From contig JAXDQU010000068.1 in NCBI GenBank assembly GCA_034667685.1, positions 1 to 42,078 on the forward strand: DNA of 42,078 nt, in the 5' to 3' direction. How positions within the stretch are numbered: the stretch's first letter is position 1; each line of letters starts with the position of its first letter. The notes beneath the pieces are model-generated. The model did not search any database, was not told where the DNA came from, and saw only the letters and a list, made by a program, of their open reading frames with translations. Both the position numbers and the translations under genes were made by a program. Origin of the DNA: Thermoplasmata archaeon. Lineage in GTDB: Archaea > Thermoplasmatota > SW-10-69-26 > JACQPN01 > JAJPHT01. Below are positions 1 to 42,078 of the stretch, in pieces.

Positions 1-2
1 CG

Positions 3-38
3 AGTTCCCGTCTTCCCTCGCTTCCCCTCTTCCCTTCG
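3..38. repeat. Periodic pyrimidine-rich (TTCCC-based) intergenic repeat, possibly truncated by the window edge
   Basis: TTCCC recurs at 7-9 nt spacing; ttcccgtcttccctcgcttccc at 5-26 is identical to 40671-40692. Confidence 0.7.
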
Positions 39-42
39 TCGG

Positions 43-213
43 TCAACAAGGAGTCCACGTGCACTGATAGCACGCGCAGCGCCAGCCGGTGAAGAGGTCG
101 GGCGGAGGGGACGACTCGCGCATCGCGGCGCCGCAGGACGGGCACGCCGCTCCGGCGCGCACGACGCCCGCGTGCGTGCAGGTGGCGCAGACGGCGAAGG
201 CGCGCGCGGGCAC
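43..213 (-). CDS. Small Cys-rich putative zinc-ribbon protein (~56 aa)
   Basis: GTG start; CATC...CPSC...CACYQC...C in the C-terminal part of ORF 43..690. Confidence 0.5.
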   Translation of the reverse strand: MPARAFAVCATCTHAGVVRAGAACPSCGAAMRESSPPPDLFTGWRCACYQCTWTPC

Positions 214-244
214 GCGCGGGGCAGGGCCCTCCCGCCACGAGAAG

Positions 245-593
245 CTACCGGCGAGCGAGGACGAGGGCCGCGACGGCCGCCGCGCCCACGATGCCCAGCG
301 CGAGCGCCAGGGGCGTCGGGAAGAACGGCACGTCCGCGTGGCCCAGCGCGGTCGCGGAGACCGGCGTACAGGCGTCGCTTCCCTCGCGCGTGTTAGCCAT
401 ACTGCCACGGCCCGTCGCCGACCTCGCGGTGGACGCGGTAGCCGATCGCCTGCGGCACGTCGGCCCACGTGAGCGTGATCGAGCCGTCGGCGTTCGCGTG
501 CGCGCTCACCTCCGAGGGGCAGGCGGGCGCGAGGGTCTGCGCGCTGGCGAGCGGCGCGAAGGCAAGCAGCGCGAGAAGCGGGAGCGCGCGCAT
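245..593 (-). pseudogene. Disrupted secreted FN3-like protein with C-terminal VPFFP-TM-RR anchor, split over two frames (393..593 and 245..400)
   Basis: Signal peptide MRALPLLALLAFAPLASA plus ITLTW...GYRVHR stops at TAA 393-395; another frame continues NTREGSDACTPVSAT...VPFFPTPLALALGIVGAAAVAALVLARR*. Confidence 0.6.
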
Positions 594-643
594 GGGCGAG
601 CGGTCCGAGCCTCGCGGCTCGGGCTTCGTGGTACACCGCTCGG

Positions 644-2188
644 TCAGTGCCGGAAGCTCCTCTGGCCCGTGAACACCATGGCGATCCCATGCTCGTCGGC
701 GGCCTGGATGACCTCCGCGTCCCGGATGCTGCCGCCCGGGTGCACGATCGCGGCGACGCCGGCCTCGGCGGCCTCGTCCACGCCGTCGCGGAAGGGGAAG
801 AACGCCTCGCTCGCCATGACGGAGCCGCGCAGCTTCACGCCGCCCTTGAGGACGGCGATGCGCGCCGCGTCGACGCGCGCGGTCTGCCCGCCGCCGATGG
901 CGATGGTCTGCTCGTCCTTGGCGAAGAGCACGGCGTTGCTGCGCACGTGGCGCACCGCCTTGAACGCGAAGAGCATGTCGCGGAGCTGCGCCGGCGTGGG
1001 CTGCGCCTTGCTGACGACCTTCCACGTCGAGGTGTCGGGCTCCAGGATGTCGCGGTCCTGCACGACGAGGCCGCCCACGACGCTCTTGATCTGGAGGCCG
1101 CCGTAGTGGCCGTGCTCCGCGAGCCCGGGCACCTCCAGGAGGCGCAGGTTCTTCTTCGCGGTGAGGACGCGCAGCGCGGCCTGGCTGAACGAGGGCGCGA
1201 CGATGAGCTCCAGGAAGAGCTTGCCCATCTCGGTCGCCGTGGCCTCGTCCACCTCGCGGTTGAGCGCGATGACGCCGCCGAAGGGCGAGTAGGTGTCCGT
1301 GGCGTACGCGGCCTCGTACGCGGCGAGCGGCGTGTCGGCGCTGGCGATCCCGCAGGGCGTGGCGTGCTTGACGATGACGCAACTGGGGCGCGCGAACTCC
1401 TTCACGCACTCGATGACGCAGTCCGCGTCCACGATGTTGTTGAACGAGAGCTCCTTGCCGTGGATCTGCCTGGCGTTCACGACGCAGGGCTCGCTCGTGG
1501 GCTTGCCCTTGTAGAACGCGGCGCGCTGGTGCGCGTTCTCGCCGTAGCGGAGGTCTTGCAGCTTCTCGTACGAAAGCGAAAGATATCTCGGGAAGTCCTC
1601 GTCGAGGACCTTGCTGCGGAAGTACTGGTTGATGATCGCGTCGTAGCGCGCCGTGTGCGCGAACGCATCCGCCGCGAGCCGCTCGCGTGTCCCGAGGCTC
1701 GTGTGGCCGTGCTTCTCGAGCTCGGCGGCGACGGCCGCGTACTGCTGCGGGCTCGTGACGACGGCGACGTGGTGGTAGTTCTTGGCCGCGCTGCGGATCA
1801 GCGTGGGCCCGCCGATGTCGATGTTCTCCAGCACCTGCGCGAGCGGCGCGCCGGAGGCGACGGTCCACTCGAAGGGGTAGAGGTTGACGACCACGAGGTC
1901 GATGAGCGGGATCTGGTGCTTGGCCGCGGCATCCAGGTCGCGCGGGTCGTCGCGCCGCGCCAGCACGCCGCCCGTGATGCGCGGGTGCATGGTCTTGACG
2001 CGGCCGTCCATCATCTCGGGGAAGCCGGTGACGTCGCTGACGTCCCGGACGGCGAGGCCGCTCTCGCGCAGCAGCTTGGCGGTGCCGCCCGTGGAGAGGA
2101 TCTGCCCGCCGGACTGGACGACGCGGCGCGCGAAGTCCGGGAGCCCGGACTTGTCGGACACGGAGAAGAGCGCGTGGAAGGGCCGCAA
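644..2188 (-). CDS. purH: Bifunctional AICAR transformylase/IMP cyclohydrolase
   Basis: SVSDKSG, STGGTAK, GRVKTMHP, ENIDIGGPTLIRSAAKN, LRYGENAHQ, C-terminal FTGQRSFRH. Confidence 0.97.
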   Translation of the reverse strand: MRPFHALFSVSDKSGLPDFARRVVQSGGQILSTGGTAKLLRESGLAVRDVSDVTGFPEMMDGRVKTMHPRITGGVLARRDDPRDLDAAAKHQIPLIDLVVVNLYPFEWTVASGAPLAQVLENIDIGGPTLIRSAAKNYHHVAVVTSPQQYAAVAAELEKHGHTSLGTRERLAADAFAHTARYDAIINQYFRSKVLDEDFPRYLSLSYEKLQDLRYGENAHQRAAFYKGKPTSEPCVVNARQIHGKELSFNNIVDADCVIECVKEFARPSCVIVKHATPCGIASADTPLAAYEAAYATDTYSPFGGVIALNREVDEATATEMGKLFLELIVAPSFSQAALRVLTAKKNLRLLEVPGLAEHGHYGGLQIKSVVGGLVVQDRDILEPDTSTWKVVSKAQPTPAQLRDMLFAFKAVRHVRSNAVLFAKDEQTIAIGGGQTARVDAARIAVLKGGVKLRGSVMASEAFFPFRDGVDEAAEAGVAAIVHPGGSIRDAEVIQAADEHGIAMVFTGQRSFRH

Positions 2189-2234
2189 GTGCGCTTACCG
2201 CGCCGAGATTGCGGGCCCCTACAAAAGCCTGTGC

Positions 2235-3218
2235 TCAGAACCCGTATAGTTCGGGCCGCAGCCTTGGCAGGAACGCCATGAGCACGGCGGGCTCCGTCAG
2301 CGCGGTGCGCGTCACGTGGCCGCGCGAGAGCCAGCCGACCGCGCCCTCCTTGCGGCCGATGTCGGGCTCGCCGGAGAGCGCCCCGAGCGCGTCGCCCACG
2401 CTCCGCCCCGCGCGCACCTGCTCGTCCACGTGGGGCGGGTGCGCGAAGCCCGGGCCGTGGCCGTACGTGACGCGCCCCATGCGGTCCGCGACGGCGCACG
2501 CCTGCACGTCCATGAGCCCCTGCTCCAGCCTGAATAGCCCGGCTTCGATGCCCACGCCGAAGTCCGCCTCGGGCCAGAGGACGAGCGCCTCGCGGGCGCG
2601 GTGGAGCGCGCCCTTCCACGTGTCGTGCTCGAAGGGCTGCTCGGGGACGCCCGTCGCGACGGCGAAGCCGCGCACGTCCGCCTCGCCGAACAGGCGCGCG
2701 GCGGCCAGGCGCGTCGCCTCGACCTTCACGGGGTTCTCGCTGCCCACCGCGACCCGGACGGGGCGCGTGAGGTGCCCCTCGCGGTCGACCTCGCCGTTGC
2801 GGATGCGCGTGCTCTTGATGGGGCGCGCGTCGTCGGCCAGCACGTAGGGCGCCAGCACGATGCGAAGCTCCGAGAGGCCGCGGGCGCGCCGCTCCTGGTT
2901 GATCGCCTCGGCGGTGCCCACCGTCTCCTCGGTCGCGGCGATGGCGGAGAAGCGCGGCTCCAGCGCGAAGCCGACCGGCGTGCCGATGGGCAGGATCTCG
3001 GCGCGTGATAGCACCCCGCGCGCGGCGAGGAAGGCCTTCAGCGCCTCGACGCGCTGCGCGTACGGGTGGACCTTGCGGGCGCGGCGCTGGTTGGCGAACG
3101 CGTCGGTCGTGACGCCGATGCTGACGCCCTCGTCGCCCGCGGCGAACGCGGCGTCGAGGAGCGCCTGGTGCCCGCGATGCAGGACGTCGAACGTCCCGCC
3201 CATGCACACCCGGGTCAC
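2235..3218 (-). CDS. coaD: Phosphopantetheine adenylyltransferase (archaeal type) fused to YjjX-like inosine/xanthosine triphosphatase
   Basis: GGTFDVLHRGH (HxGH) and KSTRIRNGEVDREG, followed by VAVGSENPVK, VPEQP, VGIEAG, GAVGWLS. Confidence 0.88.
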   Translation of the reverse strand: MTRVCMGGTFDVLHRGHQALLDAAFAAGDEGVSIGVTTDAFANQRRARKVHPYAQRVEALKAFLAARGVLSRAEILPIGTPVGFALEPRFSAIAATEETVGTAEAINQERRARGLSELRIVLAPYVLADDARPIKSTRIRNGEVDREGHLTRPVRVAVGSENPVKVEATRLAAARLFGEADVRGFAVATGVPEQPFEHDTWKGALHRAREALVLWPEADFGVGIEAGLFRLEQGLMDVQACAVADRMGRVTYGHGPGFAHPPHVDEQVRAGRSVGDALGALSGEPDIGRKEGAVGWLSRGHVTRTALTEPAVLMAFLPRLRPELYGF

Positions 3219-3249
3219 GGACGGCAGAGCCTCGTCGGGGCGGATAAGG

Positions 3250-4200
3250 TTAGGCGGGCTGGACGTCGACGGCGCCGCTGCCGGTCGAGAGGCTCACGCC
3301 GGCGCGGATCGCGCGCGAGGCGTAGCCGCTCGTCTCGAACGTGCGGTGGTCGCACGGGCCGGAGGGCGGGCACGCGCTCGTCATGCCGTCCTTCAGGCCG
3401 ATGGTGATGCCGCCGCTGCCGGTGGACGCCGTGAGCGCATAGCCGTGCTGCGCGTCCTCGGGGAGCCGGAGCGAGACCTTGCCGCTGCCGGTGGAGACGC
3501 TGACGTCGCCGCTGGCCGTGGGCGTGAGCGTCGCGTCGACGCTGCCGCTCCCCGTGTGGAGGGTCGCGTCGACGATGCTCGTCTTCGCGCCGATGCTGCC
3601 CGAGCCGGTCGAGAGCGAGAGCGAGGTCGTCGCGCCGCCCGTCACCGTGATCGCGCCCGAGCCGTCGCTGGCGCTCAGCTCCATCGCGACGCTGCGCGGA
3701 ACCTTGAGGGCGAGCGCAGCGGCGTAGCCCGCGTCCTGGCTCTGGTTCATCTTCGCCCGGGCGCGGATCTCGTGCGCGCCGGCCGTCTCGTGCGACCAGC
3801 GGAAGTCGATGGCCGCGAGGTTCGCGTTCGCCTCGTCGGGCGTCGTGCCGCGCGCCTTGAGCACGGCGACGAGGCTCCACGATCCGTCGTTGGCCTCGTC
3901 GACCTGGATGGGGCCGGAGAAGGTCGAAAGGTCGACCGGCAGGCGCGCGATGCCCTGGATCGTGCCGGTCACGGTGATGGTGCGCACGGCGCAGAGCGCG
4001 CCGGGGATCATGGAGCCGCCGCCCACGTTGATTCCCTCGATGCAGGGGGCCAGCGTGTCGTTGCGCGACTCCTGCGCGCTCATGCTGGCGGCCGCCCCGG
4101 ACGGGGCTGCGTCCCGCGTGGGCTGCGTGGCGTTCGGGTCGGGCTGGATGCAGCCGGCGACGATGAGAAGGAAGAGGACGAGGGCAAGGGGTGCGCGCAT
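3250..4200 (-). CDS. DUF4097-like beta-repeat (adhesin-like) lipoprotein
   Basis: Signal ending VAGC; repeated STGSGSI/V units. Confidence 0.8.
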   Translation of the reverse strand: MRAPLALVLFLLIVAGCIQPDPNATQPTRDAAPSGAAASMSAQESRNDTLAPCIEGINVGGGSMIPGALCAVRTITVTGTIQGIARLPVDLSTFSGPIQVDEANDGSWSLVAVLKARGTTPDEANANLAAIDFRWSHETAGAHEIRARAKMNQSQDAGYAAALALKVPRSVAMELSASDGSGAITVTGGATTSLSLSTGSGSIGAKTSIVDATLHTGSGSVDATLTPTASGDVSVSTGSGKVSLRLPEDAQHGYALTASTGSGGITIGLKDGMTSACPPSGPCDHRTFETSGYASRAIRAGVSLSTGSGAVDVQPA

Positions 4201-4209
4201 GGGATCGCC

Positions 4210-5154
4210 TCACGCGGGGCCCACGGCGACCTGGCCGTTGGTGGCCTGGGCCGTGACCATCGTCTGGATGGCGCGCTGGTCGTAGCCGTGCGTCTTGAAC
4301 GAGCGCTCGTTGCAGGGCGGCGTGTAGTACTGCGAGCCCTGCGGGCAGGGGCCGAGGTCGCCGTCCCGGAGCGAGATGCTGACCTGGCCGTTTGTCGTCT
4401 TGCCCGTCACGTCGTAGCCGTGCTGCGCGTCCTCGGGCAGCGAGAGCGAGACCTGCCCGTTGACGGTCGTGGCGCTGATGCGGCCGCTGGCGGTGGGCCG
4501 GAGCGAGGCCTGGATCTGGCCGTTCACGGTCTGGAGGGAGACCTGCGTCACGTCGGCGTGCACGTTGAGCGGGCCGTTGACCGTCTCGACCGAGAGGCCG
4601 TCGGTCTTGCCATCGACGCTGACCTCGCCGTTGGTGGTGGCGAGCGTGACGACGAGCGTGATGCCGGGCGGGAGCGTGACGTCGAGGTCGGCCTGCGCGT
4701 CCTTGCAGCAGTCGTTGCCGTCCTTCTTGGCCTCGGCCTGCACGAAGTGGCTGGAGCCGTCCGTGTGGCGCCAGTCGTAGATCACGTGGTCGAGGTTCGC
4801 GTTCGCCTCGTCCTGCGACGCGCCGTAGGCCTTGATGTCGGCCACGAGGCTCCAGCTTCCGGCGGCGCCCTGGCGGACGTGGACGTGGCCGTTGAACGAC
4901 TTGAGGTCCACGTCCATCTTGTCGACCCCCGAGAGGTCGCCCGCGACGGAGACGCGCCGTCCCGCGCAGTACGCGCTGCCGCTGCCGCCGTTCCCGGTGC
5001 ACGACTGGTTCGCGGTCTGGGCGCTGGCGGTCATGTTGCCGCCGCTGTTGTGGGTGGCGGGCGGGGGCGAGCTGGGGTCCGCGGGGTTGGAGGGCTGGAT
5101 GCAGCCTGCCGCGAGGGCGAGGAGCACGAGCGCGACGGGCACGAGCCGGGTCAT
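4210..5154 (-). CDS. DUF4097-like beta-repeat lipoprotein, tandem paralogue of 3250..4200
   Basis: Signal ending AAGC; repeated TTNG/TVNG units; shares AGCIQP, SWSLVA, DEANANL and LPEDAQHGY with its neighbour. Confidence 0.8.
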   Translation of the reverse strand: MTRLVPVALVLLALAAGCIQPSNPADPSSPPPATHNSGGNMTASAQTANQSCTGNGGSGSAYCAGRRVSVAGDLSGVDKMDVDLKSFNGHVHVRQGAAGSWSLVADIKAYGASQDEANANLDHVIYDWRHTDGSSHFVQAEAKKDGNDCCKDAQADLDVTLPPGITLVVTLATTNGEVSVDGKTDGLSVETVNGPLNVHADVTQVSLQTVNGQIQASLRPTASGRISATTVNGQVSLSLPEDAQHGYDVTGKTTNGQVSISLRDGDLGPCPQGSQYYTPPCNERSFKTHGYDQRAIQTMVTAQATNGQVAVGPA

Positions 5155-5176
5155 GGCGCGCCGACCCGGAATGGGG

Positions 5177-5188
5177 AATAAAACGTTG
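5177..5188 (-). promoter_or_regulatory. BRE/TATA-like element for the DUF4097 genes
   Basis: CAACGTTTTATT on the minus strand, ending ~23 nt before ATG 5154. Confidence 0.55.
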
Positions 5189-5190
5189 TT

Positions 5191-5380
5191 GGACCGCGCG
5201 CTGAAGCGGAAGGAACCTTCCTTCGCGGAAGGTCGGCGAGGGGAGAAGTCCCCCCTCGCCACGGAGTCGCGGGATGCCCTTCGAGAAGAAAGGCCTCGCG
5301 CGGTGTGCGCCCGCAAGGCCTGGAAGGGTACGGATGCCGGTCGGCGGCCCAGATTGTGCCTCCGGCTTCCCGCGAGTCCG
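5191..5380 (+). ncRNA. Candidate structured RNA or element of unknown family
   Basis: Several stems visible (5215-5233, 5235-5260, 5262-5278/5364-5380); no convincing ORF. Confidence 0.35.
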
Positions 5381-5392
5381 GGAATGGGTTCA

Positions 5393-5403
5393 CAACGTTT
5401 ATT
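5393..5403 (+). promoter_or_regulatory. BRE/TATA-like element for the wHTH gene
   Basis: CAACGTTTATT ending ~25 nt before GTG 5428. Confidence 0.55.
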
Positions 5404-5427
5404 GATTTTGCAATTTCTCAAAGGCGC

Positions 5428-5721
5428 GTGACCCGGGACGAGTGGAGCCTCACGCGCGACCCGGAGGACGTCGCGCGCCTCGTCCGCATGCTGGGCGCCA
5501 GCGTCAACGTCGCCATCCTGCGCGAGCTGGCCCGCGCGCGCCGCAAGGGCGAGGGGTGGATGTACCTCTCCGAGATTGCCGCGAAGGTGGGCGAGGCGCC
5601 CGGCACGGTGAGCGTCGCGATCCAGAAGATGATGCCGCTCCTCGAGGAGAAGCGCGAGAAGGGGCTGCGGTATTTTCGCGCGACGCTCGTGGATCTACGT
5701 TTCGAGGCGGACCGGCCCTAA
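5428..5721 (+). CDS. Winged-helix (ArsR-like) transcriptional regulator
   Basis: LGASVNVAIL...YLSEIAAKVGEAPGTVSVAIQKM...EKREKGLRYF. Confidence 0.75.
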   Translation: MTRDEWSLTRDPEDVARLVRMLGASVNVAILRELARARRKGEGWMYLSEIAAKVGEAPGTVSVAIQKMMPLLEEKREKGLRYFRATLVDLRFEADRP

Positions 5722-6185
5722 GGCTTCAGGATCGCCGCTTCGGCGTCCGCCAGCCGCCCGCGCACGTCCTCGCCCGCGCGGCGCGCGACCACGAGGCGCG
5801 CGACGTCGAGGCTCAGCATGCCCCCGCGCTTGGCGCGCTCCAGCTCGGCCTCGTGCTCCGCGGGCTGGGGCTTGGGCTGAGGCTGGGGCTGAGGCTGAGG
5901 CTGAGGCTGGGGGAGCGCGGCGATCTCCTCCTCCAGCAGCGCCTTCGCCTGCGGACGGAACGTCAGGGGCACGTGGACCGCGGCGGGGTCGAACGTCGCG
6001 CGCAACGCGTCCCCCTCGGCCACGAGAAGGCCTGCTTCGAGCGCGCGGGCGACGACCTTCTTGGACTCCTCGGGCGCGAACCAGCGCAGGTCCATCGAGA
6101 GGACCATGTGCAGGTCGAGGCGCGGCATCGTGCGCGCCCCCTTGCGCTGGTACGCGAACGCGATCGCCCGCGCGAGGTCGCTCAT
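5718..6185 (-). CDS. DUF2240 family protein
   Basis: LSMDLRWFAPEESKKVV...GLL motif typical of archaeal DUF2240; PQ linker. Confidence 0.8.
   Translation of the reverse strand: MSDLARAIAFAYQRKGARTMPRLDLHMVLSMDLRWFAPEESKKVVARALEAGLLVAEGDALRATFDPAAVHVPLTFRPQAKALLEEEIAALPQPQPQPQPQPQPKPQPAEHEAELERAKRGGMLSLDVARLVVARRAGEDVRGRLADAEAAILKP
5864..5910 (-). repeat. Coding hexamer repeat (CAGCCY)n giving a PQ linker
   Basis: ggctga/ggctgg tandem units encoding PQPQPQPQPQPQPKPQP. Confidence 0.85.
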
Positions 6186-6787
6186 TGGGGCTCCTCCGCG
6201 GGAAGCTCGGCGGGGGCAAGCAGCGCGCCGGCGAAGCCCATCTCCTGCGCCTGGCCCGCGAGGCGCCGCGGGATGCCCTGCGCCCAGCGATCCGAGCCGG
6301 GCGGCAGCGCGTGCAGGTCGGGCTCGGCGTCCAGGATGTGCACAACGCCCACGCCCGCGGCCTGCGCGAGCGCGACCACCGCGTCGGGGCCGCGCTTGTC
6401 GTGCGGGTTCGGGAGGAAGCGCCCCTTGGGGAACTCCAACGCGAGGAAGAGCGAGCCGGGCTGCGCGAGCTGCGCCGCCTCGTCCAGCTCCCGGGCGTCG
6501 CGCAGCGTGTTCCAGCGCAGCGTCACCTGGTCGGCGCCCGCGACGAAGACGTCCATCGCGTCCGTCGCGTAGCGCGAGCCCGCGTCGACCCACAGCGAGC
6601 GGCGGCGCGAGGCCGCCTGGAGGAACTCGACCTGCGGCTCGTTGCGGCGCACGCCCTCGACGTCCACGAGCGCCACGCGGCCGAAGCGCCGGGCGAGCTG
6701 CGTGAGCACGCGCTCCGGGTCCACGCCAGGGTATTCCGGGAAGCGGCCGGCCTCCACGTGCACGACGGGCACCGTCTCGAACGCCAC
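6182..6787 (-). CDS. HisA/HisF-related TIM-barrel protein
   Basis: VALVDVEG, LWVDAG, AGADQVTL; start uncertain (the ORF is open to 6913). Confidence 0.7.
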   Translation of the reverse strand: MAFETVPVVHVEAGRFPEYPGVDPERVLTQLARRFGRVALVDVEGVRRNEPQVEFLQAASRRRSLWVDAGSRYATDAMDVFVAGADQVTLRWNTLRDARELDEAAQLAQPGSLFLALEFPKGRFLPNPHDKRGPDAVVALAQAAGVGVVHILDAEPDLHALPPGSDRWAQGIPRRLAGQAQEMGFAGALLAPAELPAEEPQ

Positions 6788-7079
6788 GCGCCGCGCAACC
6801 CCCCGCGGGGTCAAGAACGTGGGGGACGCCTTCAAGTGGAAAGCCCGCGCTGCGCGTCGCGGGAGCCTTCGGGCTTCCGCCGCGATGACGAAGAATTTTG
6901 ACTCCGACCCCAAACGTGACGAGTGATGGGCGAACGGAGCGGCTGATGGGCCAGCCTGGGCGCCGTCCCGTGCGTCGAGCGGGACGGCGTGGCGGGTTCT
7001 TCACTCGCGCGCCGCGGCCGCTCGTGGGCGTCGTGCCCATCGTGTGGGGGCATGCGCGGCGCTCCGTGCCGGGGCCGAC

Positions 7080-7625
7080 CTAGGGTGCCGTCGTGTTGTT
7101 CGTCGTGCTGTTGGTCGCGTTCGTCGGCGGCGTCGGCGTGGGCGCGGGCGTCGAGGACGCCGGCGTGCTCGGGGCGGGCGTGGAGCTGGCGGGCGTCGTC
7201 ACGACCTGCGTCTGCGTGATGACGAGCGTCTCGTGGACCACGGCGACCTCGGGGTGGCTGGGCAGGATCGCGCTCACGCGCACGTCGAGCGAGGCGTCAC
7301 CGTCGATGGCGCGCGCCGCGACGATGAGCTGCGCCTGGCCGTGGACGTCGACCGTCAGGATGTCGCCGGTGCGGTCCTTGACGGCCCACGTGTGCGCGCC
7401 CAGGATGTTGCCCGCCGCGTCCTTCACGAGCACCGTCACGTCGGGATCGCCCGATTGCGTCGTGGCGGTCGTGTCGACGCGAAGCTGCGTCGTGCCCGCG
7501 GGCACGTCCACGGGGAACGTGCGCTCGCTGCCGCCGGAAGGGGGCGCGGTCGACTGCTGGGTGTCGAGCGTGCAGCCTGCGAGCGCCACGGCAAGCAGAC
7601 AAGCCGAAAATGTCAGGGCCTTCAT
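7080..7625 (-). CDS. Lipoprotein with Pro/Thr/Ser/Asn-rich C-terminal tail
   Basis: MKALTFSACLLAVALAGC; TPASS repeats and NxS/T sequons at the C-terminus. Confidence 0.75.
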   Translation of the reverse strand: MKALTFSACLLAVALAGCTLDTQQSTAPPSGGSERTFPVDVPAGTTQLRVDTTATTQSGDPDVTVLVKDAAGNILGAHTWAVKDRTGDILTVDVHGQAQLIVAARAIDGDASLDVRVSAILPSHPEVAVVHETLVITQTQVVTTPASSTPAPSTPASSTPAPTPTPPTNATNSTTNNTTAP

Positions 7626-7663
7626 GGGGTCGGCTTGCGCTTGCCAGGCAAGCCGCTCGTGGC

Positions 7664-7803
7664 CTAGGATTCGATGCGCGGCGCCAGCAGGTAGGTCACA
7701 CGACCGAATCTGCGGATTCGGCCTATCACGTACCTGCTTCTGCCTCCGGTCGAATCCTTCGCTACGCTCAGGATTCGATCCTCGGCGCCAGCAGGTACGT
7801 GAC
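7664..7803 (-). repeat. 3'-end duplication cassette at PCNA (direct copy, antisense arm and hairpin)
   Basis: 7768-7803 vs 7664-7699 are 30/36 identical and both encode VTYLLAPRIES*; antisense arm 7726-7758; hairpin 7702-7723. Confidence 0.9.
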
Positions 7804-8502
7804 GTGACCATTTCCGCCCGCAAGGTCGAACTCGATCTTGACGGGGTAGTCGTTGCCGAGGTTCAGGTGGATGCCGGCGCTGCCCTTGGCGGCCTTCACC
7901 ATGTTGGCGAAGTAGTCGAGCGAGAAGAGCGACTTCGCCTTCTCGGTGGCCTTCAGCTCGGCGAGCATGCTCTTGTCGAGCTTGAGGTGCACCTGGTCGG
8001 TGTCGCCCTCGGCGAGCAGCTCGAAGGTGTCCTTGTCCGCGATGAGCGCGACGTGGTCCGCGATGGCCTCGGAGGCGCGGATGCCGCGCTCCAGCTCGCC
8101 CGGCGAGATCGTGACGTGCACGGGCAGGTCGAGCTTGGGGACCTTGGGGTCGTTCATGCCCGAGGTGTCCACGAGGCTCATGCGCCGCGTGACGTTGCCG
8201 ATCTTCATGACGAGGCGGTGGCCCGCGGGGTCGAAGTCCATCTCGACCTCGTCGTCGCCCGAGGCGAGCTTGAGCACTTCCTTGAACTTCTCCAGGTCGA
8301 GGCCCATCTCCATCGCGTCGGCCTTGTACTCCTGGAACGCGGCGCTGCGGAGGGTCAGCTCGACCATGGCGACGTGCGCCGGATCGACGGCCTTCAGCGA
8401 CAGGCCTTCCGACGCGACGTGCACCTTGACCTCGTCCACGAGCGTGGACGTGGCGTCGATGAGCGTCTTGAGAACGTCGGCCTTGCAGCGGGCGTGGAGC
8501 AT
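7768..8502 (-). CDS. pcn: DNA polymerase sliding clamp PCNA
   Basis: LKAVDPAHVAMV, FSLDYF, C-terminal YLLAPRIE; GAGGT RBS and TTTAAGT TATA-like element upstream. Confidence 0.97.
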   Translation of the reverse strand: MLHARCKADVLKTLIDATSTLVDEVKVHVASEGLSLKAVDPAHVAMVELTLRSAAFQEYKADAMEMGLDLEKFKEVLKLASGDDEVEMDFDPAGHRLVMKIGNVTRRMSLVDTSGMNDPKVPKLDLPVHVTISPGELERGIRASEAIADHVALIADKDTFELLAEGDTDQVHLKLDKSMLAELKATEKAKSLFSLDYFANMVKAAKGSAGIHLNLGNDYPVKIEFDLAGGNGHVTYLLAPRIES

Positions 8503-8625
8503 CGGACGACCTCGTAGGTTGCCCGAGCAATCCACCCCCTCGACTTAAACTCCTGCCCTGACGCCAGCGCCTCGACCGCTGCTTCCACTGGAAAATCCTT
8601 GGTGCCGGAGCGCCATGCCCCGCGC

Positions 8626-8988
8626 ATGGACCTGCGCTGGCGGGGCGGACTGGAGGATGCGCTCGCGCTGGCGCGCCTGCTCGCGGCCGGGCGCGACGTG
8701 ACGCTCGTGCCCGCGCCCGACGAGGTGGTGCCGGCCTTCCTCGTGCAGGCGCAGGCCGCGGCGCTGGCGCTCGCAACGAAGGAAGCTGGGGACGCAGGCT
8801 GGCGCGCGTTCGTCTGCGCCTCGCCGGAGAAGGACGACCTCGGCCGGTTCGTGGAGGAGACGCCGCCCGGCGCGCGGACGCTCGTGGTGGACGGCCCGCT
8901 CTTCGCGCGGCGCGTCGAGGTGGTCGCCGGCGACGTCGTCCCCTGGGGCGCGGGGTGGCGGCTGGCGCTCGACCTCAAGGGGTGCTGA
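8626..8988 (+). CDS. Hypothetical protein
   Basis: GC3-rich codon pattern; 3 nt gap to the next gene. Confidence 0.6.
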   Translation: MDLRWRGGLEDALALARLLAAGRDVTLVPAPDEVVPAFLVQAQAAALALATKEAGDAGWRAFVCASPEKDDLGRFVEETPPGARTLVVDGPLFARRVEVVAGDVVPWGAGWRLALDLKGC

Positions 8989-8991
8989 GCC

Positions 8992-9747
8992 GTGAGGGAG
9001 CCCGAGCTCGATCGCATCCGCCGGCAGATCGAGGCCGGCTTCGCCCAGGAGGGGTTCCCGATCACGCGGCCCGTCGCCATCGCGATCCGCAAGGACCTGC
9101 CGCCCGCCGCGACGACGTTCCGCGACGGCGAGCGCTTCGTCATCCTGGTGAGCGACCGCGCCGCGGAGAGCGACGACGTCGCGCTGCTCCTCGCGCACGA
9201 GCTGGGCCACGTCCAGCGCATGGACTCCGGGCACGCCTCGCACGACGACGACGCGATCACCGCGGCGTACGCGGCCATCGAGCCGCGCCTGCGCCACGAG
9301 TACGAGCGCAGGACGATCCACCACGCGATCAACTTCACGCAGGACCTCTACGCGGACCCGCTGAGCCTGCGCGTCGCGCGGCGCCTCGGCCTCGTGGCGC
9401 CCGGCGCGATCGAGGCGCTCATCGCCGGCTTCACCAACGACGAGCCCTACGAGATCGACGACCCGCTCGCGCGCCGCTGGGACCAGACCGAGGACATGGT
9501 GGGCAACGCCCGCGCCATCGCGCTCGCGCGCCTGGCCGACGCGCCCCAGGCCCGCGAGCGCGCGGAGCGGCGCCAGGGACGATATCTCGCCCGCATCGCG
9601 CCCGACATCGCGCGCGAGGCGCCGTGGTTCCAGGCGCGGCTCGACGACCTGCCCGAGGACGTCACGCGCGAGGCGTTCGCGCAACTGCTCGTGGAGTACG
9701 TGCGGCGCTTCGTCGCGACGGCCGGGCTCAGCGCGGACGGACGTTGA
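8992..9747 (+). CDS. HExxH metallopeptidase-like protein (DUF5781-like)
   Basis: LLAHELGHVQRMDSGHASH, QDLYAD. Confidence 0.7.
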   Translation: MREPELDRIRRQIEAGFAQEGFPITRPVAIAIRKDLPPAATTFRDGERFVILVSDRAAESDDVALLLAHELGHVQRMDSGHASHDDDAITAAYAAIEPRLRHEYERRTIHHAINFTQDLYADPLSLRVARRLGLVAPGAIEALIAGFTNDEPYEIDDPLARRWDQTEDMVGNARAIALARLADAPQARERAERRQGRYLARIAPDIAREAPWFQARLDDLPEDVTREAFAQLLVEYVRRFVATAGLSADGR

Positions 9748-10174
9748 GCGCGTCGAGGATGCCCTCGGCGAGCTTCGTCGCCGCGGGCGAAGGGCGCGTC
9801 TTGGGCACGGTGCGGTTCCACGCGGGGCGCGCGCCGGCGCGGTGCAGGTGCTCCTGGATGAGCGCGGCCTCCAGGCCGGGCACCTCCTCCGCCTTCTCGA
9901 CGACGACGTAGAGCACGTCGGCCTCGCCACCCGCGGCCTGGAACTCGGCCAGCGGGCGCTGGACGCCGTGCAGCACCGTCTTGCCCGCGCCCGCGGAGCC
10001 CAAGGCGTACGCGACGCGGCGGCGCAGGCTGCTGGAGAGGCCGACGTAGAGGACCTCGCCGAGCGTGTGCTCCGTGGCGCCCATCAGGCGGCAGACGAGG
10101 ACGTAGACGCCCGGCGCGTCCGGGACGTTGGGCAGCGTGCCGCCAAGGCGGACGTCTATCGGTATTCCCTCCAC
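9728..10174 (-). CDS. Stand-alone GIY-YIG nuclease
   Basis: PGVY...LYVGLSSSLRRR...LEAALIQ...PAWN carries the Tyr, Tyr, Arg, Glu, Asn set; the GTG start lies inside the duplicated TFS end. Confidence 0.78.
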   Translation of the reverse strand: MEGIPIDVRLGGTLPNVPDAPGVYVLVCRLMGATEHTLGEVLYVGLSSSLRRRVAYALGSAGAGKTVLHGVQRPLAEFQAAGGEADVLYVVVEKAEEVPGLEAALIQEHLHRAGARPAWNRTVPKTRPSPAATKLAEGILDALNVRPR

Positions 10175-10259
10175 TTCCGGCCGAAGCCGACTGTCACCGA
10201 AGCTTCGGCCTCAGTGTCGGGAAACCGGTTCGCTTCGCTCACCGGTATTCCCTCCACTT
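10156..10259 (-). repeat. 3'-end duplication cassette at TFS
   Basis: 10239-10259 vs 10156-10176 are 18/21 identical and both encode KWREYR*; antisense arm 10213-10229; hairpin 10179-10210. Confidence 0.9.
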
Positions 10260-10556
10260 GTGCCCGCACTTCGTGCATTCGAGGAAGCGCGTCGTGGCCT
10301 CATCCGCGCTGCGCGTCTGCCGCATGTAGTAGTACGCGGCGTGGTTGCCGCACTTCTCGCAGGCGTACTCGTTCGTCGTGGGGAGCAGGCTGACCTTCTC
10401 CATGCTCTCGACCATGACGGATTTCTTCTCGTCGATTACCTGCTTGCTGTGGACGACGTTCTCGCCCGCGACGGCCTTCTTCGTGTAGCCGCACTTGGGG
10501 CACGTCAGCACGCCGTTGACAGGCTTGAGCATCGCCTTGTCGTTCGGGCAGAACAT
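10239..10556 (-). CDS. tfs: Transcription factor S (TFS/RpoM)
   Basis: MFCPND...CPKCGY and CEKCGN...QTRSADE...CTKCGHKWREY, with the catalytic DE pair. Confidence 0.95.
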   Translation of the reverse strand: MFCPNDKAMLKPVNGVLTCPKCGYTKKAVAGENVVHSKQVIDEKKSVMVESMEKVSLLPTTNEYACEKCGNHAAYYYMRQTRSADEATTRFLECTKCGHKWREYR

Positions 10557-10640
10557 TGGCGAGCGCACGCGCGGTCTGGTTGAAAACGCTTCGCTCTGGA
10601 ACTTGCGGCGCCCGACGAGGGGTGCCGCAAGGCCGGGAAC

Positions 10641-10829
10641 GCGACGTGCAAGGTGTGCCGTGAACGTGAACGTTGAACGAACGCCGTGAACGAGAACGAC
10701 GCGGCGCCCACGTCTGGGCTAGATCTGGCCAGATCTAGCTGAGCCGCGGCGCCCTCGCGCCGTCGTTCACGTTCACGGCGTTCGTTCAACGTTCACGTTT
10801 CACGTCGGACGTTCCGCGTTGCACGTCGC
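10641..10829. repeat. Nested palindromic element built from GAACG units
   Basis: Outer IR 10641-10651/10819-10829; arms 10660-10701/10761-10803; central 22-bp palindrome 10718-10739. Confidence 0.85.
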
Positions 10830-10831
10830 CG

Positions 10832-12040
10832 CTAGTGCGAGTGCGGCAGGCTCTCCGGGTCCACGTAGGGCAGCACGGGCGGCGGGGCGTGGTCGTACAC
10901 GACGGTGACGTCCTCGACGGCCTCGCACTGCGCGCCTTGGCGCAGCGTGACGACGAGGTTGTACGTGGTGGCGGCGACGCGGCCGTTGGTGCTGGACGGA
11001 TTGCCCGTGGGGCCAGCGAGCGTGTCCTGCGTGGCGCCCTGCTCCTGGAGGTGCCATTCGCCGGCGCACGCGCTCGCGGGCTCGGTCTGGCCGGTGGGGC
11101 CGAGGTTCTGCGCGACGGGGTCGAGGAAGGTGACGTTGACGAACGCGGTGCCGTTGTAGTCCAGCTTGAACGCCTTCGTGTCGGAGGCCGCGACGCCCGC
11201 GGGCACGCCGTCCGCCTGCGGGGGCGCGCCGCTCGCGAGGGTCACGTTGAACGTGTTGTGGTACGTCGCGGGGAAGGGCGCGACGTAGATCGGGTAGTCC
11301 GCCTCGCCCATGCGGCCTTCGGCGTCGTGCACGATGACGACGACGCGGCTCCAGCCGTTGCCCGTGAGCGTGATCGTGCCCCGGTCGTTGGCGAGCGGCT
11401 GGAGCTTCACGGGCGCGTTCTGCGCGGAGAGCGTCGAGGTGTGCGGCTGGCTCCCGACGTTGTGGTACGTCACGACGGAGCCCGTGGGGATGGTGAGGTT
11501 CTCGGGCACGAAGCGGAAGTCGTGCGGCGTCGCGCCGTCCTCGACGTAGACGTCGTAGCGCGTGGGGCCCGCGAGGCCGTCGATGACGGTGACGTTGGCG
11601 CGCATCCACTGAAAGTGCGGATGGCAATGCATCTGGTAGACGCCGGGCACGCCGAACGTCAGCGAGCGGCTCTCGCCGGGCGGCATGTAGTCGTCCGCGC
11701 GCTTCGAGCCCGTGTCGAGCCCGGTCGCCTTCTGCGCGAGGGGCGCGGTGCCCAGCATCGGCCCCACGGCCCACGTCCACGTGAAGGGCGCCTTGCCCTC
11801 CGGGGGCAGCGCGGCCGCGACGTCCATCGTCGTGCCCGATTCGACCCAGGCGGGGATCGGGTTCACGGCCGTGATGCTCGTCGTGAGCATGGGGAGCGCC
11901 GGCGGGGGCGAGGCGGGCGCGTCGGGCGTCGGCGCGGGCGGGAGCGCCTCGCGCTGCTCGGGACCCCCGTCCCGGTGGAACGTCCCCACGCAGCCCGCCA
12001 GAAGGAGGGAGGCCGCGAGCAGGAGGAGTGCCGTGCGCAC
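10832..12040 (-). CDS. Blue-copper (cupredoxin) lipoprotein with PKD-like domain
   Basis: LLLAGC; YQMHCHPHFQWM type-1 copper motif; FVPENLTIPTGSVVTYHN...PHT. Confidence 0.8.
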   Translation of the reverse strand: MRTALLLLAASLLLAGCVGTFHRDGGPEQREALPPAPTPDAPASPPPALPMLTTSITAVNPIPAWVESGTTMDVAAALPPEGKAPFTWTWAVGPMLGTAPLAQKATGLDTGSKRADDYMPPGESRSLTFGVPGVYQMHCHPHFQWMRANVTVIDGLAGPTRYDVYVEDGATPHDFRFVPENLTIPTGSVVTYHNVGSQPHTSTLSAQNAPVKLQPLANDRGTITLTGNGWSRVVVIVHDAEGRMGEADYPIYVAPFPATYHNTFNVTLASGAPPQADGVPAGVAASDTKAFKLDYNGTAFVNVTFLDPVAQNLGPTGQTEPASACAGEWHLQEQGATQDTLAGPTGNPSSTNGRVAATTYNLVVTLRQGAQCEAVEDVTVVYDHAPPPVLPYVDPESLPHSH

Positions 12041-12087
12041 GGGCCGGAGCACCCCATCGACCCACATAGGGTTTGTTGTGGGGACGT

Positions 12088-12438
12088 TCATGCGTCGGGC
12101 AGCCGGGGCGCGTCCCACGCGGTCGGCAGGCCGCCGTGGTAGCGCGTCTGCGACACGAGCGAATCGAGCGCCTCGGCCAGGTCCGCGAGACCCAGCCCCT
12201 CGAACCGCGCCGCCTGCGCGCGCAGCTTCGGGATCGCCTCCTTCGCCTGCCAGAGGAAGCCGGCCTCGTTCCGCGCCGCGAGGTGGTGGAGCGCCACGGC
12301 CGCCTTGATCAGGCCCAGCGTCGCCTCGCGCTCGCCGGCGTCGCCCGCGCCCCAGTGGTCCTCCCACGCCTCGTGCGCCTCGAACCAGCGTCCCGCGTTG
12401 AACTCGCGGATGCCTGGGCGGAGGCCCTCGGGGATCAC
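12088..12438 (-). CDS. DUF309 family protein
   Basis: FNAGRWFEAHEAWEDHW...GLIKAAVALHH. Confidence 0.9.
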   Translation of the reverse strand: MIPEGLRPGIREFNAGRWFEAHEAWEDHWGAGDAGEREATLGLIKAAVALHHLAARNEAGFLWQAKEAIPKLRAQAARFEGLGLADLAEALDSLVSQTRYHGGLPTAWDAPRLPDA

Positions 12439-12482
12439 GGTCGCCCCCAGCCTCAGCCTCGGCCTTAGCCCCTCGCCCGACG

Positions 12483-12563
12483 TCAACACGAAGCCACGAA
12501 GCCACGAAGAGCACGAAGTCTCAGGACGTTCGTGCTCTTCGTGGCTTCGTGCCTTCGTGTTGA
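12483..12563. repeat. CACGAAG-unit inverted repeat (copy 1)
   Basis: Four CACGAAG units, short loop, four (C)TTCGTG units. Confidence 0.9.
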
Positions 12564-12570
12564 GCGGGCG

Positions 12571-13020
12571 TCAAGCGCACTTGCCGAAGTCAGTATCCCC
12601 GAGCCGCTCGAAGTTCCCGGGCAGCGCCAGCCAGCGCCGCGCCTCCTCGACGATCTGCGCGTGGTCGAACGCCAGCTCCGGCAGCTTGTCGAGCGCGAAC
12701 CAGCGCGCCTCGTCGGCGTCGTCCCCGGCCGCCACCGCGACGATGCCGCCGACCTTGCAGACGTAGGCGACGGTGACGGTGTGGCCGCGCGGGTCGCGCT
12801 TCGGATCGCCGTAGACGCCCAGGAGGTCCACCAGGTCGCCCTTGAGGCCCGTCTCCTCCATCAGCTCGCGGCGGCAGGCGTCCTCGACGCGCTCGCCCAC
12901 CTCGACGAACCCGCCGGGCAGCGCCCACGCGCCGCGGAAGGGCTCGCGGCCGCGCCGGATGAGCAGGATCTCGTTTCCCTTGATCAGCACGGCGTCCGCG
13001 GTGAGCTTCGGCGAGTCCAC
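12571..13020 (-). CDS. Nudix hydrolase (ADP-ribose pyrophosphatase-like)
   Basis: Nudix box GGFVEVGERVEDACRRELMEETG; RDPRGH, AGDDA, LAFDH. Confidence 0.93.
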   Translation of the reverse strand: MDSPKLTADAVLIKGNEILLIRRGREPFRGAWALPGGFVEVGERVEDACRRELMEETGLKGDLVDLLGVYGDPKRDPRGHTVTVAYVCKVGGIVAVAAGDDADEARWFALDKLPELAFDHAQIVEEARRWLALPGNFERLGDTDFGKCA

Positions 13021-13023
13021 GTC

Positions 13024-13986
13024 TCAGCGCCTCAACGCGGGACGCACGGCGCTCCCGTCCCTTGGCGCTATCGTCGGCGCCACGTCGGGGGTCGGGATGC
13101 GGACGGGCGGGGCGACGAGGTCGAGGCCGAGCCGCTCCTCGTGCTCCAGCGCCTCGGCGGTGCGGGCGTAGAGGACGACGCGCGCCGGCTCGCCGGTGGG
13201 CACGCCCTCGCCCGGGTTCAGGTAGAGAGTGATCGTCGCGCGCTCGCCCGGCTCCAGCGGGAGGCGCGGGACGGAGATGGCCGCGGTCCACCCTTCCGGC
13301 GCCTCCCGGATGCCCAGGTGGGCGACGCGGGGGCGCTCGGAGGCGTTCCGGACGACGACGCGCTGGAGCTGCTCGCGGCGCAGCCCCCACGGGAGGAGCG
13401 GGCCGTCCACCTCCAGCGCGAGGCCGGTCTCGCGCTCGCGCCAGGCGGCCGCGAGCGCGCGGCGGCGCCGGACCTCCGCGTACGTCACGACAGCGACGAC
13501 GAGCGCGCTGCCGGCGACGAAGAGGCCCACCTGGAGCGGCGTCGTGCGCGGCGGCGGGACGGGCGCGGGCGGATCGACGCGCGCGAGCGTGGCGGCCTGG
13601 TGCGCGGTCGCGGTGCGGCCCGTGTTGGGCTCGGTGAGCGTCGCGCCGACGTCGAGCGGGCCGCGGGCCTCCCCGTGCCCCGCGGCGGGGGCGAGGACGT
13701 GGAGGATGACCATCTGCGTGCCGCCCTGCGCCGCGAGCGGGAAGGTGCGCGGCTCGGCGCGGACGTCCCAGCCGGGGAGCGCGCCCAGCGTGAGGCTGAC
13801 GCTGGCCGCCAGCGAGCCCGGGTTGCTCACGTTCGCGTAGAGCGTCGACTCGTTGCCCGCGTCCACGCGCAGCTCGCTCGCGGAGAGGGAGAGCGTCACC
13901 TGCGGGCTCGTCTGCGGGACCTGCGCGAGCGCCGCCGGGATGGCGAGGGCGAGCGCGAGGAGGAGGACGAGGGGCGCGAGGCGCAT
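13024..13986 (-). CDS. Single-pass membrane protein with Ig-like domains on both sides of the TM helix
   Basis: Signal peptide; VSNPG...LPGWDV; TM VGLFVAGSALVVAVV; VRNAS...PEGWTA...LEPGE. Confidence 0.7.
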   Translation of the reverse strand: MRLAPLVLLLALALAIPAALAQVPQTSPQVTLSLSASELRVDAGNESTLYANVSNPGSLAASVSLTLGALPGWDVRAEPRTFPLAAQGGTQMVILHVLAPAAGHGEARGPLDVGATLTEPNTGRTATAHQAATLARVDPPAPVPPPRTTPLQVGLFVAGSALVVAVVTYAEVRRRRALAAAWRERETGLALEVDGPLLPWGLRREQLQRVVVRNASERPRVAHLGIREAPEGWTAAISVPRLPLEPGERATITLYLNPGEGVPTGEPARVVLYARTAEALEHEERLGLDLVAPPVRIPTPDVAPTIAPRDGSAVRPALRR

Positions 13987-13995
13987 CGGCGCGCC

Positions 13996-14622
13996 TCAGT
14001 ACGGCTTGCTCTTGGGGTCGTTGCGGCCGATGCGGTCCTTGATGAGGTCCATGACGAGGTACTTCACGACCTCGACGTCGCCCCGGAGCGCCGCGAAGCT
14101 CGCGTCGGCCTGGTTCATGCGGCTGTCCACGAGCGAGACGACCTCGTCGCGCAGCTTGCGCACGTCCACGGCCAGGCGCTCCGTGTTCTCGCGCTGCTGC
14201 GAGCTGAGGCTCTGGAGCGAGCCGTCGGCCTGGTTGGCGAGCGCGAGGCGCGCCTCGTGGACCTGCGTGCTCAGGCTGTTCTGGAAGTTGATCAGGTGGT
14301 TGCGCGTGGCCTCGGCGTTGTCGCGCAGCGTCGTGGCGAGCGTGTTCGTGAGCGCGATGAGCTCCTCGGTGCGCTTCTCGGCGACGCCGTCGGTCCCCGT
14401 GATCGCGGTGGCCAGCGCGTCGAGCGCCTCCATGGTCTTGCGGTCCATGGCGTTGAGCGCGCTGAGCGTCACGTGCAGGCGGGCGGTCTCGCGGCCGCGC
14501 GACTCGTTGAGCTCGTGGTCGATCTGCTTGCGGGCCGTCTCGTCCGTCGAGATGCGGTGCAGCTCGCGCACGCCGATGTCGTACACGGTCGTCGTCGTCT
14601 GCGGGATGATCGTCTTCTGCAT
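13996..14622 (-). CDS. Hypothetical helical/coiled-coil protein
   Basis: Heptad-like L/E/R/Q-rich sequence; GC3-rich codons. Confidence 0.7.
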   Translation of the reverse strand: MQKTIIPQTTTTVYDIGVRELHRISTDETARKQIDHELNESRGRETARLHVTLSALNAMDRKTMEALDALATAITGTDGVAEKRTEELIALTNTLATTLRDNAEATRNHLINFQNSLSTQVHEARLALANQADGSLQSLSSQQRENTERLAVDVRKLRDEVVSLVDSRMNQADASFAALRGDVEVVKYLVMDLIKDRIGRNDPKSKPY

Positions 14623-14707
14623 GGGGGGACGCCTCTCCGTTCCAGCCAACCGGTGCTCGGTTGGGTAGTTGCTCCGACGACGCCCAGGGATTACTAAAGG
14701 ATTGCTC

Positions 14708-17700
14708 CTATGCAGCGGGCTGGGACCGCACCACGGGGAAGCTCACCGTGAACGTGGTGCCCTTCCCCAGCACGGTGTCGCACTCGATGCGGCCGTTGTG
14801 GGCCTCCACGATCCGCCGGACGATGGAGAGGCCCAGGCCGGTGCCCTCGGCCTTGGTGGTGAAGAACTCCTCGAACATGCGCTTGGCGACCTCGGGGGGC
14901 ATGCCCGTCCCGGTGTCGATGACCTTGAGGTAGGCCGCGTCGCCCTGGGCGCCGGTGATGAGCCGCACGACGCCGCCGTGGGGCATGGCCTCGGAGGCGT
15001 TCTGGAGCAGGTTCAGGACGAGCTGCTGGATCTGGGCGCGGTCCACCTCGCAGGGGGGCGTCGAGGCCAGCGTCTGCACGACGTCGATGCGGCCGCGGTA
15101 CGCCGCGCGGAAGAGCGAGAGCGCCTCGCCCGCGACGTTCTCCAGCCCGACGCGCTCGCGCACGCCCACCAGGGGGACCTTCGTGAAGCGGCGCAGGTCC
15201 TGCACGAGGCGGTTGATGCGGTCGATGCTCTCCAGCGCCATGTCCATGTGGCCGCGCAGGGCCTCGGCCTTGAGGTCCTCGGGCGCCTTCGCCTTGTCGA
15301 GGCGCAACTTGACCATGTAGAGGCTGTTGGCGATGGCCGTGAGCGGCGTGCGGATCTCGTGCGCGACGCCCGAGACGAGCGTGCCCATCGTCGAGAGCTT
15401 CTCGGCGCGGACGACCTGCTGGCGGGCGCGCTCCAGGTCCTCGCGGGCGCGGCGCGTCTCGGTCATGTCGCGCGTCAGCTTGGAGAAGCCCACGAGGCGG
15501 CCCGTCTCGTCGCGCAGCGGGGCCAGGAGCACGCTGGCGTAGAAGCGCGAGCCGTCCTTGCGGACGCGCCACCCCTCGATCTCGGAGCGGCCGGCCTCGA
15601 GCGCCGTGCCCAGCTCCTGGTCGGCGACCTCGGGCCCCTCCTCGCGCGGGTGGAGGATGCGGAAGTGCTCGCCCAGGACGTCGATGGCCTCGTAGCCGTG
15701 GATGCGCCGCGCGGCCTCGTTCCACGACGCGATGCGCCCCTCGGCGTCGAGGCCGATGATGGCGTGGTCCTTCACGCCGTCGATGAGGAGGCGGGCCCGC
15801 TCCTCGGACTCGCGCAGGGCCTGCTCGGCGCGCTTGCGCTCCGTGATGTCCATGAGCAGGAGGCCCACGCCCATCCGCTCGCCGGGACGCGCCTCGACGG
15901 GGTAGCACGAGACGAGCCAGTGGCGCGCGCGGCCGTGCGCGTGCTCCTCGACCTCCAGGTCCACGACGGGCTCGTCGCCCGCCAGCACCGCGCGGAAGCG
16001 GGCGCGCGTCTCCGCGGGCAGGAACGGCAGCGCCTCGTCGAGCTCCAGCCCCTCCGCGCGCACCGGCGCCCCGGCCGCGACGAGGGCCTCGTTGATGCGG
16101 GCGACGCGCATCTCGCCGTCGAAGAACGCGATGCCGATGGGCGCGCTCGCCAGCAGCGTCGTGAGCAGGGCCAGCGGCTCCTCGCGCCGGCGGATGGCGT
16201 CCTGCGCCTCGTGGAAGAGGCGGGCGTTGTCCACCGCGATCGCGGCCCTCAGCGCCAGCTCCTCGGCGAGGGGCACGTCGTTGACGCCGAAGCGCCGCAG
16301 GCCCGACTGGCGGAACGTGATGGCGCCCAGCACGCGGCCGCGCGCCGTCATGGGCACGATCATCTGCGAGACGACGCCCACCTTGCGCATCAGCTCGGCG
16401 TGGCGCGCGTCGAGGGCCATCCGGTCGAGGAGCGCGTCGGGCACCTCGAAGTGGATCTCGGGGCGGCCGGTGCGGATCACGCGCGCGATGCCGGTCTCGG
16501 CCTGCGGGGTCAGCTTGTACCCCCAGCGGATCTCGTCGACGAGGCCGGCCTTCGTCGTGTCGGCGTGCACAGAGGCCACCGACGAGATGCGAGCGTCGGA
16601 CTCCAGGAGGTGGACCATGCACCAGTCGGCGAAGACCGGCACGAGCATGCGCCCCATCTGCGCGAGCGTGTTCGCGTAGTCGAAGCTCGCCGCGAGGATG
16701 CGCGACGCGTCGGCCAGGAACGCCGCGCGGCGCGCCTCGTTGTCCGCGGAGGCGCGGGCGCTGCGCTCGGCGTTGAGCAGGCGCGAGCGCTCCACGGCGT
16801 CGCCGCACTGCCGCGCCAGCGCGCGAAGGAAGGAGAGGTCGTCCGCGTCGAACGCGCGCCGCTCCTCGAAGACGAACCCGAGCGCGCCCACCGTGCGCCC
16901 GTCCACCACGAGCGGGACCGCGACCAGCGAGCCCAGCTTCTCGTGGGCCGGCGAGGCGAGGTGCGGGTAGCGCGCGACGCCCGCGGGGATCGACTCGACC
17001 GCGACGATCTCCTTGCTGCGGCCCGCGTCGGCCAGCGGCACGCGCGCGTGGACCGGGAAGCGCCGGAAGGCGTTGTAGAGCGCGTCGGCCGCGCCCACCG
17101 TGCCCGCGATCTCGAAGCCGATGCGGTCGTCCGCGAGCGTGGCGAGCGCCCCGCCGCTGGCGCGCAGCCCTTCTCGCGCGCGGGTGACGACCGACTCGGT
17201 GATCTCCAGGGGGGTGAGCGCCTCCGAGAGCGAGGCGGCGACGTCCTGGAGGAGCTTGGCGCGCGCGCCGCTGCGCGAGGCCTGGTCGCGCGAGCGCTGG
17301 ACGAGGTCGTGCAGGCGCAGGTTCTCGATCTCCAGCGCGGCGCGGCGCGCCAGGTCGCGCAGCCAGGCGACCTCGGGCTCGCGGAACGCGCGCTCGGGCG
17401 CGACCTGCCCCACCGAGATGGCGCCCAGCACGCGCACGCGCCCGGCGATGGGGACGACGAGCCACGACGCGCCGCCCACCGTCTCCAGGGCGCGCGCCTC
17501 CTCCGGCGTGCGCGGGAGGTCCGGGTCGCCCGCGAGCCGCGCGACGAGGCGCGCGCCGCGCACGGCGTCGTGCGTGGAGAGGGGCGCGGTCGCGCCGCCC
17601 GCCTGGATCTGGGGCTCGCGGGCGCGCTCGCGGTGCGTGGACGCGACGCGCCGCAGCGTGCCGCCGGGCTCCACGAGGTCGACGGCGCACCAGTCGGCGA

Positions 17701-18610
17701 GGCGCGGGACGAGCACGCGCGCCAGCGCGGTGAGCATCACGCTGGGCTCGTGCGAGGATTCCATGGCGCGCTCGCACGCGGCGCGCAGCGCGACGAGATC
17801 CTCGCTGGTCGCGGGGGAGAGGGAGGCGCGCGGGCCGCCGTCGGGACGCAGCGTCCAGCCGAGCATGTCGGCGGCGAGCGTGAGCACGCGGGCGTCCTCC
17901 TGCGAGAAGAGGCGCGCGGCGCGCGAGGCCACCTGGAGCACGCCCACGGGCGAGCCGCCCACGCGCACCGAGACGCCCAGGAGCGACTTGTACGCCTCGC
18001 CGCCCTCCTGCGCGACGGGCGCGGCGCCGCGCAGGGCGTGCGCGAGCGGCGCGGGGGCGGTCCCGCCGGGAGTGATGACGACCGCGCGCGCCACGAGGTC
18101 GCCGCGCGGGCCCAGGACGTAGACGGCCGCGGCGTCGGCGTGGAGCGCGGCGCGCACCTGCTCCAGGGGCTCGCGGAGCGGGTCCTCCAGGGGCGGAGCG
18201 CCCAGGGGGAGCGGGGCGGGAAGCGCGGCCGGCGCCGCGCGCTCGCCGTCGGCGAGCACGGCGTCGCGCCCCACGTAGAGCGTGAGCTGCGCGGAGGCGC
18301 CGTCGCCCTCGCGCACCATGCGCACCGGCACCCGGGCGGGGAGGAGCCCGCCGTCCTTGCGGCGGCGCAGGCCGTCGGTCGTGGCGACGCCGGTGCCGGC
18401 CGCCTCGCGGATGGCGGCCTGCACGCGCTCCACGTCCTCGGCGGGCGAGAGGAGCGTCACCAGCAGGCGGCCGAGCGACTCGTCGCGCGTGTAGCCGAAC
18501 ACCAGCTCCGCGCCGTGGCTCCAGGAGAGCACGCGGCCGCTGAGCGTGAGGCTGAGCAAGGCCTCGGTCGAGCCGCGCGCCAGCGACTCCGCGAAAGAAG
18601 GCGTCGCCAT
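14708..18610 (-). CDS. Soluble PAS/GAF multi-sensor histidine kinase
   Basis: N-terminal PAS, about four GAF-like regions (ADWC motifs), two PAS, H-box AHEIRTPL, N-box NLLQNA, DTGTG, FFTTK, GTGLGL. Confidence 0.95.
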   Translation of the reverse strand: MATPSFAESLARGSTEALLSLTLSGRVLSWSHGAELVFGYTRDESLGRLLVTLLSPAEDVERVQAAIREAAGTGVATTDGLRRRKDGGLLPARVPVRMVREGDGASAQLTLYVGRDAVLADGERAAPAALPAPLPLGAPPLEDPLREPLEQVRAALHADAAAVYVLGPRGDLVARAVVITPGGTAPAPLAHALRGAAPVAQEGGEAYKSLLGVSVRVGGSPVGVLQVASRAARLFSQEDARVLTLAADMLGWTLRPDGGPRASLSPATSEDLVALRAACERAMESSHEPSVMLTALARVLVPRLADWCAVDLVEPGGTLRRVASTHRERAREPQIQAGGATAPLSTHDAVRGARLVARLAGDPDLPRTPEEARALETVGGASWLVVPIAGRVRVLGAISVGQVAPERAFREPEVAWLRDLARRAALEIENLRLHDLVQRSRDQASRSGARAKLLQDVAASLSEALTPLEITESVVTRAREGLRASGGALATLADDRIGFEIAGTVGAADALYNAFRRFPVHARVPLADAGRSKEIVAVESIPAGVARYPHLASPAHEKLGSLVAVPLVVDGRTVGALGFVFEERRAFDADDLSFLRALARQCGDAVERSRLLNAERSARASADNEARRAAFLADASRILAASFDYANTLAQMGRMLVPVFADWCMVHLLESDARISSVASVHADTTKAGLVDEIRWGYKLTPQAETGIARVIRTGRPEIHFEVPDALLDRMALDARHAELMRKVGVVSQMIVPMTARGRVLGAITFRQSGLRRFGVNDVPLAEELALRAAIAVDNARLFHEAQDAIRRREEPLALLTTLLASAPIGIAFFDGEMRVARINEALVAAGAPVRAEGLELDEALPFLPAETRARFRAVLAGDEPVVDLEVEEHAHGRARHWLVSCYPVEARPGERMGVGLLLMDITERKRAEQALRESEERARLLIDGVKDHAIIGLDAEGRIASWNEAARRIHGYEAIDVLGEHFRILHPREEGPEVADQELGTALEAGRSEIEGWRVRKDGSRFYASVLLAPLRDETGRLVGFSKLTRDMTETRRAREDLERARQQVVRAEKLSTMGTLVSGVAHEIRTPLTAIANSLYMVKLRLDKAKAPEDLKAEALRGHMDMALESIDRINRLVQDLRRFTKVPLVGVRERVGLENVAGEALSLFRAAYRGRIDVVQTLASTPPCEVDRAQIQQLVLNLLQNASEAMPHGGVVRLITGAQGDAAYLKVIDTGTGMPPEVAKRMFEEFFTTKAEGTGLGLSIVRRIVEAHNGRIECDTVLGKGTTFTVSFPVVRSQPAA

Positions 18611-18674
18611 GCTCCCCTGCCCCACGCCGTCTGGCACTACATAAGGCGAGCGCCTATGCAACGGATCGCTTCCG

Positions 18675-18746
18675 AGGGCTCAGGGCTCTGGACTCGGGGC
18701 TCAAGGCTCCGGAGCCCCGAGTCCTGAGTCCAGAGCCCTCAGCCCT
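18675..18746. repeat. Heptamer (AGGGCTC-like) tandem inverted repeat
   Basis: agggctc agggctc tggactc ggggctc aaggctc, then gagcccc gagtcct gagtcca gagccct cagccct. Confidence 0.85.
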
Positions 18747-19395
18747 TCGTCGTCAGCATCTCAACATGGGCAGCGAGCGCCCCGAGGACCGCGCCCATCG
18801 CCGTGGCGGTCTCCAGCCCGACGTTGCGCCCGGTCACGTCCCATTCCCACGCGGCCATCTCGCGCACGTCGGCGGGGGTGCCCTGGGGGCCGAGGCCGAA
18901 GACGAGGAGCTGGCTCTTGCCGTCCACGAGGTCGCGCGCGAGGGCGCGGGCGCTGGTGTCCTTCGGGCGCTTCGCGTGCTCGGTGGTGAGCACCACGGCG
19001 CCAAGCTGCGGCGGGAAGCCCTTCTTCGGGTAGTCGAAGACGTGGAAGCGCCCCGCGCGGGCCAGCGCGACGAACGAGTCGGGGCTCTCGTCCGACGCGC
19101 CCTTGGCGCCCGCGACGCTCGTGGTGGCGGCGACGTACTCCGCGATCTCCAGGGGCGTGCGAAGCTCGACGGCCTCCCCCTCCTGCCCGCGCCGCGCCTC
19201 CGCGCCCCGGCCCCGGTTCTCCGCCGTGCGCCCGCCGCTGGCCGCGAGGTCGGCGTACGGGAAGCCGAACGTCACGAGGTTGGCGTCGAACGCCATCGCA
19301 AGCGCGGCGGCGCGGACGAGCGCGCGGCGGTGGGCCTCCAGGAACCGGCGCGGGTCGTAGCTGTTGTACAGGCCGAGCGTCAGGCGGCCGGGCAT
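18739..19395 (-). CDS. DUF531 family protein (SPOUT-like)
   Basis: LTLGLYNSYD...AHRRA, GFPPQLG, FGLGPQG, DVTG...LETATAMG. Confidence 0.88.
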   Translation of the reverse strand: MPGRLTLGLYNSYDPRRFLEAHRRALVRAAALAMAFDANLVTFGFPYADLAASGGRTAENRGRGAEARRGQEGEAVELRTPLEIAEYVAATTSVAGAKGASDESPDSFVALARAGRFHVFDYPKKGFPPQLGAVVLTTEHAKRPKDTSARALARDLVDGKSQLLVFGLGPQGTPADVREMAAWEWDVTGRNVGLETATAMGAVLGALAAHVEMLTTKG

Positions 19396-19491
19396 CGCGG
19401 CGCATGACCTCCCACCCGCCTTGAGACTATGGGGCGCCCAGCGGCATAGGCCCAAACCTTAACCCGTCCCTCCGCGCGTCCCGGCCCCGAC

Positions 19492-20559
19492 ATGCTCGAC
19501 ATCCCCGAGGAGAAAGTGCGCGAGTCCGATCCGGGCGACATGATGGGGCACGTGATGGGCTACCCGCAGCAGCTCGAGGCCGCGCTCGCGGCGCGCTTCG
19601 AGGGAAGCCTGCCGCGCCAGCCCACGCGCGTCCTCGTGGTGGGCATGGGCGGGAGCGCGATCGGGGGTGACTACCTCGCCGCCTGGGCCGACGCGGAGGG
19701 CAAGCTCCCCGTGCTGGTCTCGCGCGCCTACGAGCTTCCGCACTGGGTCGACGCGGACACGCTCGTCCTCGCGGTCTCGTACAGCGGCAAGACGGAGGAG
19801 ACGCTCGCGTCGTTCGCCGAGGCGAAGAAGCGTGGCGCGATGCTCGCCGCCGTCTCCACCGGCGCGCGGCTGGAGGAGCTGGCGAAAAGCTATCACGCGC
19901 CCTTCGCGCGCATCCCGGGCGCGCCGATGATGCCGCGCGCCGCGCTCGCCGCGAACTTCGGCACCGGCGCCGCGCTGCTCGACCACCTGGGCGTCCTCAA
20001 GACGCGCGACGCGCTGGCCCGCACGGCGCGGACGCTGCGCGAGGCCGTCGTCGAGGTGGCGCCCGACGTGCCCGCGGGGAAGAACGAGGCGAAGCGCATC
20101 GCGCTGGCGCTCCAGGACACCGTCGCGGCCGTCTACGCTGCGGGCGCCCTGGCCCCGGCCGCGCGGCGCTTCGCCAACCAGCTCAACGAGAACGGCAAGG
20201 TCCTCTCGTGGTGGGGCGTGATGCCCGAGATGAACCACAACGAGCTCGTCGGGTGGGACGGCGACGACGACCTCGACCGCTTCACGGCCGTCTTCCTGCG
20301 CCACGCGGGGGAGCACGAGCAGGCCAAGAAGCGCTACGAGTTCACCGCGCGCCTGATCCAGGAGCGGGGCGGCCGCGTCGTGCAGATCGACTCGCGCGGC
20401 GACACGCTGCCCGAGCGCCTGCTCACCAGCAGCCTCGTGGGCGACGCCGTGTCGGTGTACCTCGCGGCGCTGCGCGGGGCCGACCCCACGCCGGTCGACG
20501 TCATCACGACGCTCAAGAGCCGGGTGGGCGAGACGGGCTTCGCTTCCAACATCCGGTAG
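19492..20559 (+). CDS. Bifunctional phosphoglucose/phosphomannose isomerase
   Basis: GMGGSAIGGD, SYSGKTEET, QLNENGK, PEMNHNE. Confidence 0.95.
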   Translation: MLDIPEEKVRESDPGDMMGHVMGYPQQLEAALAARFEGSLPRQPTRVLVVGMGGSAIGGDYLAAWADAEGKLPVLVSRAYELPHWVDADTLVLAVSYSGKTEETLASFAEAKKRGAMLAAVSTGARLEELAKSYHAPFARIPGAPMMPRAALAANFGTGAALLDHLGVLKTRDALARTARTLREAVVEVAPDVPAGKNEAKRIALALQDTVAAVYAAGALAPAARRFANQLNENGKVLSWWGVMPEMNHNELVGWDGDDDLDRFTAVFLRHAGEHEQAKKRYEFTARLIQERGGRVVQIDSRGDTLPERLLTSSLVGDAVSVYLAALRGADPTPVDVITTLKSRVGETGFASNIR

Positions 20560-20595
20560 GCAAGGCTCAAGACCCCACGGCGGTCCTCGCCGCGC

Positions 20596-21177
20596 ATGCG
20601 CGTCGCCCTCATGCTCCTGGTCGTCCTCGCGCTCATGGCGGGTTGCGCCAGCGCGCCCACGAGCACCGTGAAGCCCGCCGCCGTCACGCCGACCCTCGCG
20701 GCGGCGCCCAACGCGACGGAGAACGCGACCGCGGTCGTGGCGATGGCGCCGCCCGTGACGGTGCAGTACGATGGCGCCTCGCCCACGGGCGCCTGCGGCT
20801 ACGGCACCTCGACGCCGGCCGACACGTGCCAGTTCTCCGACGGCGGCAAGGAGGGCTTCCACGTCGTCGCCTACAAGGGGCAGGCCAGGAGCATCGAGCT
20901 GAGCATCGCCTACGGCGCCGTGCAGCCGGGCTCCACCTTCTACGCGAGCATCTGCACGAGCAAGGACGCGGACCCGAACCACGCGACGTGCAACGACTAC
21001 CAGACCGGCGCGTCGCCCTTCGTGCTGAAGAAGGACCTGAGCAGCCTGCCGCCGGGCGCCGCCGTCGCCATCAGCGCGGGAAGCGTCGCGATCCCGCCCA
21101 CGCCCGCCGGCGCGATGCTCTTCACGCCCGACGACTTCCACGTCAAGGGCGCGCTGACCCTCGTGCCCGCCGGCTGA
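20596..21177 (+). CDS. Hypothetical lipoprotein
   Basis: Signal ending LMAGC; two further Cys pairs. Confidence 0.75.
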   Translation: MRVALMLLVVLALMAGCASAPTSTVKPAAVTPTLAAAPNATENATAVVAMAPPVTVQYDGASPTGACGYGTSTPADTCQFSDGGKEGFHVVAYKGQARSIELSIAYGAVQPGSTFYASICTSKDADPNHATCNDYQTGASPFVLKKDLSSLPPGAAVAISAGSVAIPPTPAGAMLFTPDDFHVKGALTLVPAG

Positions 21178-21325
21178 AGCAGCGATCCGGCCACGGGAAA
21201 CGGGATGGGGATCGGGGGTGACCCCGCGGCCGTAGTGGGCGCCGTGCGCCTGGTAGTTGATATCAGTTTCGGGATTTGTCGGGACGGGCAGGCGACGGCC
21301 AGCGGCCAGACGTTCACCGGAACCT

Positions 21326-21877
21326 CTAGAGCATCACGGACGCGACGAGGTGCGCGACGCGAAGCGGCTCCGGCACGAGGCTCCCGGCCGTCGTGCGCGC
21401 GAGGATCTCGACCGCCTGCTGCGGGTCGACGTCGCCGGCCCACGAGATTGTGATGGGCGAGGTCGCCGTGGGCAGCGTCGCGGTGCGGCGCCGCTCGATG
21501 AGCCGCCACTTCGCCTCGGCGTCGGGCACGTGGCGCAGCGCCTTCTCGATCGACGCGTAGTCGGGCACGCCCTTGGTGAACGCGATGCACGGGATGCGCG
21601 TCTCGGCCGCGAGCCCTTCGAGGTCCACGACGTTGAAGCCGGCGAACGACGCGCCGTCCAGCAGCAGCGCCTTCGTGCCGCGCAAGCCCGAGGCGAGCAC
21701 GCATTGCGCCACGCGCGCGGTCGCGTCGCCCCCGTCGCGCATCACGTCCGTGGCGAGGATTCCTTCGACGCGCGTCGCGCCGCGCATGTGCACGCCCACG
21801 ACGGGCACGCGGCCGTCCGCGCGCGTGTGCGGGCTGTCGTCAAAGCCGATGGTCCTGATCTCAGACTTCATCGTCAT
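21326..21877 (-). CDS. DUF99 family (endonuclease dU-like) protein
   Basis: IGFDD, DGGDAT, LLDGASFAGFNVVD, VPEPLRVAHL. Confidence 0.92.
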   Translation of the reverse strand: MTMKSEIRTIGFDDSPHTRADGRVPVVGVHMRGATRVEGILATDVMRDGGDATARVAQCVLASGLRGTKALLLDGASFAGFNVVDLEGLAAETRIPCIAFTKGVPDYASIEKALRHVPDAEAKWRLIERRRTATLPTATSPITISWAGDVDPQQAVEILARTTAGSLVPEPLRVAHLVASVML

Positions 21878-21885
21878 GCCCGACC

Positions 21886-21955
21886 TCAACACGAAGGCGC
21901 GAAGCCACGAAGAGCACGAAGTCCTGCTCGCTTCGTGCCTTCGCGGCTTCGTGTT
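21886..21955. repeat. CACGAAG-unit inverted repeat (copy 2)
   Basis: tcaacacgaag...gccacgaagagcacgaagtc...cttcgtg...cttcgtgtt. Confidence 0.9.
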
Positions 21956-21972
21956 CCAGCGGCCTTGAGGAG

Positions 21973-22338
21973 ATGCGCGCGGAAAAGCCCAAGCCCTCGA
22001 TGGATGGTGAGCGCGGCGTGGAGCCCGAGCTGGACGAGGGCGCGCTCGCGATCCTGAAGGAGCAGATGGGCGAGGAGTTCCCCGAGCTGCTCCAGATCTT
22101 CCGCGGGGAGTCCGCGGCCCACCTCGACGCGCTCGCCGCCGCCATCGAGATGGGCGCGTGGAAGGACGCGCGCCGCGCCGCGCACTCGCTGAAGTCGAGC
22201 GCCGCCCTCTTCGGCCTCGCGCGCCTCGCCGCCACGATGCGCGAGATCGAGGCGCTGCCCGAAGCCGACGCCGGATGGCGCGCGCGGCTCGGCCAGGCGC
22301 GGACGCTCCACGCCGCGGGGCTCGCGCGCCTCACGTGA
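21973..22338 (+). CDS. Stand-alone Hpt (histidine phosphotransfer) protein
   Basis: AHSLKSSAALFG; start could be 22000. Confidence 0.88.
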   Translation: MRAEKPKPSMDGERGVEPELDEGALAILKEQMGEEFPELLQIFRGESAAHLDALAAAIEMGAWKDARRAAHSLKSSAALFGLARLAATMREIEALPEADAGWRARLGQARTLHAAGLARLT

Positions 22339-22824
22339 GCGGCGATTCCTCGATCCGGATCGGCGCCTCGTAGCGCTGCGCCTCCAGGACGGGCGGAAGC
22401 CGGAGAAGCCGGTACGTGACGCACGTCGGCTCGTGCGCCTCCGCGCGGAACGAGTACGCGAGCGGGTCCGCGGGAAGCTCCCAGCGCAGCGGCAACGAGA
22501 GCGCGCACGAGGCCCCGCCGCGCGTCGTCGCGTACTCGACGTTCCCGGCGATGCTCACGTTCGCGCGCGGGTCGCTCGCGCCGCGGAATGCGCTGTCCTC
22601 GAAGCGGGCCGTGACCAGGCTCGCGGCCGCGGGCTCGATCAGGAGCCACGTGCGGCTTTCCACGAGCGCCGCGCCGGGATCCGCCTCCCACCCGCCCCAC
22701 GTCCCGGTGGTCGCGTTCGTGGGGATCCCCTGCACGCTCGCCGCGAGGAGAGCCCCGCCATCCCCTCGCGTCGGGCAGCCGGACAACGGCCAGCCAAGGC
22801 CAAAAGAAGGAGCGCGCGGAGCAC
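22331..22824 (-). pseudogene. Probable frameshifted lipoprotein gene
   Basis: Hydrophobic MLRALLLLALAG in one frame; lipobox LSGC and the mature region in the adjacent frame. Confidence 0.45.
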
Positions 22825-22904
22825 GGCTCGACGATGCGCCCCGGGACCTCATTCGTTTCGCTCGACATCCGTGGAGAGACGCGCGCATTCCAGTGATCGT
22901 TCGG

Positions 22905-24329
22905 TTACCGCGTGACCTTGAACGATTCGACCTCGGCCTTGAGCTTCCGCGCGTGCTCGTCCTTCTCGAAGTGGTCGCGCACGGGCTGCAAGATATCGTT
23001 CAAATATTTCGCCGCGGTCTTCTTGAGGTCGGCGGGATGGATCTTGCCTTCGGCGTAGTCGGCCGCGAGCGCATGATAGCTTTCGTACGTCGCGTTGCCG
23101 CCGAACTTCTCGGGGCGCTCGATCGTGACCGGGCTCTCGCCCGCGCGGCCCGTGCGGTGGTTCGCCCAGTGGCGCTGGAAGATCACGTAGCGGTAGTATT
23201 CGAGCACCGGATTCTCTTCGGTGATCTTCTCGGGGCAGTACGCCTTGTTGAGCTTCTTCGTGACCTGCTCCGCGGTGTCGGTCATGAAGATCGCGGAGTC
23301 GGGGTTCGACTTGCTCATCTTCATCGCGGTGGCTCGTAGTTGGGTCTCAAGTTCCGCTTGATCCTTGAGCCGCCGCACGACATCGTCAAGGGCCTGATGG
23401 AGTAGCGCATATTCAGGCAAGTTCGGTTGCTCACCAGACATTCCTGGCTGGGTACGCAATTCTCTTGTGATGCCTTCGATATCGGCCTTCGCCATTCTCG
23501 CTGCATCCAAGGCCAGCGCGAGCGATGGTTGAGCCGAGACATGATCATGGATTGCGCTCATCCGAGCACGGACTTCGGGCGTCAGCAACTGTGTTCCGGC
23601 AACGCTGCGCACAACACCTGGTCCGGCGATAGGAAGTAGGGAATCCAACATTGCCTGTCTGGAGTCTGAGAGCGGCGGCGGCTGCACAAGTCCCATCATC
23701 ATGTGATGCGACACCACGACCGGCTTCCAGAAGCCGAGCTTGGGGCCGACCTCGCGCGCGAGCATGTTGACCTTGCGCTGGTCCATGCCGAGCTGGGTGA
23801 TGTCAGCGCCCAGCTCGAAGATGTCGGCGCACTGCATGCACGGGTAGAGGATCTGCGCGGCGCTGAGCTTGTCCTTCTCGCTGCGGCCCATGATCTGCGT
23901 GGTGCGCAGGATGCGGTCGAGCGAGGAGTCGCGCGCGATGTTCATGACCTTCTTCCAGTAGGTCTCGCGCGGGATGAACTCGGAGGCCCAGACGAACTCG
24001 ACGTGGTCGAGGTCCATGCCGGTGGCCTTCCACGTCTCGACGATGGCCTTGCCCGTCGTCTGGATCTTGGCGAGGTCGCCGCCCATCTTGTTGTTGGCCC
24101 AGGCGTGCCAGTCCGCGACGAACATCTTGAACCGGACGCCGGCCTTCGTCATCTTGTTGACGTTGATCGCGCGGAGCACGCCCTGCGCGAGGTGGATGGA
24201 GCCGCTGGGCTCGAAGCCGTCGTAGGCGATGGGGTGCGCCTTCTCCGCGAGCAGCGCGCGCAGCTCCTCCTCGGTCACGATCTCCTCGCCGACCTCGCGG
24301 ACGAGCGCCAGGCGCTCCTCGACGTTCAT
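22905..24329 (-). CDS. tyrS: Tyrosine--tRNA ligase (archaeal/eukaryotic type) with in-frame insertion
   Basis: YDGFEPSGSIHLAQG, YPCMQCAD, GMDQRK, KMSKS, KAYCP, IHPADLK. Confidence 0.96.
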   Translation of the reverse strand: MNVEERLALVREVGEEIVTEEELRALLAEKAHPIAYDGFEPSGSIHLAQGVLRAINVNKMTKAGVRFKMFVADWHAWANNKMGGDLAKIQTTGKAIVETWKATGMDLDHVEFVWASEFIPRETYWKKVMNIARDSSLDRILRTTQIMGRSEKDKLSAAQILYPCMQCADIFELGADITQLGMDQRKVNMLAREVGPKLGFWKPVVVSHHMMMGLVQPPPLSDSRQAMLDSLLPIAGPGVVRSVAGTQLLTPEVRARMSAIHDHVSAQPSLALALDAARMAKADIEGITRELRTQPGMSGEQPNLPEYALLHQALDDVVRRLKDQAELETQLRATAMKMSKSNPDSAIFMTDTAEQVTKKLNKAYCPEKITEENPVLEYYRYVIFQRHWANHRTGRAGESPVTIERPEKFGGNATYESYHALAADYAEGKIHPADLKKTAAKYLNDILQPVRDHFEKDEHARKLKAEVESFKVTR

Positions 24330-24364
24330 CGGCGCGCAACGCGGGGCCGCGCTCAAAAGCGTAT

Positions 24365-24607
24365 CTACAGGGGGCCGGTCCTCTCGACGCCGAAGGCGAT
24401 CTTCAGGTCGACGCGCCACTCGGTGGGCTGGCCGTCCTCGCAGCGGACGCTGAAGTTGGAGACGTGCGCGCCGCTGATGCCGTGGATGCTCCCGCGGGCG
24501 TCCTCCAGCGCGTTGCGGACCGCGTCGTCGAAGCCGATGCGGCTGGAGCCGACGAGCTCGATGACCTTCGCGGTGCGGTGCTCGCCGTTCCCGAGCCCGA
24601 TTCCCAT
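24365..24607 (-). CDS. Dodecin family protein
   Basis: KVIELVGSS...FDDAVRNAL...WRVDLKIAF; start uncertain. Confidence 0.85.
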   Translation of the reverse strand: MGIGLGNGEHRTAKVIELVGSSRIGFDDAVRNALEDARGSIHGISGAHVSNFSVRCEDGQPTEWRVDLKIAFGVERTGPL

Positions 24608-24632
24608 TCCTCTTCCGATTCCGGAATCGGGG
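24584..24632. repeat. Hexamer-periodic GGGAWH-like repeat
   Basis: ccgttc ccgagc ccgatt cccatt cctctt ccgatt ccggaatcggg; similar reverse-oriented tract at 21195-21218. Confidence 0.55.
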
Positions 24633-24633
24633 C

Positions 24634-25467
<834 letters not shown>

Positions 25468-25511
25468 CGGGTCCCCTGAGGCGCTCCTCGGGGATGGCTT
25501 GCGCGCCCGTG

Positions 25512-25648
25512 GCAACCCGTCGCGGCAACAACCAAGGCCTCGTTGCCGCAACGCGCGCGTGCTTTCGTTGCGCGCCGCGCGGACGGCGGCCCCGGCCTCG
25601 TTGCAGGCCCTCCCCTGGCGCCCCCCGCAACGCACGGATAGCCGTTGC
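25512..25648. promoter_or_regulatory. Cluster of GCAAC/GTTGC half-sites (candidate operators)
   Basis: GCAAC at 25512, 25525, 25548, 25627; GTTGC at 25542, 25567, 25600, 25644. Confidence 0.45.
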
Positions 25649-25717
25649 GTTTCGCGCGCGTCGATTTCGGGACCCTCTGCATCATACGGCCAAGCCGCCC
25701 GTGGTCGTCTCAGCAGC

Positions 25718-25969
25718 ATGCACGACCTCCTCGAAGCCCACTGCCCCGCCTGCGGATTCGTCCTTCGCGGCGTCACCGACGATGGCCGCCTCCACACCTG
25801 CGGCTTGTGCGGCCTCCCCTTGGCGATGCGCGCGAACTACAGCATCTCGCGCCGCCTCCCCGTCGGGATGGGCCTCCTCATGGGCGCTTTCGCCGCGAGC
25901 CACGACGCCTCGCCCCTGCTGGCGCAGCAGTCCGGGATGATCCCGGGCTTCGCGAAGCGGTGGCAATAG
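25718..25969 (+). CDS. Small CPxCG-type zinc-finger protein
   Basis: HCPACG...TCGLCG. Confidence 0.6.
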   Translation: MHDLLEAHCPACGFVLRGVTDDGRLHTCGLCGLPLAMRANYSISRRLPVGMGLLMGAFAASHDASPLLAQQSGMIPGFAKRWQ

Positions 25970-26035
25970 CTGGGCCGCGACGCGCGTCATGCGCGGGAGA
26001 CAACCCTCAAGGGGAGCGGCCGGCGTCGAAGCCAC

Positions 26036-26839
26036 GTGCGGAGCCTGGCCCTCGCCTTCGTCCTTGCCCTCGCCCTGTCCGGCTGCGCCGCTCCCGCCGC
26101 GCCGCGGAGCAAGTACCCCGCGAGCATGGCGGCGCTCGGCGACTCCATCACGGTCGGCGTCAACGTGGCGCGCGACAAGGTGGGCGAGAACCCGGGCGAC
26201 TCGTGGAGCGTGGGCGACGCGGCGGACGACGGCGTCACGAGCCACTACGAGCGCCTCGTCGCGCTCGATCCCGCGATCCAGGGGCACGCCGCCGACTTCG
26301 CGCAGAGCGGCGCGAGGATGCGCGACTTCGCGCGCCAGGCGCAGGAGGCCGTCGCGATGAAGGCCGAATACGTGACCGTGATGCTCGGCGCGAACGACGT
26401 GTGCGGTCGCGGCAACATGACGCCCGTCGAGACGTTCCGCCAGCAGTTCCGCGACGGCGCCGCCGCGCTCAAGGGGCTGTCGGCGGGCGCACGCGTCCTC
26501 GTCGTGAGCGTCCCGAACCTCACCGCGCTCTGGGATCGCTATCACGCGAACCGCCAGGTCCACGACGTCTGGCAGGCGTTCGGCATCTGCCCGCCCGTGC
26601 TCTCGGACGCCGTGAACGCGACGCAGCGCGAGGCCGTGCGCGAGCGCGTGGACGCCTTCAACGCGGTGCTGGCGGAGGAGTCGGCCGCGGCCGGCTGGCT
26701 CTACGACGGGGGCGCGGTGCACGACGCGCGCATCCAGGACGAGGACGTCGGGCCCGTCGACGACTTCCATCCGTCGATCGCGGGGCAGCAGGCCATCGCG
26801 GACGTCACGTGGCAGGTCTTTTCCGCGAGCCTGCGTTGA
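26036..26839 (+). CDS. SGNH/GDSL hydrolase lipoprotein
   Basis: LSGC; GDSIT, SGA, GAND, DDFHP. Confidence 0.93.
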   Translation: MRSLALAFVLALALSGCAAPAAPRSKYPASMAALGDSITVGVNVARDKVGENPGDSWSVGDAADDGVTSHYERLVALDPAIQGHAADFAQSGARMRDFARQAQEAVAMKAEYVTVMLGANDVCGRGNMTPVETFRQQFRDGAAALKGLSAGARVLVVSVPNLTALWDRYHANRQVHDVWQAFGICPPVLSDAVNATQREAVRERVDAFNAVLAEESAAAGWLYDGGAVHDARIQDEDVGPVDDFHPSIAGQQAIADVTWQVFSASLR

Positions 26840-26845
26840 CGTCGC

Positions 26846-27289
26846 GTGGCGCAAGAGCACGTGGACGTCCTCGACGGCCTGATCCGGCACCCGCCGTTCC
26901 ACGCGTGGCTGGGCGTCGAGGCGGTGGAGGCCGAGCCGGGGCGCGCGGTCCTGCGCATCCCGCCCAACCCGGCGTTCGTGGGCAACCCGTTCGTCCCGGC
27001 GGTGCATGGCGGCATCGTCGCGGCGCTCATCGACCTCGCGGGCGGCGCGGCGCTCTTCGTACAATTGCAGTTCCCAACGCCCACGATCGACATGCGCGTC
27101 GACTACCTGCGGCCGGCCATCGCGGGCCGCGCGCTCCTGGCCGAGGCGCGCGTGAAGTCGCTGGGCAAGACCGTGGGCTTCGTGGACGTCGACGTGAAGG
27201 ACGATCAGGACCGCCTCGTGGCGACGGGGCGCTGCGCGTACTCCGTGAAGGACCAGGAGCAGGGCCCGCGCGGGTTCCCGATCGGGTGA
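26846..27289 (+). CDS. PaaI family thioesterase
   Basis: HGGIVAALID, TIDMRVDYLRPA. Confidence 0.92.
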   Translation: MAQEHVDVLDGLIRHPPFHAWLGVEAVEAEPGRAVLRIPPNPAFVGNPFVPAVHGGIVAALIDLAGGAALFVQLQFPTPTIDMRVDYLRPAIAGRALLAEARVKSLGKTVGFVDVDVKDDQDRLVATGRCAYSVKDQEQGPRGFPIG

Positions 27290-27691
27290 TCAGGCGGGCG
27301 GGTCGGCCTCGCGCCGGTAGTCCCAGACGCGGGCGCCCAGCGCGTCGCGCAGGTGCTTGACGTTCGTCGACGCGATCCACATGCCGTGGTAGGCGGCGGT
27401 CGCGGCCACCTGCGTGTCGCCCCAGCCCGGGAACTTGCCGCGGCGGATGGCGCCCTGGGCGAGCCGCGCCGCCTCGCGCGCGATGGCCTCGTCGAACGGC
27501 ACGACCTCGAAGCTCTCGGCGAGCTCGCGGAAGCCTTGCGCGATATCAAGCAGGCCGGCGCCGTACTCCACGGCCACCTGCGCGGGGACGAGGATGCGCT
27601 CGGGGGAGGAGGCCATGCGCTCCAGCGCGGCGGGAGCGCCGTGCTTGCGGGCGCGCACGTCGATCAGGAACGTCGCGTCGAGGACGGGCAC
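27290..27691 (-). CDS. vapC: PIN-domain toxin (VapC-like)
   Basis: LDATFLID, VAVEY, GDTQVAATA, STNVKH. Confidence 0.88.
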   Translation of the reverse strand: MPVLDATFLIDVRARKHGAPAALERMASSPERILVPAQVAVEYGAGLLDIAQGFRELAESFEVVPFDEAIAREAARLAQGAIRRGKFPGWGDTQVAATAAYHGMWIASTNVKHLRDALGARVWDYRREADPPA

Positions 27692-27692
27692 G

Positions 27693-27929
27693 TCATTCCG
27701 TCCAGGGGTTGCGCTTGTCGGCGCGGCGCATGGCGGCGCGGGCCTTGGCGTAGGACTGCGCGGGGAACGCCGGCGCGGCCTTCGCCCGGAGGAAGCGGCG
27801 CGGGTCCTTGCGGTGCATCGTCGCCTCGCGCAGGAGCCGGAGCAGCACGTCGCTGTCGCTCTCGTCCGGCCCCTTCTCGTGGCGCAGCGCGCGGAACGCC
27901 TCGTCGCTGAAGGACGTCGTGCGGGCCAT
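27693..27929 (-). CDS. vapB: VapB-like antitoxin
   Basis: SDEAFRALRHEKGPDESDSDVLLRLL, directly upstream of the PIN gene. Confidence 0.82.
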   Translation of the reverse strand: MARTTSFSDEAFRALRHEKGPDESDSDVLLRLLREATMHRKDPRRFLRAKAAPAFPAQSYAKARAAMRRADKRNPWTE

Positions 27930-27955
27930 GTGCCATCATGGCACCATCATGGTAC

Positions 27956-28354
27956 TTATGGATTCGCGTGGGACCAGACGAGCCGGGGTGCCCCGCCGCG
28001 CTCCCCGACCACGAACGCGAGCTGGCCGAAGTCGCGCGCGATCGCGAGCGCCTCGTCGCGCCGGATGCCGAGCACGAGGACGCTGGGCTCGCGCCACGCG
28101 CCCCCGTCGCCCACCGACTCGCCCTCGATGCAGGGATAGCCCGCGAGGCGATCGAGCAGGCGGCGCGCGGCGGCCCGGTTCTCCGTCTCGCCGCGCGGCA
28201 CCGAGCCGGGGTTCCACGCCGTGAGGTACGCCCACGTCGCGGCGCCGTGCCGCGCGAGCAGCTCGTCGAGCGCCGCGTTGGGCTCGCCGATGCGCAGCCG
28301 GAGGGGCCCCGCGGCGTAGGTCGTCACGCGGTAGGCGCGTTCGAGGCGCGACAT
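27956..28354 (-). CDS. DUF3293 family protein
   Basis: AYRVTTY, LTAWNPGS, WREPS, FGQLA. Confidence 0.85.
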   Translation of the reverse strand: MSRLERAYRVTTYAAGPLRLRIGEPNAALDELLARHGAATWAYLTAWNPGSVPRGETENRAAARRLLDRLAGYPCIEGESVGDGGAWREPSVLVLGIRRDEALAIARDFGQLAFVVGERGGAPRLVWSHANP

Positions 28355-28382
28355 GTCCACGTGCTCGTCAGGTGAGCGTAGC

Positions 28383-29099
28383 TTGAAGGACGTTGCGCGG
28401 ATTGCGGCGCGCTTGCTCGTCGAGAAGGACGTCACCGCGAGCACCAACGACGACGCGCGAGCCTTGGCGCTCGAAGGCGCGCCCGCGGGCAGCGCGGTCC
28501 TCGCGCGCCGGCAGACGCGCGGCCGGGGGCGCGCGGGGCGGGCGTTCCTCTCGCCCGAGGGCGGGCTCTACCTGAGCGTCGTGCTGCGCCCCGCGATGCC
28601 CGCCGAGCGCTGGAGCCTCCTGCCGCTCGCGGTCGGCGTCGCCTGCGCGCGGGTGCTGCGCGAGCGCGGCTTCGCGGCGGACGTCAAGTGGCCCAACGAC
28701 CTGCTCGTGGGCGGGCGCAAGCTCGCGGGGATCCTCGTCGAGTCGCGCCCCGGCCCGCAAGGATTCGCGGTCGCCGGCATCGGCATGAACGTCGCCACCG
28801 CGCCGATGCCCGAGGCGACCGCGCTGGCCGAGCACGGCGAGGCGCCGCCATTGCGCGCGCTGGCCGAGGCGCTCGCGCAGGCCTTCGTCGCGCAGGCCGA
28901 CGCGCTCGCGCTCGAAGGGCCGGCCTCCACGCTCGCCCAGCTGCGGCCGGTGTGCGTCACGCTGGGCCGGAAGGTCGCGTGGGAGAAGGGGTCGGGCGTC
29001 GCCGTCGACGTCGCCGAGGACGGCGCGCTGGTCGTGGAGAAGGTGGACGGCGCCCGCGAGCGGATCGTCGCGGGCGACGTGCGGATCACTCAATCGTAG
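28383..29099 (+). CDS. birA: Biotin--[acetyl-CoA carboxylase] ligase without HTH domain
   Basis: STND, QTRGRGR, KWPND, KLAGILVE, GIGMNV; TTG start inferred. Confidence 0.92.
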   Translation: MKDVARIAARLLVEKDVTASTNDDARALALEGAPAGSAVLARRQTRGRGRAGRAFLSPEGGLYLSVVLRPAMPAERWSLLPLAVGVACARVLRERGFAADVKWPNDLLVGGRKLAGILVESRPGPQGFAVAGIGMNVATAPMPEATALAEHGEAPPLRALAEALAQAFVAQADALALEGPASTLAQLRPVCVTLGRKVAWEKGSGVAVDVAEDGALVVEKVDGARERIVAGDVRITQS

Positions 29100-29298
29100 G
29101 CGCGAGGCCCGGCAGGGAGAGCGTCTCCTCCATGCCGCGGCTGGCGAAGTAGACGTCGAGCGCCTCGGTGATGGCGTCGCTGATCTGCTTGCCGGTCAGG
29201 ACCTTCATCGAGTGGAGCCGGATGTGGTGGCTCACGGGGATCTTGACCTTGACTTCCTTCGCGCGGGTCGGATCGGGCTTGGGTTCACGGATCATCAT
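29086..29298 (-). CDS. Ribbon-helix-helix-like protein (paralogue 2)
   Basis: KEVKVKIP...LHSMKVLTGKQISDAITEALDVYF. Confidence 0.75.
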   Translation of the reverse strand: MMIREPKPDPTRAKEVKVKIPVSHHIRLHSMKVLTGKQISDAITEALDVYFASRGMEETLSLPGLAPTIE

Positions 29299-29303
29299 GT
29301 TCA

Positions 29304-29322
29304 GTTCCTCCCCCGAGGAATC
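29304..29322 (-). promoter_or_regulatory. 19-nt leader palindrome overlapping the RBS (copy 1)
   Basis: GATTCCTCGGGGGAGGAAC, identical to 29574-29592. Confidence 0.7.
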
Positions 29323-29346
29323 GCACCCGGCGGGGCCGGGCTGCTA

Positions 29347-29571
29347 TCACCTGGTCTGGCGCGTGGTGGACATAAGGGAATCGGGTTCGGGCCTCGCCCG
29401 AAGGCCCTGGACCTGCTCGAAGTAGAGGTCGAGCGCCTCGATCACGGCGTCGCTGATGGGCTTCCCCGTGAGCACCTTCATCGAGTGCAGCTTCACGTGG
29501 TGCCCGATCGGGACCTTCACCTTCACTTCCTTCGGTCGGTGCGGATCGCTCTTCGGCTCGTCAATCAACAT
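29347..29571 (-). CDS. Ribbon-helix-helix-like protein (paralogue 1)
   Basis: KEVKVKVP...LHSMKVLTGKPISDAVIEALDLYF. Confidence 0.75.
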   Translation of the reverse strand: MLIDEPKSDPHRPKEVKVKVPIGHHVKLHSMKVLTGKPISDAVIEALDLYFEQVQGLRARPEPDSLMSTTRQTR

Positions 29572-29573
29572 CG

Positions 29574-29592
29574 GTTCCTCCCCCGAGGAATC
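29574..29592 (-). promoter_or_regulatory. 19-nt leader palindrome overlapping the RBS (copy 2)
   Basis: GATTCCTCGGGGGAGGAAC, 2 nt before the ATG. Confidence 0.7.
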
Positions 29593-29694
29593 CCCGCCAG
29601 GCGGGGCCCCCGAACGTTCACCGACGTTGCCATCAAGGTTCCGGGAGTTCCCCGGCTCAGATTCGGACGATGCCGACCACCCCCGACGGGGGGT

Positions 29695-31149
29695 TCAGAA
29701 CGAGGCGCCCAGGTAGGCCGAGATGATCTTCGACTCGGCCAGGACGAGGTTCTTGTGGATGGCGTTCGCGCTGACGCCCAGCGTCTTCGCGACGCCCTCC
29801 AGCGTCGTGCCCCGCGGCGTCTGGTAATAGCCCAGCGCGTGCGCGACGCGCAGCACCTCGAGCTGGCGGCCGGTGAGCGGCTCGCCCATCTCGGGGGGCG
29901 CGGCGAACTCGCCCAGCGCGCGGGCGTGGAGCACGTCGTGCTCGACCCAGTGGCCGGCGCGAGCCGCGTCCGCGAGCCGCGCCAGCAGCCGCTCCTCCGT
30001 GTGGGGGCGCACGAGCAGGATGCGCAGGATCGCGTCGTCCCCCTCGAAGAGGATGGGCCGGAGCACCGCGTCGCCGCCCCAGACCTCGGACCACCACGCC
30101 ATGCCGTAGCCGACGCGGCCGCGCGCCTCGATGCGGGCCACCAGCGTCCCACGCTCGCGCGCGACGACCTGGACGTGGGAGACCTCGGGGCGCCCCTGGA
30201 GCCCCGCGACGAGCTTGGCGCCGGCGTCGTCGGGCGCGTGCGCGATGAGGAGATGGCGCGTCGTGCCCGCCAGCCGGTCCTCCGAGGCCGGGACGAGGAC
30301 CACGCTGGAGCCGGGCGCCGCGTGCGTGAAGGCCGCCGACCCGAAGTCGGGCGCGCGGACGCGCACCGTGATCTCCCAGGGCTGCGCGGGTCCCACGGAC
30401 GCGTGGTCCGCGCGACCGCGCCGGCGCGACGAGGAGGCGCGGGGCGCGGGCTGCACGTGGGCGCACACGAGCGTCTCCTCGGCGGCCTTCAGGCGCTTGT
30501 GGACGGGCGAGATCGAGAGGCCGACCTTGGCCGCGATGCCTTCGAGCGTCGAGCGCTTCGGCGTGTCGTAGTAGCCCAGCGAGGCGGCGAGACGCAGCAG
30601 CTCCTCCTGCTCGGGCGGGAGCATGCGCCGGACGAGGTGCGCGACCTCGGCGGGTTGGATCGAGCCGACGCGCGCGACGCGGAAGTCCGGCGCGCCCAGC
30701 GCGCGTTGCGCCGCCTGGAGCGCCCGCAGCGCCTCGGGAGGATCCACGGGGCGCGCGACGAGCACGCGGATGCGGGCACGGCCGCCGCGGACCACGATGG
30801 GGTCGAGCAGGCCGTCGAGGCCCGCCTCGCGCAGGACCGCGGGGAGCCCCAGGAAGCCCAGCGCCGCGGGGCCCTCGCCGCAGGGCATGGTGAGCAGCAG
30901 GCCGAGGAAGGACTCGCTCGCGTAGGCGACCTCGACGTCGTCCTGCGGGCGCAGCGCGCGGAGGTCGCGCGCCAGGCCGTCGAAGTGGGAAGCGGGGCCG
31001 TGGCAGGCCAGGAGCACGCGCATGCGGCGGGACGCCTGGCCGTCGTCGAGGATGCGGACCAGCGCGAACGCCCCATCCGGCGGCCGGGTCAGCTGGACCA
31101 GCGGCGAGCGGGCGTCGCCGATCTCCACCACCAGCTCGGTGAAAGTCAC
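29695..31149 (-). CDS. Regulator with two Bat-type (HTH_10) domains
   Basis: LPPEQEELL...GYYDTPKRSTLEGIA...AEE and LTGRQLEVL...GYYQTPRGTTLEGVA...AESK. Confidence 0.88.
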   Translation of the reverse strand: MTFTELVVEIGDARSPLVQLTRPPDGAFALVRILDDGQASRRMRVLLACHGPASHFDGLARDLRALRPQDDVEVAYASESFLGLLLTMPCGEGPAALGFLGLPAVLREAGLDGLLDPIVVRGGRARIRVLVARPVDPPEALRALQAAQRALGAPDFRVARVGSIQPAEVAHLVRRMLPPEQEELLRLAASLGYYDTPKRSTLEGIAAKVGLSISPVHKRLKAAEETLVCAHVQPAPRASSSRRRGRADHASVGPAQPWEITVRVRAPDFGSAAFTHAAPGSSVVLVPASEDRLAGTTRHLLIAHAPDDAGAKLVAGLQGRPEVSHVQVVARERGTLVARIEARGRVGYGMAWWSEVWGGDAVLRPILFEGDDAILRILLVRPHTEERLLARLADAARAGHWVEHDVLHARALGEFAAPPEMGEPLTGRQLEVLRVAHALGYYQTPRGTTLEGVAKTLGVSANAIHKNLVLAESKIISAYLGASF

Positions 31150-31366
31150 TTCTCCCGCCCCCCGTTCCTCACAGGGCCTCGCGTGGCGGAAGCATTCGCT
31201 CCCAAACGTCAAACACTCCCGAGGCAGCAAAGGTCGGGAAGTAGAAAACATTTCCTTGACCTGTTGTGGTAGAGGCGTCCGCGTCCCAGCCGTTCCGCCC
31301 GTCGGAACATTTTAGAGGGGGGCAGGAATCTCAGGGCCGATTCCCCGGGGTCGCTCCCGAGGTTCT

Positions 31367-31440
31367 GCCACCTTAGCTCAGCCTGGTAGAGCAGCTGATT
31401 CGTAATCAGCAGGTCGAGGGTTCGAACCCCTCAGGTGGCT
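31367..31440 (+). tRNA. tRNA-Thr(CGT), no intron, CCA not encoded
   Basis: Acceptor GCCACCT/AGGTGGC, anticodon arm GCTGA-TTCGTAA-TCAGC, T arm GAGGG-TTCGAAC-CCCTC. Confidence 0.97.
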
Positions 31441-31543
31441 CTCATTTCTTCTCGGGCCGGCTTATCGCCCCCGAAGCCGCGCTTCAGCGCGGCGGAGCGG
31501 GGCGCGTAGGGAGTATTGCCGGCTGGTACGCCAGCCGGGTCTG

Positions 31544-31560
31544 GAACCCCTCAGGTGGCT
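31544..31560 (+). repeat. Direct repeat of the tRNA-Thr 3' end (att-like)
   Basis: gaacccctcaggtggct, identical to 31424-31440. Confidence 0.9.
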
Positions 31561-31805
31561 TTCTTTTCCGTTTCCTTGGGCGTGCAGATGACGATCTCTC
31601 TCGCCAGCGCCACCAGGACGAAGCCGAAGAAGGCGGCGCTCCCGGCGCCCAGGCCGAAGGCCAGCGAGACGAGGATGCCGGCGACGAGGCCGGTCGCGAG
31701 GAACGGCTTGGCGTCCCAGAGCGCGTCGTCCAACGTGCGGCCGGCGGGTACGTGCTCGACGTAGGCGCCGAGGATGGGCTCGGCGTCGGGCAGCTCGACG
31801 TCCAT
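31551..31805 (-). CDS. Small membrane protein
   Basis: Two hydrophobic segments; stop codon falls inside the tRNA repeat. Confidence 0.65.
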   Translation of the reverse strand: MDVELPDAEPILGAYVEHVPAGRTLDDALWDAKPFLATGLVAGILVSLAFGLGAGSAAFFGFVLVALAREIVICTPKETEKKAT

Positions 31806-31881
31806 GACCCTCGGGGGAGCGTCGCGCCTTTTCCCGCTCGTGGCACGATCGTTCTCCGCCACGACGCCCCGATCGACCCTG

Positions 31882-32012
31882 GCGATTCGGCCGAATCGCG
31901 TGCTTTGCAGCTAGTCGCGAGAGGCCGAACCGGAGTTCGGCCGAATTCCTCTCCTTGCGCCGTGCGCGGCGCTCGTCGGGTTCGGCCTCTCGCGACCCGT
32001 TCCGGGTCGCGA
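31882..32012. repeat. Cluster of TTCGGCCGAA-centred palindromes and inverted repeats
   Basis: Perfect 18-bp palindrome 31882-31899; near-palindrome 31932-31949; 18-bp IR 31914-31931/31979-31996. Confidence 0.75.
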
Positions 32013-32065
32013 TTCCGGCGCACTCGCCGGAAGCCTTATCTCAGCCGCTGGCGACTCGAACGGAC

Positions 32066-32269
32066 ATGCAGCCCCGCGCCGCCCCGGGCCGGCTGACCCG
32101 CTTCTGGAAGGCCCTGACCTCCGCGCAGCGGCGCCGGATCGTTCTGGGCTCGCTGGTGGTCGTCTCGCTGGCCGCGCGCGACGTGCTGCTTTTCCTGACC
32201 TCGGCCGGGCTCTGGGGCCTGATGGAAGTGGCGCCCCGGGCAACGGGCACCGCGCGCGCTAGCGCTTGA
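32066..32269 (+). CDS. Small membrane protein
   Basis: Hydrophobic core; TATA-like CCTTATCT ~25-30 nt upstream. Confidence 0.55.
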   Translation: MQPRAAPGRLTRFWKALTSAQRRRIVLGSLVVVSLAARDVLLFLTSAGLWGLMEVAPRATGTARASA

Positions 32270-32573
32270 TCTGGCGCTCGTTCTCCAGCGTCTCCAGCCT
32301 CGCGCGGATCTCTTCGAGGCTCTCCAGCACGGTGCGCTCGAAGGGCGTGAACTGGCGGTTGGCCAGCATGCGGTGGGCGAGGAGCATGCCCACGAACGCG
32401 CCGCCCACGACGCCCAGCACGAGGAGCAGCACGAAGCCGATGGCCTGCGTGAGCACGAAGATCGCGAGGTTGTCGAAGGGGGGCACGCCGAAGTAGACGA
32501 GCGCGACGAACGTCGCCGCCACCGCGAGCGCGCCCGCGAGGGTCCAGTAGGAGATGGGGAAGCGCCGCGCCAT
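32259..32573 (-). CDS. Two-TM protein with C-terminal coiled coil
   Basis: MARRFPISYW...; 1-nt overlap with the upstream gene. Confidence 0.75.
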   Translation of the reverse strand: MARRFPISYWTLAGALAVAATFVALVYFGVPPFDNLAIFVLTQAIGFVLLLVLGVVGGAFVGMLLAHRMLANRQFTPFERTVLESLEEIRARLETLENERQIKR

Positions 32574-33013
32574 CAGCCCGACCTCGGGTGGTCGAGGATC
32601 TGCGTGTAGGGAAGGCTGTAGGTGCGCGGCTCGCCCCACTCGTTCGTCTCGCCGAGGCGCGCGATGCGCGCGTGCTCGGTGCCTTCGCTGGGCACGATCT
32701 CCACGCGCGCGCGCCAGTCGTAGAGCTGGTCGCCCGCGGCGGCGCTGACGACGGCGAAGAAGCTCGTGCCGTTGATCGCCTCCTCCAGCGAGTACGCGTG
32801 CGTGCGGTTGACGACGGTGCGATTGTCCAGCGAGAGGGAGAGCCACTCGTACGCGCGGTCGCCGAACGCGGCGTGGACGTAGACGGTGAAGTTCCCGTCG
32901 GGGCGCGGCGCGAGGACGATCTCGGGCGCCTGGAGGTTGGGGTTCGCAACGCCGCTCTGGCCGGTGCAGCCGCTCAAGGCGGCGAGCACGAGCAGGGAGA
33001 GCCAACGTCGCAT
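32573..33013 (-). CDS. Hypothetical lipoprotein
   Basis: MRRWLSLLVLAALSGC. Confidence 0.75.
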   Translation of the reverse strand: MRRWLSLLVLAALSGCTGQSGVANPNLQAPEIVLAPRPDGNFTVYVHAAFGDRAYEWLSLSLDNRTVVNRTHAYSLEEAINGTSFFAVVSAAAGDQLYDWRARVEIVPSEGTEHARIARLGETNEWGEPRTYSLPYTQILDHPRSG

Positions 33014-33043
33014 GCTCCCGCACCCCCGCGGGGGCATAAAGGG

Positions 33044-33400
33044 CTATTCGTTCCGGTCGCGCGTGATCTCGACCTCGGCCCAGTCGGCGTGCGCGCCCGG
33101 GATGGGCGGCGCGGGCTTGCGCACACGGATCGTGACCCGCTTGGCGCCCAGCCCGAGGACGGCCTGCGCGGCGCGCTCGGCGATCGTCTCCACGAGGTTC
33201 GCTTCGTGCCCCTCCACCGCGGCGCGGATCGCGCGGTACGCGGCCGCGTAGTCGAGCGTCGCGCCGATGCGGTCCTGCGCGCCGGCGAGGTCGAGGTACG
33301 CGTCGAAGTCGATCTCGAGGTGCTGCCCGACGTGGCGCTCCTCGTGGGTGCAGCCGACGTGCGTGAAGACGCGGACGTTGCGAAGCGAGACGCGGTCCAT
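33044..33400 (-). CDS. folB: Dihydroneopterin aldolase
   Basis: HVGCTHEERHVGQ, TLDY, NLVETIAE, RKPAPPI; adjacent to folP. Confidence 0.92.
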   Translation of the reverse strand: MDRVSLRNVRVFTHVGCTHEERHVGQHLEIDFDAYLDLAGAQDRIGATLDYAAAYRAIRAAVEGHEANLVETIAERAAQAVLGLGAKRVTIRVRKPAPPIPGAHADWAEVEITRDRNE

Positions 33401-34234
33401 TCAATCCCTCTTGAGAACTTCATCCGCCACGGCGAGCGCGCGCTTGTGGGCCTTGACGTCGTGGACGCGCACGACCTGCGCGCCGCGCTCCGCCGCGAGC
33501 ACGTGCGCCGCGACGCTCGCCTCGACGCGGTCCTGCGGCGGCGCCCCGCCCGTGAGCGCGCCCAGGAACCCCTTGCGCGAGGCGCCCACGAGGAGCGGAT
33601 ACCCGAGCATCGCGATCTCCGGCAGGCCGCGCAGCAGCGCGAGGTTGTGCGCCTGCGTCTTGCCGAAGCCGAGCCCCGGGTCGAGCGCGATCGCCTCGCG
33701 CGGCACGCCCGCCGCCTCCGCCGCGCGCGCCCGTTCCAGGAGGAAGGCGGCGACCTCCTTGACCACGTCGTGATAGCGCGGGTCCTGCTGCATCGTGCGC
33801 GGCTCGCCCTGCATGTGCATGAGGACGACGCCCACGCCGCTGCGCGCGACGAGGGGAAGCATGGCCGGGTCGCCCCCCGCGGTGATATCATTGACGATCG
33901 CGGCGCCCGCCTCCAGCGCGGCCTGGGCGACGCTTGCCTTCATCGTGTCCACCGACACGAGGGCGCCCGCGGCCGCGAGCCGCCGCACGACGGGCACGAC
34001 GCGCCGCAACTCCTCGGCCTCGCTCACCGGCGCCGCGCCCGGGCGCGTGCTCTCGCCGCCCACGTCCAGGATGTCGGCGCCTTCGGCCAGGAGCGCGAGC
34101 CCGTGCGCCACGGCGGCGTCCTCGGTCGCGTGCTCGCCGCCGTCGCTGAAGCTGTCGGGCGTGACGTTGACGATGCCCATGACGAGCGTCCGGTCGAGGG
34201 GCAGGCCGCGCCCCCTCACGCGCCACGACCTCAT
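33401..34234 (-). CDS. folP: Dihydropteroate synthase
   Basis: MGIVNVTPDSFSDGG, GGESTRPG, DPGLGFGK, SRK, RVHDV. Confidence 0.97.
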   Translation of the reverse strand: MRSWRVRGRGLPLDRTLVMGIVNVTPDSFSDGGEHATEDAAVAHGLALLAEGADILDVGGESTRPGAAPVSEAEELRRVVPVVRRLAAAGALVSVDTMKASVAQAALEAGAAIVNDITAGGDPAMLPLVARSGVGVVLMHMQGEPRTMQQDPRYHDVVKEVAAFLLERARAAEAAGVPREAIALDPGLGFGKTQAHNLALLRGLPEIAMLGYPLLVGASRKGFLGALTGGAPPQDRVEASVAAHVLAAERGAQVVRVHDVKAHKRALAVADEVLKRD

Positions 34235-35499
34235 GCGCGCTCCATCAGCCCGAGCACGTGCCCCACCAGGTAAAGGCTCCCCGTCACGAGCACGAGCCCG
34301 TCCGGGCCGGCGATGCCCTCCGCGGTGCGCAGCGCGTGCCCCGGCTCGTCCACCGCGAGGCCGAAGAGCCCGCTCATGCTGAAGGCGCGCGCGGCCTCCT
34401 GCGGCTCCAGGGCGCGCGGCGAGGGGACGCGCGTGACGACCGCGTCGCTCACGCACGGCGATAGCAATTCTACCATCTGCATCCAGTCCTTGTCGGCCAG
34501 CGCGCCGAAGACCGCGACGGGCCGGAGCCCCTCGGCCTGGAGATGCGCGACGAGCGCGCGCATGCCGGCGGGGTTGTGCGCGCCGTCGAGAAGGAGCGCG
34601 GGCTTGCCTGGCACCCGCTGCAGCCGCCCGGGCCAGCGCGCCTGGGGGAAGCCGCGCCGCACCGCGTCGACCGACACGGAGAGGCCGCGCGCGTCCACCG
34701 CGTCGAGCGTCGCCATCGCCAGCGCGGCGTTCTCCACCTGGTGCGCGCCCAGGAAGGGGATCTCGACGAGGCCGTGCTCGCGCAGGCCGTCGACCTCGAA
34801 CGTCTGGCCCCCCGGCGTGCGCTGCGCGGGGAGCGGGACGAAGTCGTCGCCCAGCACCGAGAGCGGCGCGCCCCGCTCGCCGGCCGCGAGCCGGATCGCC
34901 GCGAGCGCCTCGCCCGTGGCGCCCGTGACGAGCGGCACGCCCTGCTTCGCGATGCCCGCCTTCTCGCGCGCGATCGCGGCCTCGGTGTCGCCGAGCACCT
35001 CGGTGTGCTCCAGCGAGATGTTGGTGATGAGCGTGGCGAGCGGAGCGTCGAAGACGTTCGTCGCGTCGAGCCGGCCGCCCAGCCCCGTCTCCAGGACGAC
35101 GACGTCGACGCGCGCGTCGGCGAAGCGCTGGAGCGCGAGCGCGGTGGCGACCTCGAAGTACGTCGCCTCGGGGAAGGCGGCGAGCGCGGGCCGGATCCGC
35201 TCCATCGTCGCCGCAAGCTCCGCGCCCGTGATATCAACGCCGTCGATGCGGATGCGCTCGTGGAAGCGCACGAGGTGCGGGCTCGTGTAGAGGCCCGTCC
35301 GGTGCCCCGCGGCCTGGAGCGCGGCGGCCATCAGCGCGCACGCCGAGCCCTTGCCGTTGGAGCCCGCGACGTGGATCACGCGCAGCCCGCGCTCCGGGTT
35401 CCCCAGCGCGGCGAGCATCCCGCGGATCGTCTCGAGGCCGGGCTTCATGCCGAAGCGGGCGCGCGCGTCGAGGAGCGCCAACGCCTCCTGCTCGCTCAT
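34231..35499 (-). CDS. folC: Folylpolyglutamate/dihydrofolate synthase
   Basis: HVAGSNGKGS, YTSPHL, ETGLGGRLDATN, WPGR, LDGAHN, GSLYLVG. Confidence 0.96.
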   Translation of the reverse strand: MSEQEALALLDARARFGMKPGLETIRGMLAALGNPERGLRVIHVAGSNGKGSACALMAAALQAAGHRTGLYTSPHLVRFHERIRIDGVDITGAELAATMERIRPALAAFPEATYFEVATALALQRFADARVDVVVLETGLGGRLDATNVFDAPLATLITNISLEHTEVLGDTEAAIAREKAGIAKQGVPLVTGATGEALAAIRLAAGERGAPLSVLGDDFVPLPAQRTPGGQTFEVDGLREHGLVEIPFLGAHQVENAALAMATLDAVDARGLSVSVDAVRRGFPQARWPGRLQRVPGKPALLLDGAHNPAGMRALVAHLQAEGLRPVAVFGALADKDWMQMVELLSPCVSDAVVTRVPSPRALEPQEAARAFSMSGLFGLAVDEPGHALRTAEGIAGPDGLVLVTGSLYLVGHVLGLMERA

Positions 35500-36152
35500 G
35501 GCGATAGCAAGACCTCCCGGCTCGTGGAGGAGGCGCCGTCGAACACGACCTTGCCCTGCTCCCAGCGCGCGCGCCCGCTCGCGAGGAGCTGCACGCTGGC
35601 GGGGTAGATGGCGTGCTCGGCGTCGCGGATCCGCAGGCGCACGTCCTCCGCGCTGGCGCCGGGCGGGATCGCGACGGCCGCCTGCATGAGGATCGGCCCG
35701 CCATCCACGGTCTCGGTGACGAAGTGCGTCGTGCACCCCGCGATGCGGACGCCCGCCGCGTGCGCCTGCTGCTGCGCCTCCAGCCCGGGGAACACGGGCA
35801 GGAGGCTCGGGTGGATGTTCAGGAGGCGGCCCGGATGGCGCCGGATGAAGGCGGGCGTCAGGATGCGCATGTAGCCCGCGAGCAGCACGAGGTCGGGCGC
35901 CGCGCGCGAGAGGGCCTCGTCGAGCTGGCGCTCGTGCTCCTCGCGCGTCAGGCCCGCGCTGGGGAGCACGGCGACCGGCACGTCGGCGGCGCGGGCGATG
36001 GCGACGGCGGGCGCCTCGGCGCGGTTGCTCGCGACGAGGATGATATCAGCGTCCATCCTTCCCTCGCGCGAGGCGCGCAGGAGGTTCTCGAGGTTCGTGC
36101 CGCGTCCCGACACGAGCACCGCGAGGCGGAGGCGGGGCATCGCGCGCGCCAT
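35496..36152 (-). CDS. purN: Phosphoribosylglycinamide formyltransferase
   Basis: SGRGTNL, LAGYMRIL, NIHPSLLP, DGGPI; start may be 36140. Confidence 0.96.
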   Translation of the reverse strand: MARAMPRLRLAVLVSGRGTNLENLLRASREGRMDADIILVASNRAEAPAVAIARAADVPVAVLPSAGLTREEHERQLDEALSRAAPDLVLLAGYMRILTPAFIRRHPGRLLNIHPSLLPVFPGLEAQQQAHAAGVRIAGCTTHFVTETVDGGPILMQAAVAIPPGASAEDVRLRIRDAEHAIYPASVQLLASGRARWEQGKVVFDGASSTSREVLLSP

Positions 36153-36443
36153 TCATGCCACGCTGATTAGCGTTTTGGCCTCGACCGGCGCACTGCACAT
36201 CGGCCCGATCGTCTCGCGGAAGCGCTTGCGCCAGGCGGTGCCGTCGTGGTACTGCGCGGCGCTGGGGACGCGGAACGCCATCACGAGCGCGAAGCGCGTC
36301 GGGTGGTCGCTCTCCTGGAGCGCCTCGAAGCGCGCCGTGCCCCCCTCCTTGCGCCCGACCTCGTCGGCGAACGCGAGGACGGCCTTCTTCGCCGCGTCGA
36401 GCGACTCCTTGCGGACCTCGAACGTCTCGATCCTCGTCATCAT
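36153..36443 (-). CDS. Antibiotic biosynthesis monooxygenase-like (ABM) protein
   Basis: Size and the KEGGTARF...DHPTRF...H pattern. Confidence 0.7.
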   Translation of the reverse strand: MMTRIETFEVRKESLDAAKKAVLAFADEVGRKEGGTARFEALQESDHPTRFALVMAFRVPSAAQYHDGTAWRKRFRETIGPMCSAPVEAKTLISVA

Positions 36444-37576
36444 CGGCGGCGCATGCGCGGCTTCGCGCTTAGCATCGGCGCCATGCCCCACGCCGCGACC
36501 AGCAGCGCCACGATCTCCACCGCGACGCCGGGGAACGCGCTGCGGTCATACTGCGCGGCGGGCGCGACCAGGAAGAGTCCCGTGATGAGGAGGCCGGCGG
36601 CCCAGCGCGCCCATCGCGTGGGGCGCGGCTCGCCTTCGAAGAGCAGCGGGCCGGCGGCGAGCGCGAGGGCGAGGAGGAGCGCGGCGGCGAGGGCGAGGGT
36701 CAGGTCGAGCGCGACGCCGGTGAGCGGGCCGGGCCGGCCGCCGAGCATCGCGACGAAGACGAGCGCGGCGCAGAGGATGGCGAGCGCGGCGGCGGCGCCC
36801 AGCGCGGGGCGGACGCCGGCGAAGCGCGGCGCGAGGCCGGGGAGCCGCACGCGCAGCAGGGCGACGAGCGCGAGCACGATGCCCGCCGCGAGCGCGGTGG
36901 CGGGCCAGCGGAAGTCACGCGCGAGCGGATCGGCGTAGGCGAACGCGAGCCCCGCGGCGCCCAGCGCGCCCAGGCCCAGCCCGGCGCCCAGGATCGTGGC
37001 GCCCGAGAGCGGCTGGCCGGCGAGGCGCGGGAGCACGAGCGCGAGGCCGCCCACGAGCGTCGGGAGCAGCGCGAGAGACGCGAGCAGCGCCAGCGCCGAG
37101 GTGGGCACGTCGCGCGGCGGGACGAGGAAAAGGAGGCCGGCGGCCAGCGCGCCCACCGCGCCCAGTGCCATCGCACCCGCGGCCAGGCGGTCGCCGACGC
37201 GGTGGGCCTCGGGCTCCGGCTCGCCCGCGTAGGCGCGTCCGCGCAGGAGCGCCGCGGGCAGGTGCGCGACGAGGAGCAGCAGCGCGATGCCTGCGAGCGC
37301 CAGCGACCAGGCGCGCGAGAGCAGGGCCGCGGCGTCGCTGGCGAGCGCGCACGCGACGGCCAGCTCGCCCAGGATCGGCACGTCGGTCTCGCGGCGCAGG
37401 AGCGGCGGCGCGAGGCCCAGCGCGAGCCCGCCCGCCCCCAGCGCGAGGGCCAGCCCCAGCGCGACGGCGTGCGCGCTCGCGGGCAAGGCAAGGTTCCCAG
37501 AAGCGGTGGCCGCCGCCATGCCCAGGCCGATCGCCGCTTGCAGCGCGGCCAGGACGAGCCAGCGGGCGGCGCGCAT
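36440..37576 (-). CDS. Multi-pass membrane protein
   Basis: About 12 hydrophobic segments; operon-like overlap and spacing. Confidence 0.7.
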   Translation of the reverse strand: MRAARWLVLAALQAAIGLGMAAATASGNLALPASAHAVALGLALALGAGGLALGLAPPLLRRETDVPILGELAVACALASDAAALLSRAWSLALAGIALLLLVAHLPAALLRGRAYAGEPEPEAHRVGDRLAAGAMALGAVGALAAGLLFLVPPRDVPTSALALLASLALLPTLVGGLALVLPRLAGQPLSGATILGAGLGLGALGAAGLAFAYADPLARDFRWPATALAAGIVLALVALLRVRLPGLAPRFAGVRPALGAAAALAILCAALVFVAMLGGRPGPLTGVALDLTLALAAALLLALALAAGPLLFEGEPRPTRWARWAAGLLITGLFLVAPAAQYDRSAFPGVAVEIVALLVAAWGMAPMLSAKPRMRRR

Positions 37577-37580
37577 GATA

Positions 37581-37811
37581 TCAGACGGTCTCGACGGCCT
37601 GGACTTCGGGCACGAGCGACTTCAGCGTGCGCTCGACGCCCAGGCTCATCGTCATCGTGCTCATGTGGCAGCCGTCGCACGCGCCCGAGAGCGCGACGCG
37701 CACGAGCCCTTCCGTCTCGCGCCATTCCACGAGGTGGATGTCGCCCCCGTCCATCTGCATCGCGGGGCGGATGCGCTCCAGGGCCGCCGTGATCCGATCC
37801 AGCGTGGTCAT
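37581..37811 (-). CDS. NifU/Nfu family Fe-S carrier
   Basis: IRPAMQMDGGD...GACDGC...GVERTL. Confidence 0.92.
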   Translation of the reverse strand: MTTLDRITAALERIRPAMQMDGGDIHLVEWRETEGLVRVALSGACDGCHMSTMTMSLGVERTLKSLVPEVQAVETV

Positions 37812-37840
37812 GCCTGGCGCTTGCGAGACGGTCCCCGGTG

Positions 37841-38368
37841 TTAAGGCTTTCCCGGGCCCGGCTTGGGGCGCACGACCTTGCCGCGGGCCGAGGGCTCGAC
37901 CTCGATCTCGCCCACGAACTGCTTGGAGAATGCCGCGTCGCCCTGGAGGGAGTAGAGGAAGAGCGCGAGCGCCGCGACCTCGCTGTGGGGCTGGTTGCCG
38001 ACGGCCACGTTGAAGTCGACCAGCTCGTAGACGTCGCGCGGCACCTTCTCGGCGCCCACGACCACGAGAAGGTCCTTGTCCTTCGGCACCTGCGGGACGA
38101 CCTCCTGCATCGGGAGGCCATACATCGTCAGGTGGACCTTCGTGCCCTGGAAATTCTTCAGCAGCGGCCGGTAGGGCACGCCGCTCTCGATGGTGAACGG
38201 CCCGCCGAAGCGCTTCACGACGTCGTTGACGCCCTCGACCACGCGGTCGTCGCGCTCGGTCACGACGACGCGCTCGCACCCCAGCGCGCGGGCCGTGAGG
38301 CAGACGTGCGTCGTGATGCGCTTGTCGCGCTCCGGGCGGTGGCCCAGGCGCAGGACCGTGATGTTCAA
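37841..38368 (-). CDS. trm56: tRNA (cytidine(56)-2'-O)-methyltransferase
   Basis: LRLGHRPERDKRITTHV, HLTMYG, VGAEKVP, NQPHSEV; TTG start inferred. Confidence 0.96.
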   Translation of the reverse strand: MNITVLRLGHRPERDKRITTHVCLTARALGCERVVVTERDDRVVEGVNDVVKRFGGPFTIESGVPYRPLLKNFQGTKVHLTMYGLPMQEVVPQVPKDKDLLVVVGAEKVPRDVYELVDFNVAVGNQPHSEVAALALFLYSLQGDAAFSKQFVGEIEVEPSARGKVVRPKPGPGKP

Positions 38369-38433
38369 CGCCTGCGCGAGCCCACGGCGCGTGAAAAGCG
38401 TTTGCTTCCCCAGGGACGCCAAGCGCACGCAGG

Positions 38434-38511
38434 AACACGAAGAGCACGAAGCCACGAAGAGCACGAACGACACAGACCTTCGTGTCTTCGTGCCTTGGTG
38501 CTCTTCGTGTT
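38434..38511. repeat. CACGAAG-unit inverted repeat (copy 3)
   Basis: aacacgaagagcacgaagccacgaagagcacgaa...cttcgtg...ctcttcgtgtt. Confidence 0.9.
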
Positions 38512-38529
38512 GGATCGCGACGGCGGTCC

Positions 38530-39021
38530 CTACTCCAGCTTCTTGACGAGGTGCCCCTTGAATTCCAGGCGCGAGGAGCGCTTCAGCAGGGACTTCAGCC
38601 GGATCAGGGGCATGTTGAACTTCTCGGCGATGGCGCGCGCGGAGAAGCCCTCGGCGGGGACGAGGCCGGAGAGCTCCTTGTCGATGCCGTCGAATTTCTC
38701 GTCGGCCATCGCGGCGACGCTGAGGATCTCGGCGATCTCCTGGACCGAGGCGCTCGTGTTGATGTGGAACGCGGTGTAGTAGGAGTGGAAGGCCTTCTCG
38801 GTCTTGCCCTCGACGACCTCCCAGCGCGTCTCGACGAGCTTCGTCTTCTCGAAGAGGGCGAGCGCGTCGAGGCCGGGCTTGCCGAACTCCTTCTCGATGG
38901 CGTTCGCGGTGAGCCAGCCGTCGATCAGGCGCTGGAACACGTCGCGCTTGACGTCCGAATCGAAGGCCCGGAGGATGGGCACGAGGTCCGTGGACTCGGA
39001 CACCACTTTGATTCGGCGCAT
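38530..39021 (-). CDS. Archaeal ArsR-like transcriptional regulator
   Basis: RIKVV...LVPILRAFD...KLVETRW...FHSYY. Confidence 0.82.
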   Translation of the reverse strand: MRRIKVVSESTDLVPILRAFDSDVKRDVFQRLIDGWLTANAIEKEFGKPGLDALALFEKTKLVETRWEVVEGKTEKAFHSYYTAFHINTSASVQEIAEILSVAAMADEKFDGIDKELSGLVPAEGFSARAIAEKFNMPLIRLKSLLKRSSRLEFKGHLVKKLE

Positions 39022-39073
39022 CGTGAAACGATGTGGGTCGTTCGGCTTAAAGCTTCTTAGTTTCGAACTCCGT

Positions 39074-39190
39074 GGCGGAGGAGCAGATTCTCTCGGGGAA
39101 ATCGCAGCGGCTCGGCCTGACAAGGAGTGTCACTGGGGTGCGCGCTGCGGCCGCGATAGCATTCCGGCCCTTCCCCCTCCAGCCACCGCC
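39074..39190 (+). ncRNA. Candidate rod-like small RNA
   Basis: End-to-end pairing; TATA-like AT patch at 39046-39063; no ORF. Confidence 0.4.
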
Positions 39191-39192
39191 GC

Positions 39193-39870
39193 TCAGCGCT
39201 GCCCGATCTCGATGCGCACCGTGACCTCGGTGCCGTCGGAGAGGTCGAGCTTCTCGCGCAGGAAGTGGGGCGAGACCAGCTCGATGACGTGCGTGTGGTG
39301 GCTGCGCAGCGGGAAGATGGCCGCCGCCTCGACGCCGTTGAGCTCCGCGCGGAAGCACTTCACCGCGCCGAAGGTGCGCCCCTCGGCCTGGAACTCCTGG
39401 ATCATGAGCCCCTCCAGGTCCTTGACCTCGGCGACCTTCTCGCGGTCGAGCGGCTCCACCTCGACGTTGAGCGTGCCCGGGTAGGGGTCGAAGCCCAGGA
39501 GCTTCCCGAAGGCCTTGCGGTACCCGTCGCGGCCGATGTAGTACTTGCCCTCGCCCAGGCCCGTCGCGACGCGGCCGCGGACGCTGACGCCCTCCCCGCT
39601 CTGGAAGAGGGCGCGGTAGTCCGCGTACTCGCGGCGCAATACGTCGACGCCCGTGGGCGAGAGGCGGATGAGCTGCTTGCGCGTGCCCATGCGGCGCACG
39701 ATGAGCCCCGCTTCGAGAAGCTCCAGGATCTTGCGGGAGGCCGTCTGCTGGGAGACGCCGAGCTTCCCGGCCAGCTCGCCGCTCGACGTGTAGACGTAGT
39801 CGTGCAGGCCGCCGATCTTGGCGAGCTGCTTGAGGAGCTCCTTGTCCTCGGGCGCGGCGCCTGCGGGCAT
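39193..39870 (-). CDS. ribK: HTH plus CTP-dependent riboflavin kinase (RbkR-like)
   Basis: LGVSQQTASR HTH; GLGEGKYY, PYPGTLN, IELVSPHFLR. Confidence 0.94.
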   Translation of the reverse strand: MPAGAAPEDKELLKQLAKIGGLHDYVYTSSGELAGKLGVSQQTASRKILELLEAGLIVRRMGTRKQLIRLSPTGVDVLRREYADYRALFQSGEGVSVRGRVATGLGEGKYYIGRDGYRKAFGKLLGFDPYPGTLNVEVEPLDREKVAEVKDLEGLMIQEFQAEGRTFGAVKCFRAELNGVEAAAIFPLRSHHTHVIELVSPHFLREKLDLSDGTEVTVRIEIGQR

Positions 39871-39970
39871 GGTCGCGTGCGCATCGCGGCTCCCGTTCTT
39901 GAGCCTAGGCCCCCGGGCGGCGGAGCCGAGCGAAGCGCTGATGCCGGAGCGCCCGGCTCCACCGGCCGTG

Positions 39971-40645
39971 ATGCGCGCCGTCGTCCTGCTCTCGGGCGGC
40001 CTGGATTCCACCGTCGCCGCCGCCCTGGCCCAGGAGCGGGGCTTCGAGCTGCACGCCGTCTCGTTCGACTACGGCCAGCGCCACGTCCGCGAGCTGGAGA
40101 GCGCGCGGGCCGTCGCGAAGGCGCTGCACGCGCGCTCGCACTCGGTGCTCAAGGTGCCCATCGGCGACTATGGCGGCAGCGCGCTCACCGACCACGGCGT
40201 CGCGGTGCCCACGGGCCGCGACGAGCGCCAGATGGGCGGCGACATCCCGGTCACGTACGTCCCCGCGCGCAACATCGTCTTCCTCTCGCTGGCGCTGGGC
40301 GTCGCGGAGGTCAAGGACGCGGACGCGATCTTCATCGGCGCCAACGCGCTCGACTACTCCGGCTACCCCGACTGCCGCCCCGAGTTCTTCGAGGCCTTCG
40401 AGGAGATGGCGCGCCGCGGCACCAAGCGCGGCGTGGAAGGCAAGCCCATCAAGATCGAGGTCCCGCTCCAGCACATGACGAAGGCCGACATCGTGCGCGA
40501 GGGCCTGCGCGTGAAGGCGCCGCTCGCGCTCACGTGGTCGTGCTATCAGGGCGGCGCCGTCGCGTGCGGCGTCTGCGACTCGTGCGTGCTGCGCCTCAAG
40601 GGATTCCGCGAGGCAGGCGTCAAGGACCCCGTGCCGTACGCATAG
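39971..40645 (+). CDS. queC: 7-cyano-7-deazaguanine synthase
   Basis: SGGLDS, YGQRH, YVPARN, YPDCR, WSCY...CGVCDSC. Confidence 0.97.
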   Translation: MRAVVLLSGGLDSTVAAALAQERGFELHAVSFDYGQRHVRELESARAVAKALHARSHSVLKVPIGDYGGSALTDHGVAVPTGRDERQMGGDIPVTYVPARNIVFLSLALGVAEVKDADAIFIGANALDYSGYPDCRPEFFEAFEEMARRGTKRGVEGKPIKIEVPLQHMTKADIVREGLRVKAPLALTWSCYQGGAVACGVCDSCVLRLKGFREAGVKDPVPYA

Positions 40646-40650
40646 CCCCC

Positions 40651-40697
40651 CTCTTCCCCCAGTTCCCGTCTTCCCGTCTTCCCTCGCTTCCCTTCGC
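40651..40697. repeat. Periodic TTCCC-based repeat after queC, possibly also a terminator
   Basis: Same family as positions 3-38. Confidence 0.7.
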
Positions 40698-40754
40698 GCT
40701 CTGGCCCCCAAAGAATGCCCGGAGGCTATGATCCGGCGGCGCCATGAGGGCCCG

Positions 40755-41354
40755 ATGACCGAGACGGCGGAGATGTCGCCCCTGGACGCGGCCCGCGTGC
40801 TGGCGAAGGCGCGCGACTACGAGGAGGACCTGCGCGCCCGGACGGCTGGGATCACGTGGATGATCTGGGGCTTCGCGACGTGCGGCATCTTCCTCACGTA
40901 CGGCTTCTTCAGCGTCGCGGACGCCCAGGGCTGGTGGACAAGCTTCCTCTGGGCGCCCTGGATCGCGGCGGGCATCCTCGCGACGAACGCCCTCTGGCGC
41001 TCCGCCTCCCTGGCGATGCCCTCGCTGCGCACGTTGGACGCGCGCTCCTTCTGGCTCCGCTTCGCGCTCATCACGCTCGCCTACACGCTGCTGCTCTTCT
41101 TCGTCCACGTCACGGGCCCCGCGCAGGCGCTCGTCTTCATGGGCGTCAGCTACGGCGCGATGACGCTCCTGGGCTTCATGAGCCCGCGGCGCAGGATCCA
41201 GCCGCTGGGCTTCGTGGTGGGGCTGCTCACGGGCGGCATCGGCCTCGCGCTGATCCTCGCCGCGCCGGGCATCGAGGTCGAGTCGGTGGTCTCCATCGCG
41301 GCCTCGGGGCTCGTGCCCTTCGCCGCCGGCCTCTACCAGACGCACCGCGGGTGA
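40755..41354 (+). CDS. Multi-pass membrane protein
   Basis: About six TM segments; upstream of wHTH and ABC genes. Confidence 0.8.
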
Positions 41355-41360
41355 TGCGCC

Positions 41361-41693
41361 ATGCTCGATCCGGTGATCCACCAGGCCACGCGCCTGCGGA
41401 TCATGGCCGCGCTCCAGCGCAACCGCGAGGCCTCCTTCACGGGCCTCCGGGACGCGCTCGGCCTCACCGACGGCAACCTGGCCAGCCACGCGACCGCGCT
41501 GGAGAAGGCGGGTTATCTGGAGAGCCGCCGCGTCCTGAGCGCGCTCCACTTCGAGCTGCGCTACCGCATCACGCCCAAGGGCGACGCCGCGTTCCGGGCG
41601 TACGCGGAGGAATTGCTGGCGCTGCTGGGCCACGAGGGCGGAGGACCCCGGCCGAACGCCGACTCCGCAACGTTCATGCCCGACCCCTCGTAA
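41361..41693 (+). CDS. MarR-like winged-helix regulator (HTH_34-like)
   Basis: [17 protein letters not shown]...LTDGNLASH...LEKAGY. Confidence 0.9.
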
Positions 41694-41701
41694 GCGCGCC
41701 C

Positions 41702-42078
41702 GTGCCCCTGTTCCGCCGCCGCCAGGCCGCCGTCCTCGACGAGCCTGAGCAGCCCGACGCGCCCATGGTGGAAGCGCGCGGCGTCGTGAAGACGTACCGG
41801 AGCGGCGCGCTGGAGGTGCCGGCGCTGCGCGGCGTGGACCTCGTGATCCGCCGCGGCGAGATGGTGGCCGTGATGGGCCCGTCGGGGTGCGGGAAGACGA
41901 CGCTGCTCAACTGCCTCTCCGGGCTCGACGACGTCGAGGGCGGGAGCGTCAAGATCGCGGGGCGCGAGATCACGACGATGGACGACGCGCGGCGCACCGG
42001 CTTCCGCGCGCGCAGCATGGGCTTCATCTTCCAGAGCTACAACCTGCTCCCGGTGCTCACCGCCGCGGAGAACGTCGA
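41702..42078 (+). CDS. ABC transporter ATP-binding protein, LolD/MacB-like (partial, runs off the window)
   Basis: ALRGVDL, Walker [20 protein letters not shown]. Confidence 0.92.

What the first reader, a model, noticed from the sequence alone, without database searches (positions are those of the whole stretch)
7664..10259. Same 3'-end duplication cassette with a gene-specific antisense arm at two unrelated core genes (PCNA and TFS)
Seen in sequence: in gene sense both loci read [last codons]-TGAGCGWAGCGAA-[imperfect antisense copy of those codons]-AGGCCGAA..hairpin..TTCGGYCG-[second direct copy of the last codons ending TAG]. The loop and hairpin motifs are shared, while the antisense arm and direct copy are specific to each gene. 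The stop codon in use (TGA) is the first triplet of the shared motif in both cases. Inference: a family of tiny elements, or integration-site scars, that target conserved gene ends, restore the reading frame and carry a target-matched arm. A constant scaffold with a variable target-complementary segment is what a guide- or template-directed insertion system would look like. I do not recognise a described element with this layout, although GCGAAGCGA-type loops recall REP-like palindromes.
Basis: partly seen in the sequence, partly recalled or inferred. Interest (0 to 1): 0.9.

Follow-up and report, generated by a model that had tools for sequence, protein, structure and literature searches.

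The report
Replacement gene-tail hairpin cassettes in archaeon
Two core genes of a soil archaeon carry a tiny inserted DNA cassette that supplies a new copy of the gene's last codons, a backwards copy of them and two very stable hairpins, pushing the original gene end downstream; dozens of such cassettes exist in this group of archaea and nothing known explains how they are made.

Summary
PCNA and TFS each end in A1 (last codons) - TGA-GCGNAGC-GAA cap - A' (imperfect antisense of A1) - GC-rich hairpin hp2 - A2 (second direct copy, own stop).

It is a family. The cap 13-mer occurs 53 times in 17 of 21 genomes of the class, against 5 for a reversed control. About 30 genes and 5 tRNA genes of this genome carry tail duplications.

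The cassettes are insertions. Empty alleles exist in congeners and in another soil metagenome.

The in-use tail A1 and the displaced tail A2 differ almost only synonymously (47 of 57 differing codons). A' follows A1 rather than A2 (24 against 3 informative sites). At one gene, the in-use tail is another species' allele.

My reading is a horizontally exchanged "replacement tail + antisense arm + hairpin" unit that inserts at the homologous gene end. It probably does so by recombination or strand annealing at the hairpins, using host enzymes.

The genome encodes no Y1/RAYT transposase, reverse transcriptase, IS110 transposase or TnpB.

A dedicated guide-directed enzyme system is not supported.

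This scan had already noted the phenomenon on other DNA of this genome and in other archaea.

The parts
7768..8502 (-). PCNA coding sequence (244 aa), ending in the cassette-supplied TGA at 7770..7768
   Evidence: 100% self match 7771-8502; C-terminus ...VTYLLAPRIES*.
7771..7803 (-). A1 of the PCNA cassette: the in-use last 11 codons (replacement tail)
   Evidence: A1 differs from A2 at 4 bases in 3 codons, all synonymous.
7758..7770 (-). Cap of the PCNA cassette: TGA stop plus a GCGTAGC mini-hairpin plus GAA
   Evidence: It fits the GCGNAGC mini-hairpin consensus. It forms the apical loop in both folds.
7725..7757 (-). A' of the PCNA cassette: imperfect antisense copy of A1
   Evidence: 26 of 33 aligned positions identical to A1. 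In the masked alignment it agrees with A1 at 3 of the 4 informative sites where A1 and A2 differ.
7701..7724 (-). hp2 of the PCNA cassette: GC-rich palindromic hairpin of the GGCCGAA...TTCGG family with a CGCA apex
7664..7699 (-). A2 of the PCNA cassette plus its TAG: the displaced resident tail, silent
   Evidence: A2 carries the GTG ACC ... CGC codons of the nearest relative G003; a contig of run X3 joins 7697 to 7802, skipping exactly 104 nt, which is an empty allele aligned on the A2 copy.
10239..10568 (-). TFS (transcription factor S) coding sequence, ending in the cassette-supplied TGA at 10241..10239
   Evidence...CGHKWREYR*.
10242..10259 (-). A1 of the TFS cassette: the in-use last 6 codons
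10229..10241 (-). Cap of the TFS cassette: TGA plus a GCGAAGC mini-hairpin plus GAA
10212..10228 (-). A' of the TFS cassette: antisense arm
   Evidence: 15 of 17 aligned positions identical to A1. The orthologous arm in G003:C15 differs by 1 nt.
10178..10211 (-). hp2 of the TFS cassette: 9-bp GGCCGAAGC/GCTTCGGCC stem with a larger loop
   Evidence: The orthologous cassette of G003 carries a different hp2 at this place.
10156..10176 (-). A2 of the TFS cassette plus its TAG: the displaced resident tail
   Evidence: Its CGA codon matches the empty allele G003:C28, where the stop overlaps the next gene's ATG.

Best explanation
Both loci are copies of a lineage-wide family of non-coding 'replacement-tail hairpin cassettes'.

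**What each cassette is.** Each is a pure insertion at a fixed coordinate p. That coordinate lies inside the last codons of a conserved gene, or in the T-loop of a tRNA gene. The inserted DNA has four parts:
1. A working copy of the gene tail, from p to a stop codon.
2. Usually a d(GCGNAGC) mini-hairpin cap, whose flanking TGA serves as the stop.
3. An antisense copy of the first 8-67 nt of that same tail.
4. A GC-rich palindromic hairpin with a GNA-type apex, drawn from an interspersed REP-like family.

The resident tail, from p onwards, is displaced downstream and left unused.

**Shown**
- The insertion status and the anatomy.
- The class-wide spread.
- The in-use and displaced tails are different functional alleles.
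- The antisense arm goes with the in-use tail.

**Inferred**
- The unit [tail - A' - hp2] is passed between related genomes. It enters at the homologous gene tail by host recombination. This could be Campbell-type crossover of a looped-out circle, or strand annealing in which A' pairs with the resident sense strand so that the end of hp2 abuts position p.
- The long hairpin A'-hp2-tail-start and the nuclease-resistant mini-hairpins set the joint.
- The very first copy at each gene was probably made by fold-back template switching at the mini-hairpins.
- No element-encoded enzyme is needed.
For: **Family**
- The cap 13-mer occurs 7 times in G000. It occurs 53 times in 17 of 21 class genomes, against 5 for the reversed control.
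- The same architecture is seen in relatives at LSm, an EF-1alpha-like gene, a P1-like gene, TFS and tRNA-Met, tRNA-Ser and tRNA-Pro.
- In G000 it is seen at RadA, AhcY and 5 tRNA genes.
- Genome-wide, 34 of 2669 gene calls have a direct copy of their last 40 nt within 300 nt downstream, against 3 in a shuffled control.

**Insertion with empty alleles**
- PCNA: cassette in 4 of 20 loci (G000, G002, G004, and G008 with two in tandem); the other 16 are empty.
- TFS: cassette in 4 of 10 loci.
- RadA: empty in G001, G002 and G003. G003 keeps the downstream synteny.
- A contig of run X3 skips exactly 104 nt at PCNA.

**Same p at one gene in different genera**
- PCNA: 5 of 5 cassette copies. TFS: 4 of 4 genomes.

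**Two alleles**
- Over 20 tail pairs and 251 aligned codons, 57 codons differ: 47 synonymously and 10 not. Seven of those 10 are in one diverged pair.
- The differences include AGG/CGC, AGT/TCG and AGC/TCG.
- The PCNA and TFS A2 copies carry the codons of the empty alleles.
- At AhcY the in-use tail is the G002-type allele. The upstream gene and the displaced tail are G003-like.

**A' goes with A1**
- In a masked alignment, A' agrees with A1 at 24 sites, with A2 at 3 and with neither at 1.

**Hairpins**
- The cap fits the GCGNAGC/GCGNNAGC mini-hairpin DNA, which resists 3' exonuclease (passages read).

**No transposase or RT families**
- PF01797, PF00078, PF01548 and PF07282 give no hit in the own genome.
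Against: - **No intermediate seen.** No circle, free unit or donor molecule was observed, so the integration step is inferred from anatomy alone.
- **RadA does not fit simply.** Both tail copies are nearly identical (2 synonymous differences in 71 nt) and both are far from the nearest relative's tail. A simple 'foreign A1, resident A2' reading does not explain this without a further step.
- **Some cassettes fit an older arm or an in-situ duplication equally well.** Several have identical A1 and A2 but a degenerate A' (C84; G004 PCNA).
- **The origin of A' at a new gene is unexplained.**
- **Other insert families** are flanked by tail duplications without a clear antisense arm (C81, C79:66530 and C13).
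- **Alignment bias.** Searches showed that the 'A' follows A1' count depends on which copy is used for the alignment. Only the masked version is fair. It rests on 28 sites from 9 cassettes, some with low alignment scores.
- **Data quality.** Gene calls are my own crude GC3-based calls. All genomes are metagenome bins.
Confidence: 0.5

Rival explanations
1. In-situ miniature inverted triplication. A replication fold-back or template-switch event at two hairpin-forming sequences copies the resident tail forwards, backwards and forwards again, like ODIRA or short template-switch mutations. Later, arm-to-arm (quasi-palindrome) correction between A' and A1 recodes the in-use tail. Selection lets only synonymous changes through. 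No foreign DNA is involved.
For: - The direct-inverted-direct order, with a hairpin at each turn, is exactly the topology of inverted triplications (abstract read).
- Template switching is documented to create and repair hairpin stems (abstract and introduction read).
- Some cassettes have identical A1 and A2 and a perfect short A' (tRNA-Leu at C61 and C118:55587).
- A' shows alternating perfect and scrambled blocks (RadA), as patchy conversion would give.
- The in-use tails carry odd low-GC3 codons while the displaced tails look native.
- No mobile-element enzyme was found.
Against: - ODIRA junctions form at inverted repeats already present in the locus. The empty alleles have neither cap nor hp2.
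- The same 13-mer cap recurs at unrelated genes and across a class, which needs a shared source.
- At AhcY the in-use tail is the allele of another species (G002), and there it stands alone without A', hp2 or a second tail.
- The cassette at one gene starts at the same codon in different genera and shares arm-specific mismatches. This points to common descent or transfer rather than repeated de novo events.
Confidence: 0.2
2. REP/REPIN-, MITE- or PATE-type transposition. hp2, with or without the cap, is a non-autonomous palindromic transposon moved by a transposase encoded elsewhere. Its insertion makes unusually long target-site duplications.
For: - hp2 is an interspersed GC-rich palindrome with family variants and compensatory stem changes.
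- It is exchanged between orthologous cassettes.
- It forms BIME-like tandem arrays in non-coding DNA of G002.
- Earlier notes of this scan reached a REP/MITE-like reading for hairpin repeats of this genome.
Against: - The duplication length runs from about 15 to more than 160 nt within one family. A transposase gives a fixed length.
- The two copies are different alleles.
- A target-specific inverted copy is not a product of known transposition.
- No Y1/RAYT, IS110 or TnpB family hit was found in a 99%-complete genome.
- No GTAG or CGTC tag is seen next to the hp2 copies listed.
Confidence: 0.07
3. Scars of site-specific integrative elements. Viruses or plasmids with a tyrosine integrase integrated into gene 3' ends carrying a replacement tail (as phage e14 and phage 21 do at icd, or islands do at tRNA genes). 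They later lost their interior, leaving attL and attR a few dozen bases apart.
For: - The targets are the classical ones: tRNA 3' halves and 3' ends of conserved protein genes.
- The direct repeat ends exactly at the gene end.
- The in-use tail is element-like and the displaced tail is native.
Against: - No cargo or integrase lies between the repeats at any of the loci examined.
- A search for hp2-preceded repeats up to 60 kb apart found no kilobase-scale version (it used exact 14-mers only).
- The same cap and hp2 flank many different targets. That would require one element family with dozens of att specificities.
- Repeat length varies.
- The antisense arm has no counterpart in att sites.
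Confidence: 0.05
4. A programmable, guide-directed insertion system. A constant scaffold carries a variable target-complementary segment, which an RNA- or DNA-guided recombinase, nuclease or reverse transcriptase uses to choose the site.
For: - There are constant modules plus a gene-specific complementary arm.
- The 3' end of the arm coincides exactly with the start of the displaced tail at every cassette. The arm therefore does mark the joint.
Against: - No RVT_1, IS110 DEDD or TnpB hit in the genome, and no Rfam family at the cassettes.
- The arm always sits beside its own sense copy, and is imperfect (about 75-95% identical).
- The 'scaffold' parts are dispensable or swapped: the cap is absent at C72 and in G008 TFS, and hp2 is replaced between G000 and G003.
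Confidence: 0.05

Closest known systems
Integrative elements that carry a replacement 3' end of their target gene (prophage e14 and phage 21 at icd of E. coli; genomic islands at tRNA genes). Recalled from my own knowledge; one search gave only a listing of papers that mention e14 and icd.
   Same: The gene stays intact because the incoming DNA brings its own copy of the gene tail. The native tail is displaced downstream as a silent direct repeat that differs mainly at synonymous sites. The targets are tRNA 3' halves and the ends of conserved protein genes.
   Different: Here the whole insert is about 70-250 bp with no integrase and no cargo. The repeat length is not fixed. An antisense copy of the tail start and two hairpins sit between the copies. 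One cap and hp2 family serves many different genes.
REP / REPIN / BIME and MITE-type palindromic repeats of bacteria (PMC3733652 and PMC3184786, seen as search listings and abstract starts only)
   Same: hp2 is a short, GC-rich, interspersed palindromic hairpin with family variants. It is mostly found just downstream of genes and sometimes in tandem arrays.
   Different: There is no RAYT or other transposase in the genome. No GTAG or CGTC tag is present. The copies are flanked by long, allele-different direct repeats of the gene tail plus a locus-specific inverted copy.
[quoted passage not shown]
   Same: The order is direct - inverted - direct, with a hairpin-capable palindrome at each turn. 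The products are integrated by homologous recombination. No dedicated enzyme is required.
   Different: ODIRA units are kilobases long, contain a replication origin, and turn at inverted repeats already present in the locus. Here the units are 15-170 nt. The turn-round sequences are absent from empty alleles and are shared between unrelated genes. The outer copies are different alleles.
Mini-hairpin DNA d(GCGNAGC)/d(GCGNNAGC) (PMC13037366, passages read)
   Same: The cap core is GCG-N-AGC with every N seen (A, T, G, C). One copy has GCGTTAGC. The apex of hp2 is a CGCA/GNA-type turn.
   Different: The motif is known as a structural and nuclease-resistant element at phage replication origins and in engineered oligonucleotides. 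It is not known as part of a gene-end cassette.
C-terminal displacement at polymorphic toxin loci (rhs, CDI).
   Same: A new 3' end is recombined in ahead of the old one, which remains as a silent 'orphan' downstream.
   Different: Those systems swap functionally different toxin tips with their immunity genes. Here the tails encode the same C-terminus of housekeeping proteins and tRNAs, and the join carries hairpins and an antisense arm.

Membership tests
REP/REPIN-RAYT | Short GC-rich palindromic repeat, interspersed and mostly extragenic | tested here: met
   hp2 copies and variants.
REP/REPIN-RAYT | RAYT (Y1 HUH transposase, PF01797) encoded in the genome | tested here: not met
   0 hits in the 99%-complete genome. 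The control genomes rang in 6 of 14.
REP/REPIN-RAYT | Conserved GTAG or CGTC tetranucleotide at one end of the palindrome | tested here: not met
   By inspection of the hp2 copies listed, the flanks read ..GA(T/C)-A-GGCCG...CGGCC-G-T(G). No formal scan was run.
MITE | Terminal inverted repeats plus a target-site duplication of fixed length | tested here: not met
   The direct repeats range from 14 to more than 161 nt, and the copies are different alleles.
IS200/IS605-derived PATE or omega-RNA element | TnpA (PF01797) or TnpB (PF07282) partner in the genome | tested here: not met
   no hits.
IS110/IS1111 bridge-RNA elements | DEDD transposase (PF01548) | tested here: not met
   no hit.
Retroelement-made insertion (group II intron, DGR, retron) | Reverse transcriptase (PF00078) | tested here: not met
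   no hit.
Integrase-borne integrative element (att scar / CIME) | Replacement gene tail upstream and displaced native tail downstream | tested here: met
Integrase-borne integrative element (att scar / CIME) | Integrase and cargo between the repeats, or full-length relatives with the same ends | tested here: not met
   The inserts are 70-250 bp. No kilobase-scale pair was found in the own genome with exact 14-mers. Relatives were not searched for this.
ODIRA-type inverted triplication | Direct - inverted - direct copies joined at hairpin-capable palindromes | tested here: met
ODIRA-type inverted triplication | Junctions at short inverted repeats pre-existing in the unrearranged locus | tested here: not met
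   The empty alleles of PCNA, TFS and RadA lack cap and hp2.
Mini-hairpin DNA motif | GCGNAGC or GCGNNAGC core | tested here: met
   against the consensus quoted.
Any Rfam RNA family | Covariance-model match | tested here: not met
   the only hit in 7000-11000 is a sub-threshold CRISPR-DR29 match at 10046-10120, outside the cassettes.

The most novel reading that the evidence does not exclude
The cassettes are a previously undescribed kind of selfish, enzyme-free mobile unit. Each is a 'self-addressed' gene tail that carries an antisense copy of its own first bases next to a nuclease-resistant hairpin. After transfer as single-stranded or looped-out DNA, the antisense arm pairs with the homologous gene of a new host. 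This fixes the joint at one base. The unit is installed in front of the resident tail, which is kept as a silent spare. If so, this is homology- and antisense-addressed insertion that works on core genes across a whole archaeal class, and, per earlier notes of this scan, perhaps in DPANN archaea too.
Probability: 0.3. Interest if true: 0.85.

Novelty: new variant of a known kind. Interest (0 to 1): 0.7.

Why it matters
- **A new way of changing core genes.** If the reading holds, essential genes of these archaea are routinely re-tipped by tiny structured DNA units. The genes affected include PCNA, TFS, RadA, LSm, an EF-1alpha-like gene, AhcY and tRNAs. The units move between species without any enzyme of their own.
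- **Silent displaced tails as a record.** This would be a new route of gene-end exchange, and it leaves a built-in record of past alleles.
- **A design rule that can be tested.** The unit is tail + antisense of the tail start + mini-hairpin. That could be tried as a marker-free knock-in substrate.
- **Practical warnings for annotation.** Stop codons at these genes are element-borne. Short direct repeats at gene ends in such genomes are not assembly errors, and assemblers break at them.

Tried and rejected
- **Broad pattern scans.** I scanned the viral and all-prokaryote collections for the cap followed within 8-38 nt by the hp2 start. This gave 27 and at least 119 stretches. I examined the 110 pattern matches found in loci L096-L202, and only 2 had stem complementarity around the cap. 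My own estimate is that a 19-20-base pattern is expected by chance tens of times in 596 Gb. The hits say nothing about spread.
- **First attempts to list cassettes.** Exact triple seeds or loose hairpin patterns drowned in GC-rich and collagen-like repeats. I used only the stricter lists.
- **Long-range search for kilobase-scale elements with the same ends.** Nothing convincing was found. It used exact 14-mers only, so diverged pairs would be missed.
- **Sliding divergence and GC3 along PCNA.** There is no clear foreign tract. The only feature is a small cluster of 4 non-GC3 codons just upstream of A1.
- **The 'A' follows A1' count.** When A' was aligned on A1 the count was 28:2. When aligned on A2 it was 11:11. 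I rejected both as biased and replaced them with the masked alignment.
- **Sequencing runs.** No RNA holder was listed. Expression, 3' ends and small RNAs could therefore not be examined.
- **Coverage of the PCNA cassette.** No listed contig spans 7756-7864.
- **Rfam.** Nothing was found at the cassettes.
- **Ideas considered and dropped without a dedicated test:**
  - Bulge-helix-bulge intron, read-through or SECIS-like reading. The distance between tail copies is not a multiple of 3 in 4 of 5 PCNA cassettes.
  - Integron attC site.
  - K-turn.
  - Rep-Arvir rolling-circle origins. Passages of PMC13107129 read show no link.
- **Supplements.** Paper supplements were not opened.


Full report
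**1.

In gene sense (minus strand) the PCNA gene ends with 11 codons, A1 (7803..7771). These are followed in order by:
- TGA (7770..7768);
- a 10-nt loop motif (7767..7758);
- a 33-nt imperfect antisense copy of A1, called A' (7757..7725);
- a 24-nt GC-rich hairpin, hp2 (7724..7701);
- one base, then a second direct copy of the 11 codons, A2 (7699..7667), ending in TAG (7666..7664).

TFS has the same order:
- A1 10259..10242, TGA 10241..10239, loop 10238..10229;
- A' 10228..10212, hp2 10211..10178;
- A2 10176..10159, TAG 10158..10156.

Both stretches fold into two hairpins, A1:A' closed by the loop motif, then hp2. The z-scores are -4.3 to -5.6. None of 200 shuffles folds as well, whether as DNA or as RNA.

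The 13-mer TGAGCGWAGCGAA occurs 7 times in the 3.48-Mb, 71% G+C genome. The reversed control occurs once.

Contigs of two public runs from two studies span the TFS cassette without a difference. Contigs of the same two runs cover the A'-hp2-A2 side of the PCNA cassette. No listed contig spans 7756-7864.

**2. It is a family, in this genome and across a class**

All 7 copies of the 13-mer in the genome are flanked by locus-specific inverted complementarity.
- Five of them (PCNA, TFS, RadA on C76, C19, C84) also have a second hairpin and a downstream direct copy.
- C15 has a long-form hp2 but no recognisable second copy.
- The copy behind tRNA-Leu(CAA) on C108 has neither.

With other loop variants, the same architecture stands behind tRNA-Gln, tRNA-Leu(UAA), tRNA-Val and tRNA-Ile. 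There the direct repeat ends exactly at the tRNA 3' end.

I made a crude GC3-based gene call (2756 calls). Of the 2669 gene ends that could be tested, 34 have a direct copy of their last 40 nt within 300 nt downstream at score 14 or more. A control with shuffled pairing gave 3. Nine gene ends also have an inverted copy, against 0 in the control.

Across 21 genomes of the same class, TGAGCGNAGCGAA occurs 53 times in 17 genomes. The reversed pattern occurs 5 times. Among the 30 loci fetched, the full architecture is seen at:
- LSm (G010), an EF-1alpha-like gene (G007), a P1-like gene (G006) and TFS (G003, G005);
- a gene also hit in G000 (G004, in tandem);
- tRNA-Met (G009), tRNA-Ser (G016) and tRNA-Pro (G010).

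I did not test that.

**3. The cassettes are insertions, and the same gene is hit at the same codon in different genera**

*PCNA.* Of 20 loci, 4 carry a cassette: G000, G002 and G004 of the same genus, and G008 of another genus. G008 has two cassettes in tandem and therefore three tail copies. The other 16 loci are empty, including G003, whose PCNA is 97% identical to the query. All 5 cassette copies start the duplication at the same Val codon. Their second hairpins differ between genomes.

*TFS.* Of 10 loci, 4 carry a cassette.
- G000 and G003:C15 are orthologous. The arm differs by 1 nt, but hp2 is replaced by a different family member.
- G008 has no cap.
- G005 has a tandem with another hairpin.
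- The empty loci include G003:C28, where the TFS stop overlaps the start of the next gene.
- G004 may hold a degenerate remnant, which I did not count.

*RadA.* A 71-nt duplication is present in G000. G001, G002 and G003 are empty. In G003 the downstream synteny is conserved and the locus is about 170 nt shorter.

*Population data.* In run X3, from another study, one contig joins 7697 to 7802. It skips exactly 104 nt, which is one period of the PCNA cassette. It has 82 nt on the shorter side. This is an empty PCNA allele with the same downstream flank, aligned on the A2 copy.

**4. Rules of the anatomy**

Long duplications show what is essential.
- At C72 the duplicated tail is more than 161 nt. 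There is no cap, and A' (27 nt) is the antisense of the START of the duplicated tail. It is placed right after the stop and right before hp2.
- At AhcY (C78) the in-use tail is 20 codons long. It is followed by a 16-nt antisense copy of its first bases, then hp2, then the resident tail from the homologous position.

Every cassette therefore reads:
- resident gene up to p;
- a working tail from p to a stop;
- an optional cap;
- the antisense of the first 8-67 nt of that tail;
- hp2;
- the resident tail from p.

The 3' end of A' always coincides with the start of the displaced tail. When the tail is short, A' covers all of it, and the stop lies in the apical loop.

In G002, units of [X - small hairpins - X' - hp2] are also repeated in tandem in non-coding DNA.

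**5. The two tail copies are different functional alleles, and the arm belongs to the in-use copy**

Over 20 tail pairs of G000, covering 251 aligned codons, 57 codons differ.
- 47 differ synonymously and 10 do not.
- Seven of the 10 lie in one diverged pair (C12:55307).
- Two more lie at the left boundary.
- The differences include multi-step synonymous pairs such as AGG/CGC, AGA/CGC and AGC/TCG, and AGT/TCG at LSm.

A silent copy decaying in place would not look like this.

The displaced copies of PCNA and TFS carry the codons seen in the empty alleles.

At AhcY the case is clear-cut.
- The upstream gene and the displaced tail are G003-like.
- The in-use tail is low in GC3, has internal hairpins and has its stop in a hairpin loop.
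- That tail is the allele type of G002, where it stands alone with no A', hp2 or second tail.

I then looked at sites where the two copies differ and that the arm covers, using an alignment in which those sites were masked. The arm agrees with the in-use copy at 24 sites, with the displaced copy at 3 and with neither at 1. Unmasked alignments were biased either way.

In relatives, each PCNA arm likewise carries the private synonymous variants of its own genome's in-use tail. The G000 and G004 arms also share the same departure from their tails. This suggests common descent of the PCNA cassette.

Against a simple 'foreign in-use tail, resident displaced tail' picture:
- The two RadA copies are nearly identical and both are far from G003.
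- Some cassettes have identical copies but a degenerate arm (C84; G004).

**6. What the constant parts are**

The cap core is GCG-N-AGC with all four N, and in one case GCGTTAGC. This is the consensus of 'mini-hairpin DNA', GCGNAGC/GCGNNAGC. That motif has two G-C pairs and a sheared G-A pair. It is extraordinarily stable and resistant to 3' exonuclease (PMC13037366, passages read).

The flanking TGA...GAA could continue the stem as T-A plus two G.A pairs. That is my inference.

hp2 has a conserved CGAAC-CGCA-GTTCG-like core with a GNA-type apex. Its outer stem varies with compensatory changes between copies and genomes. It comes in short and long (branched) forms. It behaves as an interspersed REP-like module and is exchanged even between orthologous cassettes.

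No Rfam family matches the cassettes.

The own genome is 99% complete. It gives no hit to:
- PF01797 (Y1 transposase/RAYT);
- PF00078 (reverse transcriptase);
- PF01548 (IS110);
- PF07282 (TnpB).

Control genomes did give hits. Mobile genes can be missing from bins.

**7. Most likely mechanism**

Shown:
- pure insertion at a fixed coordinate;
- a working replacement tail that is a different allele from the displaced one;
- an antisense arm tied to the replacement tail and ending exactly at the joint;
- two nuclease-resistant hairpins at the turns;
- tandem copies and empty alleles;
- class-wide spread.

Inferred:
- The unit [tail - A' - hp2] moves between related genomes and is installed at the homologous gene tail by host recombination.
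- Two routes fit the anatomy. In the first, recombination between the two tail copies loops out a circle, and the circle re-enters another genome by a Campbell-type crossover near the tail start. In the second, an incoming strand is trimmed back to the exonuclease-resistant hp2. Its arm A' pairs with the resident sense strand, so that the 3' end of hp2 abuts position p and is joined there.
- Either route explains why the joint lies at the end of the arm, why the same codon is used in different genera, why repeated entry gives tandems, and why the displaced tail looks like a fresh native allele.
- The first copy at a new gene is not explained. Fold-back template switching at the mini-hairpins is the best candidate.

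I put 0.5 on this overall reading. I put more on 'inserted replacement-tail cassettes exchanged between lineages' and less on the exact joining step.

The rivals, with their evidence, are given in their own section:
- in-situ inverted triplication with later arm-to-arm correction (0.2);
- REP/MITE-type transposition (0.07);
- integrase scars (0.05);
- a dedicated guide-directed system (0.05).

**8. Comparison with what is known, and novelty**

- It works most like integrative elements that bring a replacement gene end (recalled: e14 and phage 21 at icd, islands at tRNA genes). It has no integrase, cargo or fixed att core.
- hp2 resembles REP/BIME repeats, but RAYT and the GTAG/CGTC tag are missing.
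- The direct-inverted-direct order resembles ODIRA triplications, but the turn-round sequences are not pre-existing in empty alleles.

Five literature searches returned no title or abstract start describing gene-end cassettes of this kind. I judged this from listings only. The library lacks most subscription journals, and supplements were not opened.

This scan had already met the phenomenon:
- on another piece of this genome, at rps10 and a FadB-like gene, read there as allele swapping;
- in other archaea, at asnS, tRNA-Glu and a surface-protein gene.

I tested the allele-difference claim here and it holds. I did not check the other genomes.

I rate the finding as a new variant of known kinds, combining gene-end displacement with palindromic repeats. 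There is a real chance that it is a new kind of enzyme-free, self-addressed mobile unit.

**9. Limits**

- The gene calls are my own.
- The counts depend on thresholds and on 19 gene ends picked by eye from the list, plus one of three added by coordinate; the other two (on C12 and C79) were not picked up.
- No RNA data were available.
- No intermediate of the proposed mechanism has been seen.

Noticed in passing
window 31889-31990: An intergenic cluster of hp2-type palindromes. A short GGCCGAAC..GTTCGGCC form and a long branched form are nested or adjacent on both strands, with no obvious gene-tail duplication.
   Followed up: no
window 10156-10176 and ORF 9728-10174 (minus strand): In the empty allele G003:C28 the TFS stop overlaps the ATG of the next gene (ATGA). 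In G000 that ATG reads ATA, and the only in-frame start listed (GTG at 10174) lies inside the displaced tail A2. The displaced tail may therefore now carry the start of the downstream gene.
   Followed up: partly
window 7804-7830 (PCNA, just upstream of A1): A cluster of four non-G/C-ending codons (CTT, GGA, AAT, GGT) sits in a gene whose other codons almost all end in G or C. Relatives have G/C-ending codons here. It is either a possible left edge of imported DNA or a local mutational footprint.
   Followed up: partly
G003:C15 (L002) and G003:C28 (L022): G003 holds two TFS-plus-downstream-gene loci, one with the cassette (86% identity) and one empty (93% identity). The bin has about 6% contamination, so these may be two strains rather than paralogues.
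   Followed up: no
L052 (G002, downstream of the orthologue of the C72 gene): A tandem array of units [X - small GNA-capped hairpins - X' - AGGACGAA..TTCGTCCG hairpin] lies in non-coding DNA. The zig-zag unit can therefore amplify without any gene tail.
   Followed up: no
G000 C81:30289-31662 end, C122:~8514, C13:12829 end, C79:66530 end: Other hairpin insert families also sit between two allele-different copies of a gene tail, without a clear antisense arm. One of them has a shared core of about 80 nt at C81 and C122.
   Followed up: partly
G000 C92:~5600, C34:~121732, C118:~81311: Perfect 10-22-bp hairpins include the stop codon in the stem. They are capped by GCGAAGC or GCGCAGC. In two cases they are followed by the same repeat of about 120 nt. 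No second tail copy was seen.
   Followed up: partly
window 10046-10120 (minus strand): A sub-threshold Rfam match to CRISPR-DR29 (26.9 bits against a gathering score of 39, E = 0.01) lies inside the ORF downstream of TFS. It is most likely chance.
   Followed up: no
window 7756-7864 in runs X1 and X2: The listed contigs of the public runs stop on either side of the A1-cap region of the PCNA cassette. This is as expected if assemblers break at the duplicated tail.
   Followed up: no

Follow-up and report, generated by a model that had tools for sequence, protein, structure and literature searches.

Few proteins are as conserved as the aminoacyl-tRNA synthetases, and lineage-specific insertions in these enzymes are usually taken as old and fixed. 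[quoted passage not shown] In the fungal mitochondrial tyrosyl-tRNA synthetase (TyrRS) CYT-18, an enzyme of the bacterial type, insertions in the catalytic domain add surface while aminoacylation is kept; they are fixed in their clade and have a known role in group I intron splicing. The Rickettsia palindromic elements are short mobile DNAs that lie in frame in essential genes and are translated as surface segments. According to the available excerpt of one study, the leucine-specific domain helps to position the KMSKS loop, and one species has a tetrapeptide instead (PMC3643597). Finally, the free-standing homing nucleases of T4-like phages (Seg, Mob) are described, in the available excerpts, as driving a one-way gene conversion, with flanking DNA, into alleles that do not carry the gene (PMC2790892, PMC2988022).

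The locus analysed here lies in a window (the whole stretch of DNA under study, 42,078 nucleotides, contig C68) of a 3.48-Mb archaeal genome obtained from a metagenome assembly (99% complete, GC 0.711). Its TyrRS gene carries a large insert just before KMSKS, and inserts occur at the same site in related enzymes. Like the leucine-specific domain, this is an optional and lineage-variable module near the KMSKS loop of a class I synthetase. However, the leucine-specific domain is old, of native composition and present in most LeuRSs, whereas the inserts described here are restricted to the tips of the tree, mutually unrelated, laterally spread and written in foreign codons. They share with CYT-18 the lineage-specific insertion into a TyrRS catalytic domain, but they concern the archaeal/eukaryote-type enzyme, occupy another site and are not fixed in a clade. 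Unlike the many-copied and palindromic Rickettsia elements, the insert of the window lacks terminal repeats and occurs only once in its genome. As in the phage systems, one insert-bearing TyrRS (genome G009) is adjoined by an open reading frame resembling a GIY-YIG nuclease; the phage nucleases, however, lie between phage genes, whereas here an insert is translated in frame within a cellular housekeeping gene, and no nuclease gene is found near the TyrRS of the window. The inserts resemble mini-inteins in being in frame, laterally spread and placed beside a conserved catalytic motif of an essential gene, but they differ from them in having neither splicing residues nor a Hint fold, the insert of the window being all-helical and having to stay in the mature protein. 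Compared with these known modules, what sets this case apart is the behaviour of the inserts in populations: recent and foreign, with no relationship to one another, they are exchanged among near-identical alleles and occur in common in non-sister lineages. In the literature excerpts consulted, we found no account of this insertion, of swappable TyrRS inserts or of a translated in-frame insert that disrupts a nuclease target site in a cellular housekeeping gene.

The coordinates of the features are given in Table 1. The gene encodes the sole TyrRS of the 99%-complete genome (one match), the second PF00579 gene, on contig C20, resembling a tryptophanyl-tRNA synthetase (TrpRS). The protein reaches 367.7 bits with the NCBIfam model NF006330 (cut-off 220) and belongs to PF00579 (171.8, cut-off 21.1), which it matches in two stretches with the insert between them. 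Its PDB homologues (E 3e-112) align with residues 3-216 and 336-474. The KMSKS motif and the HLAQ tetrapeptide, which we take to stand where class I enzymes have their HIGH signature, are both intact, as judged from 55 aligned sequences and from the match with a solved TyrRS. As the gene is single-copy in this nearly complete genome, the enzyme with its insert should be an active TyrRS. The idea of a co-varying tRNA-Tyr was dropped: ARAGORN identified 48 tRNAs in the genome, none of them for Tyr, and a candidate obtained by allowing introns (1447-nt intron) was backed neither by a second ARAGORN run nor by Rfam.

Table 1. Features of the window TyrRS gene and of the insert-bearing loci used for comparison (window positions are counted from its first nucleotide; codon numbers refer to the TyrRS of the window).
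Feature	Position	Strand	GC3	Properties
TyrRS gene, archaeal/eukaryote type	22905..24329	-		ATG start, MNVEER; 474 aa (474 codons + stop)
Codons 1-213, N-terminal Rossmann-fold catalytic part	23691..24329	-	0.98	Ends ...VVVSHHMMMG; native codon usage; 87.7% nt identity to congener G003
Codons 46-49, HLAQ	24183..24194	-		Aligned with 'hiaqg' of PDB TyrRS 8zmi; H46, A48 and Q49 invariant in the 55-sequence alignment
Codons 214-332, variable segment (insert)	23334..23690	-	0.56	119 codons vs 14 in insert-less relatives; five helices predicted
Codons 337-341, KMSKS catalytic loop motif	23307..23321	-		4 codons past the insert end; K337, M338, S339, K340 and S341 invariant in 55 sequences
Codons 333-474, KMSKS loop and C-terminal anticodon-binding part	22908..23333	-	0.91	Native; 84.2% nt identity to G003; aligns to PDB TyrRS residues 252-379
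G009, insert-bearing TyrRS	L201 1921-3309			
G009, ORF147	3306-3749			Overlaps the TyrRS stop codon
G009, partial TyrRS copy	3773-3949			Last ~59 residues; after ORF147
G009, two small ORFs		minus		After the partial copy; one with DUF7557 and a weak VapB-like match
G009, further copy of the 3' portion of TyrRS, in decay				After the small ORFs; DNA similarity starts right after KMSKS
G009, upstream/insert/downstream			0.85/0.60/0.82	
G013, upstream/insert/downstream			0.95/0.60/0.95	
L121, upstream/insert/downstream			0.81/0.22/0.70	
L122, upstream/insert/downstream			0.94/0.50/0.87	
L124, upstream/insert/downstream			0.67/0.62/0.52	Exception

The linker at the insert site comprises 2 residues in the PDB homologues, vs. 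about 119 in the window TyrRS. Insert-less contigs from relatives join position 23333 to position 23692 with 43 nt between them, where the window has 358 nt (23334-23691). The net gain is thus 315 nt, i.e. 105 codons, 14 codons having been replaced by 119. The preliminary description of this DNA had proposed an in-frame insertion just before KMSKS, at 23331-23672, in an enzyme whose linker is short in archaea and eukaryotes. The insertion, its location and the shortness of the linker (16-17 residues in close relatives) all hold, while the high edge had been set about 19 nt short of that given by the contigs. The same description had noticed an AT-richer stretch with atypical codons, unlike the rest of the gene, and the base composition agrees: the GC1/GC2/GC3 values are 0.61/0.37/0.98 for residues 1-216, 0.71/0.48/0.56 for residues 217-335 (the insert) and 0.55/0.37/0.91 for the remaining C-terminal residues. 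The extension of atypical codons into HHMMMGL, also put forward there, is weak, as the only codons behind it, cat, gga and ctt, are used by some congeners too. With a GC of 0.585, the insert is in the lowest 0.9% of the 68,808 windows of 357 bp of the genome. We then scanned the 1950 high-GC3 ORFs of the genome for low-GC3 internal segments with a flanking GC3 of at least 0.88. Among the 13 segments flagged, that of the TyrRS insert (23334-23708) ranks first, and the other 12 look like wrong-frame reads over intergenic DNA. From this ranking, the GC3 contrast is real and peculiar to the TyrRS gene rather than the product of a genome-wide process; the composition of the insert is foreign. The GC1 and GC2 of the insert, unlike its GC3, are typical of a protein from a GC-rich organism, which agrees poorly with a simple low-GC donor.

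The insert had been described as helical, and AlphaFold2 (AF2) agrees. In the model of the full protein (pLDDT 87 overall, 58-83 in residues 223-341), helices are predicted at residues 223-235, 237-244, 251-265, 270-293 and 305-341, and the insert modelled alone gives the same five-helix bundle (pLDDT 76.7). The bundle should project beside the KMSKS loop. We looked for homologues of the insert at several levels. Its own genome contains none, in DNA or in protein, Pfam gives no match, and a word-index search among 5.8 billion proteins returned none. A HMMER search among 1.84 billion representatives gave five matches at E <= 0.001, with no TyrRS among them. Two of these, P0122 and P0123, were examined; they are tandem-repeat proteins in which weak repeats add up, and they were rejected as artefacts. 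Neither a donor nor a homologue was found in other sequencing runs, and no score of 0.9 or more was obtained in the ESM Atlas. Similarly, a Foldseek search with the insert model, which the preliminary description had suggested as a way to identify it, found no relative in the PDB (best E 0.48).

We then investigated how the insertion site varies among relatives. The insert is absent from the four congeners (4/4), in which the N- and C-terminal matches are adjacent in DNA, and the same adjacency is observed in the two further genera of the family carrying this type of TyrRS (2/2). Within the order, 3 of the 14 genomes with a TyrRS match have an insert (the window genome G000, G009 and G013). 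Upstream of the gene, congener G003 is syntenic with the window, and it shows 84-88% nucleotide identity in both halves of the TyrRS; both flanks are therefore native and only the insert is foreign. The downstream region could not be aligned with G003, so that synteny there neither backs nor rules out a lost cargo. In a clade set of 65 TyrRS proteins, 49 have a linker of 16-17 residues of the form QAPPxGEMDPxERATA and 16 have inserts of 45-175 aa at exactly the site of the window insert. On a core tree from which the insert columns were left out, the 16 insert-bearers need 14 changes, against a mean of 14.4 for shuffled labels, and starred branches force at least 8 of them. The sister of the window TyrRS on this tree has no insert (SH-aLRT 97) and, for all 13 insert-bearers examined, the nearest neighbour in the N-terminal core has no insert or a different one. 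Thus, P0094 and P0088 are 96.7% identical in the N-core with a helical and a beta-rich insert, respectively, and P0048 and P0062 are 97.2% identical in the N-core with inserts only 20% alike.

Some inserts nevertheless form families across hosts, with 31-81% identity. Family H1 groups those of G013, P0094 and P0033 (E about 1e-19) and, more distantly, P0040; family H2 groups P0048/P0059 and P0105, the latter identical to that of G009. Several inserts are orphans, among them that of the window, which matches no other insert. Grouping the cores of the four H1 carriers as one clade was rejected (delta lnL 300, p-AU 1.9e-6), in a test weakened by the fact that the group was named after the tree had been seen. 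In P0048/P0059, the insert is 80% identical vs. 87% for the C-terminal domain; the shared inserts are thus conserved about as well as this domain, and at least those are under constraint. For ten other insert-bearing proteins, Pfam detected tRNA-synt_1b only. Insert-less linkers are 15-17 residues long in 53 of 64 and 61 of 74 parsed loci, a near-uniformity which makes repeated precise loss implausible, gains and lateral movement being the better reading. The inserts at this site are therefore diverse and scattered over the tips, and insert families have spread laterally, in line with the cassette proposed in the preliminary description. On these sequence comparisons, the best reading is that the loop before KMSKS is a permissive and recombination-prone hot spot for inserts.

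The composition of the other inserts was also considered. Of the other large inserts whose DNA was read, six in all, four have a much lower GC3 than their hosts (5 of 7 with that of the window), and the neighbour genes of L121 and L122 resemble the TyrRS flanks in composition. In G013, the atypical codons continue into KMSKSN, which suggests that what came in was part of another TyrRS allele rather than a free element. Large inserts were found in 2 of the 13 loci with a core GC3 of at least 0.75 vs. 1 of the 125 loci below this value, in a sample that is biased and phylogenetically dependent. A low GC3 in five of seven large inserts, together with their apparent concentration in GC-rich hosts, could reflect a systematic cause rather than recent transfer.

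We propose, with a probability of about 0.6, that the insert was acquired laterally by recombination within conserved flanks. Laterally acquired coding DNA from a donor would have replaced the 14-codon linker between the last Rossmann strand (SHHMMMGL) and the KMSKS loop, most likely entering by recombination in the almost invariant codons on either side of the linker. Within this TyrRS clade, inserts at the loop would be gained, lost and exchanged for one another. The peptides on either side, VVVSHHMxMGL and AMKMSKSNPDSAIFM, vary little or not at all. They are rich in Met, Lys and His and largely encoded by low-degeneracy codons, so that short stretches remain alike in DNA across hosts of differing GC. 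Over the 36-41 nt beside each junction, the window does not differ from the insert-less contigs among the differences listed (18 further differences being unlisted), and no conversion tract is visible beside the insert among these same differences. Near-identical flanks at the junctions fit crossovers there, without being a proof. Recombination through conserved flanks, already put forward in the preliminary description, is thus a reasonable inference, although neither a crossover nor a donor was seen. Its proposal of a recent acquisition agrees better still with the data: the insert is missing from all four congeners and from contigs whose flanks match the window at 91-97% identity, and it is written in foreign codons, so that it is neither clade-wide nor of normal composition. 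The bundle would be tolerated and, by analogy with the leucine-specific domain of LeuRS, may tune the movement of the KMSKS loop or a contact with the tRNA.

Several other explanations were weighed against this lateral acquisition. As the genome is metagenome-derived and the change in composition is abrupt, an assembly chimera had to be considered, as the preliminary description had itself pointed out. We compared the contigs of four public sequencing runs with positions 22800-24450 of the window. Those of the probable source run span the whole region with no difference, and three contigs of a second sample, from another study, span the insert with its two junctions, again with 0 differences. 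Each of two further studies gave one contig without the insert. Since an independent sample repeats the insert and its junctions exactly, the insert allele is reproducible and not a chimera, an explanation whose probability is close to nil, all the more as similar inserts are present in many independent assemblies. Could the insert be removed after transcription or translation, as a bulge-helix-bulge intron, a group I/II intron, an intein or by translational bypass? Its position beside a highly conserved motif is typical of inteins and introns, and the preliminary description had left the choice between an intron and a variable domain, while noting that intein ends were lacking. They are indeed lacking: there is no terminal His-Asn (the insert ends ...TQLR|ATA), no Hint or intein family is matched in Pfam and the AF2 fold is all-helical. 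Among 3969 position pairs at the junctions, none combines a full central helix with at least 3/4 pairs in both flanking helices, and the top bulge-helix-bulge score (9/12, from our own simple scan and not from a trained model) is below those of all 200 shuffles. Between positions 22800 and 24500, no Rfam family reaches its gathering score (one match at E 0.26, not an intron family), and the insert shows no excess of RNA structure (MFE z-score = +0.93 vs. shuffles). Neither terminal repeats nor a target-site duplication were found at the junctions, and the insert has the hallmarks of neither a MITE nor a transposon. Moreover, only the coding frame is open, the other five containing 2-5 stops each, and every other insert read as DNA is in frame and stop-free. 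From the lack of intein ends, of a bulge-helix-bulge motif, of an Rfam intron and of terminal repeats, the insert is translated, its removal being extremely improbable. The variable domain is thus the option that fits and, as the only gene copy of an essential enzyme contains it, the insert is presumably part of the active TyrRS. That the insert is instead an ancient domain of the lineage, passed down vertically with many losses, would find a precedent in family f20, a different TyrRS lineage. In this family, an insert is kept at the same site in 15 of 23 matching genomes, within one unbroken match over nearly the whole 471-residue query (61-79% identity); in G037, the single genome looked at in this respect, it has native codon usage. 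This site can therefore also hold a long-fixed domain. For the window insert, such an origin is already contradicted, and we consider it very improbable: the four congeners lack the insert, its GC3 of 0.56 is unameliorated, and insert-less linkers are almost all of 15-17 residues with a shared pattern that repeated precise deletions would not restore.

Two further explanations were weighed. The insert might be a filler arisen de novo: DNA of unrelated foreign or non-genic origin, trapped in the loop by break repair for instance, which persists solely through the chance of being in frame and lacking stops and which had never served as a TyrRS cassette or a protein domain before. An insert that is an orphan in sequence, family and fold and that matches no other insert is what this scenario expects and, TyrRS being essential, only open and in-frame insertions can be seen. 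Nevertheless, only 273 of 20000 shuffles of the insert stay open (1.4%) and one in three lengths keeps the frame, AF2, given the single sequence, predicts a helical bundle with confidence (pLDDT 76.7), and the other insert families, kept across hosts at 31-81% identity, indicate that at least those are real domains under constraint. We therefore regard a de novo filler as unlikely. The other explanation, which we also hold to be rather improbable, invokes homing: the inserts would travel with, or be the scars of, a free-standing homing endonuclease cutting insert-less TyrRS genes at or near KMSKS, the nuclease having since been lost in G000. Repair would copy the nuclease gene with its flanking DNA, and an in-frame insert at the target would make its carrier uncuttable without any splicing. 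Available excerpts on other systems do describe an endonuclease gene and flanking DNA mobilised by homing (PMC2790892, PMC10055350). The G009 locus is the one that speaks for it. Its ORF147 has as nearest Atlas clusters some at 0.95, two of which include GIY-YIG proteins in 20-40% of their members, and an Eco29kI nuclease cluster at 0.93. Behind it lie two partial copies of the TyrRS 3' part, in a nested arrangement, one of them starting right after KMSKS. As expected for a mobile gene, no homologue of ORF147 turned up when 400 other genomes of the phylum were searched. This architecture suggests what a repeated invasion of the 3' half of TyrRS by homing-type elements would leave, and homing would explain together the fixed site, the distribution limited to tips, the diversity of the inserts and their lateral spread. 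Against it, ORF147 matches no Pfam, NCBIfam or PDB family, its GIY-YIG motif being read by eye; the neighbourhood of TyrRS in G000 has neither a nuclease gene nor a TyrRS fragment; L121 and L122 have no partial TyrRS copy, and no nuclease ORF was recognised by eye in them; and the evidence comes from one locus. With the same reserve, one may imagine the loop before KMSKS as a landing site for mobile, translated and non-splicing cassettes spread by nuclease-triggered gene conversion, the insert protecting its carrier and that of G000 being a cassette whose nuclease was lost. An in-frame insert at the target site could indeed give immunity to cleavage. If true, such a cassette would be a substitute for an intein or an intron that stays in the protein.

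If the lateral acquisition of inserts at this site is confirmed, they would constitute a natural library of tolerated insertions beside a class I active site, useful for the archaeal TyrRS scaffolds employed in genetic-code expansion. They would also offer a tractable case for how essential genes gain new domains, and might be connected with selfish elements of the homing type that do without splicing.

Finally, we looked for this type of locus more broadly. A metagenome scan yielded 1 large insert in 80 loci (L049, cut by the contig end). In search of a viral reservoir, 12 giant-virus TyrRS loci were found, and all 10 that could be parsed have a short linker, so that these loci point to no such reservoir. 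A second C-terminal fragment in G067 was rejected as a duplication: like the main gene, it lies at a contig end, and it probably results from an assembly break. The relatives of the window organism carry the label Thermoplasmatota in public records. Outside the phylum, DPANN-labelled genomes have the same type of TyrRS with 62-76% identity (44-51% in three with large inserts). Lastly, in a further sign of lateral spread, L121 and L122, whose cores are 58-68% identical, have in common an insert of 86 residues (49% identical), while their nearest cores (91% and 78%, respectively) are without it.

The TyrRS of the window is of an archaeal type. It shares 62-76% identity with most TyrRS of genomes labelled DPANN archaea and 43-57% with giant-virus TyrRS. 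Plants and oomycetes have a double-length "TyrRS 2", and both halves of this public protein show 53-60% identity over the N-terminal half of the window TyrRS. G006, a genome of the same family as the window genome (G000), encodes a quite different TyrRS, with 46% identity.

The site just before KMSKS also carries an insert in a different, ~36% identical TyrRS lineage of Thermoplasmatota (family f20). This insert has ~125 residues. The set comprises G037 (L023/L216) and 22 other genomes, and in 15 of these 23 matching genomes the insert lies within one unbroken match over nearly the whole query. Its codon usage, examined in G037 (one genome), is native. At the same site, the TyrRS of two DPANN-labelled genomes (loci L121 and L122) have in common a beta-rich insert of 86 residues, with 49% identity between them. 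This insert is far AT-richer than its hosts, with a GC3 of 0.22 in L121 and 0.50 in L122, and the nearest core relatives of both loci are devoid of it.

In G009, a genome of the same order, the insert-bearing TyrRS gene is the first element of an array which also includes two partial TyrRS copies, the second of them decaying (see table). In G013, also of the same order, the TyrRS has a 171-residue insert of the H1 family, and the contig (C90, L019) ends inside the C-terminal part of the protein, 65 residues past KMSKS. A duplicated 3' end or a similar repeat could be the cause of this break. In the window itself, the region downstream of TyrRS does not align with the congener G003, and no convincing high-GC3 ORF was found in two stretches of ~570 and 680 bp downstream of the stop codon (window 22339-22904 and 21175-21858).

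Location of the features in G000, G009 and the DPANN-labelled genomes
Feature	Location	Strand	Remarks
Second PF00579 gene of G000	C20, ~35045-36274		Apparently TrpRS; outside the window
DPANN-labelled TyrRS with insert	L121 2501-3790		
DPANN-labelled TyrRS with insert	L122 2465-3793		
G009 TyrRS gene with 3' array	L201 1921-5053		L201 = G009:C3:70000-78000
ORF147	L201, just 3' of TyrRS		GIY-YIG-like; overlaps the TyrRS stop codon
Partial TyrRS copy 1	L201 3773-3949		Last ~59 residues; after ORF147
Two small ORFs	L201, after copy 1	minus	DUF7557 and a weak match to VapB-like proteins in one of them
Partial TyrRS copy 2	L201 4616-5050		3' part; starts directly after KMSKS
Long hairpin of G000	L203 787-866 = C79, ~34386-34465		Near-perfect

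Upstream of the KMSSS motif, the TrpRS-like gene of G000 is ~125 residues longer than the profile between positions 174 and 177 of the latter. The codon usage of these additional residues is native (GC3 0.9-1.0).

Finally, 48 tRNAs were detected in the whole G000 genome with ARAGORN in standard mode, none of them a tRNA-Tyr or tRNA-Trp. The intron mode proposed candidates with introns of 453-1447 nt, which are doubtful; its tRNA-Tyr candidate found no support in Rfam. Separately, the long hairpin of G000 gave many sub-threshold matches to Rfam microRNA precursors.
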